Of a stretch of DNA of 53,429 nucleotides, positions 1-53,429 are shown one piece after another. The stretch covers positions 1-53,429 of the IMG/VR virus record IMGVR_UViG_3300048599_000234. One strand, 5' to 3'. A program made the position numbers and the translations under genes. A model generated the notes under the pieces. It searched no databases, was not told where the DNA came from, and saw nothing but the letters and a program-made list of their open reading frames with translations. Source of the stretch: a virus (Duplodnaviria > Caudoviricetes). Within the stretch, counting starts at the first letter, position 1. Each line of letters opens with the position of its first letter.

Positions 1-1290
1 GATATTCTGGGCTCCAGTGACGGCTATCGCAGCCATCCGCCGACCTGGAAAGGCGCCGGCGGCAAGCAGATCGAGCTGCGCGGCTGCGAGCAGGAAAAGG
101 ACAAGCAGCGCTTCAAGGGCCGCGCTCGCGACTTCATCGGTTACGACGAACTCGCCGACTTTCTCGAATCGCAATACGTCTTCATCAACACCTGGAACCG
201 CTCGGCCGATCCGAACCAGCGTTGTCGGATCGTCGGCGCGACCAACGGGCCTACCACTGCGGCAGGACAATGGATCCTGCGCCGCTGGGCCGCCTGGCTC
301 GATCCGAAACATCCGAATCCCGCCAAGGACGGCGAGCTGCGCTGGTATCTGTCGACCGATGCCGGCGAGGTCGAGGTCGACGGGCCCGGGCCCCATGAAC
401 AGAACGGGCGCATGGTGCGCGCCAGCTCGCGCAGCTTCATCCGCTCCAAGCTGGTCGACAATCCGGATCTGTCGGCGACCGATTACGGGGCCAAGCTCGA
501 CGCGCTGCCCGAGGAGCTGCGCAGGGTCTATCGCGACGGCGATTTCACGGTCGGACTGCGCGACGGCGATTTCCAGGTCATTCCGACCGCATGGATCGAG
601 GCCGCCGAGCAGCGCTGGACGCCTTCGCCGCCGCGCGGCGCGGCGATGACTGCGCTTGCGGTCGACGTGGCACCCGGCGGCGGCGACAAGCGCGTGATCG
701 GTTATCGTTATAACGGCTGGTTCGGCCCGCTCGATGCCGAGAAAGAGGTCGACAAGACCGGACGCAAGACCGCGGCGGCCGTCGTCTACCATCGCCGCGA
801 TCGCTGTCCGGTGATCGTCGATCTCGGCGGCGGCTGGGGCGGCGATACGCTGATCGCGCTGAAGGACAACCAGGTCGACGTGATCGCCTTCAACGGCGTG
901 GTGGCCACAACCGCGCGAAGCCGCTGCGGCAAGTTCGGCTTCAAGAACAAGCGCGCCGAGGCCGTGTGGCGCCTGCGCGAGGCGCTCGATCCCTCGCAGG
1001 AAGGCGGGTCGGTGATCGCGCTGCCGCCGGATCCCGAGCTCAAGGCGGATCTGTGCAGCTATTCCTGGGAAATGGTGCGGATGCCGAATGGCGCCGGCAT
1101 CCAGATCCTCGACAAGGACAAGCAGAAGGAGCTGATCGGCCGGTCGCCGGACAAGGGCGACACCGTGATCATGTGCCTGTCGGAGGGCGATCGCGCGGTC
1201 GAGCGCGCCATTCGCGCCGCGATGGGCGGGAATTACCAGAGCCAGGCCAATACCGGCAGCCGCTGGCAGTCGGCGCAGCGTCGCCGCTGA
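1..1290 (+). CDS. terL: Terminase large subunit, middle and C-terminal part (5' part at 53223-53429)
   Basis: Frame 1 is open from base 1 (DILGSSDGY...RFKGRARDFIGYDELADF, Walker B; GATN coupling motif) into ORF 412..1290, which has the nuclease motifs AVDVAPGGGD and SPDKGD. Confidence 0.92.
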   Translation, partial: DILGSSDGYRSHPPTWKGAGGKQIELRGCEQEKDKQRFKGRARDFIGYDELADFLESQYVFINTWNRSADPNQRCRIVGATNGPTTAAGQWILRRWAAWLDPKHPNPAKDGELRWYLSTDAGEVEVDGPGPHEQNGRMVRASSRSFIRSKLVDNPDLSATDYGAKLDALPEELRRVYRDGDFTVGLRDGDFQVIPTAWIEAAEQRWTPSPPRGAAMTALAVDVAPGGGDKRVIGYRYNGWFGPLDAEKEVDKTGRKTAAAVVYHRRDRCPVIVDLGGGWGGDTLIALKDNQVDVIAFNGVVATTARSRCGKFGFKNKRAEAVWRLREALDPSQEGGSVIALPPDPELKADLCSYSWEMVRMPNGAGIQILDKDKQKELIGRSPDKGDTVIMCLSEGDRAVERAIRAAMGGNYQSQANTGSRWQSAQRRR

Positions 1291-1526
1291 TGCGCGATCG
1301 TTCGTTCCTGCAGGCCGGGGAGCAGGTGCGGCCCTTTAGCGAAGTCCGCCGCGAGCGCGAATTCGGCGACGTCGCACTGATCCGGCGCCGCGCGCTGCTG
1401 GAGCAGGTCCAGCGCCTCGAGGCCGAGGCCAAGGTCTGCGGCGACCGCAAGGAAAGCATCCGCCTGCAGCTCGAGGCCGAAGCCTTGCGCTGCCGTTTAC
1501 ACGAAGAGGAAAGCCTCCATGGTTGA
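1290..1526 (+). CDS. Hypothetical protein
   Basis: ATG overlaps the terL stop (TGATG); MRDRSFLQ... Confidence 0.55.
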   Translation: MRDRSFLQAGEQVRPFSEVRREREFGDVALIRRRALLEQVQRLEAEAKVCGDRKESIRLQLEAEALRCRLHEEESLHG

Positions 1527-1743
1527 CATGTTCAAGCGCCAGGCCGCCACGCCGGCGCCAGCGCCGAAGCCCGCGCCGCCGCCGGTGATGCCCGATCCGA
1601 TGTCATCCGACGTCCTGGACGCCAAGCGCCGCGCGGTCGCGACGCAGGGCCAGGCCGGCCGATCGTCGACCGTGCTGACCAGCGCCGGATCGCAGACGCT
1701 CGCTGGCGGCTACAGCTCAACCAAGCTCGGCACCGACGCATGA
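1519..1743 (+). CDS. Small virion-associated protein upstream of the portal
   Basis: Pro-rich N-terminus plus GRSSTVLTS motif, typical of pre-portal genes in T7-like/BPP-1-like phages. Confidence 0.7.
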   Translation: MVDMFKRQAATPAPAPKPAPPPVMPDPMSSDVLDAKRRAVATQGQAGRSSTVLTSAGSQTLAGGYSSTKLGTDA

Positions 1744-2213
1744 GCGCGCCGCTCAAGCTCGAGCTGCTGGATGCGCGCAAGGGCCCGGCGCGCGCCAACC
1801 CGCTGATCAACGCGCTGGTCGAGCAGCTGCCGGCCCCGGGCGAGGATTTCCCGGCCGACGAGCGCCAGGCCTGGCTCGAAATGATGGAGAAGGCATTCAC
1901 CATGGCCTATGGCGGAGCGAAGGCGGCGCCCGTGCCGCGCAAGCCGGCAATTCAGAAGCGGCGAGCGCCCGCAAGACCGAAGCTCCAGAAGCCGGTCAAG
2001 CCGGTCAAGCCCGGGCCGGCCTTCTTCGTCGACCGGCAGCATTTCGCGCGGCGGCGCGGCGGCGAGCGCATCCTGCCGCACGAGGTGATGGACGTGCTGG
2101 TCGACCAGCGCGGCGTGAACGGCGACCTCGGCAAGATCGTCTGGGCCGACGATTCCACCGGCATCCCGCGCGGGCTGCAGCTCGACATCACGATCGCAGA
2201 CGCCGGGGACTGA
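1740..2213 (+). CDS. Hypothetical protein
   Basis: ATGA-coupled 157-aa ORF with phage-like codon use. Confidence 0.65.
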   Translation: MSAPLKLELLDARKGPARANPLINALVEQLPAPGEDFPADERQAWLEMMEKAFTMAYGGAKAAPVPRKPAIQKRRAPARPKLQKPVKPVKPGPAFFVDRQHFARRRGGERILPHEVMDVLVDQRGVNGDLGKIVWADDSTGIPRGLQLDITIADAGD

Positions 2214-2215
2214 CC

Positions 2216-3895
2216 GTGAAGCAGCGCGTGCAGGATCTGGTCGCGGTCGGCGACAAGCTGTTCAGCGATCGCTCGCCGATCCTGTCGCTGTGGCAGGCGA
2301 TGGCCGAGAACTTCCATGTGATGCGCGCCGATTTCACGCGCACGCGCTACATTTCCGAGGAATTCGGCTCCTACCTGTTGAGCGGCCGGCCGGCGCGCTG
2401 CCATCGCGACCTGAAGAACGCCTTCACCTCGATGCTGCGGCCGCGCGACAAGATCTGGCTGCATGCCAGGACCGACAATCCGCGCGTCAACGAGGATCGC
2501 CAGGCCAAGATGTGGCTCGATTGGGCGAGCGAGCGCCAGCACAAGGCGATGTACGACCGCCGCGCGCAATTCGTGCGCGCCACCAAGGACGCCGACGGCG
2601 ATTTCTGCGCGTTCGGCAATACCGTGATCGTGCGCGAAATCTGCGATTACGACCATCTGCTCTACACCACCTGGCATCTGCGCGACGTCGCCTGGGAAGA
2701 GAACGACAAGCGCGTCGTCGATACGATGTATTTCGACTGGCGGCCGCAGGCGCGCCAGATGATCCAGAAATTCGGTAAGGGCAAGCTCGGCGTCGCCACC
2801 GCCGTGGCCAACCTGAGGAACGAAGAGCGGTTCAAGGAGATCAAGGCCCGGCGCATCCTGCTGCCGGCCGACGAATACGACCTGCCGGCGCAGACCACGC
2901 GCGGTCTGAAATTCGTCTCGATCTATGTCGATGTCGAAAACCAGCACATTCTCGAAGAAACGCCGCTGCGCAACTGGCCGGTGACCTGCGCGCGCTGGGA
3001 ATCCGCCGGCTCGATGTATGGCCGGCAATATGGCTACAGCCCGCCGGTGGTCTATGGCCTGCCGGACGCGCGCATGCAGCAGCAGATGATGCTGTCGATG
3101 CTCGAAGCTTCGGAGATGGCGGTGAAGCCTGCGCTAATCACGGTCGGCGAGGCGATCAACGGCAGCACCAATCTGTATGCCGGCGGCCTGACCCAGGTTG
3201 ACGCCGATTACGACGAGCGCACCGGCGAGGTGCTGCGCCCGATCACGATGCAGCTCGAAGGCATCCGTTACGGCGCCGAGCAGCTCGACCGGCTCGAGGC
3301 CGGGCTCGACGACGCTTTCTTCCTCAACAAAATCCGCTTTCCCGAGATCACCAAGCAGATGACGGCCTACGAGGCCTCGAAGCTGTGGGACGAATTCATC
3401 CGCGGCAGCCTGCCGCTCTTCGAGCCGGTCGAGGTCGAATATAACGGCGATCTCTGCGACGGCACCTTTCAGGACCTGCTGGCGCTGGGGCGCTTCGGTT
3501 CGGTCGAGGAGATGCCGCAGATCCTGCGCGGCCGGGACATCACGTTCCAGTTCGACACGCCGATCACGGTGGCAGCCGAAAAGGCGCTGACCGGCGCGTT
3601 CGAGGGCATGCTGCAGGTGCTGGTGGCGGGTGCCCAGGTGGATCCCGACGTGGCGCTGCTGGCCGACATGCCAAAGGCCACGCGCGAGGCGATCGACGGC
3701 ACCGGCGCGCCGGCCGACTGGCTGCTCGACGAGAGGAAGTTCGACGAGCGCCGCCAGCAGAAAGCGCAAGCGGCCGCGGCCGCGGCGCAAGCCGAGGCGG
3801 TGGCCGCCGGCGCCGACGTCGCCACGCGAGTCGCCACCGCTGCCGATAGCGCCGGCCGCGCCGCGCAGTCGCTGCAGGGTGCGGGTCTCGCATGA
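2216..3895 (+). CDS. Portal (head-tail connector), T7/BPP-1 type
   Basis: 559 aa; DFCAFGN, ARW...YGYSP and MTAYE motifs; Gln/Ala-rich tail; position after terL. Confidence 0.92.
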   Translation: MKQRVQDLVAVGDKLFSDRSPILSLWQAMAENFHVMRADFTRTRYISEEFGSYLLSGRPARCHRDLKNAFTSMLRPRDKIWLHARTDNPRVNEDRQAKMWLDWASERQHKAMYDRRAQFVRATKDADGDFCAFGNTVIVREICDYDHLLYTTWHLRDVAWEENDKRVVDTMYFDWRPQARQMIQKFGKGKLGVATAVANLRNEERFKEIKARRILLPADEYDLPAQTTRGLKFVSIYVDVENQHILEETPLRNWPVTCARWESAGSMYGRQYGYSPPVVYGLPDARMQQQMMLSMLEASEMAVKPALITVGEAINGSTNLYAGGLTQVDADYDERTGEVLRPITMQLEGIRYGAEQLDRLEAGLDDAFFLNKIRFPEITKQMTAYEASKLWDEFIRGSLPLFEPVEVEYNGDLCDGTFQDLLALGRFGSVEEMPQILRGRDITFQFDTPITVAAEKALTGAFEGMLQVLVAGAQVDPDVALLADMPKATREAIDGTGAPADWLLDERKFDERRQQKAQAAAAAAQAEAVAAGADVATRVATAADSAGRAAQSLQGAGLA

Positions 3896-4230
3896 AAAAG
3901 CCGAAGGCCGTGCCGCCGCGGCCGCGCATGCCATGGGACCCGGTCGAGTTCGAGCTCGCGGAGGTCTCCGCGATCAAGGCGATGGCGGCCCAGCATCCGC
4001 GCGCCTTCGAGGTGGTGCTGCAGAAGATCTGCCGCCTCGACGCCATGAGCTTCACCGCCGGCGGCGAGGATGGCCGCCGCGCCTCCGATTATGCCGAAGG
4101 CAAGCGCGCCGTCGGCGACACGCTGCGGCAGCTTCGCGACTTGGCAATGCCGTCGCCCGTGCGCGGCGCACCGGCCGACCTGCCTAATTCTCCGACGCCG
4201 ATGCCGGCGTCGGCCGAACCACAAACCTGA
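3892..4230 (+). CDS. Bbp19-like small phage protein
   Basis: Follows the portal; SDYAEGKRAVG motif. Confidence 0.7.
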   Translation: MKKPKAVPPRPRMPWDPVEFELAEVSAIKAMAAQHPRAFEVVLQKICRLDAMSFTAGGEDGRRASDYAEGKRAVGDTLRQLRDLAMPSPVRGAPADLPNSPTPMPASAEPQT

Positions 4231-4240
4231 GAGGGTGCCG

Positions 4241-5359
4241 ATGAGCTTTCTTCGCAACCGCCTGCTGGGCGGCGTGAGCTTCCTGCCGTTGTTTGCGCCT
4301 GAGGGCGTCGGTTCTGGAGCTGGTGAGGGTGCGGCTGCGGGGGCGGCGGCTGCCGCCGGTGCCGGCTCAGCGGCGGCGGGAGCCGGGCAGGCAGGTGCCG
4401 GCGAAGGCACCAAAGCTGCGTCCGCTGCGCCAGGTGCTGCAACGCTCGCCGGCGGCGCCGATGGCGGTGAGGCGGCGGCCGCCGCTGCTGCTGCCGCCGC
4501 GGCCAGTTCCAGCGCGGCCGGCAAGCTGCCGGAGGGTTTCGATTTCCGCGCCTATCTCGCCGCCGGCGACAAGGACGTCGCCAAGGATCTCGAAAAATAC
4601 ACCGATCCGAAGGCGATCTATACCGCCTTGCGCGAGGTGCAGGCCAAGATCTCCAAGGGCGAGCTGAAGCTCGCGCCGAAGCCGCTGGCGGCGAACGCGA
4701 CCGACGAGCAGAAGGCCGAATGGCGCAAGGCCAACGGCCTGCCGGACAAGCCCGAGAACTATGTCGAGAAGCTCGAATTGCCGAACGGCATGGTGGTGGG
4801 CGAGGGCGACAAGGAGCTGGTCGGCGATTTCGCCAAGATGATGTTCGAGCAGGGCGGCAGCCAGGCCGAGATGAATCGCGCGGTGGCGTGGTTCTACCAG
4901 GCGCAGGATGCGATGAAGCAGCGCCAGGCCGACGCCGACCAGGAGAGCATCATCGCCTCGACGATCGCACTGCGCAGCGAGTGGGGCTCCGAATACAAGG
5001 CCAACATGAACGCGCAGCAAGCGCTGCTGCTGACCATGCCGGAGGAGTTCAAGAACGAGCTGCTGACGTCGCGCACCGCCTCCGGCCAGATGCTCGGCAA
5101 CACCGCGGGCTTCCTGAAATGGGCGGCGCAGACCGCGCGCGATCTCAATCCCGCAGCGACCATCGTCCCGAATGGCGGCGACGCCGGCAAGACCATCGGC
5201 GCCGAGATCGCCTCGATCGAGGAGACCTTCCGCAAGGCCGCCGGCGGCGACGGCGAGGCGCACCGGGCCTATTACGGCAAGGACGGCCAGCCCGGCCTCG
5301 ATGCGCGCCACCGCGAGCTGCTCGGCATGCAGGAGAAGATGCAGAAGCGCGCCTCGTGA
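4241..5359 (+). CDS. Capsid scaffolding/assembly protein
   Basis: Ala/Gly-rich N-terminus, GLPDKPENY and ALRSEWG motifs; lies between portal and capsid. Confidence 0.8.
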   Translation: MSFLRNRLLGGVSFLPLFAPEGVGSGAGEGAAAGAAAAAGAGSAAAGAGQAGAGEGTKAASAAPGAATLAGGADGGEAAAAAAAAAAASSSAAGKLPEGFDFRAYLAAGDKDVAKDLEKYTDPKAIYTALREVQAKISKGELKLAPKPLAANATDEQKAEWRKANGLPDKPENYVEKLELPNGMVVGEGDKELVGDFAKMMFEQGGSQAEMNRAVAWFYQAQDAMKQRQADADQESIIASTIALRSEWGSEYKANMNAQQALLLTMPEEFKNELLTSRTASGQMLGNTAGFLKWAAQTARDLNPAATIVPNGGDAGKTIGAEIASIEETFRKAAGGDGEAHRAYYGKDGQPGLDARHRELLGMQEKMQKRAS

Positions 5360-5775
5360 TCATCGTCCAGTCCTATCCGCCGCTGATCGACGAGATCGAT
5401 TGCCGCTTCAACGTGCGCGGCAAGCCGATCCTGTTCGCCTGGGGCGCTTATATCTACAACCCGGCGGGCGTGCCGGTGGGGCCCGAACTGGTCGCGCACG
5501 AGGCCGTGCATGGCGAGCGCCAGAACGTCTGCGAGGAAGGCGTCGAAGGCTGGTGGCGGCTCTATATCGAGTCGCCGATGTTCCGGCTCGAGGAAGAGAA
5601 GCCGGCGCATGTCGCCGAGTTCAAGGCGCTGTGCGAGCTGCAGCGCAAGCACTGGCATAGCGAGCGCAACATGCGCCGCAGGCTGGCCACGCATGTCGCT
5701 CACAAGCTGTCATCGCCGCTCTATGGGCGGCTGATCCCATTCGAGGAGGCGAAGCGCTTCCTGCTCGCCGCCTGA
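5356..5775 (+). CDS. HExxH-containing putative metallopeptidase
   Basis: GTGA overlap with the scaffold gene; LVAHEAVHGERQ plus a downstream E (LEEEKPAH). Confidence 0.65.
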   Translation: MIIVQSYPPLIDEIDCRFNVRGKPILFAWGAYIYNPAGVPVGPELVAHEAVHGERQNVCEEGVEGWWRLYIESPMFRLEEEKPAHVAEFKALCELQRKHWHSERNMRRRLATHVAHKLSSPLYGRLIPFEEAKRFLLAA

Positions 5776-5794
5776 TCCAATTCCCGCCGTCGCA

Positions 5795-5975
5795 CGGACA
5801 ACCGCGTCTTCACGTTTGCGCATCCCGCGCAGGCTTGGATGCGCGCGGCCCGCACGCGTCGGCGCGATGCAACCCGCCAACCCACTAGGCCCGAACCGCC
5901 TGCGCCTGCAGCCCGCGAGCCGTTTCAGACGGATTGCGGAGAACTGCGTCCGGCTCTCGCATCGGACAACCGAAC
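5795..5975 (+). ncRNA. Candidate structured 5' leader RNA of the major capsid gene
   Basis: Non-coding gap with several stems (GCGCATCC/GGATGCGC; GAGCCG/CGGCTC) and two copies of a GGACAACC/GGCCC internal-loop motif. Confidence 0.55.
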
Positions 5976-6011
5976 AGGAGGCACGCGAACGCTCAATAAT
6001 GGAGCATTCAA

Positions 6012-6851
6012 GTGTCCGACACTGCTTTCCAGGTCCAGTATCGCAAGGAAGCGATCATGGGCTTCGAGCAGGGGGTCTCGCTTCTCCGCCATTCGGTAAC
6101 CACCGAAGCCACCGTCAAGGGCAACCAGGCGACCTTCATGGTCGCTTCGTCCGGCGGTGCCACCCCCAACACCCGCGGCGTCAACGGCCTGATTCCGGCC
6201 CGCGCCGACGATCTCAACCAGTACACGGCAACCCTGGTCGAATGGCACGACCTGGTGCGCCGCACCTCGTTCAACATCTTCGCCTCTCAGGGCGACGGCC
6301 GTCGCATCATGCAGATGACCACCCGCAAGGTGCTCAACCGCAAGGTCGATTCCGACATCCTGACGGAGCTGCAGAACGCCACCCAGACCTGCGGCAACGC
6401 GGTGACCGCGTCGCTGAACCTCGTCGTCAAGGCCAAGACCATCCTCGGCAACAACTCGGTCGACGTCGACGAAGAAGACAACATGTTCGGGGTCATCAGC
6501 TACGCCTTCGATGCGTATCTGATGCAGATCCCCGAATACACGAAGGCTGATTACGTCGAGATCAAGCCGTTCAACATGCCGGCGAAGCGGTTCCGCCGCT
6601 GGGCCGGCATCAACTGGATCATCCACCCGAATATCTCGGGCAAGGGGACCAGCCTCGAATACTGCTTCCTCTATCACCGCGCGGCCATCGGACACGCGGT
6701 GAATACCGGCGAATTGCAGGCCCTCGCCGGCTATCACGAGGAGCAGGATTATTCCTGGGCTCGCACCACCGGCTATATGGGCTCCAAGCTGCTGCAAAAC
6801 AGCGGCGTCGTCGTGATGAAACACGACGGCTCGGCCTATGTGGCGAGCTAA
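6012..6851 (+). CDS. Major capsid protein
   Basis: 279 aa, GTG start after GGAG; AFQVQYRKE..GFEQG.S.LR, LNRKVD and GSKLLQNSGVV, typical of podovirus capsids. Confidence 0.9.
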   Translation: MSDTAFQVQYRKEAIMGFEQGVSLLRHSVTTEATVKGNQATFMVASSGGATPNTRGVNGLIPARADDLNQYTATLVEWHDLVRRTSFNIFASQGDGRRIMQMTTRKVLNRKVDSDILTELQNATQTCGNAVTASLNLVVKAKTILGNNSVDVDEEDNMFGVISYAFDAYLMQIPEYTKADYVEIKPFNMPAKRFRRWAGINWIIHPNISGKGTSLEYCFLYHRAAIGHAVNTGELQALAGYHEEQDYSWARTTGYMGSKLLQNSGVVVMKHDGSAYVAS

Positions 6852-6863
6852 GGGGAGGGATCA

Positions 6864-7127
6864 GTGGGATATTCCAACACCGGTCTCCGCCTCGTCTCCG
6901 GCGATCTGAAGTCCGGCGTCGCGAAGCTGTGGCACTACACCACGGCCTCGGATGCCGACGCGGCAATCGTCGGCGCCGGCTATTTTTCTGATGGCGTGAA
7001 GTTCGGAATGGCGGTTGGCGACCTCGTCGATGTCGTCGCCACCACCGGCCCGAAATACAAGCGCTATCAGGTGGCGAGCGTCAGCGGCTTTGCTGCGACC
7101 GTCGCGGCGCCGACCGCGATCACCTGA
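6864..7127 (+). CDS. Small capsid decoration/cement-like protein
   Basis: Follows the capsid gene with a strong RBS; GYF...GM.VGDLV motif. Confidence 0.65.
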   Translation: MGYSNTGLRLVSGDLKSGVAKLWHYTTASDADAAIVGAGYFSDGVKFGMAVGDLVDVVATTGPKYKRYQVASVSGFAATVAAPTAIT

Positions 7128-7150
7128 CCACTCCACCCCGCAACAAGGAA

Positions 7151-7178
7151 CGGGCGGCGCAAGCCGCCCGTTTTCTTT
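7151..7178 (+). terminator. Rho-independent terminator after the capsid genes
   Basis: CGGGCGGC-GCAA-GCCGCCCG followed by TTTTCTTT. Confidence 0.85.
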
Positions 7179-7195
7179 CAACCAAAGAGGATTCC

Positions 7196-7720
7196 ATGGC
7201 GAAAGCGGAAGCAGCTCTCAAAGCAGACCCGAAAAAGGATGACGCCGGCACCGCCGAAATCCGGCAGGCAATGGCCGAGGTGCTGCCCCCGATCCGCGCG
7301 CTGCTGGCGCAGGAGATCTGGGCCCGCGAGGCCGGCGTGAAATTCAACACCTGGGAAGCCGTGCCGCCGGCCGGCACGCAGCCCGAGAACATTCTGCGCC
7401 CCGATTTCTGGTCGAACGTCTCGGCCCGGATGCGCATGGGCGACAAGATCATCGTGGTGCCGCGCGACGGCGCCTTCTATGCCGAGCTGGTCGTCTGGGA
7501 TGCCGGCCAGAACTGGGCCAACGTGTCCGGCGGCCATCAGGAGCGTCCGCAATTCGCGGCCCGTGGCGACGTCTCGGCCGAGTTCGAGATCGTGTCGGAC
7601 CCGATCGACGGCATCACCGTCAAGCGCGCGGCCAATGGCGCGAAGCTGAAGGGCAATTTCCCGAACCATGAGGACGCCAGGCGCTGGATCCTCGAGCATC
7701 AGCGCGCGATGCGGAGCTGA
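7196..7720 (+). CDS. Conserved-type hypothetical phage protein
   Basis: RBS AGAGG; 174 aa in the structural operon. Confidence 0.7.
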   Translation: MAKAEAALKADPKKDDAGTAEIRQAMAEVLPPIRALLAQEIWAREAGVKFNTWEAVPPAGTQPENILRPDFWSNVSARMRMGDKIIVVPRDGAFYAELVVWDAGQNWANVSGGHQERPQFAARGDVSAEFEIVSDPIDGITVKRAANGAKLKGNFPNHEDARRWILEHQRAMRS

Positions 7721-7727
7721 CGGCGCC

Positions 7728-7976
7728 ATGCCAAGGGTCAACGACAAGGCTTGCACGGCGCTGGCCAAGATCCTGGCCGACGCCAAGGCCGGCAATGTGC
7801 AGCTGGTCGGCATCATCGCCGTCGGCGACGACGGCCAGCCGCGCGCGCTCTTCGCTGGCGAGATGGACCTGACGCCTTCTCTCAATCTCGGCGTCGACAT
7901 GCTCAAGGCCACGATCATGAACCAGATCGTCGGCCACGCCACCGCCGGGCCCGGCGTGATCCGCCCGGGCCAGTGA
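7728..7976 (+). CDS. Hypothetical protein
   Basis: MPRVNDKAC..., fills the gap before the tail adaptor. Confidence 0.6.
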   Translation: MPRVNDKACTALAKILADAKAGNVQLVGIIAVGDDGQPRALFAGEMDLTPSLNLGVDMLKATIMNQIVGHATAGPGVIRPGQ

Positions 7977-7983
7977 GGCAAAG

Positions 7984-8631
7984 ATGGCCGACAAGCTTAC
8001 GATCTACAACGAGGCGCTGAGCCACCTGCAGGAACGCCGGCTGGCCTCGCTGTCGGTCGCGCGCTCGACCCGCCGCACGCTCGACCTGCATTGGGACGGC
8101 GCCAAGGCCTTCTGTCTCGAGCGCAAGTTCTGGAATTTCATCTTTCGCACCGTGATGATCGACGCCTCGACGCAGGTCGCGCCGGCATTCGGCTTTAGCC
8201 ATGGCTTCCAGATCCCGAACGACTGGATCCGGACCCATCGAATCTCGGCGAGCGAGGCGCTCAACCCGCCGCTGCTGCGATATTCCGAAGAGGCCGGCTA
8301 TTGGTACGCCGACGTCACGCCGATCTATGTGCGCTACAATTCCAGCGATATGGCGTATGGCAACGACCTGTCGCTGTGGCCGCAGAGCTTCGCCGATTAC
8401 GTGGCGTTTCAGCTTGCGGTCCGGGCCTGCCAGAAAATCACCGGCTCCAGCGCGCTGCTGCAGGGTCCGCAGGGCCTGCTGAAGCGCGACGAAAAGGCCT
8501 ACAAGATTGCGGCCTCGATCTGCGGCATGAACAACCCGATCGGCTTCCAGCCGCAATCGGGCTGGGTCTCGTCGCGCCGCGGCTTCGGCCGCTCCTCCGG
8601 CGACACGCCGGGCGGCAGCCTGATCGGCTGA
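7984..8631 (+). CDS. Tail tubular protein A / adaptor (T7 gp11-like)
   Basis: IYNEALSHL, WNF and FQIPND motifs; size and position. Confidence 0.85.
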   Translation: MADKLTIYNEALSHLQERRLASLSVARSTRRTLDLHWDGAKAFCLERKFWNFIFRTVMIDASTQVAPAFGFSHGFQIPNDWIRTHRISASEALNPPLLRYSEEAGYWYADVTPIYVRYNSSDMAYGNDLSLWPQSFADYVAFQLAVRACQKITGSSALLQGPQGLLKRDEKAYKIAASICGMNNPIGFQPQSGWVSSRRGFGRSSGDTPGGSLIG

Positions 8632-8632
8632 C

Positions 8633-11600
8633 ATGTCCCGCGTCAACGCTGCCCTGCATGCGCTGAACCGGGGCGAGGTCAGCCGCATCGCGCTGACGCG
8701 CGTCGACGCCGAGCGGCTGCGGCTGTCGGCGCAATGCCAGGTCAACTGGATGCCGTTCGTGCTCGGTCCTGCGATGCTGCGGGCGGGGCTCGGCCATGTC
8801 GGCGGCGTGTACGGCGACGCCGCCTGCCAGCTGATCGATTTCTTCTTCGCCAAGGGCGACGACGCGCTGATCGAGCTTACGGCCAACCAGGCGCGGGTCT
8901 GGATCGACGATGCGCTGATCTCGCGGGTGGCGGTCTCGACCGCGGTTTCCGACCCGAATTTCGCCGGCGGCGGCACCTGGTCGACCGCCGACACTACCGC
9001 CGGCTGCAGCGCCACCATCACCGGCGGCGTCCTGACGCTGAGCTGCAGCGCGCGCGGCGGCCTCGCCCGCGCCAGCCAGGCCATTTCGGTTGCCGGCGCC
9101 GACCAGGCGACGGAGCACGGCCTTCGCATCGTCGTCAGCAACGGCCCGGTCACCCTGCGCGCCGGCTCCTCGATGGGGCTGTCGGACTATCTCGGCGAGA
9201 CCGTGCTGGATACCGGTACCCATTCGCTCGCGCTCGTTCCGGTCGGCGGCACCATCAACCTGCAGATCGAATCGACCGACGCGCGCGCCAAGACGCTGAC
9301 GCAGGTGACGATCGAGGGCGCGGGCGTGATGACGCTGCCGACGCCGTTCGGCGAATCGGATCTCGACAACCTGCGCTGGGTATCGTCCGGCGACGTGATC
9401 TACATCGGCTGCTACGGCAGGCAGCAATACAAGATCGAGCGGCGCGGCACGCGCCCCGGCGCGCGCGGCTGGTCGTTCGTGAAATATCGCTCCAATAACG
9501 GCCCGTTCCAGGCCGCGCCGAGCGCCGATCTCACGCTGACGCCGAGCGTCATGGAAGGCAACGGCACGCTGACCGCGAGCAAGCCGCTGTTCACACTGGC
9601 CCATGTCGGCGCCCTGTTCCGGCTGTTCTCCGCCGGCCAGTCCAACCGAGCAACGCTCGGCGCCGCCAACGCCTTCACCGAGCCTTTGCGCGTGTCCGGG
9701 ATCGGCAACGATCGCAAGTTCGGCTGGGACGTGACCGGCTCCTGGATCGGCCGACTGACCCTGCAACGATCCGTCGTCGGTCCGGATTCGGGCTTTGTCG
9801 ACGTCAACAACACCACGATCAACGCCCTGGTCGCCGCCGATGACTCTGGGTCTTTCAACAATGTGGTCTGCTGGTACCGCGTCGGCTTCAAGAATGGCGA
9901 CTATACGTCCGGCTCAGCAACCATCGAGTTCGGCCAGAATACCGCAGGCGCAAGCGGCGCCAGCGTGTCGCGGACCGTCAACGCCGAAAACCAGTTCACC
10001 ACCGCGCTGGAAACGACCTCCGCGAACCGCGAATTCGTCTGCATGATCGACGGCCGGGGCTCCCCGTTCTCCGGCATCATGACCGTGCAGCGCTCCACCA
10101 CTTCGGCCGTCGCCGGATTTTCCGACTTTGCCACCATCCTGCTGTTCGCGCCGTCCCGGACCATCCTGAACCTCGATGACACCGAGATTTTTGCCAGCAC
10201 CTGGTGGCGCGCCGGCTGCAAGACCGGCGAATACGTTTCCGGCAGCGCTTCGGTTTCGCTCGAGCGGCGCGGCGCCGGCGGTGTCGGTGGCTCTCCGACC
10301 AACGGCGCCGCCGCCTTGGCTGGCGGCCGCTACGGCATCTGCCGGGTGACCGGCTACACCTCGCCGACCGAAGTATCGATAGAGGTGATCGAGCCGTTCT
10401 CCTCGCTGATCCCGACCCCCAACTGGCAGGAATCGGAATGGTCGGATGCCGCGGGCTGGCCGAGCGCGCCATCCTTCGCCGAAGGCCGCCTGTTCTGGTT
10501 CGGCGCCAAGGTGTGGGGCTCGCAGTCGAACAATTATACCGGCTACGGCGCGGCCGATGCCTATGGCAATTCCTTCGGCGACGCCGGCGCCATCGTCGAG
10601 AGTTTCGGCGAAGGCCCGGTCGACCGGATCAATTGGGGGTTGTCGCTGTCGCGGCTCCTGTGCGGGCGCGAGAGCGCGATCGCCTCGATCCGCTCGTCTT
10701 CCTTCGACGAACCGCTGACGCCGACCAATTTCGCGGTCAAGGATTGCTCCGAGCAGACCGCCGATCGCCTTCCGGCGGTGAAGGTCGGAAAGCGCGGCGT
10801 GTTCGTCTCGGGCAGCAAGGTCTACGAGCTGACCTTCGCCTCGCAGCTGATGGATTATGACAGCCGCGACCTGACGCGGCTCAACGCCGATATCGGCGCG
10901 CCCGGCTTTGTCGACGTGGCGATCGGCATCAAGCCGGACAAAACGATTTTCCTGCCGCGCAGCGAAGGCCAGGTCGCCTGCCTGCTGTACGATCCGAACG
11001 ACGAGGTCGAGGCCTGGTGGCGCCTGATGACGCTCGGCGTGGTCGAGCGCGCGCGCAAATTGCCGGCGACCGACGGCAAGGAAGACCGGATTTATTTCAT
11101 TGTGCGGCGCACGATCAACGGCCAGACCAGGCGCTTTATCGAGAAGCTCAGCGCGCGCGATTCCTGCGTCGGCGGCTCGATCAACAAGCTGCTGGACAGC
11201 CATGTGGTCTATAGCGGCGCGCCCGCGACCAGCATCACCGCGGCGCATCTGCCGAACACGCTGCTCTCGGTATGGGCCGACGGCGCCTATATCGGCACCG
11301 GCACCACCGACCTGTCGGGCGTGCTGTCGCCCTTGCCGGACGGGCTGGCGCATTCCGACATCGTCGCCGGCCTCACCGGCGCGGTGGTGACGGCGCAAGC
11401 CGATGCAGGCGCGACGATCGGAGGCATCGCTACCGGGCTTTGGGATTACGAGGGCTTTCCGTGCGAAGTGTTCGCGGACCAGCAGCCCTCCGGCCGCATG
11501 AAGCATGTCGGCACCCTGACCGTGAGTGGCGGCGCGATCGCGCTGCCGAATGGATGGCAGGCGACCTCGATCGTCGCCTGTTTCGGTTATGTCGCGCCCT

Positions 11601-11938
11601 TCATGTCGGCGAAGCTCGCTTATGCCGCGCAGATGGGCGCGCCGCTGACGCAGAAGAAGATCCTCAGCCATGTCGGCCTCGTGCTGTACGACGCCGGCGC
11701 GCAATCGCTGAAAATCGGCCAGCGCATGGACGATCTCGACGATCTGCCGGAGATCGAGGGCGAGGACGATGTCCCGGAGACGCAGGTCTGGTCGGAATAC
11801 GACGAGCCGATGATTCCGGTCGCCGGCGAATGGGACACCGACGCCAGGCTCTGCCTGCTGGCGCAGGCGCCGCACCCGGTCAAGGTCGGCGGCGTGGTGC
11901 TGCAGGTCAAGACCAACGAGAAGAATGCCCAGGGTTGA
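8633..11938 (+). CDS. Tail tubular protein B / nozzle (T7 gp12, P22 gp10-like)
   Basis: 1101 aa; NRGEVS N-terminus, GWPSAPSFAEGRLFW, VRRTING...RFIE. Confidence 0.88.
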   Translation: MSRVNAALHALNRGEVSRIALTRVDAERLRLSAQCQVNWMPFVLGPAMLRAGLGHVGGVYGDAACQLIDFFFAKGDDALIELTANQARVWIDDALISRVAVSTAVSDPNFAGGGTWSTADTTAGCSATITGGVLTLSCSARGGLARASQAISVAGADQATEHGLRIVVSNGPVTLRAGSSMGLSDYLGETVLDTGTHSLALVPVGGTINLQIESTDARAKTLTQVTIEGAGVMTLPTPFGESDLDNLRWVSSGDVIYIGCYGRQQYKIERRGTRPGARGWSFVKYRSNNGPFQAAPSADLTLTPSVMEGNGTLTASKPLFTLAHVGALFRLFSAGQSNRATLGAANAFTEPLRVSGIGNDRKFGWDVTGSWIGRLTLQRSVVGPDSGFVDVNNTTINALVAADDSGSFNNVVCWYRVGFKNGDYTSGSATIEFGQNTAGASGASVSRTVNAENQFTTALETTSANREFVCMIDGRGSPFSGIMTVQRSTTSAVAGFSDFATILLFAPSRTILNLDDTEIFASTWWRAGCKTGEYVSGSASVSLERRGAGGVGGSPTNGAAALAGGRYGICRVTGYTSPTEVSIEVIEPFSSLIPTPNWQESEWSDAAGWPSAPSFAEGRLFWFGAKVWGSQSNNYTGYGAADAYGNSFGDAGAIVESFGEGPVDRINWGLSLSRLLCGRESAIASIRSSSFDEPLTPTNFAVKDCSEQTADRLPAVKVGKRGVFVSGSKVYELTFASQLMDYDSRDLTRLNADIGAPGFVDVAIGIKPDKTIFLPRSEGQVACLLYDPNDEVEAWWRLMTLGVVERARKLPATDGKEDRIYFIVRRTINGQTRRFIEKLSARDSCVGGSINKLLDSHVVYSGAPATSITAAHLPNTLLSVWADGAYIGTGTTDLSGVLSPLPDGLAHSDIVAGLTGAVVTAQADAGATIGGIATGLWDYEGFPCEVFADQQPSGRMKHVGTLTVSGGAIALPNGWQATSIVACFGYVAPFMSAKLAYAAQMGAPLTQKKILSHVGLVLYDAGAQSLKIGQRMDDLDDLPEIEGEDDVPETQVWSEYDEPMIPVAGEWDTDARLCLLAQAPHPVKVGGVVLQVKTNEKNAQG

Positions 11939-12302
11939 GTTGCGGCCCTCGGTCGCGGCCGATTTCCTGGCGCTGCAGGGTTGTCCGCCGGCCTGGCGCT
12001 GCCAATGCATCACGGCTCTGGTCGACGGCCGGGTGATCGGCATCGGCGGCGTTGTGCATCTGCCGAACGGCACGCATGCCGCCTCGGTGATCATGAACGA
12101 GGAAGCCCGGCGCTATCCGGTGGCGATTCACCGCGCCGGCCGTGCCGCGATCGCGAAATTCAGGGAGCTCGGGCTCAAGCGCGTGCTGGCCTTCGCCGAT
12201 GCCGATACGCCGGCGTCCGAACGCTGGCTCGAGCGGCTGGGCTTCAGGCGCCTTAACGGTGTGTTTGTTTGGGAAAGTGCCGATGCATTGTCTGTCGACT
12301 GA
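11925..12302 (+). CDS. GNAT-like virion assembly protein (T7 gp13 position)
   Basis: SERWLERLGF motif; follows the nozzle gene. Confidence 0.7.
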   Translation: MPRVELRPSVAADFLALQGCPPAWRCQCITALVDGRVIGIGGVVHLPNGTHAASVIMNEEARRYPVAIHRAGRAAIAKFRELGLKRVLAFADADTPASERWLERLGFRRLNGVFVWESADALSVD

Positions 12303-12894
12303 GACGTTTCTCACGAAATACACGCTGCGCGGAGTGCTTTGCGATCCCACCACGCTGATGGTCGGCTCCATGGCGCTTTCCGCCGCCGGCGGTGCCATCA
12401 GCGCGAGTTCGACGCTCGCCGGCGGCAAATATGCCGAGGAGGCCGGGCTGCTTGCCAAGAGCCAGAGCGATGCGCGCGCCAAGCAGCTCGAGATGAATGC
12501 GAGCCAGTCGATGGCGGCGGGCCAGCGCAAGATGTTCGAGGTCCAGGAGCGCACCCGCGCGCTGGTGAACACGAACGCGGCGCGCGCCGGCGCTTCGGGG
12601 GTCGATGCCGGATCCGGCTCGCCGGCATTGAACGCGGGCGAGATCGAGGGCCGCGGCAGCTATCACGCGCTGATGGAGATGTTCAACGGCACCAGCGAAG
12701 CCACCGGCCTGCGCAACCAGGCCGCAGCCGAACGCTATTCCGGCGACATCGCGGAATGGGAGGGCCGGACCAAGAGACAGGCTTCCAAGCTTACCGCGCT
12801 TGGCACGCTGGCCGCGACCGGCGGCAACATGCTGTCGACCTATGGCCGGTTCCGCTATTCGCCGCCTCGCGGCGCGGCCGGCGTGAGCCTGTAA
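12283..12894 (+). CDS. Internal virion (ejection) protein, gp14-like
   Basis: CDPTTL..hydrophobic N-terminus, AGASGVD..GSP motif; start uncertain. Confidence 0.78.
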   Translation: MHCLSTETFLTKYTLRGVLCDPTTLMVGSMALSAAGGAISASSTLAGGKYAEEAGLLAKSQSDARAKQLEMNASQSMAAGQRKMFEVQERTRALVNTNAARAGASGVDAGSGSPALNAGEIEGRGSYHALMEMFNGTSEATGLRNQAAAERYSGDIAEWEGRTKRQASKLTALGTLAATGGNMLSTYGRFRYSPPRGAAGVSL

Positions 12895-15513
12895 GTGGCA
12901 AAGCTCCCCGGCGCCCTCGAACTTGGCGGCCTGCCGTCGCCGGATCCGTCACGCCCGATCGGCGTCTCGGAGGTAGGCGGCATCGGCCGCGGCGGCGCGG
13001 CCTTCGCCGAAGCCGGCCGCACGCTGGCCGCAGGCCTCGACAAGCTCGGCGAGGGCATGGGCGCGCTCGCGCTCGACCGCGGGCGCTACGAATATACCCA
13101 GGCCTCCGCCGAGCGCCTGACGCGCAAGATCGAGCTGTCGACAAGGCTCGAGGGCGACACCGATTACGCCACCATGCCGGAGCGCTATGGCCAGGACATC
13201 GGCAAGATCAATGAGGAAGCCGCTGCCCGCATCTCGGTGCCCGGATTGCGCGAGCGGTTCCTGAACGAAGCCGCGACCGACACCGCGAAATTCAACGCCG
13301 GCATTCACGGCCGCGCGCGCCAATTGTGGGGCGACGAAACCAAGGCGCATGTCAGCCGGCAGGGCAACACCTTCATCGAACAGGCCATCGCTTCGCCCGA
13401 CGACGAGACCCGCCGGCAGATCGTCGACGCGCATGCGGCGCAGATCGACGGCCTGCAGGCGGTCGGCGTCTACACGCCCCAGCAGGCGCTGGCCGAAAAG
13501 CGCGATTTCGCCAAGCGCTATGCCACCGCGATGTGGCTTGCGCGCGCCGACCAGGATCCCGACAGCGTCATCAACGAGCTGCGCGCCAAGCCCGGCTCGG
13601 CGGCCGCGATCACCGGCCGGATCCTGCAGAACGAGGGCTATGGCCGCAATCCGCGGTCCTCGGCCGACGGCGAGGGACAATTCATCAATTCGACCTGGCT
13701 CGACGTGCTGAAGCGCAACCGGCCGGATCTAGCGAACGGACGCACCGATCAGCAGCTGCTCGCCCTGCGCGCCGATCGCGCGCTCGGCAAGGAAATGACC
13801 GAGGCCTATCGGGCCGAGAACGAGGCTTATCTGCGCGGCCGCGGTCATGCGGCGACGCCCGGCCAGCAATATCTCGCGCATTTCCTGGGCGCGGGCGGCG
13901 CCGACGCGGTGCTGAAAGCAAACCCCAACCTGCCGGTCGAGGAAGCGCTCGCCCAGGCGGTCGGGCCCGGCAAGGCGAAGGCGATGATCGACGCCAATCC
14001 GGAGATCCTGCGCGGCAAGCTGTCGGGCTCGGTCGCGGCCTGGGCCGATCGCAAGATGGGCGGTTCGGACGGCGGCGGAATTCATGCATTCCTGCCGCCG
14101 GAGATCCGCGAGCAGATTCTGCAGCGCGCCTATACCGCGAAACACAAGCGCACCGCCGAGGATCTGACCGCGTTCAAGGCCCGCGTGCAGGATTCCACCG
14201 CCGAGGCCATGGCGACCGGTCAGGCGAAAAATCCGCTGACCGAAGAGGATTTCAATCGATCGCTCGGTCACGAGCAGGGCGCCGCTTCCTACAAGGCCTA
14301 TCAGGCACAGCTGACGCTCGGCGCCGACATGCAGCGGCTGGCCGAGATGGACCCGGCCGAGCAGCGCCGCCTGTTCGAGAGCTATGCGCCGCAGGCCGAC
14401 AGCCCGGGCTATGCCGACGCGCTGAAGCGCCAGGACGTGCTCGGCAAGGCGATCGAGCATGTCACCAAGGAGCGCGACAAGGATCCGGCGGGTTTCGCGA
14501 TCCGAAGGCTGCCGGTGGTGCGCGACTCCTACGAAGCCTTCTCCAAGGTCGTGGCCGACCCGACCGCGCCGATCGAGCAGAAGCAGGCGGCGGCGCGCGA
14601 CTTCGCGACCAAGACCGACATGGAGCAGGCCAGGCTCGGCATTCCCGCCAACCTCAGGAGTATCGTGCCGAAGGAATATATCGAAGGACTGGCAACCCGA
14701 ATCGATAATCCGAGAGCGGCCGGCGGCACGCAAGCCGTGGTGCAGATGATCGATTACGAAAAGCAGCTTTGGGGCAATGCCTGGCCGGCGATCTATCGAC
14801 AGCTGGGCAACAAGGCCGGGCCGGTCGCGCAGGTGATCGGCTCGGGCGTGTCGCCGCGCGCCGGCCAAATTCTCGCAGACCTTTCGAATGTCACGCTGGA
14901 CCACATGCTGAAAGACCAGACCGGCGTGAAGCGCATCGAGCTGACCAACGCAGTGGTGACCAGGTTCAAGCCCTTCCTTTCGTCACTGGAAGGGCATGCG
15001 GGCGGGGTCGAATTGTTCAACACCTTTCGCGGCCAAGCCGAAAAGCTCGCCGCACATTACGTATTGCGCGGCAGCACCGCCAACGATGCCGCCCTGCAGG
15101 CGTACAAGGAACTGATCACGGATAAATACGAATTCAGGCAAAGCATCAGAATTCCAAAGGCGCAGCCGCTATCGGCGGACCAGATCGAGCTCGGCGCGCG
15201 CGAGGCGCTCAATCAGATAGCGTCGCTCGACGTGATGCCTGACCGGGACAACGTTCGCGGGCTGACGCCGGACTACCTGCAGCGAGATACCGAACGCCGG
15301 CTCGCGAGGGACGGCAAGTGGGTCACCGCGCCGGACGAGGCCGGGAATCCCGAACGTGGCGTTTGGCTGGTCTATGGCGGCGAAGTTGTGGTGCGCAAGG
15401 ATGGAAAGCCGGTGTTTCTGACCTGGCAGAAGCTCGGCGAGCTCGCCGGCGAGCGCAACGAGGCCTGGCGCCAGCTCGAGGGCGGCGGCACCAGGCCGGT
15501 GGCGATGCCATGA
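12895..15513 (+). CDS. Internal virion protein with lysozyme/transglycosylase-like domain
   Basis: 872 aa; E...NPRSSADGEGQFINSTW...YLAHFLGAGGA at about 13610-14060. Confidence 0.82.
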   Translation: MAKLPGALELGGLPSPDPSRPIGVSEVGGIGRGGAAFAEAGRTLAAGLDKLGEGMGALALDRGRYEYTQASAERLTRKIELSTRLEGDTDYATMPERYGQDIGKINEEAAARISVPGLRERFLNEAATDTAKFNAGIHGRARQLWGDETKAHVSRQGNTFIEQAIASPDDETRRQIVDAHAAQIDGLQAVGVYTPQQALAEKRDFAKRYATAMWLARADQDPDSVINELRAKPGSAAAITGRILQNEGYGRNPRSSADGEGQFINSTWLDVLKRNRPDLANGRTDQQLLALRADRALGKEMTEAYRAENEAYLRGRGHAATPGQQYLAHFLGAGGADAVLKANPNLPVEEALAQAVGPGKAKAMIDANPEILRGKLSGSVAAWADRKMGGSDGGGIHAFLPPEIREQILQRAYTAKHKRTAEDLTAFKARVQDSTAEAMATGQAKNPLTEEDFNRSLGHEQGAASYKAYQAQLTLGADMQRLAEMDPAEQRRLFESYAPQADSPGYADALKRQDVLGKAIEHVTKERDKDPAGFAIRRLPVVRDSYEAFSKVVADPTAPIEQKQAAARDFATKTDMEQARLGIPANLRSIVPKEYIEGLATRIDNPRAAGGTQAVVQMIDYEKQLWGNAWPAIYRQLGNKAGPVAQVIGSGVSPRAGQILADLSNVTLDHMLKDQTGVKRIELTNAVVTRFKPFLSSLEGHAGGVELFNTFRGQAEKLAAHYVLRGSTANDAALQAYKELITDKYEFRQSIRIPKAQPLSADQIELGAREALNQIASLDVMPDRDNVRGLTPDYLQRDTERRLARDGKWVTAPDEAGNPERGVWLVYGGEVVVRKDGKPVFLTWQKLGELAGERNEAWRQLEGGGTRPVAMP

Positions 15514-17579
15514 TCTACACGGACGGACCGATGCTGCGCGCGCCGCAGCCGATCACGGAAACGGAGGTAGATCGCGCGACGTCGCTTTTGACCACATTCA
15601 AAGACACCGTGATGGAAGGGCCGATCGGTCAGCCCTACCGGGTCGCAGAATTAGGCGCCGCGAAGGCGGGAATGTCACTGCAGGAGATGGTCGAGCGCGG
15701 GCAAACGCTGGAAGGCCTGTCCGAGCTGCTGGCAGGGCCGAAACCGTCCATACCGAAATTGCCGATCGCCGATGCAAGGCAGCGCATCAAGGACGCGGGC
15801 CTTGAGAAAGAAATGCCGTTGCGCGAGGATGCCGACATTCCGGAAGCGGCTTTCGAAATCATGTTCGGCCGCGCCCGCGAGCGGCATGAGCGCAAGATGA
15901 CGATCGCGCGGGGCCCGAGCGGCATCGTCGACACGCCGCTCTGGGTCGGGACGCAGTTTCTGGCTTCGGCGGTCGATCCCTTGAACATCGCTGCCAGTTT
16001 TGTGCCTGTCGTCGGGCCGGCGCGTTATGCCCGATTGCTCGCATCTGCCGGCGAAGGCGCGCTGGCGCGAACCGGCGCGCGCGCCGCCGCAGGCGCCGCA
16101 GAGGGCGCTGCCGGCGTGGCGATGCTACAGCCGCTCGAATGGTACGCGCGCACCCAGGAGGGACAGGATTACGGGCTGAACGACATGTTGACGAACCTCG
16201 TGTTCGGAGCCGGGATCGGCGCAGTCTTCCATTCCGGCGGCGGTGCCGTCGCCGACTTCCGCCGGACGCGAAAGGGGAACGCTCTTTATCCGTTCGGCCC
16301 CGGCGAGCCGGCGGATCGCTCCGCGCCGCTTTCGGCCGACCCGCTTCCGATTTCCGCTCCTAGAGTTGACGGCGAAATCGGAAGTACCGCGTCGGAAAAT
16401 ATACGTGACAACGGAAGTCCGGCGTCCGCGCCGCCGCTCGACCTGGCGCCCGCGTCGCTGTCGGCCGCGGCCGCGCAAGATCGCCCGGCCTTGCTGCAGA
16501 TCGCCTCCGACGCGATCGACGGCCTGCGGATCAAGCTGCGCGACATGTTCACTCGCGCGGTACAGGGTCCGCCGGCGGAGGCCGGAAAGCTCGAGCTCGG
16601 GCCGGTGACCGCGGAGGGCGCTGCCCGGATCAACGCGGTGCTGCAGCGCGCTGGCATCGACGCCGACGTCACCGGATATCGGCACGAGGTCGACGCCTAC
16701 GCCACCCGCCACGCGGTCAAGCAGCACGCGGACCCGGACCGCGAGGTGCCGCGCGGCCAGTCCGCGATCACTGCGGAGGATTGGGCGATGATCCCGGATG
16801 TGCTGGCAACGCCAGACCGGGTGGATTATGCCGGCCGCACCGGCGTCGGCCGTGAAGGCATCAGCGTGCTGAAGCGAATCAACGGCCACATGCTGGTGAT
16901 CGAGGAGGTGCGCACCGGGCGCCAGACCCTGGCCGTCACGTCCGTGTGGAAATACAAAATCGATGGTGGGGATGGAGCGCCGGGACGACCGAATGCTCCT
17001 GACGGAACCCCCAGTCCTGACGTCCGAGACGCACTTCCCGGCGCGGAAGATATAGGCGCGTCGAAGCCGGGTGTCGAATCCGCCAGCGCCGCCCTGCAGG
17101 ACCTGCCGCCCGAGGTTCAGCGCGACGCCCTGCGTGCGACAATCGCCAACCTTCGGGCCGGTGAACCCGTCAGAGCCGCGGAAATGCTGAACGCTGCAGC
17201 GCAAGCAAACCCGCGGATCGAAGAATCCATGTCGCTTTTCCGGCCGCGGGAGACGCAGGCGGAAGGACCCAAGGCGGGACGGGACTTTTTCGACGATTTC
17301 GCGCGGCTGCGGGAGCCCTTCGAGGAGCCCGAGGCGCGCGCGGCGCTGCAGGAAATCGACGTGCTGCAGCCGCGCTCGATCGACATGCGGGCATCCGCCA
17401 AGGCGGCGCTGGATCAGGACGCGGTGGCGGCCGAGATGTATCAGGCCAGGCTCGCCGATATTCCCGAGCCGCAGCAGAACCGGGTCAAAGATGCTTTGCG
17501 CACGATCGACGACGAGCTGAAAGCGCACGAGGCGATGCTGAAACAGGGCGCCGCGTGTCTCGCGGCGGCTTTGGGATGA
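15510..17579 (+). CDS. Internal virion protein with inserted PBECR3-like nuclease domain
   Basis: ATGA-coupled; ASAVDPLNIAASFVP N-domain; RHAVKQH...RGQSAITAEDW..IPDVLATPD...IEEVRTG at about 16587-16958. Confidence 0.78.
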   Translation: MIYTDGPMLRAPQPITETEVDRATSLLTTFKDTVMEGPIGQPYRVAELGAAKAGMSLQEMVERGQTLEGLSELLAGPKPSIPKLPIADARQRIKDAGLEKEMPLREDADIPEAAFEIMFGRARERHERKMTIARGPSGIVDTPLWVGTQFLASAVDPLNIAASFVPVVGPARYARLLASAGEGALARTGARAAAGAAEGAAGVAMLQPLEWYARTQEGQDYGLNDMLTNLVFGAGIGAVFHSGGGAVADFRRTRKGNALYPFGPGEPADRSAPLSADPLPISAPRVDGEIGSTASENIRDNGSPASAPPLDLAPASLSAAAAQDRPALLQIASDAIDGLRIKLRDMFTRAVQGPPAEAGKLELGPVTAEGAARINAVLQRAGIDADVTGYRHEVDAYATRHAVKQHADPDREVPRGQSAITAEDWAMIPDVLATPDRVDYAGRTGVGREGISVLKRINGHMLVIEEVRTGRQTLAVTSVWKYKIDGGDGAPGRPNAPDGTPSPDVRDALPGAEDIGASKPGVESASAALQDLPPEVQRDALRATIANLRAGEPVRAAEMLNAAAQANPRIEESMSLFRPRETQAEGPKAGRDFFDDFARLREPFEEPEARAALQEIDVLQPRSIDMRASAKAALDQDAVAAEMYQARLADIPEPQQNRVKDALRTIDDELKAHEAMLKQGAACLAAALG

Positions 17580-17845
17580 GCGCGCCGATCAACCTTGCCG
17601 CGCATCGCGCTGCCCGGTCCGGCGATTGCCGCGACTGGTCGCCGCTCGACGCGCTGCGCGAATGCATCGAAAAGATCGAAAGCGGGGAATGGGACGTGGA
17701 AATGGTCTATGTCGCCATGAAGACCCGGGCCGATCGCGACGGCAATTTCCGCACGCCGAGCCGCTGCGCCGGCATGAACCGGCTGGAGAGCATCGGGCTT
17801 CTGAGCGACCACCTGCATGACACCATGACCGGCGGCCGCCGATGA
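17576..17845 (+). CDS. Hypothetical protein
   Basis: ATGA-coupled 89-aa ORF between ejection protein genes. Confidence 0.65.
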   Translation: MSAPINLAAHRAARSGDCRDWSPLDALRECIEKIESGEWDVEMVYVAMKTRADRDGNFRTPSRCAGMNRLESIGLLSDHLHDTMTGGRR

Positions 17846-17887
17846 CCGAGCACAAGGATTGCATCGACGAGAAGAGGGCCGGCGCGA

Positions 17888-20428
17888 ATGGCAGGTAAAT
17901 ACGACGATTGCATCGATCGCGTCGTCAAGGCCTCGGGCGGCAAGCTGACGCGCGAGCAGGTCGAAGAAGCACTGACGGAACTCGACGCACGGGCCGAGCG
18001 CAGGGCAAAAGCCGGCCGATCGTCCGACGAATCGATGCGCGAGGCCGCGCAGGAGATGCAGGACGCCTTCATCGAACGAGCCGCCGTGCTGAAGCGCAAC
18101 GAACGCATGGACGTGCTGAAGGCGATCAAGTTCAACCGCTATGTTGGACGTGCGCCGAACGCCGCCACCGGCTTCGAGGCTTTTCTCGGCGGCGTCAATG
18201 TCGTGTTCGAGGGCTCGCGGCTCGGCATTGATCAGAAATTCAAGGCGTTCCGCAAAAAGCTCGGGGGAAGCTTTGAAACCGACCTTCAGCGCAACGGGCT
18301 CGACAAGCTGTTCCACTCCAAGACGCTAGAGCGGGAATGGGCGATCGAGCTGCACGAACTCAACAAGGGCGAACGGGGCAAGCCCGGCCTGACGCAGAGC
18401 GCCGACGCGCTGAAGATCGCCGAAGTGATCCAGCGCCACCAGAAGCTGACAGTCGAGACCCTGAATGGCGCCGGCGGCTGGGTGAAATCGTTGACCGGCT
18501 ATATCTTCCGCAACACCCACGACGCCATCAAGATCACCAAGGCCGGGATGGACCGATGGGCGGATGACGTGCTGGCGCATCTCGACATCCGGCGCACGTT
18601 CCACCACGACAATGCCGACCAGGCGCGGTTCGAACTGAAGAAGATGTTTCCGCAATTTGCGACCGGCGACCACCAGGACTATAGCCGCCCGCTGGATGAG
18701 CTGACGGCGACGCTCGGGATCGACCTCGGCTATAAGGTCTCGGCGCCGCGCGAATTGTTCTGGAAGTCGGCGGACGATCAGCTCGCCTATAATGCACAAT
18801 ACGGACGCTACAATCCGACGCTCGCGATCAAGAAGGCGCTGGAGGATTCGGCGCGGGCGGCATCGCTGCTCGATTCGTTCGGGTCGAAGCCGAAAGAGAC
18901 CTTCGAGAAGGCGCTGCACGAATGGGCCGGCAAGCTGCGCGAAGGCGGCAAGCTCGACCAGTACAAGCAGCTTGAGAAAAAGGAAGCCTATCTTCGCAGC
19001 CTGTTCGCACAGGTCGACGGTTCGGCCAACCGGCCTGTGAACGAAACCTATGCGCGGATCGGCTCGGATATCCGCATCGTCCAGCGGATCAGCAAGCTGG
19101 GCTTGACCCTGTTAGCCCAGCTCGCGGACCTCGCCACCAAGGCCTCCGAACTGCGCTACCAGGGCGTGAGCTTCGGCGAAAGGCACCTCAGCGCCCTGAC
19201 CGACTATTTCAAGGGCCCGATGGACGGCGAGAAGCGCCAGATCGCGGAGCTTCTCGGCCACGCGATCGATTCCGAAATCGCCAATATCTCGGCGCATTTC
19301 GATTATGGCGACATCGGCCACGACGCGCTGGCGCGCGCCGAACGCGCCTTCTTCCGCTGGTCGCTGATGAGCGCGATGACCTACAACCAGCGCCATGCCG
19401 CTGAGCGGATCATGGCTCGGCATATGGGGATGCAGCGCGGCAAGGCGCATGCCGAACTCGGCGGCGCCGAGGCTAGGGCAATGAAGTTGTTCGACATCAA
19501 CAAGGCGGAATGGGAGCTTCTGCGCAAGGTGGAGTGGAACGAGATCGGCGGCAAGACCTATCTGACGCCTGAAGTCGCGACGCGCCTGAGCGACGCAGAC
19601 GTGAAGGCCTATCTGGTCGAGACCGGCAAGCTGCACAAGGATGCGTCCGGCCCGGCCGTCGATCTGATGGTCAAGGATGCCCGCGACAATCTCGGGATCA
19701 AGCTCGCCAGCTATTTTGCCGATCGCGGCGAATACGCGGTGCTGGAAGTCGGCGCGCGCGAACGGGCGCGGCTCTACGGCGGCGCCAGCGAGGAATGGCG
19801 GCCGGGCACCGTCAAGGGCGAGGCGCTGCGCTTAATGCTGCAATTCAAGGCGTTTCCAACCGCGATGATCATGAAGACCTGGGGCCGCGAATTATACGGC
19901 CAGGAGCGCTCGCTCAACCAGGTGGCCGGCATCACCGAGTTCATCGCCTATGCGACGCTGCTGGGCGTCGCGGCCAGTGCCTTGAACCAGCTCGTCAAGG
20001 GTCAGGACCCGCTCTCGAAATGGCGGAACAAGCCGGGCGAGGCGCTACTCGCGGGCTTCATCCGCGGCGGCGCTGCCAGCATCTACGGCGATTATTTGCT
20101 GTCGGAATTCAGCCGGCACGGCTTTTCGTTCGTGCAGGGGCTGGCCGGACCGACCTTCGGTCAGGCCGACAGTTTGATGGAAATCTGGAACGCCTTGCGC
20201 AGCGGCAATGTAAAGGAGCAGACGGGGGTGGCGGCGGCGCGGCTGGCCCGCAACAACGCGCCGTTCATGAATCTCTGGTTCACCAAATGGGGCTTCGACG
20301 CGCTGGTCTATTGGCAATTCGCGGAATGGATGTCGCCGGGTTTCTCGCAACGGCTTGAGCGGACCACCAAGGAACGGCAGGGCATCGAATATCTGCCGCT
20401 GCTGGCGCCGACGACGGTGGCGCGCTAG
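17888..20428 (+). CDS. Large internal virion (ejection) protein, gp16-like
   Basis: 846 aa; GTVKGEALRLMLQFKAFP and RGGAASIYGDYL C-terminal motifs. Confidence 0.85.
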   Translation: MAGKYDDCIDRVVKASGGKLTREQVEEALTELDARAERRAKAGRSSDESMREAAQEMQDAFIERAAVLKRNERMDVLKAIKFNRYVGRAPNAATGFEAFLGGVNVVFEGSRLGIDQKFKAFRKKLGGSFETDLQRNGLDKLFHSKTLEREWAIELHELNKGERGKPGLTQSADALKIAEVIQRHQKLTVETLNGAGGWVKSLTGYIFRNTHDAIKITKAGMDRWADDVLAHLDIRRTFHHDNADQARFELKKMFPQFATGDHQDYSRPLDELTATLGIDLGYKVSAPRELFWKSADDQLAYNAQYGRYNPTLAIKKALEDSARAASLLDSFGSKPKETFEKALHEWAGKLREGGKLDQYKQLEKKEAYLRSLFAQVDGSANRPVNETYARIGSDIRIVQRISKLGLTLLAQLADLATKASELRYQGVSFGERHLSALTDYFKGPMDGEKRQIAELLGHAIDSEIANISAHFDYGDIGHDALARAERAFFRWSLMSAMTYNQRHAAERIMARHMGMQRGKAHAELGGAEARAMKLFDINKAEWELLRKVEWNEIGGKTYLTPEVATRLSDADVKAYLVETGKLHKDASGPAVDLMVKDARDNLGIKLASYFADRGEYAVLEVGARERARLYGGASEEWRPGTVKGEALRLMLQFKAFPTAMIMKTWGRELYGQERSLNQVAGITEFIAYATLLGVAASALNQLVKGQDPLSKWRNKPGEALLAGFIRGGAASIYGDYLLSEFSRHGFSFVQGLAGPTFGQADSLMEIWNALRSGNVKEQTGVAAARLARNNAPFMNLWFTKWGFDALVYWQFAEWMSPGFSQRLERTTKERQGIEYLPLLAPTTVAR

Positions 20429-20733
20429 CGGCGGAACATCTGCGTGATTGCCGAGAAAGCAGTTTCCGCGCCGACGAGCGCGAAAGTCAATATTAATGAG
20501 GGCGCCGCCACCGCGACCGCACCGTACCACGGCCAGCCCCAGCCTTTCCAAGCCCCGTAGAACGCGACACCGGTCGCGAAGATCGATCCAATAATGCCAA
20601 GCGCGAGCGCAACCACGAAGACAATCACTGCCAGGATCGACCCAATTCCCCACCATAGGTCGATGCCCTCCATGAAAGCGGCAGCTTGAACGATCGCGGC
20701 TGCGACATATAGGACCAACATAACCGCCTGCAT
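20425..20733 (-). CDS. Small multi-TM membrane protein (moron)
   Basis: 102 aa, almost entirely hydrophobic; antisense to the structural operon. Confidence 0.72.
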   Translation of the reverse strand: MQAVMLVLYVAAAIVQAAAFMEGIDLWWGIGSILAVIVFVVALALGIIGSIFATGVAFYGAWKGWGWPWYGAVAVAAPSLILTFALVGAETAFSAITQMFRR

Positions 20734-20745
20734 CTTCTCTGCCCC

Positions 20746-21069
20746 TCAGCGAAACCCACGAACAACAATGAGATGTGCCGCGAAAACCGCGGCGCCAGCG
20801 ACGTCCAAGTAAAACCAGACGTTGCGGCTCAGATGGATCGGAATAATTGGATTGAAGAGAATCGCGACCAGGCCCAGCAGCACGGAAAAGCTTCGCGCGA
20901 CCTGCCCTTCGTTCCAGCCGGCATAGGCGAACAGCGCAGCCGCGGCGCAGATGACAATTCGGGTCAGGGTGTAATAACCGTAGGGAAGGCGCGCCGTCGC
21001 GATCAGCAGCAGCGCGACCGGAATGAGCCAGACGTACCAGGGGATGGATTTTGTTGTCATGCCCCACAA
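20746..21069 (-). CDS. DUF6804-like membrane protein
   Basis: LPYGYYTLTRIVIC...ILFNPIIPIHL...W..LD motif. Confidence 0.75.
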   Translation of the reverse strand: MWGMTTKSIPWYVWLIPVALLLIATARLPYGYYTLTRIVICAAAALFAYAGWNEGQVARSFSVLLGLVAILFNPIIPIHLSRNVWFYLDVAGAAVFAAHLIVVRGFR

Positions 21070-21143
21070 CTACGATGCGGGCATCGTGCCTGAGTCTGCA
21101 ACCGGGAGTCGATAGGGCGCGAGCGAGTTATCCTCAGCTGGCC

Positions 21144-21299
21144 TTACTTGAGGTAGCCTTTTTTCTTTAGATGGTCCGTTAAAAGCTTCTCGATGAGGGC
21201 GGATAGCGACCGGCTGTCGTCGCGCGCGGCCTTTTCCGCAGCCAGCTTTAATGCGGGGCGGACGCGAATCAATATCTGCGTGCTTTTCTTTTCGTCCAT
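21144..21299 (-). CDS. Ribbon-helix-helix (Arc/CopG-like) repressor, 51 aa (not in ORF track)
   Basis: Translated by hand: MDEKKSTQILIRVRPALKLAAEKAARDDSRSLSALIEKLLTDHLKKKGYLK. Confidence 0.8.
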   Translation of the reverse strand: MDEKKSTQILIRVRPALKLAAEKAARDDSRSLSALIEKLLTDHLKKKGYLK

Positions 21300-21306
21300 T
21301 GGAATT

Positions 21307-21365
21307 TGTATATCACACTGATTGACAGTCCGCTCGTTCTGTGGTGTATATCAAGTCGATATACA
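21307..21365. promoter_or_regulatory. Divergent promoter with three TGTATATC operator boxes
   Basis: TGTATATCA at 21307 and 21345, inverted GATATACA at 21358; TTGACA at 21322-21327. Confidence 0.7.
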
Positions 21366-21426
21366 TGCGGCCCCCGAAGGTGTTTGAGCCACCTCCGAGG
21401 GCCTGACCCGACCCACGGAGTGGACC

Positions 21427-21879
21427 ATGGCCCAGGCTGAATCAGCATCTACCACACGACGAGATTTTCTTCGACTTGGCACGACCGCCGTTCTGTCCAG
21501 CCCGGCGGCCGTGACAATGGCGATGGCGGCGGGCAAGCGCGCCCACGTTCACACCGCCGCCATCGCCCACCCCGATGCGGCGCTGCTTGCTCTGGCCAGC
21601 CCGCTGCGGGCGGCGATGCTGGAGGAAAACGCAGCGATCGAAACAGATGCTCCTGCGGAAGTGGTCGAGGCGGCCTATGATCGCGCCGCGGCGCTCGTGC
21701 GGGCGGTGCCCGACATGGTCGCGCAGACGCCCGAAGGGCTTCGGGTGAAGTGCCTGGCGCTGCAATGGGCGCGCGGCATTGATGACGATTGGCAGTTGGG
21801 CGGCCCGGACACGACCGACTGGCAACTGCTCGGCTCGATCGTTCGCGACGTCGTCGCGATGTGCGAAGCCCGGCGGTGA
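21427..21879 (+). CDS. Hypothetical protein with twin-Arg-like N-terminus
   Basis: RBS GGAG; TRRDFL; HPDAALLAL...AQTPEGLRVK motif seen in rhizobial prophage proteins. Confidence 0.7.
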   Translation: MAQAESASTTRRDFLRLGTTAVLSSPAAVTMAMAAGKRAHVHTAAIAHPDAALLALASPLRAAMLEENAAIETDAPAEVVEAAYDRAAALVRAVPDMVAQTPEGLRVKCLALQWARGIDDDWQLGGPDTTDWQLLGSIVRDVVAMCEARR

Positions 21880-22298
21880 CCTATGAGGATTATATTCGTT
21901 CATCCCTATGGAAGGCCAAACGAGCCGAGGCGCTTGCAAGGGATGGTTTCCGCTGCCGCCTCTGCGATTCGCCTGGCGAACTCGAGGTTCATCACCGACG
22001 TTATCCGCAACAACTCGGCACGGAGAGTATCGACGATCTCACGACCTTATGTTGCGAGTGTCACGAGATCGCGACCACGATCATCCGGCGGCGACGCTAC
22101 GCAGGTCGCGATGTCACAACCGCCGACCATGCCGGTCGCGAAGCCGGAGAGTTCGGACGGGGACGGCGGGATGTGCGTGTTGCGCTTCACGATGCGCGGC
22201 GTCAGTCCTCTGCTGACCCATTCAAGCCGGCTCGCCAATCCGCTCGACGCGGTGACGAAGGAGATGAAGCGGATATCGAAGAAGCGGGCAAAGACTGA
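21876..22298 (+). CDS. HNH endonuclease
   Basis: GTGA-coupled; YEDYIRSSLW...RDGFRCRLC...LEVHHRRY...DLTTLCCECH. Confidence 0.85.
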   Translation: MTYEDYIRSSLWKAKRAEALARDGFRCRLCDSPGELEVHHRRYPQQLGTESIDDLTTLCCECHEIATTIIRRRRYAGRDVTTADHAGREAGEFGRGRRDVRVALHDARRQSSADPFKPARQSARRGDEGDEADIEEAGKD

Positions 22299-22386
22299 CG
22301 CCGATCTGGAATATCTCGCTCGGTTGGAATTTCTTGGCGGGCTGTGGCTGCAGGACGGGGAACCGTGCATTCCCGGCGAGGCGTAG
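22171..22386 (+). pseudogene. Truncated RAMP/Cas7-like (Vipr-like) protein, N-terminal 71 aa
   Basis: LRFTMRGVSPLLTH (first RRM strand, G-x-S/T-P-L) and GEPCIPGEA (P-x-I-P-G motif), then an immediate TAG; directly upstream of the pentamer array. Confidence 0.65.
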
Positions 22387-22406
22387 CCGCGTCAGCGGTT
22401 AGAGAC

Positions 22407-22516
22407 GCCATGGTGTGGCACGGCGGGGCAAGGCGTGTCTTGGCAAGGCTGGCTGTGGCAGGCTAGGGCAGGCCGAGGTGTGGTTTGGCCTGGTATGGCG
22501 GGGTCAGGCAAGGCAG
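22407..22516 (+). repeat. Phased GGY-NN pentamer array (22 units), candidate guide RNA
   Basis: Exact 5-nt period without indels; 17 of 22 units start with GGY and all 22 with G-N-Y; the last two bases are variable. Confidence 0.85.
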
Positions 22517-22520
22517 GGGT

Positions 22521-22554
22521 GAAAGGCCGTCTCTCTGAGGCGGCCTTTCCGTTT
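22521..22554 (+). terminator. Hairpin/terminator closing the pentamer array
   Basis: GAAAGGCCGTCTC-TCT-GAGGCGGCCTTTC followed by CGTTT. Confidence 0.7.
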
Positions 22555-22829
22555 GGCGCCGCGAGCAACGACGAGAGAAGCGCGCGGCCCGCCGGCGGAC
22601 GATCAGCAGCCCCGGCGATTCTGGGTCGGCCGCACAATCTCCGGCCCGGTCGCGCGACGGTCCCGGTGATCCGGCCGGCTTGAAGCCCGCGTCGGACCTA
22701 CAAACCCCGCTTTCTCGGTACTACGACGGGGAGGCGGGACCGCAGACCCCTATAGGCGCGAATCCGGCCGACGTCGAGGCGGCCTTTCCGTTTACCGGTT
22801 CGCGCTAGCGTCGCCCGCATGGAGGCCCG

Positions 22830-23285
22830 ATGCCCGACGTTGCGATTTTCGAGGCGATGATCGAGGACCTGAAGCTGCGCCGGCTGACCGGCCGGCCGGC
22901 GGTTGCGACGGATCGGCGCCAGGCTGAAGCGCAGGCGCTGCTCGACCGCATGCTCGATGCCGGGATACTACCGCGCGACGAACTGGCGCTGGCGATCAAT
23001 GGACTTCAGGTGCTGCGGTGCAACTTATTGTGGGCCGCGCAAAATCCGGGGCCGCCGCCGGACGAGGCCGAGATGGAGCGCCTCATGGCCTCTCTGCTGC
23101 GATCGCGCGCGCGATTTGCTGGCGAAACGATTCTAATGTCGCGCGATCTAATCGCAGCGCAAGATCGACTTGATGCGATGTTTCGATCAGGAGAATTACC
23201 TTCTGATCCTCATCAAGCTCTGCATGTGTTCCGGTCACGTCGTACTGATAGCGCGGCCGCATCGAGGCCTCCCGTCGAGACCTAG
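22830..23285 (+). CDS. Hypothetical protein
   Basis: RBS GGAGG; the 3' half overlaps a convergent ORF (23083..23262), so the extent is uncertain. Confidence 0.5.
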   Translation: MPDVAIFEAMIEDLKLRRLTGRPAVATDRRQAEAQALLDRMLDAGILPRDELALAINGLQVLRCNLLWAAQNPGPPPDEAEMERLMASLLRSRARFAGETILMSRDLIAAQDRLDAMFRSGELPSDPHQALHVFRSRRTDSAAASRPPVET

Positions 23286-23340
23286 CGTTTCCGAGTCGCG
23301 CACCGCGAGTCGATAGCGCAAGAACAGTTTTCCGCAAGTC

Positions 23341-23363
23341 AGCCGCCTCCGGGCGGCTTTTTT
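23341..23363 (+). terminator. Rho-independent terminator before the tail fibre
   Basis: AGCCGCC-TCCG-GGCGGCT followed by TTTTT. Confidence 0.8.
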
Positions 23364-23377
23364 ATTGAGGTTCACCG

Positions 23378-25102
23378 ATGACGACGACCGACCGCCGCTA
23401 CAGCGTGGCCGAAGGCCTTGGCGTGAAGGCACCCGTGCGGGTGGCGACCACCGCCTCGGTTGCGCATTCCGGCCTGCAGGTGATCGATGGCGTGCAGACG
23501 ATCGAGAATGACCGCATTCTCGACAAGGACCATGCCGACGGCACGCTGCGCGGCATCTGGCTCGCCTCGAGCGGCGACTGGCGGCGCGCGCCGGATTTCG
23601 ACGGCGACCGCGACATCACCCGGGGCACCCGGGTATTCGTCGCCGAAGGCTCGGCCAATATCGGCCGCGATTTCTACGTCACGACCGCAAACCCGATCAC
23701 GATCGGCACCACGGCGCTCACCTTCCAGTATTTCGGGGCGCTCGGCATCCTGGAGCTGGTCGACGACACGACGCCCCAGCTCGGCGGGACGCTCGACACC
23801 AATGCGAAACAGATCCGCTGGTCGAAAGGCGCCGACGTCGCGTCCGCGAACGCGCTCACGCTCGGCAATGACGGCAATTATTTTGACATCACCGGCACCA
23901 CGGCGATCACCTCGATCGCGACCAAGGCCGCCGGCACCCATGTGAAGCTGCATTTCGACGCCGCGCTGACGCTCACCCATCACGCCGTCAATCTGATCCT
24001 GCCGTCGGGCGCCTCGATCGCGGTCGCCGCCGGCGACGAGGCCGAATTCGTTGAATATGCGACCGGGCAATGGCGCTGCACGTCTTATCAGCGCGCCGCC
24101 GGAAAGCCGCTCGCAACCGACTTGGCGTTGGCGCTGTCGATGTTGAACGGCACGCTGGCCGAAAGCCGCAACGCCAACGCGGTCACGTTCGCGATCAAGA
24201 CTGTCGCCGGCAACGATCCGTCGCCAACCGATCCGGTCACAATCCTGTTCCGCGATGCGGCCGCCGGTACCGGCGGCCTGGTCGCTCGCACGGTCACGGC
24301 GGCGCTCTCGCTGACGCTTTCGGCGGGCTCGACGCTCGGCTTTTCCAGCGGGGTGCCGGGACGCCTGTGGCTGGTGGCGTTCGACGACGGCGGCACGGTG
24401 CGGCTGGGTGCCATCAATTGCCGTTCGTCCGCCGACATCTATCCGCTCGCCGGATGGAATATCGCCTCGTCCACCGCCGAAGGCGGCGCCGGCGGCGCCG
24501 ACAGCGCCTGGGTGTTCTACACCGCAGCCGCGGTCACATCGAAGGCCTATGCTTTGCTCGCGGCGGTGAACTACGGAGCCGGGCTCGCCACGGCCGGAAA
24601 CTGGGACGTGGCCCCGTCGCGGATGCAGCTGTTTGGTCCGGGCACCCAGCTGCCCGGCGAGATCGTCCAGACGCAGCTGACCGCGACCGGCCTGCTCGCC
24701 ACCGGCACGACGGTGGTGCCGGAAGACGACACCATTCCGCAGATCACCGAAGGCACTGAATTCATGACGCGGACGATCACGCCGACGTCCGGCGCCAATC
24801 TGATCGAAGTGGAGGTGCAGGCCTGCGCGGCGGTTTCGGCCGGCAACCGGATCGCGGGCGCGTTGTTCCTGGATGCGGTCGCGAACGCCCTGGCTGCGGG
24901 AATTCAGAACGCGACCAACGCCATCCCGGCAATATTGAGGTTGCGTATCTTCATGCTGGCGTCGTCGACCGCGACCATGACGCTGCGCTTTCGCGCCGGC
25001 CCGGTCAGCGCCGGCACACTCACCTTCAACGGCTCCGGCGGCTCGCGCGAATTTGGCGGGGTTGCCAATTCCTACATCATCGCCCGGGAGATCGTCGCAT
25101 GA
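23378..25102 (+). CDS. Tail fibre protein
   Basis: 574 aa; KAPVRVATT...SGLQVIDGV N-domain, DTTPQLGGTLD motif, Thr/Gly-rich; lies just before lysis. Confidence 0.82.
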   Translation: MTTTDRRYSVAEGLGVKAPVRVATTASVAHSGLQVIDGVQTIENDRILDKDHADGTLRGIWLASSGDWRRAPDFDGDRDITRGTRVFVAEGSANIGRDFYVTTANPITIGTTALTFQYFGALGILELVDDTTPQLGGTLDTNAKQIRWSKGADVASANALTLGNDGNYFDITGTTAITSIATKAAGTHVKLHFDAALTLTHHAVNLILPSGASIAVAAGDEAEFVEYATGQWRCTSYQRAAGKPLATDLALALSMLNGTLAESRNANAVTFAIKTVAGNDPSPTDPVTILFRDAAAGTGGLVARTVTAALSLTLSAGSTLGFSSGVPGRLWLVAFDDGGTVRLGAINCRSSADIYPLAGWNIASSTAEGGAGGADSAWVFYTAAAVTSKAYALLAAVNYGAGLATAGNWDVAPSRMQLFGPGTQLPGEIVQTQLTATGLLATGTTVVPEDDTIPQITEGTEFMTRTITPTSGANLIEVEVQACAAVSAGNRIAGALFLDAVANALAAGIQNATNAIPAILRLRIFMLASSTATMTLRFRAGPVSAGTLTFNGSGGSREFGGVANSYIIAREIVA

Positions 25103-25329
25103 TGACGCTGGTCCCGAACTGGCGCGCGGTGCTGTCGCGCGCCTGGAGCGCCTGGCTCCTCTACATCGTGATCGCGATCAACGCGGCCGACCTGCTCGTC
25201 TATTGGTTCGGTTCTGCGTTGCCCGGCCCGTTATGGGCCCGCGCGGGCGTGACAATTTTGGTGTCGTCGCTCGGGCTTTACGCGCGCCTGGTGTTGCAGC
25301 CGAAGCTGTCGAAGGCAGCCGGCGAATGA
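25099..25329 (+). CDS. Putative holin
   Basis: LVPNWRAVLSRAWS, two TM segments, ARLVLQPKL; coupled to the endolysin. Confidence 0.75.
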   Translation: MMTLVPNWRAVLSRAWSAWLLYIVIAINAADLLVYWFGSALPGPLWARAGVTILVSSLGLYARLVLQPKLSKAAGE

Positions 25330-25799
25330 ACGCCGCCCGCACCCGCGGCTCGATTCTGGGCGGCGGCGCCTTCGCCGTCATGGCGATCGCGGCGGTCGCC
25401 CAATTCGAAGGATTTCGTCCAACGGCCTATCTCGACATCGTCGGCGTTCCGACCATCTGTTATGGCGCGACGCGCGGCGTCACGCTTGGCGAGACCGCTA
25501 CCAAACAGGAATGCGACGCGCGCTTGCTCGATGAGCTGCGCGAATATGAGGCCGGCATGCTGGCCTGTCTCGAAACGCCCCTGCCGCCCAAGGTGCAGGT
25601 CGCCTTCGTTTCGCTGACCTACAATATCGGCACCGCCGCCTTCTGCCGCTCAAGCGTGGCGCGGCATGCCAATGTCAATGATCTGGCCGCTGCCTGCGAC
25701 GCCATCCTGAAGTGGAACAAGGCCGGCGGCCGCGAGATCGCAGGCCTGACGCGACGGCGCCAGGCCGAGCGCAAGATCTGCCGGGAGGGCCTGCGATGA
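25326..25799 (+). CDS. Endolysin, GH24 lysozyme with SAR-like N-terminus
   Basis: FEG...AYLDIVGVPTICYGAT (E-D-T triad), YNIG, GLTRRRQAE. Confidence 0.92.
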   Translation: MNAARTRGSILGGGAFAVMAIAAVAQFEGFRPTAYLDIVGVPTICYGATRGVTLGETATKQECDARLLDELREYEAGMLACLETPLPPKVQVAFVSLTYNIGTAAFCRSSVARHANVNDLAAACDAILKWNKAGGREIAGLTRRRQAERKICREGLR

Positions 25800-26059
25800 A
25801 ACTTCTCTGGTCGGTGGTGCCGCTGCCCTGGAAGCTCGGTGCCTTTGCCGTGCTGCTGGCCGGCGCCGGCTATGGCGTCTGGCACGTCTATTCCTCGATC
25901 GAACAGGCTGGCTATGACCGCGCTATCAACGATGTTGCCAAAACCAATGCCGTGGCCTCCGCGAAGCTTCGCGACGCGGTGCATCGCGCCCGCTCGTGTC
26001 GCGATTTTGGCGGCGATTGGGATCAGTCTCGCGGGCTGTGTCGGAACCAGCTCGATTAA
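25796..26059 (+). CDS. Rz-like inner-membrane spanin
   Basis: N-terminal TM segment plus helical tail, immediately after the lysozyme. Confidence 0.65.
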   Translation: MKLLWSVVPLPWKLGAFAVLLAGAGYGVWHVYSSIEQAGYDRAINDVAKTNAVASAKLRDAVHRARSCRDFGGDWDQSRGLCRNQLD

Positions 26060-26312
26060 GTTCGCGACCGTCAAGGAATTCTGCGACGGCCTGCCGGTGC
26101 AGAAATACGCGGTGCTGGGCAAGACAAGGTTCGATCAGCCCTGGATCGACGACGTGTCCGAAGGCCTGATCGCCGGCTGCAACCGCGAGCGGCCGCAAGT
26201 CCGGCCGGCTGAATGGGATGAGGCGGTGCCGCTGCCGAAGCCCAGGCCCGCGGCGAAGGCCGCGAAACCGAAGAAGAAGACGATCCGCGAGCGCCTGCGG
26301 ATCGGCGTCTGA
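25947..26312 (+). CDS. Rz1-like outer-membrane lipoprotein spanin
   Basis: Overlaps the Rz-like gene in another frame; lipobox SLAGC; start uncertain. Confidence 0.6.
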   Translation: MPWPPRSFATRCIAPARVAILAAIGISLAGCVGTSSIKFATVKEFCDGLPVQKYAVLGKTRFDQPWIDDVSEGLIAGCNRERPQVRPAEWDEAVPLPKPRPAAKAAKPKKKTIRERLRIGV

Positions 26313-26332
26313 CCCACAACCCGGAGATTGCC

Positions 26333-26767
26333 ATGAGAATGCTGCTTGCCGCCGCGGCGATCGCGGCTGCGATCGTCGGCGCCCTGACGGGCTGCATCCG
26401 GCCGGCGGCCGCGCTGAGCGAGATCGGCGGCGGCCAGGCGCGCGTCTATACCGGGCTCGTCTGCGACCGGCCGGACCAGGTCGAGCGCTTCATGGCGCTG
26501 AACGGGCCCGACAATGCGGCCGCTGCGCTTGCGGTGGTGAATGCCGAGGCCGGCAAGGCCGACGCTTGCGTGATCACCACCTATTTCGCGCGACGGGAGG
26601 CGGTGGTCGGGCGGATCCAGCGGGACGGCGGCGTGCTCGGGATCCTGCGCATGAAGGTGGTCGCGGTGCGCAGCCCTTGCGGCCTGGTGCTGCTGGCCGA
26701 CCCAGCGCTGCTTTCCGAGCCCGTCACATGGTTCTCGATCGAGCCGCTGCCCGAAGCGGATTTGTAG
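26333..26767 (+). CDS. Hypothetical exported protein
   Basis: RBS GGAG; signal-peptide-like N-terminus. Confidence 0.65.
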   Translation: MRMLLAAAAIAAAIVGALTGCIRPAAALSEIGGGQARVYTGLVCDRPDQVERFMALNGPDNAAAALAVVNAEAGKADACVITTYFARREAVVGRIQRDGGVLGILRMKVVAVRSPCGLVLLADPALLSEPVTWFSIEPLPEADL

Positions 26768-26791
26768 TCAGCACCGGAAAGGAGGGCGGTC

Positions 26792-27064
26792 ATGGCCCTG
26801 CAGGAAGCCGTCCCGCACGAGGGCACGATCGTGATCGACAAGAAGGTCACCATTGCGACCGCCGTCACCATGATCGGACTGATCGCGGCCGCCGGCTTCG
26901 GCTACGCCATGCTGCTCGCGGACGTCTCGCAGCTCAAAGCCGCCTCGGCCCGCGACGTGCCGAAGCTTGCCGAGATTCACGATCGCACCGGCCGGATGGA
27001 AACCGACATCGCCTGGATCCGGGCGACGATCATGCAGGGCCTGCCGATCCGACCGCGCCCCTAG
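26792..27064 (+). CDS. Hypothetical single-TM coiled-coil protein
   Basis: RBS AGGAGG; TM segment followed by a coiled coil. Confidence 0.65.
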   Translation: MALQEAVPHEGTIVIDKKVTIATAVTMIGLIAAAGFGYAMLLADVSQLKAASARDVPKLAEIHDRTGRMETDIAWIRATIMQGLPIRPRP

Positions 27065-27088
27065 ATTTTCAGCACCTAAGAACTCATG

Positions 27089-27128
27089 CGCCCGCCGCAG
27101 GCCTTCGCGCCGGCGGCGGGCTTTTTTG
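27089..27128 (+). terminator. Late operon terminator
   Basis: GCCCGCCGC...GCGGCGGGC followed by TTTTTT. Confidence 0.8.
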
Positions 27129-27198
27129 CGTTCATGGTGGCTCCCTTCCACAGCATCTAGCGGCTTGCCGACCGCGCCCGCCTGCGCAGAATCCGGTC

Positions 27199-27636
27199 AT
27201 GTCTCACACCCTGGGTCCACGGCAACTCGCCGCCCGCGAGCGCGAATTCCAAAAACAGGCTCTGGCGAAGCGCGAGGCCGAGCAGAGGCAGGATCTGGAT
27301 CAGGCGCTCAATCTGGTCGCCGCCTTCAATTCCCGGATCGCCGCGAAGCGCAAGATCCTGCTGATCCCGACCATCGAATGCGCGCTGCTCGCCGGGCATC
27401 CCTGGCTGCACGTCGTCTGCCGGCGCTGCGAATGCGTCGGCGCGATCGATCTCAGTTTCCGAAAGAGCAACCCGAATCGGCCGGTGACTTCGGTGGTGCC
27501 GACATTCGAATGCGCGATGTGCGATGGCCGCCACCCGATTCCGCGCGTCCTGAAGCTCAGCCCGTATCACGAGCCCGGCCGGCCGATCGACCGCGACCGC
27601 CGGCCCGGCTGGCCGCGCGATCCGGGCTTACGATGA
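27199..27636 (+). CDS. Hypothetical Zn-ribbon protein
   Basis: PTIECALLAGHPWLHVVCRRC...CAMC (two CxxC). Confidence 0.65.
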   Translation: MSHTLGPRQLAAREREFQKQALAKREAEQRQDLDQALNLVAAFNSRIAAKRKILLIPTIECALLAGHPWLHVVCRRCECVGAIDLSFRKSNPNRPVTSVVPTFECAMCDGRHPIPRVLKLSPYHEPGRPIDRDRRPGWPRDPGLR

Positions 27637-28423
27637 TAAGTTCCTTGGCAGCCTTGGTCTGGTCTCCGCCGCTGACGGTGTAGCTGACCTGAACCGGCTC
27701 GCATGATGCCCAGGTAAAAAGCTTGCGGATCTGCGGCACGTCGTTGATCGTCATCACAAACCGGCCTTTCAATTTCTGCAGGCGGTCCGACAACTCGACG
27801 TATTCCTCGCGCTTGAACAGCGAGCGGCCGTAGTAATGCTCGGTGCCCCAATAGGGCGGGTCGAGATAGAACAGCGTGCCGGCGCGGTCCCAACGGTCAA
27901 GGAAGGCCTGCCAGGGCAGGCACTCGATCCAAACGCCGGCGAGTCTCTCGTGAGCCGCTTCAAGCATCGGCCCAAGCTTGGTGACGTCGAACCGTGCGGT
28001 GCCGGTGGTATTAATGCCGAAGCTGCGGCCCGCCACTTTGCCGCCGAAGGCGAGACGCTGCAGGTACAAGAACCGCGCTGCGCGCTCGAGGTCGGTCAGG
28101 ATTTCCGGATCCTGGTTAACAAGGCGTTCGAATTCGGCCCGAGAAGTGAGCTGCCACTTCAACATATCCATAAACGCCTGGTAGTGGCGCTGCAGGATCC
28201 GAAAGAACGTCGCGACGTCGCGGTTCAGATCGTTGATCGCCTCGACCTTTGGAATCCTCGTTCTACGCAGGAAAACTCCGCCCATTCCGACGAAAGCTTC
28301 GCAATAGGTCTGGTGCGGGTGCTGCTCAAGGGCGGCGATGACGTGGCGGGCGAGCTGCTTTTTACCGCCGACATAAGGCGCGATCGGACGCACGGCGCCG
28401 ATCTCGCGCATGACGATTCCCAT
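27557..28423 (-). CDS. dam: DNA adenine methyltransferase (D12/Dam class)
   Basis: PYVGGKK, EAFVGMGGV, INDLN and FYLDPPY motifs. Confidence 0.93.
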   Translation of the reverse strand: MGIVMREIGAVRPIAPYVGGKKQLARHVIAALEQHPHQTYCEAFVGMGGVFLRRTRIPKVEAINDLNRDVATFFRILQRHYQAFMDMLKWQLTSRAEFERLVNQDPEILTDLERAARFLYLQRLAFGGKVAGRSFGINTTGTARFDVTKLGPMLEAAHERLAGVWIECLPWQAFLDRWDRAGTLFYLDPPYWGTEHYYGRSLFKREEYVELSDRLQKLKGRFVMTINDVPQIRKLFTWASCEPVQVSYTVSGGDQTKAAKELIIVSPDRAASRAGGRGRSAGRARDTG

Positions 28424-28586
28424 TTTGTACGAAGCTCCACCAAAGCTAGGCTCGCACCGCGGCCTTCGGGCCGTGGCGGGCCGGCGTTAGCTTGCTCTCG
28501 TCGGGTGGGGAATTGCTGCCAAGCTGGCCCCATGGCCGGGAAACCGGCCCCCGTCTGCCTGCCTACGTGAAGCGGAGACGAAACTA

Positions 28587-28937
28587 CTACGCGGCGGCGT
28601 TGGCCGCCAGCCGATCGCGCAGCGCGTAACCCATCAGCGGCCAGAGCTGGCGGATGCAATCCTCGTAGGCGAGCTTCCTGCCGAGCTCGGCATTGAAGTT
28701 CTGTGCCGAGGCCGGCGCCGACTTGCCGATGACGGTGAAGCCGTTCTTCATCACCAGGATGCAGATCGACAGCAGGCGCAGCTGATCGAAGATCTTGATC
28801 GTTCCGCCCTGTTCGACCACGGCGTCTTCGCCGGTGGTGTCGTAGCGCGCCGCGATCGCGCCCTCGATGTCGGCGAGCGAGACCCGCGGCGCGACCGCAA
28901 AAGCGGCTGCCTCGGCGTCGGATGCTTGCAGGCTCAT
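28587..28937 (-). CDS. N4 gp49/Sf6 gp66 family protein
   Basis: APRVSLADIE...ICILVMKNGFTVIGKSAPASAQNFNAELGRKLAYEDCIRQLWPLMGYAL. Confidence 0.85.
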   Translation of the reverse strand: MSLQASDAEAAAFAVAPRVSLADIEGAIAARYDTTGEDAVVEQGGTIKIFDQLRLLSICILVMKNGFTVIGKSAPASAQNFNAELGRKLAYEDCIRQLWPLMGYALRDRLAANAAA

Positions 28938-29311
28938 GCCGGCACCGGGGGTGCCGGAGCGGGCACGGGCTCGGCGTTGGCGCCCGGCACCGGCGGCGAT
29001 TGCGGTTGCGGCGCGGGCGCAAGCTTGGGCTGCTCGGCGAGCTTTTTCTCCAGCTCCTCGGTCTTGGCCGCCTGCCCGACCTGGTAGGGCATCCAACGCG
29101 CGAAGCCGCGATCCGCCGGAACGCCTTCACCCTCCTGCACCAGCGTCACTTTGGTGCGGCCAAACACGGCGCCGCCCTTGGAGAAAACCCCCAAATTGAC
29201 GCTGCCGTCGAGATTGACCGCGGCCAGGATCGCGGCGAGCGGGCCCTGGCCTTGATGTTCTTCCGGATGCGGGAAGTACCACAGGTTGCGAGCGACACTG
29301 GGCTGGATCAT
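28934..29311 (-). CDS. Conserved-type hypothetical phage protein
   Basis: MIQPSVARNLWYFP...PLAAI...VNLGVF...WMPYQ; ATGA-coupled on both sides. Confidence 0.72.
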   Translation of the reverse strand: MIQPSVARNLWYFPHPEEHQGQGPLAAILAAVNLDGSVNLGVFSKGGAVFGRTKVTLVQEGEGVPADRGFARWMPYQVGQAAKTEELEKKLAEQPKLAPAPQPQSPPVPGANAEPVPAPAPPVPA

Positions 29312-29676
29312 GCTGCGGCTCCGGAGGCGAGGGATCGAACGATGGCGAGGAAGATGTGGTCCTTGGCCTTCTGCGCAGGCGGCAGCTCGTCGTAGGGCAC
29401 GAAGCACGGATGCTGCTTGCGCGCCGGGTCTTTCACCGGCCCATAGACCCAGCCCTCGGCGCGCTTTTGCGCGAGCCAGCTGTCGTGACTGTCGGACGGC
29501 ATCGCGTCCGGGTTGTCGAGCGCGAAGTTCACGCCAGCGATCGCGCTGTCCTTCTGCCAGTCCGGCGCCTGCTCCCACGCCGGTTGCGAATGGTCGCCCT
29601 GCGAAAGGCAATAGGCGCGGTTGACCTCGTGGCAGACCCGCGCGATCGCGACGGTGGCGGAGTGGTTGTTGGCCAT
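29308..29676 (-). CDS. RyR-domain protein
   Basis: IARVCHEVNRAYC...SHDSW..K..EGWVYGPVKD...HPCFVPYDELP..QKAKD. Confidence 0.85.
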   Translation of the reverse strand: MANNHSATVAIARVCHEVNRAYCLSQGDHSQPAWEQAPDWQKDSAIAGVNFALDNPDAMPSDSHDSWLAQKRAEGWVYGPVKDPARKQHPCFVPYDELPPAQKAKDHIFLAIVRSLASGAAA

Positions 29677-29678
29677 GG

Positions 29679-30050
29679 CTAGAGCACCTTGACGGTAACG
29701 CGGCCGCTGAAGGCGTTCGACCATTGCGGTTCGACCTTGATCAGGCCGTCCGCCATGAGCCTCTTCTGATCGCCCTTCTTCAGCGCGTTCCAGGCTTCCG
29801 GCACGACTTCCGGCACCTCGCCCTTGTAGGTCTTCGGCTTCGGCGGGGAGACCGAGACATTGCCGTCGGCGCCGAAGTCCTCGCGAAAGCTATCGCCGCA
29901 TTCGCCGGCGAGTTGCTTGAGCTCGGCCTCGAGCTTGTCGATCTTCAGAAAGTCGGCGGCCAGCTTGCGATGGATCGCGAGCAGATCCTCAGCGGCCTTG
30001 CGCCGTTTCTTCACGAGCGCCGGCGCCGGCGCGGCTTTGGCTGTGGTCAT
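29679..30050 (-). CDS. Hypothetical protein
   Basis: 123-aa ORF, first gene of the cluster. Confidence 0.65.
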   Translation of the reverse strand: MTTAKAAPAPALVKKRRKAAEDLLAIHRKLAADFLKIDKLEAELKQLAGECGDSFREDFGADGNVSVSPPKPKTYKGEVPEVVPEAWNALKKGDQKRLMADGLIKVEPQWSNAFSGRVTVKVL

Positions 30051-30260
30051 GGGCCGGGAGCATCCGCCGGCGCGGTTAAAAAAGATTCAAGTGGCGCCGT
30101 TGCGGCAGTTTTTGCCTATCAATAGGACAGGCGCTGTCGGATCGCTGCCTCGTTGTATCGCCGGTAGAGATCGCAGGCGACGGCGCGATCGATTTTTACG
30201 GTCTGCGTCTGCATGGTTGCTCCTAGTTGGTTTTGAACGCTGCACTCGGAATCGGGTGGG

Positions 30261-31025
30261 TCATGTAAGCTGTCCCAGTTCGGGAAATTTCTTTGAAAAC
30301 CATTCTGGATGTCGGATATGGCCGGGCTCGGCGCCCATCACGAGCGCGATGCGGTTGCCGGTAGCCACCAGCGCATCGGCGCGCCAGCCAAAGAAAAACA
30401 CGCGCTTGCGCCGCTGAGGGACGCCAAAATTCGCCGCATTAAGAATGTCCCATTGCACGTCGTAGCCGACGGCGCACAGGTCGCGGCAGATCTGTCGCAT
30501 GATCTTGCCCTTCGCCATGCTGACGAGGCCCGGCACGTTTTCGAGGACGAAACATCGTGGCAATGCCTCCCCGATAATGCGCACACATTCTCTGTAGAGA
30601 CGGTTGCGGGGATCGCTGATCATGCTCTTGCCGGCCGTCGAGAAGCCCTGGCACGGAAAGCCACCCTCAAGCGCATCGGCCTCGCCGACTTTGAGATCCG
30701 CGGCTTCCAATATCCGCGCGGTGCTGAGCTGCGTTATGTCTTCCGACAGAATCGCGGGATCGCGGCGTTGGTGCCAAGAGCGGCGACCCTTTTTCCCGCG
30801 AGGCTTGATCCAGTTAAGTGCGAGCGTTTGGCAGCATGCCTTGTCCCGCTCGACGAAGACGCGGACCTCGAAGCCCGCTTGTCGCATGCCGAGCGCGCAG
30901 CCTCCGCAACCTGAAAATAGCGAGATCAGCGTCGGGGCGCGCCGGCGACGCCTTCGAAGCTCCATTTCATGGATGGAATAAAGATATTTTGGCGCTGTTG
31001 TCGCCTGCAGCGGCGCGACATTCAT
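30261..31025 (-). CDS. dcm: C5 cytosine methyltransferase, lacking C-terminal motifs IX/X
   Basis: FSGCGG (I), GFPCQ (IV), ENV (VI) and QRRKR (VIII) are present; the ORF ends about 35 aa after motif VIII. Confidence 0.8.
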   Translation of the reverse strand: MNVAPLQATTAPKYLYSIHEMELRRRRRRAPTLISLFSGCGGCALGMRQAGFEVRVFVERDKACCQTLALNWIKPRGKKGRRSWHQRRDPAILSEDITQLSTARILEAADLKVGEADALEGGFPCQGFSTAGKSMISDPRNRLYRECVRIIGEALPRCFVLENVPGLVSMAKGKIMRQICRDLCAVGYDVQWDILNAANFGVPQRRKRVFFFGWRADALVATGNRIALVMGAEPGHIRHPEWFSKKFPELGQLT

Positions 31026-31336
31026 GCCGCGTCTCCGCCGTCGACCGGCCACACGGCCTGGTGCAGCGGCTCGTTGGGCTTGCCGTGATAGGCGAGCTCG
31101 AGCTCGCCATCCTTCGGCCATTGGAGCGCGACGGCCCTGCCGGTCAGCACAAAGGCGGCCGCGCAGATCCGCGCGCGCAGGCCCATCGACCAGGGCCGCG
31201 GCTCGCCCATGGAGCGCACCCAGACCGGAATGTAGCCGCCGCTCGTTGTCGGCAGCAGGACTTCGGTGGTTTTACCGTGAGGCTGGGGCACCACATCGCT
31301 GATGTGGTGCAGGAACCAGCGGCGGGTGAGGGTCAT
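31022..31336 (-). CDS. Hypothetical protein
   Basis: ATGA-coupled on both sides. Confidence 0.65.
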   Translation of the reverse strand: MTLTRRWFLHHISDVVPQPHGKTTEVLLPTTSGGYIPVWVRSMGEPRPWSMGLRARICAAAFVLTGRAVALQWPKDGELELAYHGKPNEPLHQAVWPVDGGDAA

Positions 31337-31641
31337 GCCGGCACCGCGAAGCTGCAGGTCCAAGAGTGATGCCGGCCACAGCCAGGGCACGGCCAGGAAT
31401 TGCAGCTGTTACCGGAAGGGTCGAAGCAGTACCCGTAGCAGCAGGTTACGGCGCGGCGATCTGCCGTCAGATGCCCGCAGCCGCTGCATTGAGCGACGAA
31501 CTTCGGTCTGCCAGAATCGCAGGGCCGATTTGCCGGGGCCGCCGCAGGTTTCGGGGCTTTGTCAGAATCGCATTCAACGATTCCAACGGGGTGGGCAAGG
31601 TTCGAATCCTTGTGCGCCCACCACGCAAGCTGCTGATTCAT
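31333..31641 (-). CDS. Cys-rich protein whose gene crosses attP
   Basis: RBS AGAAAGGAAG before GTG-ATG; CSGC and CPGC motifs; stop overlaps the next start. Confidence 0.55.
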   Translation of the reverse strand: MNQQLAWWAHKDSNLAHPVGIVECDSDKAPKPAAAPANRPCDSGRPKFVAQCSGCGHLTADRRAVTCCYGYCFDPSGNSCNSWPCPGCGRHHSWTCSFAVPA

Positions 31642-31678
31642 CACAACTTCCTTTCTGCGATTCTGACGTGATTCTGAC
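31512..31678. repeat. Integrase arm-type sites flanking the attP core
   Basis: CAGAATCGCA at 31512 and 31563; inverted TGCGATTCTGAC at 31656 and GTGATTCTGAC at 31668. Confidence 0.72.
31596..31623 (+). other. attP core: 3' end of a tRNA (T-arm, acceptor strand, CCA), probably tRNA-Lys
   Basis: CAAGGTTCGAATCCTTGTGCGCCCACCA, 64 bp from the integrase stop; no tRNA 5' half upstream. The isotype is from memory of rhizobial tRNA-Lys. Confidence 0.85.
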
Positions 31679-31687
31679 ACGCGGTTC

Positions 31688-33040
31688 TTACGCTGTTCCG
31701 CCGTCGTCGCCAGCCGTCTTGCGCAGCTCGCGCTTGGCATCGGCGACCAGGTCGTTCTTCTTCGAACCGCGCCGGCGAATGTAGCTGACGGTGGTCTCCG
31801 TCCTGGTGTGGTTCAGCGAGTCGCGGATCAATTCGATCGGCACGCCGGCATTCTCCGCCTCGGTCGCTGCGCCCGGCCGCGCGTCCCGGTTCCAGACTTC
31901 CTTCGGGATCCCGGCAGCGTCGGCGATGCGCCGGAACCAGCGCGAATATTGCGCGCGCAGGATCGGCAGGCCGCCTTCGCCCTTCACGATCGGACCCTTG
32001 CGCTCGTCATGCGGCACCGCCTCGAGCAGCGGCATCAGCAGGTCGTACTTCGTCAGGTCGAACTCCGCCGGCGACTTGTATTTCGATTTCGACGTGCGCG
32101 TGCGCCAGCGCCAGCCCGGGATGTTCTCCCAGGTGTAATAACCGGCCCAGATCTTGGTGCCGATGCGGATCTGGGGAATGTCGGCGCGCAGCTTCGGCGC
32201 CGGCACCATCGGGTGGTAGTCGCCGATGATGTCGAGCTGGCGGACGCCGAACTCGAATTGCGAGGCGACGCCGATCGCGAGGTAGCGCGCGCGGTCGGCC
32301 GGGATCGCGCCCTTGGCGCCGAGCTCGCCGGCCGTGCGGATGAAATCGCGCGCCATCGCATAGGTCATTTCAAGTTCGCGGGAGCCGCGACGCTCGAACG
32401 TGACCAGCTTCAGCTCCTCGACCAGCTGATGGCAGTCCTTCTTGCGAAGCGCCGCCATGAAGCGCAGCACGGTGCGCAGCATCGCGATCCCGTCATGCGC
32501 GCGGTCGATGCGTTCAGCTCCGAAAATCGCCGCGCCGGCGCCGTCGCGGCCGATGATGGCGGGCTTGCGCCATTCGCGATACCATCGCTTGCAATCGACG
32601 ATGGTGCAGTTCTTGACGACGCGGGTGCCGATCGTCTTGATGATCAGGCGCAGCGAGACCAGATAGGTATCGCGCGTCGAATGCTTGACGGTGTGGAAGT
32701 CCGAATCCGGGTGTTCCTGATAGATCCTGCAGGCGCTGCCGATGGTGCCGTCATAGATCGTGATGACCGGCAACAGCCCGTCGGCCTGGTGCGCCTTCTT
32801 CCGGTCCTCGATCCAGTCGAACAGGCGGGCGCTGTGCTCCTGGCACAGCCGGTCGATTTCAGCGTCGCTTGCGCCGGTCGGCAAGGCGATGCACGGATCC
32901 GGAAAGCCCAGCGTCTCCCGGACCACGTTCTTCGCGATCCAGTAGCGGAGATTGTTGCGGCCGATCTTGTGTCCTGGCCTTGCGCCCCGGGGCGGCATCG
33001 AAGTCTTCTTGCCCATCTTCGGCGGTTGCGGTCGGCTCAT
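31688..33040 (-). CDS. int: Tyrosine integrase
   Basis: FGVRQLDII (R), KSK, WNRDAR, LNH...TVSY; adjacent to attP; start uncertain (32998-33100). Confidence 0.88.
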   Translation of the reverse strand: MSRPQPPKMGKKTSMPPRGARPGHKIGRNNLRYWIAKNVVRETLGFPDPCIALPTGASDAEIDRLCQEHSARLFDWIEDRKKAHQADGLLPVITIYDGTIGSACRIYQEHPDSDFHTVKHSTRDTYLVSLRLIIKTIGTRVVKNCTIVDCKRWYREWRKPAIIGRDGAGAAIFGAERIDRAHDGIAMLRTVLRFMAALRKKDCHQLVEELKLVTFERRGSRELEMTYAMARDFIRTAGELGAKGAIPADRARYLAIGVASQFEFGVRQLDIIGDYHPMVPAPKLRADIPQIRIGTKIWAGYYTWENIPGWRWRTRTSKSKYKSPAEFDLTKYDLLMPLLEAVPHDERKGPIVKGEGGLPILRAQYSRWFRRIADAAGIPKEVWNRDARPGAATEAENAGVPIELIRDSLNHTRTETTVSYIRRRGSKKNDLVADAKRELRKTAGDDGGTA

Positions 33041-33302
33041 TTGCGGCCATCCCCTCGGCATCGTCCAGCCAGGCCTTGCATTTTGGCCAATAACGCCCAC
33101 GCCACAACGAGTTCACCTGTGGAAAGCCCTTCGGCTCCTGACTTTTCAGCGCCGCACTGAAGCTGTCGCGGCCCATATGCGGCGCGACCAGCTGGTGCAG
33201 CGTCTTGTCGTCGACATAGGCCGGCATGGCGCCAGCGGCGGTCGAGAGCCGGCCGATCGCGGCGCGCAGGTCGGCGAGCAACTCGCGAAGGTCAGCCGAC
33301 AC
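32859..33302 (-). CDS. xis: Excisionase-like protein overlapping int
   Basis: KGFPQ...WRGRYWPKCKAWLD motif; directly upstream of the integrase. Confidence 0.65.
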   Translation of the reverse strand: MSADLRELLADLRAAIGRLSTAAGAMPAYVDDKTLHQLVAPHMGRDSFSAALKSQEPKGFPQVNSLWRGRYWPKCKAWLDDAEGMAANEPTATAEDGQEDFDAAPGRKARTQDRPQQSPLLDREERGPGDAGLSGSVHRLADRRKRR

Positions 33303-33678
33303 GGGCGCCTCCCGCAGCCTCGATCGCGTCCTCCTCGGGCACCGGAACCTCGAACGGCGCTTCGCCCGGCTTCAGCGGGAGGTTGGCGGCGCGGCAGATA
33401 TGCATGGCGCCGGCGCGCGAATAGCGGCCCGCCTCGGCAATGTTCTTCGTGTAGCCACGGTAGCCATGCAGCGCGGGACGCAACCAGGCGCGATGCTCGC
33501 TCGACCAGACGAGATAGCTCCGGTCGGCGCTGCCATCGACATGCGCCTGGATCGCCTGGTCGAGCGCGTTCGCGCTCGAATGCGCCAGATCCGGCGCGCC
33601 GTTGCCATTGGCGTAGCTTTTCAGCGCATGCGAAGCGCCGACCGCCGCCTTGATCAGGTTGGACACGGTGGCGGTCAC
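33292..33678 (-). CDS. Hypothetical protein
   Basis: YLVWSSEHRAW...GYT...EAGRYSR motif; GTGA-coupled. Confidence 0.65.
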   Translation of the reverse strand: MTATVSNLIKAAVGASHALKSYANGNGAPDLAHSSANALDQAIQAHVDGSADRSYLVWSSEHRAWLRPALHGYRGYTKNIAEAGRYSRAGAMHICRAANLPLKPGEAPFEVPVPEEDAIEAAGGARVG

Positions 33679-33929
33679 AGGATCAGCCTCAGCGGAATCG
33701 CCTCGACGCTCGGGCGCATATCGGCCTGGCGCCGCAGCTGCTCGTCGAAGGCGCGCGTCAGCCGGTCGATCTCCGGATGGGATTTGGAGATTTCCGGCGC
33801 GATGCGGGTGATGAAGGCCTGCACCGGAATGCCGTCCTCGGTCGCGCCCTGCCAGACCCGCGCCGGCACCGCCGTGCCGTTGACGATCAGCTCGACGATC
33901 TTGTCGGTGTTTTCGAGCGTGATCTTCAT
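33675..33929 (-). CDS. Hypothetical protein
   Basis: MKITLENT...VPARVWQG.TEDGIPV; ATGA-coupled. Confidence 0.68.
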   Translation of the reverse strand: MKITLENTDKIVELIVNGTAVPARVWQGATEDGIPVQAFITRIAPEISKSHPEIDRLTRAFDEQLRRQADMRPSVEAIPLRLIL

Positions 33930-34402
33930 GCGACGATCCTTTCCGGGTAATTCCAGAAGCCCTGAAAGCCGCGGATCGGCACAGGCTCGCGGAACGGCGA
34001 CACATGAAAAAGCGGCCATGCCCAATTGAAATCGCCGCGATCGCTGTCCTCGACTTTCATCTTGAACAGATCGCAAGCGAGCAGCGGCTCGCCGAGGCAG
34101 GCCGTGCCGAGCGCGGCAGCGAGCGGGAGGAGGCGATACTTGTGCGCCGCGCGAACGCGCAGCAGGAGAGTGCGCGCTTTCTCGGCGTCAAGTCCGGTCT
34201 GCGGGTCACACCTATCAATCCGGCGCAGCAGGTCCTCGACTTCAGCGGGCTTCACCGACCGGGCGCCAGCGTGGATCACAATCTTCTCGCCGAGGCCTGG
34301 CGCATTCGAGTAGGCCGTAAAGGGCTTGGGCCGAAACTCGTTGGGCTTCGCACCAACCATGATCAGCGAGGCCCAGGGTTGCCAGATTGTGATCGCCCGC
34401 AT
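33926..34402 (-). CDS. ASCH-domain protein
   Basis: MRAITIWQPWASLI..GAK..EFR, IVIHAG, PIRGFQGFW. Confidence 0.8.
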   Translation of the reverse strand: MRAITIWQPWASLIMVGAKPNEFRPKPFTAYSNAPGLGEKIVIHAGARSVKPAEVEDLLRRIDRCDPQTGLDAEKARTLLLRVRAAHKYRLLPLAAALGTACLGEPLLACDLFKMKVEDSDRGDFNWAWPLFHVSPFREPVPIRGFQGFWNYPERIVA

Positions 34403-34873
34403 CACGCCGCCTCGTCGTGGAAGCGCGCGCCGCAGGCGACGCAATAGGAATTGAGCTGGTCGGTGTAGAGCCGCCTGGCGTGCGCGCACCGGCGCCGAGC
34501 CGCTGAGGCCCTGCGCGATCGAGACCAGGGCGCCGCGCTGTTGCGGTCGCTCGATGGCGAGGAAGGCTTCGGCCAACGCAAGCCCTTGCGCGGTGCCGAG
34601 CATTTCGGTGACAAGATCGCGCGCGTCGCCGGTTTGCGATTCCTCGGTGGCGCCGTCGAAGAACCAGGACACCGGCCGCTTGAAGGTGGCGGCGATCTGC
34701 ACCATCCGGCTCGAGCCGATCCGGTTCACACCCTTTTCGTATTTCTGCACCTGCTGGAAGGTGACGCCGAGTTTCTCGCCGAGCTTCTCCTGGCTCATAT
34801 TGGCGAGCGTGCGCGCGAGCCGCACGCGGGCGCCGACGAATTTGTCGACTTGTTGGGGGCCGGTTCTGGTCAT
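34403..34873 (-). CDS. XRE-family HTH regulator, reads in frame into the ASCH gene
   Basis: DKFVGARVRLAR...MSQEKLGEKLGVTFQQVQKYEKGVNRI; no stop before the ASCH ATG. Confidence 0.8.
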
Positions 34874-34879
34874 GACGCT

Positions 34880-35140
34880 TTACTCCGCTGCCTGAAGCGG
34901 GCTCGTTGCCCGCCGATTTTCGATGGCCTCCGCGAGCTCGCCGAGGCTGACGCAATCGGCGATGGAATGATCGAGCAGCCGGATGCCGAAATGCTGCTCG
35001 AGGTCGATCAGAAGCGCGATGCGCGGATGTTCGCTGTCGCCGCTCGGCAGCGCCGACAAGATCGTGTCCTCGCGCAAGGCGCTGCGATGGACGTGAAACC
35101 GGCGCGCGACCAGCGTGCGCATCTGGTCGAAGGTGGTCAT
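34880..35140 (-). CDS. Acyl-carrier-protein-like protein
   Basis: 86 aa; GDS motif followed by LLIDLEQHFGIRL.D...CVSLGEL, matching the ACP helix pattern. Confidence 0.65.
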   Translation of the reverse strand: MTTFDQMRTLVARRFHVHRSALREDTILSALPSGDSEHPRIALLIDLEQHFGIRLLDHSIADCVSLGELAEAIENRRATSPLQAAE

Positions 35141-35424
35141 CGCCGCGTGTTCCTCGAAAGGGTGGCCAGCGTGGCGACGCCTACCAACAGCGCCACGCCG
35201 ATCGCCGCCAGGTGGGGGTATGAGCCACCTGCCGGGATTGCGAAATTCTCGACGATGTCGTGAAGCAGCAGCGGATCGGCCGCGAGCCGCAAGGCTGCGA
35301 ACGAGGCGGACACGCCGGCGATCACCACCAGGGCGGTGGCGATCAGCCGGCGCGGGCCCACCGCGACAAGAGCCGGGCGCCGGTCGCGCAAGGGAGGAGC
35401 GGGGGGCAGGACTTGTACCTGCAT
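35137..35424 (-). CDS. Small membrane protein
   Basis: Two hydrophobic segments; start uncertain because it overlaps the tRNA-like element. Confidence 0.5.
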   Translation of the reverse strand: MQVQVLPPAPPLRDRRPALVAVGPRRLIATALVVIAGVSASFAALRLAADPLLLHDIVENFAIPAGGSYPHLAAIGVALLVGVATLATLSRNTRR

Positions 35425-35468
35425 CGTCGGGCGGGAACCCGCTGCTCTGTCGGTTGAGCTACCCCCGC
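35396..35468 (-). tRNA. Degenerate tRNA-Gly(CCC)-like element
   Basis: GCGGGGG TA GCTC AACCGACA GAGC A GCGGG TTCCCG CCCG ACGAT GCAGG TACAAGT CCTGC CCCCCGC TCC: perfect acceptor, D and T stems; aberrant loops. Confidence 0.6.
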
Positions 35469-35989
35469 GAAAGATCATGGCGCGTCTCCTCGAACGGAAA
35501 ATTCGGCAGGCGCGCGATCGACGGCCGCGGGTTGGCTTCCGTGGTTTCCTCGTCGCCGATCGCGCGCTTCGCCCGCATGCGGGCGATCTTCTCGGAGAGC
35601 GAGAGACGCGATACGACGCGCCCCGAGACAGTCCTTGAGATCTTGGTGTCGCGGCCTGCCGGCATCGGATGGCGGCCCTGGCCGGGACGTTTCAGGCCCA
35701 GATGGCGGGCGCGAATGCGGTTGGATTTCGCGAACATCGGGGTCACGACCTCGCATCCGTGTTTCAGGTTGCATGGCGCATGCGCGACGCCGACCGACTT
35801 GCCGCCGAACGACTTCGCCCGGCTCGGACAATGGCTTTCGTGCCAGGGCTCGTTTTCGTCGACGGGCAGCCCGCAGAGGTTGCAGACCGGCGTGCGCAGC
35901 CGGCCGTCGCTTTCCACATAGGCCTTGTGGACCTCGCGCGCCCACAAGGCCTCGCGCTTCTTCGAGCCGAATTTCGGGCGACAGGCCAT
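35459..35989 (-). CDS. HNH-like Zn-binding protein
   Basis: CNLCGLPV...WHESH...GG...VAHAPC. Confidence 0.68.
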   Translation of the reverse strand: MACRPKFGSKKREALWAREVHKAYVESDGRLRTPVCNLCGLPVDENEPWHESHCPSRAKSFGGKSVGVAHAPCNLKHGCEVVTPMFAKSNRIRARHLGLKRPGQGRHPMPAGRDTKISRTVSGRVVSRLSLSEKIARMRAKRAIGDEETTEANPRPSIARLPNFPFEETRHDLSRG

Positions 35990-35991
35990 GG

Positions 35992-36279
35992 TCAGAGCTC
36001 CCGCGCGGACAGCCCGCGCTCGATCAATTGGCGGATGGCTTCGGTGGTGGTGACGCTGGCGAACGCCGCGGCGCGATCGATGCGCGCGAAGGTGGCGTCG
36101 TCGACCCGCACCACGATGGTGCGGGTCAGACCTTTCGCCACGCCCTGAGCCGCTGCCTTGCGCGGACGGCCGGTCGGCTCGAGCCTCGGTTCGAGGCGCG
36201 GCTCGATCCGCAACTCGGGCTGCGGCAGCGGCTGGAAGCCGGCGAGACGGGCAAGGCGGCTCGCGAGGTTCATGATCAC
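35992..36279 (-). CDS. CopG/RHH-domain protein
   Basis: IVVRVDDATFARID...EAIRQLIERGL. Confidence 0.65.
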   Translation of the reverse strand: MIMNLASRLARLAGFQPLPQPELRIEPRLEPRLEPTGRPRKAAAQGVAKGLTRTIVVRVDDATFARIDRAAAFASVTTTEAIRQLIERGLSAREL

Positions 36280-36641
36280 GACCCCTGCGAGAGCATCGCC
36301 GCCGCGAGACGGCCGGTGCGGAATCGGCGCTGGCGCGAGGCGGCATTGCGATCGCGCGGCGCGCAGAAGCGCGGCCGGAATGGACCGGCGATCTGTCCTT
36401 TATCGGGGTCGAGATGCCTGACCAGGCCGAGGATGTCGTGGGCGAAGCAGAACGGGTCGGCGGCGAGCAGGCCGTCCAGGTTCAAGCGCTGGGCATTGCC
36501 ATGGCAGACCGTCAGCATGAGCTGAATGTCGAGTTCGCCCAGCCCCTCGGCCGACAGCGCCTGCAGATCGGCGATTGCGCGCCTGGCGATGGCGTGGATG
36601 GTGAGGCGCTCGGCGCGCGTCACGCGAAAGGAGAGGGGCAT
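36276..36641 (-). CDS. DUF6874-like protein, first gene of the leftward operon
   Basis: LDGLLAADPFCFAHDILGLVRHLD...F.PRF. Confidence 0.7.
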   Translation of the reverse strand: MPLSFRVTRAERLTIHAIARRAIADLQALSAEGLGELDIQLMLTVCHGNAQRLNLDGLLAADPFCFAHDILGLVRHLDPDKGQIAGPFRPRFCAPRDRNAASRQRRFRTGRLAAAMLSQGS

Positions 36642-36682
36642 GGGCGTTGTCCCGTCGCCCGGGGAATCGGGCTACGGGAAAA

Positions 36683-36734
36683 GTTACGTTAAACGCAACC
36701 TATGGTCAATTGAATAGTTACGTTTAACGTAACT
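36683..36734. promoter_or_regulatory. Left operators (OL) and PL
   Basis: 17-bp palindromes GTTACGTTAAACGCAAC (36683) and GTTACGTTTAACGTAAC (36717); minus-strand TTGACC at 36704-36709. Confidence 0.8.
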
Positions 36735-37188
36735 ATTTGAATTTGGCGTAATCGACTTCGACTGTGAAGGAGCCGGTCTTTAATTCCAGTTCAGGCAGGG
36801 CTTTTCCAACAATCATGCCCTGCCAGGCGATCCGGCGGTCCACACCGGTCTCCACGCATAACTTATCCACTTCGGCAAGCCATTCCATCGGCCGCCAAAA
36901 TACCAAGTCTAGCGGCTGCAACTTCGGGGCGTTCCGGGCGGGCACCAAAGCGTGATGTAGAAAGAAGTCCCTATTTCCTGCGATGAGAATGTCCGCCGTT
37001 TGATAGCCGTCGTCGCGCAACTCGATGCGGTGCCCGCGGACGAGTGCAAGCCGCATGAAATCAGGCCTTATCTCGGGCTCAAAAAACTCGCAGGCGTATT
37101 CGAATGCTGCCGAAGTGGATTTGAAAATTAAACTTGAAGGCAGAGATGGCCCTTTTTTGCGCCAGCTTAACCAGTCGCCCAAACCCAT
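36733..37188 (-). CDS. Hypothetical AT-richer gene co-transcribed with the repressor
   Basis: Starts 1 bp after the CI stop; rex-like position. Confidence 0.65.
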   Translation of the reverse strand: MGLGDWLSWRKKGPSLPSSLIFKSTSAAFEYACEFFEPEIRPDFMRLALVRGHRIELRDDGYQTADILIAGNRDFFLHHALVPARNAPKLQPLDLVFWRPMEWLAEVDKLCVETGVDRRIAWQGMIVGKALPELELKTGSFTVEVDYAKFK

Positions 37189-37189
37189 G

Positions 37190-37468
37190 TTATCTGACCG
37201 GGCGCGCCCGCCTTGGCGCAGGCTCTTGTCGATCCGCCTCGGACGGCGGCCGCGTGAGTAACACGCCAGGGTGGATGCCCAAGGCATCGGCGCAGGCTTC
37301 CAGGAAATCCTGCGTATATCCCTGCTTCAAGTCCTCGATTCGGGAGATCGAGGTCTTGGTGGTGCCGAGCATGTCGGCGAGCTGCTCCTGGGTGAATCCA
37401 CGAAATTCTCGCCATTCCCGGATGAAATGACGACGGCGACGCGACGGATTACCGATTCTTGGTGGCAT
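37190..37468 (-). CDS. CI-like XRE repressor (HTH only)
   Basis: FIREWREFRGFTQEQLADMLGTTKTSISRIE; divergent from the Cro-like gene. Confidence 0.85.
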   Translation of the reverse strand: MPPRIGNPSRRRRHFIREWREFRGFTQEQLADMLGTTKTSISRIEDLKQGYTQDFLEACADALGIHPGVLLTRPPSEADRQEPAPRRARPVR

Positions 37469-37500
37469 TCTGCAGGGTACCTGTGCTCCAGACGCCGGTC

Positions 37501-37553
37501 GTTATCGTCCAACGCAACGAATCCTTGACAAGGATGTTGCGTTAAACGTAACT
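37501..37553. promoter_or_regulatory. Right operators (OR) and PR
   Basis: GTTGCGTTAAACGTAAC (37536-37552), half-site AACGCAAC (37511), TTGACA at 37525. Confidence 0.8.
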
Positions 37554-37559
37554 CGACGT

Positions 37560-37826
37560 ATGGATGCGTCGGAGCACCCCATTCGCGCCTATCGCCTGGC
37601 ATTCGATCCACCCCTTCGACTGGAGGATCTGGCCGAGCGGCTGGAAACCACGAAAGCAAACCTTTCGCGGATCGAAACCGGAAAGCAGAAGCTGACGGAA
37701 GAGCTTCTGTTTAAGGCCGTCGCCGAGACTGGAATCTCGGCGAGGCACCTTCGCCCCGATCTGGCGAAACTGTTCTCACGGACCTCGCGCCGCGCTCGCC
37801 ATAGGCGAAGCCGCGCGGCAGCCTGA
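37560..37826 (+). CDS. Cro-like HTH protein
   Basis: LEDLAERLETTKANLSRIETG...LRPDL. Confidence 0.82.
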   Translation: MDASEHPIRAYRLAFDPPLRLEDLAERLETTKANLSRIETGKQKLTEELLFKAVAETGISARHLRPDLAKLFSRTSRRARHRRSRAAA

Positions 37827-37834
37827 GGGGCTGC

Positions 37835-38134
37835 CTAATGCGCCGTATCCCTCAACGAGACCACATTGTCGTTGGCGCCGATGCCGGCGGCGGGCAGCAG
37901 GCAGCGCATCATGGCGAACAGCGCGGCCGGCAGGTCCGCCAGCGGCCATTGGAGCGTGACCTCGACCACCTGCTGCTGCGACGCCTCGGGCAGATCGACC
38001 GGCGTATGCCGGCACGCCAGGTGGATGTAGAGCCAGCCGTCGATCAGCTCGATGCCGGCGATGGTGTTGCACGAGAATTTCTGCGGATGGACCGGCGCGA
38101 TCACGTTGGCAGCCGGCTTTACGATCCAGACCAT
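37835..38134 (-). CDS. Hypothetical protein
   Basis: MVWIVKP...; plausible globular 99-aa ORF. Confidence 0.5.
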   Translation of the reverse strand: MVWIVKPAANVIAPVHPQKFSCNTIAGIELIDGWLYIHLACRHTPVDLPEASQQQVVEVTLQWPLADLPAALFAMMRCLLPAAGIGANDNVVSLRDTAH

Positions 38135-38343
38135 GACGCTTCCCCCAAGGCGGGCTTGGTTGCCCTGCCGGCATTGTGAGGGAGAGCGCATGAGCTTCCG
38201 CAAGCGCAACTTCCGGCAGTGCGACGACTTGGCCACCCGCGCGCTTTCGCTTCAAATGCGCGCGGCGACCGAAAGCCTTCGGATACGCGCGCTGTCGTGC
38301 ATTCGACCGGGGCGGCGGGGGTTTTTCGCGAGCGAGTTGCGTC

Positions 38344-38634
38344 ATGGTTCGAGTGTTGAATGGGTTATCCACAGAGTCCCAAGGATTCGACGGCGGAATT
38401 CTTCCGAACGGTTCCGACCCGGAAGAAAACTTCCGGCCCGAACTGGTCGGCGAGGTCCTGCGCGTGATCTGGCGCAAGAAGACCGACGCCAAGGTCGCTT
38501 CCATCTGCAAATTTTCCGACCGCCAGGCGCGCGATGTCATGAACGGCACCGTGGCGATGCCGGCGGTGCTGCTTTCGGCGATCAATGCCGCGCTCGTGCG
38601 GCGCCCGGTTAAGCCAAAGCGCGCAAAAAACTAG
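38344..38634 (+). CDS. CII-position HTH-like protein
   Basis: KTDAKVASICKFSDRQARDVM; downstream of cro. Confidence 0.55.
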   Translation: MVRVLNGLSTESQGFDGGILPNGSDPEENFRPELVGEVLRVIWRKKTDAKVASICKFSDRQARDVMNGTVAMPAVLLSAINAALVRRPVKPKRAKN

Positions 38635-39183
38635 TCCGCCCTGTCCCTGTAGCGTCATGCGTCCCCGTCTTTTCCAGCCGCGAGGCCGTCATGCCGCTTT
38701 CTCCCGAAGATCTGTTTCCCAATGCGGTCGCGGCATCCGAGATTACCGCGACCGGCTTCATCGAGCGCCGGAGGCGGGTTGAGATTTTCGATGTTGAAGT
38801 CCGGGTGGTGATCGAAGCCGGAACGGTGTTTGTCCGGGAATTCTGGACAGGAACCGGTTCTCGCGTTCTCGATCTCACGCCGGACCAGGCCGTCCATGTC
38901 GGCAGGCTGCTGATCGCCGCGGGGACATCGCTCGGCGGCAGCCCGGGCGGCGCGGCTAGTGATCCAGACCCTTTCGAGCGGCCGGCGGAGGCGGTGCATC
39001 GATCCTGGCCAGTAACGCCCGAGCTAGCTGCGCGGCTTTCTCCGGGCTCATCCCGACCGCAATCGTCTCCAGCTCCCGCCGATCCAGCGCCTCCTGCGAC
39101 GTCGAAATCTGCATCAGAGCCGTGCGAGGCTGGCCATGCCGCCGAATTGCTGCGCGGCGAGCTGGTCGTCGAGGACACCCGCG

Positions 39184-39441
39184 TCAGCTGGTCCGTGCGG
39201 GCGGCAGCCGCGGGTCTAGAACTTCATCTGGTATCGCGTCGAGCGCTGCCCGAAGGCTGTTTAGTGCTTGCTCCACGATCGGGCGCAACGGCTCTGCTCT
39301 CCGATCTGAGCCAGATAGGAGTCCGGGCACGGGAATTGTTAGGTGAATGCTTCCGGCCGTTGTCGGCAGCTCGATGACGATCTGATCCGCGCCGGGATCG
39401 CCCGGCTCGGTCAGGTAATGGCAGAACGGCGTTGCGGTCAT
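39184..39441 (-). CDS. Hypothetical protein
   Basis: MTATPFCHY...; competes with the + strand ORF 38691..39377. Confidence 0.35.
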   Translation of the reverse strand: MTATPFCHYLTEPGDPGADQIVIELPTTAGSIHLTIPVPGLLSGSDRRAEPLRPIVEQALNSLRAALDAIPDEVLDPRLPPARTS

Positions 39442-39535
39442 GCCGCAGCGTGACCGCGATGCCGGCGGGAGTCGAATCCGCTCTGTGGATAGTTGCGTCC
39501 TGCGTTCTCCGTCTCCTCCGACCCTTGAGGCCGCC

Positions 39536-39814
39536 ATGTCGCCTTCTTTGCCGCTGTCACCGCGCAAGCCCGTTCCCGTCTGCAAGCCCGATCCCGCTCG
39601 CCCGAAGATGCGGCCGGTGATCCTGCGGCCCGAGGCGGTGGCGCAGGTGGGCGCGCTTTGCGCGCTCGACGGCGACGCCTTCGACGACGTGGTGCATGAC
39701 GCGATCGCGCTGCTCTACGATGGTAGCGAACATCGTATCGAGCGGCGGCCCGGGCCGCCCTCGTCCTGCGGCCAAGGGCAGGACGGGGGCGGCGAGGATC
39801 GGGGCCTCGCATGA
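39536..39814 (+). CDS. Hypothetical protein
   Basis: RBS GAGG; coupled to the next gene. Confidence 0.5.
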   Translation: MSPSLPLSPRKPVPVCKPDPARPKMRPVILRPEAVAQVGALCALDGDAFDDVVHDAIALLYDGSEHRIERRPGPPSSCGQGQDGGGEDRGLA

Positions 39815-39948
39815 TCGACGATCCGACCGAGGAGGCCCCCTGCTTCGCCTTTGAGACCGGCAAGGTGGCGGCGCTGATCCTCTTTCTCGCCGCGCTGACG
39901 CTGCTGGTGCTGTCGGCGTTCGATCTGTTCTGGCCGATCGCGGAGTAG
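39811..39948 (+). CDS. Small single-TM protein (45 aa)
   Basis: ATGA-coupled; VAALILFLAALTLLVLSAF. Confidence 0.5.
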   Translation: MIDDPTEEAPCFAFETGKVAALILFLAALTLLVLSAFDLFWPIAE

Positions 39949-39954
39949 GCCGGC

Positions 39955-40638
39955 ATGGATCTGTTCGACAAATGGCCGTTCGGTCCGCTGCAGCCGCACA
40001 GCTACGACTTGATCATGATCGATCCGCCCTGGCCGGTGCAGATGCGCTCGCCGAAGGGCGAGGCGAAGAGTTCGGTCAGCAAGTACGGCTCGATGACCTT
40101 CGAGGAAATCGAGCGGCTGCCGATCGGCAAGCTCGCCTCGCGCAATGCGGTGGTTTGGATGTGGGCGACGTGGCCGCTTATTTTCTATGGCGGGGACCCG
40201 CGAAGGCACTTTCGCGACCACGACGCTGCGGTGACGCCGATCGGCAAACTGCTGAAGGCGTGGGGGTCGCGCTACGTCACCGGCGGCGCCTGGTTCAAGC
40301 GGACGGTCACCGGCAAAGCGGCTTTCGGTACGGGCTATCGCTTCCGTTCGGCCTGCGAGCCCTATTTCATTGGCATCTGGGGCGCGCCGTTTACGACGCG
40401 CAAGGAGCGCAACGTCGTCGAAGGCCTGGCGCGCGAACATTCGCGCAAGCCCGAGGAGGCCTTCGCGTTGTGCGAGCGCTGGATGCCCGGCGCGCGCCGG
40501 GTCGAGTTGTTCTCGCGGCAGTCGCGGCCGGGCTGGGACACCTGGGGCTACGAGGCCGGCAAGTTCGATCCGGTGGTGACCGAGCAGGCGCTGCCGCTCA
40601 CGCAGAACGTCATTCCGTTTCCGGGGCGCGCGGCATGA
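39955..40638 (+). CDS. MT-A70 family adenine methyltransferase
   Basis: YDLIMIDPPW, GTGY, REHSRKP, VELFSR motifs. Confidence 0.92.
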   Translation: MDLFDKWPFGPLQPHSYDLIMIDPPWPVQMRSPKGEAKSSVSKYGSMTFEEIERLPIGKLASRNAVVWMWATWPLIFYGGDPRRHFRDHDAAVTPIGKLLKAWGSRYVTGGAWFKRTVTGKAAFGTGYRFRSACEPYFIGIWGAPFTTRKERNVVEGLAREHSRKPEEAFALCERWMPGARRVELFSRQSRPGWDTWGYEAGKFDPVVTEQALPLTQNVIPFPGRAA

Positions 40639-41780
40639 ACCGGCTGCCCGAAGCGCTCGCACAGGCCAAGGCCGAACGTCACCGGAAATGGTTCTGGTGC
40701 CGCAGCTGGAACGGCTTTGCCGATCTGCCGGCATGGCGGCTGGTGGCGACCAGGCTCGGACTGCCGGTGCATCAGGTGGTGGCCCTGGTCTACCGGCTCG
40801 ACAGCCTCGCCAACGCGGCCGAGCCGCGCGGCTATGTCGGAGAATTTAGCCCGGCCGAATTCGGGGCGGCGCTCGACATGCCGGCTTCGGACGCCGCCCG
40901 CATTTTCGAGGCGCTGTCGCACGATGACGTGCGCTGGATCGACGGCGAACACCTCGCCACCTTCCACAAGCGCAATCCCGACCGCGAGGACCTCGACGCG
41001 GCCTCGCGTCAGCGCCGGTCGCGCGCCCGCAAGGAAATCAAGGGTCGCCTGGAGAAGCTGCACCGCATGGGCATGATTGCAGAGGCGACCCGGTGGCAGC
41101 TGGTCGGCACGCTCGACGATCTGCCCGACGACGCGCTGACGCAGCTTCTCCACAGGCTCCGGCGCGGCCAGCTCTCCGGGCTCAAATTGTCCACAGAAGG
41201 GCTGTCACATGTGACACCGGCGGCCGAGTTGTCCACAGCCGACATGTCACGCATGTCACATGTGACACGTTGTGACATTGTGACAGTCACGCCCAGAGCA
41301 GATGACAGTTTGATCTCTCCGCCTGTGGACAAGTCTGGTGACGGCGCCAGCGGCGAAACCGGCGGGCCGCCGAAGGGCGCAAGCGCAGCGCCGCCGGCGC
41401 AAATGTCCACAGACGAGCGCGAGGCGGCTGTTCGCTGGCTCGATACCGAAGGCGTCCGGATCGTCACCGAGCGCACGCTGTGGCAGCCCGGCCGGGCCGC
41501 CACCAACGTGGAACGCTGGGGCCGCGACCTCGACGATCCGATGGCGCTGGTCGCGATCATCCTCGGCGCCGACGGTGCGGACCTGACCGGCGCGCGCTTT
41601 CACGTCTCGGTCACCGACCAGCTCGACCGCGCCTTGCGCGCCAGGTCGCAAGGGTTGCCGCTGCCGCTGCCGCCGGTGCCGATCGGCCGCCCATCCGCAC
41701 CAAAACCCGAACAGCCTGCGAGTGTCGCGACGGCGGACGAGCCTTCCGCACTCGATCCGCTTCGCAAGCTCGCAGGCTGA
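40635..41780 (+). CDS. Replication initiator-like protein
   Basis: ATGA-coupled; N-terminal winged-helix-like region, AASRQRRSR, internal DNA repeats; lambda O position. Confidence 0.65.
   Translation: MNRLPEALAQAKAERHRKWFWCRSWNGFADLPAWRLVATRLGLPVHQVVALVYRLDSLANAAEPRGYVGEFSPAEFGAALDMPASDAARIFEALSHDDVRWIDGEHLATFHKRNPDREDLDAASRQRRSRARKEIKGRLEKLHRMGMIAEATRWQLVGTLDDLPDDALTQLLHRLRRGQLSGLKLSTEGLSHVTPAAELSTADMSRMSHVTRCDIVTVTPRADDSLISPPVDKSGDGASGETGGPPKGASAAPPAQMSTDEREAAVRWLDTEGVRIVTERTLWQPGRAATNVERWGRDLDDPMALVAIILGADGADLTGARFHVSVTDQLDRALRARSQGLPLPLPPVPIGRPSAPKPEQPASVATADEPSALDPLRKLAG
41146..41412. repeat. Putative replication origin: TGTCAC/GTGACA iterons and DnaA-box-like sites
   Basis: TGTCACATGTGACA at 41203 and 41254, further half-sites at 41245, 41271, 41279; TTGTCCACAG at 41187, 41229 and inverted at 41323. 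Confidence 0.72.
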
Positions 41781-41794
41781 CCACGGAGAGGACC

Positions 41795-42211
41795 ATGATC
41801 GAACCCACCAGCAAGGACGTGAATCGCCGCGTGGTGTTTCACCGCGACGACGGCTCCTCGGTCGACGGCCTGATCGCTGGCTTCGACGCCGAATTCGTGT
41901 CGGTCACGATCGCCGGCGCCACCCTGAAGCTGCGGCGCGAACAGCTGCAATGGCCGCTCGATCGCCACCGCAATCCGAACGCGGAATCGGCGCGCTCGAT
42001 GCTGATGCGCGAGAATATCGCCATCGTCGAAGTCGACGAGCATCACTGGAAGGTGTCGGATCCGAACGCGCCCTGGTGCTTCCTGTTCTGGCCGATGACC
42101 GGCTTCTGGCGCTGGCCAGACGGCACGACCGGCGGCGGCGGGGTCCGCAACCTGGTCAATGCCGTCAAGGGCCATCGCCTGAAGCTCGAAAGCATGCGGC
42201 CAACCGGCTGA
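41795..42211 (+). CDS. Hypothetical protein
   Basis: RBS GGAGAGG; FWPMTGFWR motif. Confidence 0.65.
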   Translation: MIEPTSKDVNRRVVFHRDDGSSVDGLIAGFDAEFVSVTIAGATLKLRREQLQWPLDRHRNPNAESARSMLMRENIAIVEVDEHHWKVSDPNAPWCFLFWPMTGFWRWPDGTTGGGGVRNLVNAVKGHRLKLESMRPTG

Positions 42212-42310
42212 CCGGGCTTGTCTTTTGCTTCAGGGTTGTTCCCTAAGCGATTGACACGTTTGGCGTTTATCGTCGCCATGGCCTATGGTCCGCCGGACCA
42301 GGGGAGGGCC

Positions 42311-42589
42311 ATGCTGGTCCGATTCGCCGATGCCGCCGAAGGCCTGCAGGATCTCGCGCGCTGGGAGCGCCAGCGCCTCGAGCTCATGCAATTGCTCGCC
42401 GTCCGCGGCCATGTCGCGCCGCCGCCGGACGAGGCCTTTGCCGGCTGGCGCGCCCGCCTGGTCCGGGTCGAAGCCGGCGCGCGAATCCTGAAAATCCTGG
42501 TGCCGCACGAAGCCGCGGTGCGGGCGCTCGATCCGAAGCTCGCCGAGACCGTCGAGGTGCCGGCAATGGGCGCCACCTGGCCGTCCTGA
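42311..42589 (+). CDS. Hypothetical protein
   Basis: RBS GGAGG. Confidence 0.55.
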   Translation: MLVRFADAAEGLQDLARWERQRLELMQLLAVRGHVAPPPDEAFAGWRARLVRVEAGARILKILVPHEAAVRALDPKLAETVEVPAMGATWPS

Positions 42590-42634
42590 TGCGTCGTTAA
42601 CATTCCGGAAGGCATGCGGCGCGAATCTGCGTGC

Positions 42635-42994
42635 ATGTCCGGGATCGTGTTGCGTGCGGACAGCCATCACCTGGTCTTCCTGCTGCCGGCGCTGATCCTG
42701 CTGCCGCCCGGGCGGCATTCGCCTTGCCTGCATGGCTGCACGCTCGATGTGAAGCCGGGCGGCGTGGTCGAGATCCAGGGCCCGTCCCGTGACGTGGTGT
42801 TCGCGCAGGCCACGCGATTCCTGAAGCCGCACCTGAAGGACCGGCCGGCCTTCGAGATTTCCGCAACCCTGAGAACGCCATGCCGCGATCGCTTCGAGCG
42901 TCACTTCCACCGCAGCGATCGCTGGTCGATCCTGTGCAATGCCGGCATCGCCTTCGCGCCCACCGCGATGCCCTCCGTGTTGGCGGCCGGTTAA
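42635..42994 (+). CDS. Hypothetical protein
   Basis: GC3-rich ORF. Confidence 0.5.
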   Translation: MSGIVLRADSHHLVFLLPALILLPPGRHSPCLHGCTLDVKPGGVVEIQGPSRDVVFAQATRFLKPHLKDRPAFEISATLRTPCRDRFERHFHRSDRWSILCNAGIAFAPTAMPSVLAAG

Positions 42995-43059
42995 CCACGC
43001 GCGCGCGATCGGCTTGTCGATCGGCCGCAACCTGCCAAGCTCGCCGCGCGGGGAATGAG

Positions 43060-43254
43060 ATGACCAACCATCGCGGCTTGAGCGTGCGCCAGCGCGCGGC
43101 TTTGGCGCGCCTGCTGTCGCGCGTGCTGACCACGCCCGGGATCGATCCGGAAACCGAACGCCGCGCCAAGTGGCTGAAGGATCATCTGGAAGGCCGCGAC
43201 CCGCTGCAGGCGATCGACCGGCTGCTGCTCCAGCGATTCACGCGGGCGGCGTGA
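43060..43254 (+). CDS. Hypothetical protein
   Basis: GC3-rich ORF directly upstream of 43258. Confidence 0.5.
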   Translation: MTNHRGLSVRQRAALARLLSRVLTTPGIDPETERRAKWLKDHLEGRDPLQAIDRLLLQRFTRAA

Positions 43255-43257
43255 CCC

Positions 43258-44052
43258 ATGAAGCAGGAAAGCCGCCGCGCCCTCGATGTCGAGAAACTGC
43301 TGCAATGGGCGTTCCGCGAGGAGCTGCCGAAGCAATCGATCGAGGGCACCTGGGGCTATTCGGTCTCGCCGATGTTCCGGCTCGCCGCGCTCGGCGTCGC
43401 GATCGACAATTCCGGCGAAGCCTGCCTTCCCGCCGCGCTCGGCGCGCCGCACCCCGACGCCATCGCGATCGGCGACAAGGTCGAGCAGCTCGGGCCCGAC
43501 GCGATCGACTGGCCGAGCTCGCGAGGCAACATCATCGACGACTTCCTCGGTCTGGTGTCCGATAACGATGTTTCGCTGACCGCGCTGGTGATCCATCTGC
43601 CCGGCCTGGTTGGCATGCACGCGCGGATGGGGACGCGGCCGCGGGTGTCGCCTTCGCCGCAGGCCGAACCGATCGTCGGCGACAACGGCAAGCCGGTGGT
43701 GAAGTTCATCGACGACAAGGGCAGGCTTGTCGAAGGCCGCACCAAGGGCCGCCACTATGGCAGCGCGTCGCGTTGTCCGCTGCGCTGGTTTCCGACGCCA
43801 AGGCAGGTCGCTTTCGAGCGGCTGGAATATATCGCCTGGCACGACGCGCTGACGCGATTGGCCGACACGATCAATCAATCCGGACTGGCCGATCATGTCG
43901 CGCTGCCGCCGGCGGCGCCGGCGCGGCCGTGGGAAGCATTAACGATAGACGGACCTCGCATCCTGCCCGGCCTTGACTTGCGCCTGGCGCTTGACCAGCA
44001 TCGCAACGTGCAGAAGCGTCCGCGGCGGAAACGCCCGCAGGGCGCTTTTTGA
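43258..44052 (+). CDS. Conserved-type alphaproteobacterial phage protein (late-regulator position)
   Basis: DVEKLLQWAFREELPK, PHPDA, Y.AWHDAL..L and PARPW motifs. Confidence 0.7.
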   Translation: MKQESRRALDVEKLLQWAFREELPKQSIEGTWGYSVSPMFRLAALGVAIDNSGEACLPAALGAPHPDAIAIGDKVEQLGPDAIDWPSSRGNIIDDFLGLVSDNDVSLTALVIHLPGLVGMHARMGTRPRVSPSPQAEPIVGDNGKPVVKFIDDKGRLVEGRTKGRHYGSASRCPLRWFPTPRQVAFERLEYIAWHDALTRLADTINQSGLADHVALPPAAPARPWEALTIDGPRILPGLDLRLALDQHRNVQKRPRRKRPQGAF

Positions 44053-44076
44053 TTCAGGCCTGCAGGGGCGCGTCAT

Positions 44077-44271
44077 GTGAAGACCATCGCCGCAGCGCTC
44101 GACGCGCTCGCCGAACGGATCGCGCGGATCCCGCCGCCTTCGGCCCGGCGGCCCGATGCCTTTCACGAGGAACGCTCCGAAGTCGCGAGCCTCGCCCGCG
44201 CGATCGCGACCTGGGTGCGCACCGGACGCAAGCCGGTCGAGGAGCTCGAGCAGCTAGAGGTGGGGCGCTAG
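44077..44271 (+). CDS. Hypothetical protein
   Basis: PPPSARRPDAFHEERSE motif. Confidence 0.55.
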   Translation: MKTIAAALDALAERIARIPPPSARRPDAFHEERSEVASLARAIATWVRTGRKPVEELEQLEVGR

Positions 44272-44501
44272 CGGCGCCGGCGTCGGTTTTTCTGGAACAT
44301 CATTGCTTTGGCTGTCACGAGCCGTGAAAGCGTTGCGGCCAGTTCCGGTGTCACCGACGGGGTGATCTGCAGCAGTTTCCTGGCGGCGATGTGATCGATC
44401 GCGCCGTGATAGGTCAGCTGAGCAATCAGGCCGCATGTGGACGACGTTGTCTTGCCTATGTGGTTCCCGAGGTAATTTACGAGCTCATCGATCTTCGTCA
44501 T
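44268..44501 (-). CDS. Hypothetical protein
   Basis: RBS GGGAGG; 77 aa. Confidence 0.55.
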   Translation of the reverse strand: MTKIDELVNYLGNHIGKTTSSTCGLIAQLTYHGAIDHIAARKLLQITPSVTPELAATLSRLVTAKAMMFQKNRRRRR

Positions 44502-44614
44502 GCCGGTCCTCCCTACTGGCGCAGGTTGGCCGGACCGAGCGAGTCGGTCGAATCCGGCCGGGCGGATTTCAACGGTATTCTGGCGTCCGATAAGCGCCCT
44601 TCCCGGACATCAGC

Positions 44615-44821
44615 ATGCCGACCGTCGCCGTGACCGCCTTCACTGACCGAGAAGAGGCCTATCGGGCGTTTGGTGAGCTTGAATTTGTCGAGTTTATCCG
44701 CAGCTGCGGCTGCCCTGAAGCCGATATCCCAGGCCAGCTGGAAAAGTGGCGCGCTGAAAGCGCGGCCTCGTCGCCTCCGGCCGCTGCCGCCAAAAATGCG
44801 CCGACGCGAGTGAGGCCTTAG
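44615..44821 (+). CDS. Hypothetical protein
   Basis: 68-aa ORF upstream of the recombinase. Confidence 0.4.
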   Translation: MPTVAVTAFTDREEAYRAFGELEFVEFIRSCGCPEADIPGQLEKWRAESAASSPPAAAAKNAPTRVRP

Positions 44822-44866
44822 CGCCGAACCGGACGCGGAAAGCTCGCGGATCATTCAGGAGAGCCG

Positions 44867-45790
44867 ATGGGCGAGCTCGTCGACCCCATGGCTTCGGTCC
44901 GCGCCTATCTGGCGGCCGAGAAATCCGACAACACGCGGCGGGCCTACCGGACCGATTTCGACCATTATACCGCCTGGTGTGACAGCCAGGAGCTGCAGGC
45001 GCTTCCCGGATCCGCCGAGACCGTCGCGCGTTATCTGGCCTTTCTCGCCGATTCCGGCCTGAAGCCGTCCACCATCGAGCGTCGGCGCGCCGCCATCCGC
45101 TACGCCCACAAGGCCGGGGGCTACGAGCCGCCGACCGCGGCCGAGGGCGTCAAGGCCACCATGCGCGGGATCCGGCGCACCAAGCGCTCGAGGATCGTTC
45201 GCAAGGCGCCGGCGACGTCGGAGCGCATCGTGCAGATGCTCAGCGCGCTGCCTGACAACCTGATCGGCCGGCGCGATCGCGCGCTGCTGCTGATCGCCTT
45301 CGCGGCCGCGCTTCGAAGGTCCGAGCTGGTCGCGCTCGATGTGCTCGATGTCGACTGGTTCGACGCCGGCATCGTCATCACGCTGCAGCGCTCCAAGACC
45401 GACCAGGAGGGCCGCGGCCGCACCATCGCGGTGCCGAACGGCTCGAAACTGACGCCGGTCGACGCGCTGCAATTCTGGCTGGTCTCGGCCGACATTCGCG
45501 AGGGCCCCATCTTCCGCGGCGTCGATCGGCATGGTCGCGTGTCGAAGGAAGCGCTGACCGATCGCTCGGTCGCCCGCATCATCAAGCGCGCCGCGAAAGC
45601 CGCGGGCCTCGACGAGACGGCATTCTCCGGCCACTCGCCGCGCGCCGGCTTCGTCACCCAGGCGCTGACGGACAAGGTCGATCCGTTCAAGATCATGACC
45701 GTGACCGGCCACCGCAAGGTCGACACGCTCAAGATCTACGACCGCCGCGACGCCGGCCTGCAGGACCCGGCCGGCAAGGACTTCCTGTAA
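44867..45790 (+). CDS. Cre-like tyrosine recombinase
   Basis: SAM-like N-domain (SDNTRRAY..DF), RDRALLL..FAAALRRSEL, RSKTDQ, SGHSPRAGF, GH...IY. Confidence 0.9.
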   Translation: MGELVDPMASVRAYLAAEKSDNTRRAYRTDFDHYTAWCDSQELQALPGSAETVARYLAFLADSGLKPSTIERRRAAIRYAHKAGGYEPPTAAEGVKATMRGIRRTKRSRIVRKAPATSERIVQMLSALPDNLIGRRDRALLLIAFAAALRRSELVALDVLDVDWFDAGIVITLQRSKTDQEGRGRTIAVPNGSKLTPVDALQFWLVSADIREGPIFRGVDRHGRVSKEALTDRSVARIIKRAAKAAGLDETAFSGHSPRAGFVTQALTDKVDPFKIMTVTGHRKVDTLKIYDRRDAGLQDPAGKDFL

Positions 45791-45868
45791 CAGGGGATTC
45801 CTATCGCGCCGCGAATGTGATTCTCTCTGCGTCGATCGCAACTCCGCGATCGCTGAAAGAGAGGCACA

Positions 45869-45964
45869 ATGGCGACAGCCACCAGGAAGCGCGCGAAGCC
45901 GAAGGCTTCCTCGCGCAAGACGATGAAGACCAGCGCGCGCCGCAAGACCGCACGCCGGCGCTGA
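45869..45964 (+). CDS. 31-aa highly basic peptide (not in ORF track)
   Basis: RBS GAGAGG; MATATRKRAKPKASSRKTMKTSARRKTARRR. Confidence 0.55.
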   Translation: MATATRKRAKPKASSRKTMKTSARRKTARRR

Positions 45965-46031
45965 TCTGCATCGGGTCAGACTGGGCAGGGGCCGTCACAT
46001 CGTGGCGGCCCTTTCGATTCAGGGGGCATGA

Positions 46032-46262
46032 ATGCACTTCAATCGCTCCGTCTTCTTGATCGCGGCCGCGTTGATGAGCTCGGTCACGATGCCTGCGGCG
46101 CTGATACCGATGGCACCGCAGGTCTCGCGGAGAGTGCGTAAGAAGCGGCCGCCCTACGTCGCCCGCTATCCGCGCCTCAATAGGTCGCAGCATTGGACGC
46201 CGGCGACATCGTACAATCACGCGCGGGCGATATCGCCGGTGCCGACCATGCCGGTGCGGTGA
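46032..46262 (+). CDS. Hypothetical protein
   Basis: Hydrophobic N-terminus, basic C-terminus; TGATG coupling. Confidence 0.45.
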   Translation: MHFNRSVFLIAAALMSSVTMPAALIPMAPQVSRRVRKKRPPYVARYPRLNRSQHWTPATSYNHARAISPVPTMPVR

Positions 46263-46540
46263 TGCGCGATCCCGACTATCTGGCGCAGCGCTCCTCGCTG
46301 CATGCGATCCTGGAAGATCGAACTCGTTGGCTGCTCGATCGCGCACGAGAGGCGCGCGAACAAGGCTGCTCGCATATCCGCGTCACGCGCAGCAACATTC
46401 ATCGTGTATACCTCGTCGAAGGCTGGAAAGACCGCCCTGTCGACGCCGCCGGCAATCTCTGCGAGGGTGCTGCGCGCTTTCAGTTCGCGACGGCGCCGAC
46501 GCTCGAGGGCCAGGCGCCCTTGCAGTTCGCCGCGGGTTGA
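46262..46540 (+). CDS. Hypothetical protein
   Basis: TGATG-coupled; LVEGWK.RP motif. Confidence 0.55.
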   Translation: MRDPDYLAQRSSLHAILEDRTRWLLDRAREAREQGCSHIRVTRSNIHRVYLVEGWKDRPVDAAGNLCEGAARFQFATAPTLEGQAPLQFAAG

Positions 46541-46550
46541 CTAAATTCCC

Positions 46551-47291
46551 ATGTCGGGGCCGGGCGACGAGCCGCTGCAGAATGCGCGGCACGAGAAATT
46601 CGCCTTAGCAATCGCCGACGGCACCAGCGGACGTGACGCCTACAGAAAAGCAGGTTTCACGGCGAAAACCGACAATGCAGCCGATGCGTGCGCGAGCCGG
46701 TTGCTAGCCACTGATAAGGTCGCAGCCCGCGTCGCCTGGCTGAAAGCGCAGATCGCCGCGCAGGTGATGAGCGCGCGGGTGATGACGCTCACCGAAGTGC
46801 TCGAGGAGCTTTCGAAGCTCGGGCGTTCGAGCCTGCAGCACATGGTGGTCGGCGGCGACAATACCGCCGAAGTGGTCGAATCGCTGCGCAACCTGCCGCC
46901 CGAACACGCCGCCGCGATCAAGACGCTGACGATCGAGACCTATGTCGAAGGGCATGGCGACGCCGCGTGCGACGTCAAGAAGGTGCGGCTGGAACTGCAT
47001 GACAAGCGCGGCGCGCTCGCCGAATTGCGCCGCGCGCTCGATCCGACGCCGCAGAGAATTGCAGATCCGGACGGCCGCCCGGTCGGCACCGCCGCGGCCG
47101 AGCAGTTTGGCGAACAGATCGAAAAGCTCTCCGAGCTCGATCTCGCGCGCCGCATCGCCTTCGCGCTCGAGCGCGCGGCGCGGGCGAATCCGGCCAGCGC
47201 CGCGGACACGCTCGCCGGCGGCGCCAAGGCTCAAAGCAAGCCGCAACGCAAGCCGAAGGCTGTGAAGCAACGCAAGAGGAAGCAGACATGA
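46551..47291 (+). CDS. terS: Terminase small subunit
   Basis: LQNARHEKFA...DAYRKAGF...ASRLL...V.ARV..L; EVLEELSKLG; KKVRLELHDKRGAL. Confidence 0.85.
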   Translation: MSGPGDEPLQNARHEKFALAIADGTSGRDAYRKAGFTAKTDNAADACASRLLATDKVAARVAWLKAQIAAQVMSARVMTLTEVLEELSKLGRSSLQHMVVGGDNTAEVVESLRNLPPEHAAAIKTLTIETYVEGHGDAACDVKKVRLELHDKRGALAELRRALDPTPQRIADPDGRPVGTAAAEQFGEQIEKLSELDLARRIAFALERAARANPASAADTLAGGAKAQSKPQRKPKAVKQRKRKQT

Positions 47292-47635
47292 GCACGGGAC
47301 TGGCGCGCGGCCTCGAGCCCGCAACGATCGCGAATGGCGCGGCGCTTTCGGACGCGGTGCACCTGCATGGCCTGGCGCTGTTCGCGTTGCAGATGCCGGC
47401 GAGCTGGACCGCCGCGGATCTGACTTTTCAGGGGTCCGTCGACGGCACCACTTACGCCGACGTCTACGACGAGGCTGGCGACGAGGTGACGGTGCCGGCC
47501 GCGGCCGCACGCTTCATCCTGCTGGACCCCGCGAAATTCCTCGGCCTGCAGCGGCTGAAGATCCGCTCCGGCACCACCGGCGTGCCGGTCAACCAGGGCG
47601 CCGCGCGCACCATTCAAGTGATCGCCGTCGGCTGA
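47288..47635 (+). CDS. Small beta-rich virion accessory protein
   Basis: MPASWTAADLTFQGSVDG...LKIRSG...VNQ. Confidence 0.65.
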   Translation: MSTGLARGLEPATIANGAALSDAVHLHGLALFALQMPASWTAADLTFQGSVDGTTYADVYDEAGDEVTVPAAAARFILLDPAKFLGLQRLKIRSGTTGVPVNQGAARTIQVIAVG

Positions 47636-47641
47636 CGCGCT

Positions 47642-48325
47642 TTGATCAGGAACCGGCTGCTCTTTCTGCTGGCGTCCGGCGCGGCCGGCGCCGCCGGTGA
47701 TTCATTGCCGGCGCTCCATTTTTCCGGGTCCGTGGCCGAAAGCGCCAGCAACGGGACGGTCATTGGGACGGTCACGATTTCCGGTGCCTACACGGGCACG
47801 CCGACTTTTTCCAAGAGCGGGACCGACGCCGGCAAGATTTCGATCGACGCCGGGACCGGTGTCGTCACCAAGAACGGCACGCTCGACTACGAGACCAAGA
47901 CCTATCTCGACGTCTCGTTCGGAGTTGCGGATATCGATCCGCTGCCGGCGGTCAATCCGGTGGCCTTCACGCCGGCCGTCACCAACGTGCTCGAGGTCAC
48001 GCTTTCCGCATTGACGCTGAATACCGATGAAATCGAGGAAGGCTCGGCCGAGGACACGGTTGTCGGCGCGCTGCAAAGCACGAGTTCCGGTTCGACGCTA
48101 TCGCTGACCGAAACCGCCGGGAGCCGGTTCAAACTTTCCGGCTCAAACATCGTGGCGGGTTCGGTCGCCACCGATTACGGCACCGCGACATCACACAACA
48201 TCACGGTGCGCGAGACGCACGCGGACGCAAGCAATTCGCCGCGTGACAGCGTGATCGCGATCACGGTGACGGAGGTGGGCGCGGCAGTCGAGCCCCTGCC
48301 ATACTTTACCGTCATGTTTCGATAG
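47642..48325 (+). CDS. Cadherin-repeat protein
   Basis: SVAE....GTVIG, SIDAGTGVV, LDYET, VTNV.E, DYGTATSHNITVR. Confidence 0.72.
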   Translation: MIRNRLLFLLASGAAGAAGDSLPALHFSGSVAESASNGTVIGTVTISGAYTGTPTFSKSGTDAGKISIDAGTGVVTKNGTLDYETKTYLDVSFGVADIDPLPAVNPVAFTPAVTNVLEVTLSALTLNTDEIEEGSAEDTVVGALQSTSSGSTLSLTETAGSRFKLSGSNIVAGSVATDYGTATSHNITVRETHADASNSPRDSVIAITVTEVGAAVEPLPYFTVMFR

Positions 48326-48335
48326 GAGCCTCTAA

Positions 48336-49127
48336 ATGGCCGCTGGAATTATCTATAAGACTGTCACGACCACGGACGGCGAAACCATCGAACTGGCGTT
48401 TTTGGTGGACGATACTGGGTCCCCGAGCACTTGGACTCCAGTTTCTGTCATAACTGACGGTATCAATCATCTAGTGATGACTAACGAAGCGCTGTCCACA
48501 AGCGACTATGCGCTGCCGGTTATTATCCACCCGGATGGGCAGAATCCGAACGGCCGGGCCGGAGCAGGCAGTTCATCGCCGGTTGTTCTCGCGAACGAGG
48601 ACAAAACGGCGCTTGTCGATGACGCGGCGTTCACGCCCGGAACATCAAATGTCAATGTCGCGGGATTCCAAGCCGATGAATCCTCGACCGACAGCGTAGA
48701 CGAGGGAGACGCGGGCGCCGCTCGTATGACGCTTGACCGAAAGCAGATCGTCAACCCTCAGCCCCATACGGCGGGCGGCTTGTCGTGTTTTACGTCTCTC
48801 GATCTCGACGAAACGGAGGAGGACGTTAAGACCTCGGCCGGGCAGTTGTATGGGTTCCATATTGTAAACCGGACGACTTCGGTACGTTATCTCCGGTTCT
48901 ATAACGCCACCGCTGCCAACGTTACGGTGGGCACCACGGCCACGTTTGCCGGCCCGTTTGAGATACCGGCCAACGCATCCGACCACACCGCGATGATCAT
49001 GAATTTCGGCGGTCACGGCATCGCGTTTGATACTGCCATTAGCGCCTCTGTGACAACCGGGTTTGCCGCCAACGATACGGGCGCTCCCGGCGCGAATGAT
49101 TGCATCGTGAACATATTTTACAAGTAA
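48336..49127 (+). CDS. Virion accessory/fibre-associated protein
   Basis: RBS AGGAG; VKTSAGQLYG...YLRFYN...VGT beta-sandwich C-domain. Confidence 0.65.
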   Translation: MAAGIIYKTVTTTDGETIELAFLVDDTGSPSTWTPVSVITDGINHLVMTNEALSTSDYALPVIIHPDGQNPNGRAGAGSSSPVVLANEDKTALVDDAAFTPGTSNVNVAGFQADESSTDSVDEGDAGAARMTLDRKQIVNPQPHTAGGLSCFTSLDLDETEEDVKTSAGQLYGFHIVNRTTSVRYLRFYNATAANVTVGTTATFAGPFEIPANASDHTAMIMNFGGHGIAFDTAISASVTTGFAANDTGAPGANDCIVNIFYK

Positions 49128-49137
49128 GGGGTGCATC

Positions 49138-49974
49138 ATGGCGGATCGATATTGGGTCGGCGGAACCGGGACTTGGGATTCATCGACCACGACGCATTGG
49201 GCGACCAGCTCGGGCGGCGCGGGTGGTGCGTCGGCTCCGGTTGCGGCCGATAACGTAATTTTCGATGGCAGTTCAGGCGGCGGGACAGTAACCACCGACT
49301 CCAGCATCGCTGCGGTTGCGTTTGGCACTTTGACGTGCGGTGCGTTTACCGGGACGCTGACGTTCAATAACCACAACACGTCATTTGCGACATTTAATGG
49401 CAGTGGCACCGGGACAAGAACCATTAACATGGGTTCTGGCACGATGACGCTGACTGCAACGGGGGCGTTCACGAGCGTTATAAATTTTGCAACATCAACC
49501 AATCTCACCTTTAACAAAGACACGTCAAAAATTTCGTTTACGGGCGTTAGCACGTCGATCAGGCTCTATTATTTCGGCGGCCTGACCTACCACAACATTG
49601 AATTTGCTCCACCCTCGCTAAGCACTGGGCTTATTGATATAGGTTCCTCACTGACTTGCACGGGCGCTTTCACCGCGAGCAACGTCACTTATTTGAACTT
49701 TAATCAGGTGACTCTCACGACTACTGGTTCCGGCACCTCCACAATCACCGGGCAGGCCAACTCTCCGTGTCTGGTTGTGTCTGGAAACGGCACCGCAACA
49801 TTTTCTTTGGCGCAGGCCGACACTTGGAACTATGTCCATCTATTTAACATAGCGGAGGGAGGCGCCGGGTCCCTGACGGTGAACAATAGCTATTCGTCCC
49901 CTCTTTCGCCGTCCGGAATCACCGTCAATAACCCGTCATCTGGCGGCGGCTCGCAACGAGTCATTTGCGGGTAA
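49138..49974 (+). CDS. Beta-helix-like fibre protein
   Basis: MADRYWVGGTGTWD...WATSSGG.GGASAP..ADNV.FD; Thr/Gly/Ser-rich. Confidence 0.7.
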   Translation: MADRYWVGGTGTWDSSTTTHWATSSGGAGGASAPVAADNVIFDGSSGGGTVTTDSSIAAVAFGTLTCGAFTGTLTFNNHNTSFATFNGSGTGTRTINMGSGTMTLTATGAFTSVINFATSTNLTFNKDTSKISFTGVSTSIRLYYFGGLTYHNIEFAPPSLSTGLIDIGSSLTCTGAFTASNVTYLNFNQVTLTTTGSGTSTITGQANSPCLVVSGNGTATFSLAQADTWNYVHLFNIAEGGAGSLTVNNSYSSPLSPSGITVNNPSSGGGSQRVICG

Positions 49975-49976
49975 AA

Positions 49977-51938
49977 ATGACAGTTGGGAAATCACGCATC
50001 AGCGGCGGGACAAAAAAGGCAAAGCTCCAAATCGTTCTGGGCGGCGCCAATTATTATTCCGGGATCTGCCAATTCCTGAATTGGTGGAAGGTTGCCGGGC
50101 CGACAAAGATTTACAAGAACGACGCGTCTACGCTGGACGGCGCTGCCGTTTGGAGCGCCGGAATTTATCTGGATGAAGACACCGGCGACCTTGTGAACCC
50201 GGTCCCGCTCGATGGCGCAACTGGCGTAGACATCATGGAGCGGATATTTTTCGCGCCGGGCAATTCCATCGCCTATGACGCTGGTTTTAATTATTCCGGC
50301 GAAACGTGGGTTTGCGAATGGGACGGGGCGGCCACTGTCACCGCTTACGGGGCCGCTTCGCAGGCCACCGTCAACGCACACAAGATCACATTCACAATGC
50401 CGTCAAACCCCGGCAACACAACGATGCGGTTTGTTCCTACGGATGCCAACGACCCTCCGCGAAATATCAGAGTGTACCAATCTCGTTACGCGACCAACGT
50501 CGCGAACGGTGAAACATTCAACCCGGACTGGATCGAACAGATAAGCCAGTTCGGTCGGCTCCGGTTTATGGACCTACAACATACCAATAACAACTATATT
50601 GCAGACTTCGACCAATTTGCTGATGAGGGGTACAGCAATTGGGCGCAGACGTTTTCGTCCGTGCAGGATTACGGGCCGAAGGGGGGGCTGCACCCGTCGA
50701 TCATCTGCAAGATCGCAAACGCGACGCGGTGCGCCGTTCATGTCAATCTACCGATCCGGGCGACTGACGCCTGTATAACCGAGTTCGCCACTTACATGCG
50801 GGATAACACCCGCGTTAAAGTCGATTATGAATTGAGTAACGAAATCTGGCATTTTGCTTTCCAGCAAGCAACCTATTGCAGCGAACAGGCGGTGCTTGCC
50901 GGAATGGGGGATTGGCGGGAATGGTTCGGCTACCGTTCCGCGCAGATGATGAAAATCATCAAGGACATTTACAATGACGGTACGCGATGGGGTGGGGTTT
51001 TAAACGGGCAGGGCGCCGATACCGGATCATTCATTGTCATGAAAGCCGGGTTTGATGCGTGGAAAACTGAAACAAGTTCCGCACTGAATTATAACGATCT
51101 TTACAAGTCACATCAGATCGCGCCTTATACCGGCTATCAATATCAAGAGGATGTCAGCCGCTACATAACCGGCATTACAAAAGCCAACCCGGCGGAAATT
51201 ACATGCTCTGCGGCGCATGGATGGAATACCGGAAAGCGTGTGAAGATATTTGTCAATTCCGGCATGACGGACTTGAACAACACGTTCCACACCATCACGA
51301 AAACAGCAAATGACAAATTTACAATCCCGGTCAACACGTCCGGCTATCCTGATTTCGTGAACGTAAATCAATTTGCGATTGATGCGGCGTTGTTCGACCT
51401 TATGGACCGCAGCGAAACGCTGAACGGGTCGAACCCCACACGGTACCCGACCAAATACCAGTATTTCAATGAGGAAGTCACAAAAGCTTGGAAGTCCGGG
51501 AGCGCCACGACCGATCCGGTGACCGGAACCACATACACGCTCGACTCAAGCGTCACGCAGGACACTTTTGTTAATTCGACTTGGCCCGCGCAAAAGTCGC
51601 TTGCTGAAAGTTACGGCGTAGAGCTTCGCCAGTATGAAGCGGGCTATGCTTTGTGCGGTGACGTGTTTTTGGCGGGATGGGGGTCGCAACCGCAATTCGT
51701 CGAATTTCTGTGCGCGAATGCCCATTCGGCGGAACCCGCCGCACTTATTAAGCAACACATGGAGCGGTGGCACGCGATGGGGCTAAAGTACCCCTCGCAA
51801 TTCACAGAATGCGGCGTTGCCACTCAGTTCGGCGCTTGGAATGCGCTTCGTTTTTGGCCCACGGTCGCGAACGGCGACACAATCGATACGGACAATCCGC
51901 GCTGGCAGGCGATGGTCGAATTTAACGACGCGCCCTAA
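49977..51938 (+). CDS. Glycoside-hydrolase-like (TIM barrel) protein with inserted small beta domain
   Basis: FNPDW...LRFMD, HVNLP, YELSNEIW, YEAG; insert ITGITKANPAEIT...HG...G. Confidence 0.65.
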   Translation: MTVGKSRISGGTKKAKLQIVLGGANYYSGICQFLNWWKVAGPTKIYKNDASTLDGAAVWSAGIYLDEDTGDLVNPVPLDGATGVDIMERIFFAPGNSIAYDAGFNYSGETWVCEWDGAATVTAYGAASQATVNAHKITFTMPSNPGNTTMRFVPTDANDPPRNIRVYQSRYATNVANGETFNPDWIEQISQFGRLRFMDLQHTNNNYIADFDQFADEGYSNWAQTFSSVQDYGPKGGLHPSIICKIANATRCAVHVNLPIRATDACITEFATYMRDNTRVKVDYELSNEIWHFAFQQATYCSEQAVLAGMGDWREWFGYRSAQMMKIIKDIYNDGTRWGGVLNGQGADTGSFIVMKAGFDAWKTETSSALNYNDLYKSHQIAPYTGYQYQEDVSRYITGITKANPAEITCSAAHGWNTGKRVKIFVNSGMTDLNNTFHTITKTANDKFTIPVNTSGYPDFVNVNQFAIDAALFDLMDRSETLNGSNPTRYPTKYQYFNEEVTKAWKSGSATTDPVTGTTYTLDSSVTQDTFVNSTWPAQKSLAESYGVELRQYEAGYALCGDVFLAGWGSQPQFVEFLCANAHSAEPAALIKQHMERWHAMGLKYPSQFTECGVATQFGAWNALRFWPTVANGDTIDTDNPRWQAMVEFNDAP

Positions 51939-52132
51939 GTGTTATAGCGCGGGTCGCCCTTATACTTGCCGCCGCTAACGTACTTTTCTTGCTTTTTCCC
52001 ACGAACAGCGTCAGCCGTCGAAAAGCACACCCTGGCTAAAATGGCAAAGGACGCGCCGATAAATTCAAGCGGCAGCGTAATGACTTTGGAAAGCATGGAC
52101 GGCCTCGTCGGTTGAATCCGTAGATTAAACAC
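51935..52132 (-). CDS. Small hypothetical protein
   Basis: Convergent AT-rich ORF. Confidence 0.35.
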   Translation of the reverse strand: MFNLRIQPTRPSMLSKVITLPLEFIGASFAILARVCFSTADAVRGKKQEKYVSGGKYKGDPRYNT

Positions 52133-52295
52133 TCAACCGCCGGTGGTGCAAGTTCCAAAATCGTTAGAAACACAGGTTTAACGACGCCTAAAACCGTGCG
52201 TTGGCCGCATAGCCTTGCCGGCCGCAAGGTGCGGCAATGGCAACCGCCCTTTTCATCCTCAATGCCGCGCCGATAAGTTTCGAACCGCTTCACTG

Positions 52296-52323
52296 AAAGC
52301 CGTCCTGCCCGGGGCGGCTTTTT
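52296..52323 (+). terminator. Rho-independent terminator
   Basis: AAAGCCGTCC-TGCCC-GGGGCGGCTTT followed by TT. Confidence 0.7.
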
Positions 52324-52382
52324 CGATTCCCCCGGGCGACCTCCACCAGCAACAGCAACAGCACGAATAGGAGACTGCAATC

Positions 52383-53207
52383 ATGGGCCAGCCTGGCACC
52401 CCGGAAATTCTCACGTCTTTGCATGGCCGCCGCATCGGCCTCGGTCCGAACGGCGAACTGATCGTCGAAGGCAAGCGCATCAGCAACCCGGCCTTCAATG
52501 GCCCGTTCCAGCAGGCGCCCGGTTTCATCGCCGATCCGTCCTATGCCTTCGAATTCTTCGACGACTTCCTCAATCCGGCTTCGGCCACCGCGTCGGACTA
52601 CCACGCGCTAACCTCGACCGATGACGGGGGCACCGGCACCAATGCCTTCCAGGACGTCGCCGGCGGCGTCTACAACATCGTGACCGCCGCGGCCGACAAC
52701 GATTATCACGCGATGTCGACGGTGGCGGAAAACTGGAAATTCGCGGCCAACAAGGAGCTCTGGCTCGAGGCAAAGCTGAAGGTCGCGGAAGCGGCCCTGC
52801 TCGAATCGACCTGGTGGGTTGGCCTGACCGATACGCTCACCACCGGCGGCATGCAGGCCAATGCGCTCGGCCCGCTCGCATCTTACGACGGCGCCATGAT
52901 CTGGAAGACGCCCGAGACCGCGCTGACGCTCAACTTCGAGACCAGCAATGCGGGCACGCAGAACACGCTGTCGGGCTTCGCGACGTCGGTTTCCGACACC
53001 TGGACCAAGGTCGGCTTCCATTTCGACGGCGTCGGGCTGATCACGCCTTACGCCGATGTCGGCTCAGGCTGGGTCAAGGGCACCGCCCAGGCGATCGTGC
53101 TGACCGGCCTCGAGGAGATGCACGCGGTGTTCGGCGTCAAGGCCGGTCCTGCCGGCGGCGCCGAGACCCTGCAGATGGACTATCTGCGGATCGTCCAGCT
53201 GCGCTGA
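52383..53207 (+). CDS. Beta-sandwich (lectin-like) virion-associated protein
   Basis: RBS AGGAG; FFDDF...LWLEAKLKV...KVGFHFDG...MDYLRIVQLR. Confidence 0.7.
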   Translation: MGQPGTPEILTSLHGRRIGLGPNGELIVEGKRISNPAFNGPFQQAPGFIADPSYAFEFFDDFLNPASATASDYHALTSTDDGGTGTNAFQDVAGGVYNIVTAAADNDYHAMSTVAENWKFAANKELWLEAKLKVAEAALLESTWWVGLTDTLTTGGMQANALGPLASYDGAMIWKTPETALTLNFETSNAGTQNTLSGFATSVSDTWTKVGFHFDGVGLITPYADVGSGWVKGTAQAIVLTGLEEMHAVFGVKAGPAGGAETLQMDYLRIVQLR

Positions 53208-53222
53208 GGCGCGGCGAACGCG

Positions 53223-53429
53223 ATGGGCGCGCTCGAGGAATTGCTCGAGCGCGTCAAGGCGCTGCCGGACAAGGAGCGCAAGGCGGTCGAGCGCGACGCG
53301 ATCGCGGCCACCAAGGACCGGTTGTGGGTGCCGAATGTGGGGCCCCAGACGGCCGCTTATTTCTGCGAGGCCGACGAGCTGCTCTATGGCGGCGAGGCCG
53401 GCGGCGGCAAGTCCGACCTGCTGCTGGGC
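53223..53429 (+). CDS. terL: Terminase large subunit N-terminus (partial)
   Basis: PNVGPQ...ADELLYGGEAGGGKSDLLLG (Walker A); runs off the window end. Confidence 0.92.
   Translation, partial: MGALEELLERVKALPDKERKAVERDAIAATKDRLWVPNVGPQTAAYFCEADELLYGGEAGGGKSDLLLG

What the first reader, a model, noticed from the sequence alone, without database searches (positions are those of the whole stretch)
22171..22554. RAMP/Cas7-like gene followed by a phased GGY-NN pentamer array: candidate RNA-guided system with a gapped dinucleotide code
Seen: 22407-22516 is 22 consecutive 5-mers in perfect register (GCC AT, GGT GT, GGC AC, GGC GG, GGC AA, GGC GT, GTC TT, GGC AA, GGC TG, GCT GT, GGC AG, GCT AG, GGC AG, GCC GA, GGT GT, GGT TT, GGC CT, GGT AT, GGC GG, GGT CA, GGC AA, GGC AG). 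The triplet is constant (17 GGY, all G-N-Y) while the dinucleotide varies freely, unlike a slippage microsatellite. A 5-nt period is hard to explain by protein coding. The array starts 20 bp after a gene with RAMP-type motifs (RGVSPLL; PCIPGE) and ends in a terminator. Knowledge: RAMP/Cas7 proteins polymerise along guide RNAs with a fixed period, and I recall a recently described phage system (VIPR) with alternating GGY/NN RNAs. Inference: GGY is the protein-binding scaffold and the NNs (AT GT AC GG AA GT TT AA TG GT AG AG AG GA GT TT CT AT GG CA AA AG) spell one or two gapped targets, possibly in a competing phage. The protein stops after 71 aa, so this copy looks decayed, or the RNA is used by a protein supplied in trans.
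Basis: partly seen in the sequence, partly recalled or inferred. Interest (0 to 1): 0.92.

Follow-up and report, generated by a model that had tools for sequence, protein, structure and literature searches.

The report
Broken VIPR locus with intact guide RNA
This is a phage copy of the recently described VIPR RNA-guided silencing system whose protein gene is cut short but whose guide RNA looks intact, and the guide appears aimed at two things in rival phages.

Summary

**What is there**
- Window 22407-22516 (+) is a 22-unit GGY-NN pentamer array, the only one in the 53-kb phage record.
- It is followed by a conserved tail hairpin.
- The 71-codon ORF before it is the N-terminal 37% of a ~189-aa family. 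That family's profile hits the solved SUSP1 Vipr protein at E=3.8e-45.
- About 340 nt of vipr are missing, including the thumb and the G-loop. No second copy is in the record.
- Full-length relatives carry arrays with different NNs directly downstream, and usually an HNH gene upstream.

**Predicted targets (published one-base-skip rule)**
- Units 1-11 read antisense to the invariant QFKxFP motif of a podophage internal-virion-protein family. This is the unique best site in 51 of 54 family loci.
- Units 12-20 read antisense to the first codons of the HNH gene heading VIPR loci of other prophages (16/18 in three). This is the unique best site in 13 of 22 loci, against 0 of 200 shuffles.
- The phage's own copies match 68% and 72%.

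**Reading and novelty**
It is most likely a VIPR-null phage keeping a "solo" vrRNA for use with a rival's Vipr; a fossil is the main rival explanation. The kind is already published (2026 preprints), so this is a new member, with a possibly new two-target guide.

The parts
21876..22298 (+). HNH endonuclease gene (140 aa, looks intact), candidate VIPR accessory gene. Its 3' end overlaps the vipr start in another frame.
   Evidence: Pfam HNH PF01844 E=2.7e-6 and PHROGs HNH families. A homologue starts 0-450 nt upstream of vipr on the same strand in 103 of 160 vipr loci. The overlap with vipr is 104-197 nt in the window and in all 11 relatives checked.
22171..22386 (+). Truncated vipr: 71 codons plus TAG, equal to residues 1-~72 of a ~189-aa Vipr. 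It keeps the conserved His (H17) and the PGE motif. It lacks the thumb (RTRP) and the G-loop (GDWRPRFGRF).
   Evidence: 109 longer homologues, best at 70% identity and mostly 186-192 aa. Alignment A1. The A1 profile hits PDB 36pp_D 'SUSP1 Vipr protein' at E=3.8e-45. DNA alignment A2 follows the relatives up to CCCGGCGAGG, ending at 22379, and then diverges. No C-terminal half is present anywhere in the record.
22380..22406 (+). Junction: the stop codon and ~20 nt of leftover sequence between the deletion breakpoint and the array.
   Evidence: Local alignments to the 3' ends of relatives' vipr genes are weak and ambiguous (best 17 of 19 nt, L007). Start codon to array start is 236 nt here and 575 nt in L002, a net loss of about 340 nt.
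22407..22461 (+). vrRNA units 1-11, the 5' guide segment (NN = AT GT AC GG AA GT TT AA TG GT AG). Predicted target: the antisense strand of the QFKxFP motif region of podophage internal-virion-protein genes.
22462..22506 (+). vrRNA units 12-20, the 3' guide segment (NN = AG AG GA GT TT CT AT GG CA). Predicted target: the antisense strand of the start codon and first ~8 codons of the HNH gene in other VIPR loci.
22507..22516 (+). Units 21-22 (GGCAA GGCAG), identical in relatives L002 and L005. Probably part of the constant 3' handle rather than the guide.
   Evidence: These two units mismatch at the HNH sites of L088 and L094.
22517..22554 (+). vrRNA tail: GGGTGA, a hairpin (arms 22521-22533 and 22537-22549) and CGTTT.
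   Evidence: In 16 aligned tails from the window and 9 loci, the same hairpin is predicted with 10 pairs, and every pair shows at least one compensatory change.
22776..22793 (+). Second exact copy of the 18-nt 3' arm of the tail, within a weaker hairpin. No pentamer array precedes it. Possibly a remnant of a second vrRNA.
   Evidence: repeat family D2, inverted pair I3. No array was called there.
19835..19866 (-). The phage's own counterpart of the 5' target, inside its internal-virion-protein gene (17888-20428, +). It matches only 15 of 22 guide positions.
   Evidence: PHROG 684 'virion structural protein' E=5.6e-133. Cultured relatives are annotated 'putative internal virion protein'.
21877..21902 (-). 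The phage's own counterpart of the 3' target (start of its own HNH gene). It matches 13 of 18 positions for units 12-20.
   Evidence: per-unit string 111111222201 for units 11-22.

Best explanation
The locus is a VIPR cassette (HNH gene, vipr, vrRNA) carried by a temperate podovirus-like phage with 65% G+C. Its nearest Vipr relatives are in Hyphomicrobiales.

An internal deletion of about 340 nt has removed the thumb and G-loop of Vipr, and the frame ends after 71 codons. The phage therefore cannot make a working Vipr from this gene (shown).

The vrRNA is preserved: 22 GGY-NN units, with GGY conformity like that of arrays beside intact vipr genes, plus the clade's conserved tail hairpin (shown).

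Read by the published rule (NN pairs, one target base skipped), the guide has two segments.
- Units 1-11 are antisense to the codons for ...LTQFKTFPVT(I/M), the invariant QFKxFP motif of the internal-virion-protein family of related podophages. The skipped base falls on the wobble position.
- Units 12-20 are antisense to the start codon and first codons of the HNH gene that heads HNH-vipr operons in other prophages (sequence relations shown; silencing inferred).
- The phage's own two sites match at 68% and 72%, below the published 80% criterion (shown).

Inferred mechanism: the RNA is transcribed with or after HNH-vipr'. In a cell that also holds a VIPR-positive phage, that phage's Vipr coats the RNA one protomer per GGY. 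The filament is then directed to the rival's own VIPR operon start and to a competitor podophage's essential virion gene, and blocks their transcription.
For: **Identity**
- The family profile A1 hits the solved SUSP1 Vipr over its full length, E=3.8e-45.
- The AF2 model of full-length relative P0001 has pLDDT 92.9. Its best Foldseek PDB hits are Csm3/Cas7 RAMPs, with 59 hits at E<=0.001.

**Linkage**
- An array of at least 8 units starts within 250 nt downstream of vipr, on the same strand, in 110 of 160 loci. The NNs differ between loci.

**Truncation**
-.
- The structure preprint (section 5, read) reports that R138A or D177A abolishes silencing. Both residues lie in the missing part.

**Array and tail preservation**
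- GGY conformity is 0.81 here, against a median of 0.83 (IQR 0.75-0.92) for 344 other arrays.
- The tail hairpin covaries across relatives.

**The rule holds in this clade**
- 345 arrays gave 72 hits (from 32 arrays) at skip 1.
- They gave 3-7 hits at skips 0, 2 and 3, and 2-7 hits for shuffled guides.

**5' segment**
- In 80 family loci fetched by protein alignment alone, 54 carry the motif. The segment's unique best match is at the motif register in 51 of those 54. For 100 shuffled guides the mean was 0.11 and the maximum 11.
- Site scores run 14-20 of 22. The observed maximum of 20 compares with a null maximum of 19, reached in 1 of 300 shuffles.
- L084 scores 21/22, codon-phased.

**3' segment**
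- It is the unique best match at the HNH-start register in 13 of 22 loci, against 0 of 200 shuffles.
- Units 12-20 score 16/18 in L088 (Microvirga vignae), L093 (Mesorhizobium MAG) and L094 (Methylobacterium sp. E-005).
- Units 11-22 score 20/24 in L093, a value reached in 1 of 300 shuffles.

**Cross-controls are null-like**
- The 5' segment on vipr loci scores 15; the 3' segment on family loci scores 16.

**Published precedent**
- Solo vrRNAs in vipr-deleted phages, some aimed at rivals' VIPR systems, with self-match lower than non-self match (10.64898/2026.10.15.759431, section 8, read).
Against: - There is no expression data: no sequencing run was listed for the region, so transcription, the RNA ends, and any processing into one or two RNAs are unknown.
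- No database sequence matches all 22 units. Each target matches only about half of the array, that is 43-64% of the whole guide. It is untested whether a half-matched 22-unit filament binds.
- The split into two segments was found post hoc, by sliding sub-guides.
- The best 5' match (L084, 21/22) is a 47% G+C phage and an implausible natural victim. The best high-G+C loci (L214, L222) reach 19/22.
- At the HNH site the skipped base is codon position 1, not the wobble position.
- The own HNH site (13/18) is near the median of the relatives, so self-avoidance there is weak.
- None of 5 VIPR-positive genomes or records searched holds the virion-protein family. None of the 5 closest podophage records holds vipr. 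No single rival carrying both targets is known.
- I could not show dual-target arrays as a general feature: 4 of 44 long arrays, against 1-5 of 44 for shuffled guides.
- The record is only ~85% complete.
Confidence: 0.55

Rival explanations
1. Fossil. The cassette was inactivated by the deletion and the vrRNA no longer does anything. Its matches to the virion-gene motif and to HNH starts only record what the ancestral, complete system targeted, and the long array may be two former vrRNAs fused by a deletion.
For: vipr is truncated and no other copy is in the record. A second tail-like copy sits 239 nt downstream with no array before it, which suggests further decay in the locus. 5 of 22 units have a degenerate GGY. 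No run was available to show expression.
Against: GGY conformity (0.81) is within the interquartile range of arrays beside intact vipr genes. The 13-bp tail hairpin and the GGGTGA motif are intact. The HNH gene is intact. Published vipr-deleted phages retain solo vrRNAs widely: 346 dereplicated phages (10.64898/2026.10.15.759431, section 8).
Confidence: 0.3
2. The system is really complete. Either the deletion and stop are an assembly or sequencing error, or an intact vipr lies in the ~15% of the genome that is not in the record.
For: CheckV completeness is 85% and the record is linear. There were no reads to verify the junction (one search listed no run).
Against: The loss is about 340 nt, not a single-base error. 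The truncated protein as called (P0110, 91 aa) is recorded on 2 contigs. In 160 relatives vipr sits directly upstream of its array, not elsewhere.
Confidence: 0.07
3. The array is one ordinary single-target guide whose true, fully matching target is not in any database searched. On this view the two half-matches are partial or coincidental.
For: No sequence matches more than 28 of 44 positions over the full guide. Published vrRNAs are described as single guides of 9-16 units in the SUSP1 and P. fulva clades.
Against: Both halves are register-specific across many independently fetched homologous loci: 51 of 54 and 13 of 22, against about 0 for shuffles. Each half is null-like on the other half's loci. 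A contiguous target would need an HNH start fused to the QFK motif.
Confidence: 0.05
4. It is not a guide RNA at all: a slippage microsatellite, or part of a protein-coding frame.
For: An open frame does cross the array: ORF 22435-22683, 82 aa.
Against: A 5-nt period with a fixed triplet and free dinucleotides is not a slippage pattern. That ORF has no family hit. Arrays in the same position have different NNs in 110 of 160 relatives.
Confidence: 0.01

Closest known systems
VIPR systems (Vipr + vrRNA), type II exemplars Escherichia phage SUSP1 and the Pseudomonas fulva prophage (bioRxiv 10.64898/2026.04.26.720920; structures 10.64898/2026.04.26.720927)
   Same: The protein family is the same: the profile hits SUSP1 Vipr at E=3.8e-45. 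It shares GGY-NN pentamer repeats followed by a structured 3' tail, phage or prophage carriage, and a one-base-skip relation to sequences in other mobile elements.
   Different: The Vipr here is truncated to 71 codons. The neighbouring gene is an upstream, overlapping HNH gene rather than the SUSP1 vap1. The array has 22 units, against the 9-16 reported for those clades, and appears to hold two target specificities. The tail is a simple hairpin as far as I can tell; a pseudoknot was not tested. I could not assign the VIPR type because the type tables are in supplements I could not read.
VIPR-null phages with solo vrRNAs, and satellite solo vrRNAs (bioRxiv 10.64898/2026.10.15.759431)
   Same: A phage that has lost a working vipr by deletion but keeps a vrRNA. 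One predicted target is the VIPR operon of relatives. The self-match is lower than the best non-self match.
   Different: Those are SUSP1-like Enterobacteriaceae phages that lost vipr and vap1 entirely, in one shared 1.1-1.4 kb deletion. Here the deletion is independent and internal, in an unrelated high-G+C temperate podophage. It leaves the N-terminal 71 codons and the HNH gene. The anti-VIPR footprint is on the HNH start, not on vipr or a vrRNA.
Class 1 CRISPR Cas7/Csm3 backbone filaments
   Same: The RAMP fold is shared: Foldseek top hits are Csm3/Cas7 at E about 4e-5 to 6e-4, TM about 0.45-0.5. One protomer binds per fixed RNA period, and a thumb flips bases.
   Different: There is no CRISPR repeat-spacer array, no cas genes and no adaptation module. 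The period is 5 nt with 2 read bases, rather than 6 nt with 5 read bases.

Membership tests
VIPR system | Vipr protein: a minimal RAMP with an RRM core, thumb and glycine-rich loop | tested here: not met
   The family as a whole meets it. The window's copy has only residues 1-71. The thumb (RTRP) and G-loop (GDWRPRFGRF) columns of A1 are absent, and no other copy is in the record. The locus is therefore a VIPR remnant, not a complete system.
VIPR system | vrRNA: at least 4 tandem GGY-NN (YNNGG) units with a conserved scaffold and hypervariable NN | tested here: met
   There are 22 units, 17 of them exact GGY. In relatives the NNs differ while GGY is kept.
VIPR system | An invariant structured 3' tail after the repeats | tested here: met
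   GGGTGA plus a hairpin is shared with L002, L005, L006, L013, L019, L020, L029 and L105. All 10 predicted pairs show compensatory changes. A pseudoknot was not examined.
VIPR system | NN dinucleotides specify targets with one skipped base, in competing mobile elements, with no self-target at 80% or more | tested here: met
   The skip-1 rule was replicated in this clade. Two target classes were found. The own sites match 15/22 and 13/18. This is sequence evidence only; binding was not tested.
VIPR system | An accessory vap gene beside vipr | tested here: inconclusive
   An HNH gene lies directly upstream in 103 of 160 loci. The discovery preprint's legend to Fig. S21 mentions HNH-domain Vap proteins, but which type and which gene order is in supplements I could not read.
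VIPR system | The vrRNA is expressed and co-purifies with Vipr | not testable with these tools
   No sequencing run was listed.
VIPR-null solo-vrRNA phage | A phage genome without a functional vipr that still carries a vrRNA | tested here: met
   Caveat: the record is about 85% complete.
VIPR-null solo-vrRNA phage | The guide is directed at rival elements, including rivals' VIPR loci, with a self-match lower than the non-self match | tested here: met
   HNH-start sites score 16/18 in three VIPR-positive prophages against 13/18 for the own site. Of 345 arrays, this one gave 6 of the 9 hits at 16/18 or better in HNH-vipr operons, and two other arrays gave the other 3; the null gave 1 hit.
CRISPR-Cas | A repeat-spacer array and cas operon | tested here: not met
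   There are no direct repeats of CRISPR type. Only RAMP fold similarity is present.

The most novel reading that the evidence does not exclude
A single in-register vrRNA array carries two concatenated guides with unrelated targets. A phage that has lost its own Vipr keeps this RNA in order to capture a rival prophage's Vipr. It then turns that protein both on the rival's own HNH-vipr operon start (anti-VIPR) and on the invariant motif of a competitor podophage's internal-virion-protein gene. That would make it a dual-specificity 'guide for hire'.
Probability: 0.35. Interest if true: 0.7.

Novelty: new member of a known kind. Interest (0 to 1): 0.5.

Why it matters
VIPR was described only in 2026, and its natural targets are known mainly for enterobacterial and Pseudomonas phages.

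This locus extends the 'solo guide in a Vipr-less phage' idea to an unrelated high-G+C temperate phage with an independent deletion. It gives two concrete, testable target predictions:
- the start of rival VIPR operons;
- the most conserved motif of an essential virion gene, read in codon phase so that synonymous escape is hard.

If one array really holds two guides, natural vrRNAs can be multiplexed without separate tails. That would be relevant both to phage-phage conflict and to engineering VIPR for multi-site repression.

Tried and rejected
**Targets**
- The full 22-unit guide at skips 0-3 on the window and 80 vipr loci gave nothing above 57%, apart from the array itself at skip 3.
- The IMG/VR exact scan of units 14-22 gave one hit (L087, 42% G+C) that does not extend; I judged it chance.
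- Three of the five hits for units 2-10 (L082, L083, L086; 36-38% G+C) lie in no long ORF and do not extend; I judged them chance.
- The metagenome scan of units 2-11 returned only the L084 phage again.
- An exact 40-nt piece of the array occurs in no other IMG/VR contig.
- A genome-contig search with the 846-aa virion protein found no relative.
- None of the 344 other arrays targets the window above the null.
- I could not show that long arrays in general have two targets.

**Other searches**
- Rfam: only the tRNA passes gathering. A weak M23 hit (E=0.01) overlaps the tail on the minus strand and was dismissed.
- The promoter scan found none in 21000-23400.
- Reading through the TAG was rejected: the match to P0007 ends at the stop and no C-terminal similarity follows.
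- The right-hand deletion breakpoint could not be placed, because the alignments are weak.
- No sequencing run was listed for 21800-22900; no RNA holder was listed.
- Complex prediction was not used because nothing here hinged on it.

**Tools and sources not available**
- Supplements were not requested. The type tables, the vap definitions and the list of 664 loci may already include this clade, or staggered or multi-guide arrays.

**Papers: what I read**
- Discovery preprint 10.64898/2026.04.26.720920: outline, abstract, all of Results, methods sections 18, 20 and 27, and 'find' passages.
- Structure preprint 10.64898/2026.04.26.720927: outline, abstract, sections 5 and 6.
- Competition preprint 10.64898/2026.10.15.759431: outline, abstract, sections 8, 17 and 29, and 'find' passages.
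- The words bipartite, chimeric and dual are absent from the main texts of the first and third. That check is the only basis for saying a two-target array is not described there.
Full report
**The observation**

The sequence at 22407-22516 (+) is exactly as described. It is 22 pentamers in one register: 17 are exact GGY-NN and the other five are G-N-Y.
- A scan of both strands of the whole 53,429-nt window for at least 7 of 10 in-phase GGY found only this place.
- My array caller found one array in the window.
- The ORF at 22171-22386 has 71 codons and ends in TAG, 20 nt before the array.
- After the array come GGGTGA, a 13-bp hairpin with one mismatch (arms 22521-22533 and 22537-22549) and CGTTT.

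**Is VIPR real and known?**

Yes. A literature search found three 2026 bioRxiv preprints.
- The discovery paper (10.64898/2026.04.26.720920; I read Results and three methods sections) defines VIPR. It consists of a minimal RAMP protein, Vipr, plus vrRNAs made of alternating GGY/NN repeats and a structured tail. It is mostly phage- or prophage-borne. It recognises dsDNA by pairing each NN while skipping one target base, and it silences transcription in competing mobile elements.
- The structure paper (10.64898/2026.04.26.720927; sections 5 and 6) shows one protomer per repeat. It names the residues that hold GGY: in SUSP1 numbering H17, E71/M72, thumb R138 and G-loop D177/W178/R179. R138A or D177A abolishes silencing.
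- The third paper (10.64898/2026.10.15.759431; sections 8, 17 and 29) describes 'solo' vrRNAs on satellites and on 346 enterobacterial phages that have lost vipr and vap1. Some of these are predicted to target rivals' VIPR systems, with self-match lower than non-self match.

**The protein**
- The 71-aa product has 109 longer homologues, mostly 186-192 aa, with a best identity of 70%.
- It has 1,056 cluster representatives at E<=0.001.
- In alignment A1 the window's sequence covers only the first ~72 columns and stops right after the invariant PGE.
- The A1 profile matches PDB chain 36pp_D, 'SUSP1 Vipr protein', over its whole length at E=3.8e-45.
- An AlphaFold model of the full-length relative P0001 (pLDDT 92.9) finds Csm3/Cas7 RAMPs as its best PDB folds.
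- The family is therefore Vipr.
- The window's copy keeps the conserved His and the PGE motif. It lacks the thumb (RTRP) and the G-loop (GDWRPRFGRF).
- At DNA level the window follows the relatives up to CCCGGCGAGG, ending at 22379, and then diverges.
- Start codon to array start is 236 nt here against 575 nt in L002, so about 340 nt are missing.
- The right-hand breakpoint could not be placed.
- The window is the whole virus record: IMG/VR, linear, about 85% complete. It holds no other vipr, and nothing after the TAG resembles Vipr.
- The truncated protein as called (91 aa) is recorded on 2 contigs.

**Context**

The record is a temperate podovirus-like phage.
- It has a head-tail adaptor, a tail protein, an internal or virion structural protein (17888-20428, PHROG 684), an integrase and a repressor, and a tRNA.
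- Directly upstream of vipr is an intact HNH endonuclease gene (21876-22298).

**Relatives**

I fetched 160 loci with full-length vipr: 80 from IMG/VR and 80 from bacterial genomes. The genome loci are mostly Hyphomicrobiales such as Microvirga, Methylobacterium, Mesorhizobium and Bradyrhizobium, plus Azospirillum and others.
- An array of at least 8 units starts within 250 nt downstream of vipr on the same strand in 110 of 160 loci.
- An HNH homologue starts 0-450 nt upstream in 103 of 160.
- NNs differ from locus to locus while GGY is kept.
- The closest loci share the window's last two units and its GGGTGA-hairpin tail.
- In 16 aligned tails the hairpin's 10 pairs all show compensatory changes.
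- The window's array is as well kept as arrays beside intact genes: GGY conformity 0.81 against a median of 0.83. Its length, 21-22 units, is at the long end: the median is 13, and 27 of 344 arrays have at least 20 units.

**Does the skip rule hold here?**

Yes. I ran all 345 called arrays against about 1.7 Mb of fetched loci, with arrays masked and with the loci that had been fetched by guide patterns dropped.
- Skip 1 gave 72 hits, from 32 arrays.
- Skips 0, 2 and 3 gave 3-7 hits.
- Shuffled guides gave 2-7 hits.

**Targets of this guide: the 5' segment**
- The full 22-unit guide matches nothing well.
- An exact IMG/VR scan with units 2-10 gave five loci.
- Two of them, L084 and L085 (the same phage), place the match antisense and codon-phased, with the skipped base on the wobble position. 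The match lies inside a homologue (25% identity, E=5e-70) of the window's own internal-virion-protein gene, exactly at the family's invariant QFKxFP motif. Units 1-11 match 21 of 22 positions.
- Because that hit came from a guide-seeded search, I fetched 80 family loci by protein alignment alone.
- 54 of them carry the motif (51 distinct site sequences). In 51 of the 54, the unique best match of units 1-11 in the whole ~4.4-kb locus is at the motif register. For 100 shuffled guides the mean was 0.11 loci and the maximum 11.
- Site scores are 14-20 of 22. Five loci score 19 (L214 and L222 at 66% G+C; L174, L175 and L191 at 41-49%) and L178 scores 20.
- The maximum over the family loci is 20. 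Shuffled guides reached at most 19, and that in 1 of 300 shuffles.
- The phage's own site (19835-19866, -) scores 15 of 22.
- The metagenome scan with units 2-11 found only the L084 phage again.

**Targets of this guide: the 3' segment**
- Sliding 10-unit sub-guides over all loci showed that units 11-22 hit a different place: the antisense strand at the start codon and first codons of the HNH gene upstream of vipr. The scores are L093 20/24, L088 19/24 and L094 17/24, and units 12-20 score 16/18 in all three.
- Among the 22 vipr loci whose HNH N-terminus fits a simple motif, units 12-20 have their unique best match at that register in 13. In 200 shuffles this never happened.
- A score of 20/24 was reached in 1 of 300 shuffles.
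- The own HNH start scores 13/18.
- Here the skipped base is codon position 1 of HNH.
- Cross-controls are at null level.
- Across 345 arrays, this one gave 6 of the 9 hits at 16/18 or better within HNH-vipr operons. Two other arrays gave the remaining 3, and the null gave 1.
- Units 21-22 are shared with relatives and mostly mismatch, so they are probably part of the constant handle.

**Do both targets sit on one rival?**

Not in what I could see.
- Five VIPR-positive genomes or records, including L088, L093 and L094, hold no member of the virion-protein family.
- The five closest high-G+C podophage records hold no vipr.
- No other array targets this window above the null.
- I could not show two-target arrays as a general property.

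**Interpretation**

Shown:
- This is a VIPR cassette with a broken vipr, an intact HNH gene and an intact-looking vrRNA.
- The guide's two halves are specifically related, by the published code, to two different conserved sites in other phages.
- The phage's own sites fall below the published 80% criterion.

Inferred:
- The RNA is made.
- A Vipr supplied in trans by a co-resident VIPR-positive phage loads it.
- A filament matched over about half its length binds and silences.

The main rival reading is a fossil of a once-complete system. An assembly artefact, or a second vipr in the missing 15% of the genome, cannot be excluded without reads; none were listed.

**Novelty**

The kind of system, and even the Vipr-less solo-guide state, are already in print. 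This is a new member in a different phage and host group, with an independent internal deletion.

The one feature I did not find described in the main texts I read is a single in-register array with two unrelated targets. The preprints' supplementary figures on 'staggered' arrays, which I could not see, may cover something similar.

Noticed in passing
window 21876-22298 vs 22171-22386; loci L002, L003, L009, L019, L088, L091-L094, L105, L108: The HNH ORF runs 104-197 nt into the vipr coding region in another frame, in the window and in all 11 relatives checked. This is a conserved overlapping gene pair.
   Followed up: partly
window 22776-22793 (and 22762-22795): There is an exact 18-nt second copy of the 3' arm of the vrRNA tail, 239 nt downstream, within a weaker hairpin and with no pentamer array before it. 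It may be the remnant of a second vrRNA.
   Followed up: partly
window 22544-22594 (-): A weak Rfam match to M23 RNA (26 bits against a gathering score of 41, E=0.01) overlaps the tail hairpin. It is probably chance.
   Followed up: no
L106 array 5726-5785 to L105; L027 array 4981-5080 to L093: Two other vrRNAs match (16/18) inside rivals' HNH-vipr operons: within vipr in L105 and within HNH in L093. Anti-VIPR guides therefore also occur beside intact vipr genes in this clade.
   Followed up: partly
L011 3245-4983 (IMG/VR): At least 11 pentamer arrays lie head to tail, separated by short GGTGAT(A/G)ATTCA-like joints. This array architecture differs from the single array plus hairpin seen here.
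   Followed up: no
window 35398-35468 (-), 31688-33100 (-), 33926-34873 (-): A tRNA gene lies next to the integrase and repressor genes, the likely integration module of this temperate phage.
   Followed up: no
window 22400-22565 (+): The naked RNA is predicted to fold more stably than shuffles (z = -4.2), with pairing inside the repeat tract as well as in the tail hairpin. Whether this matters once Vipr coats the RNA is unknown.
   Followed up: no
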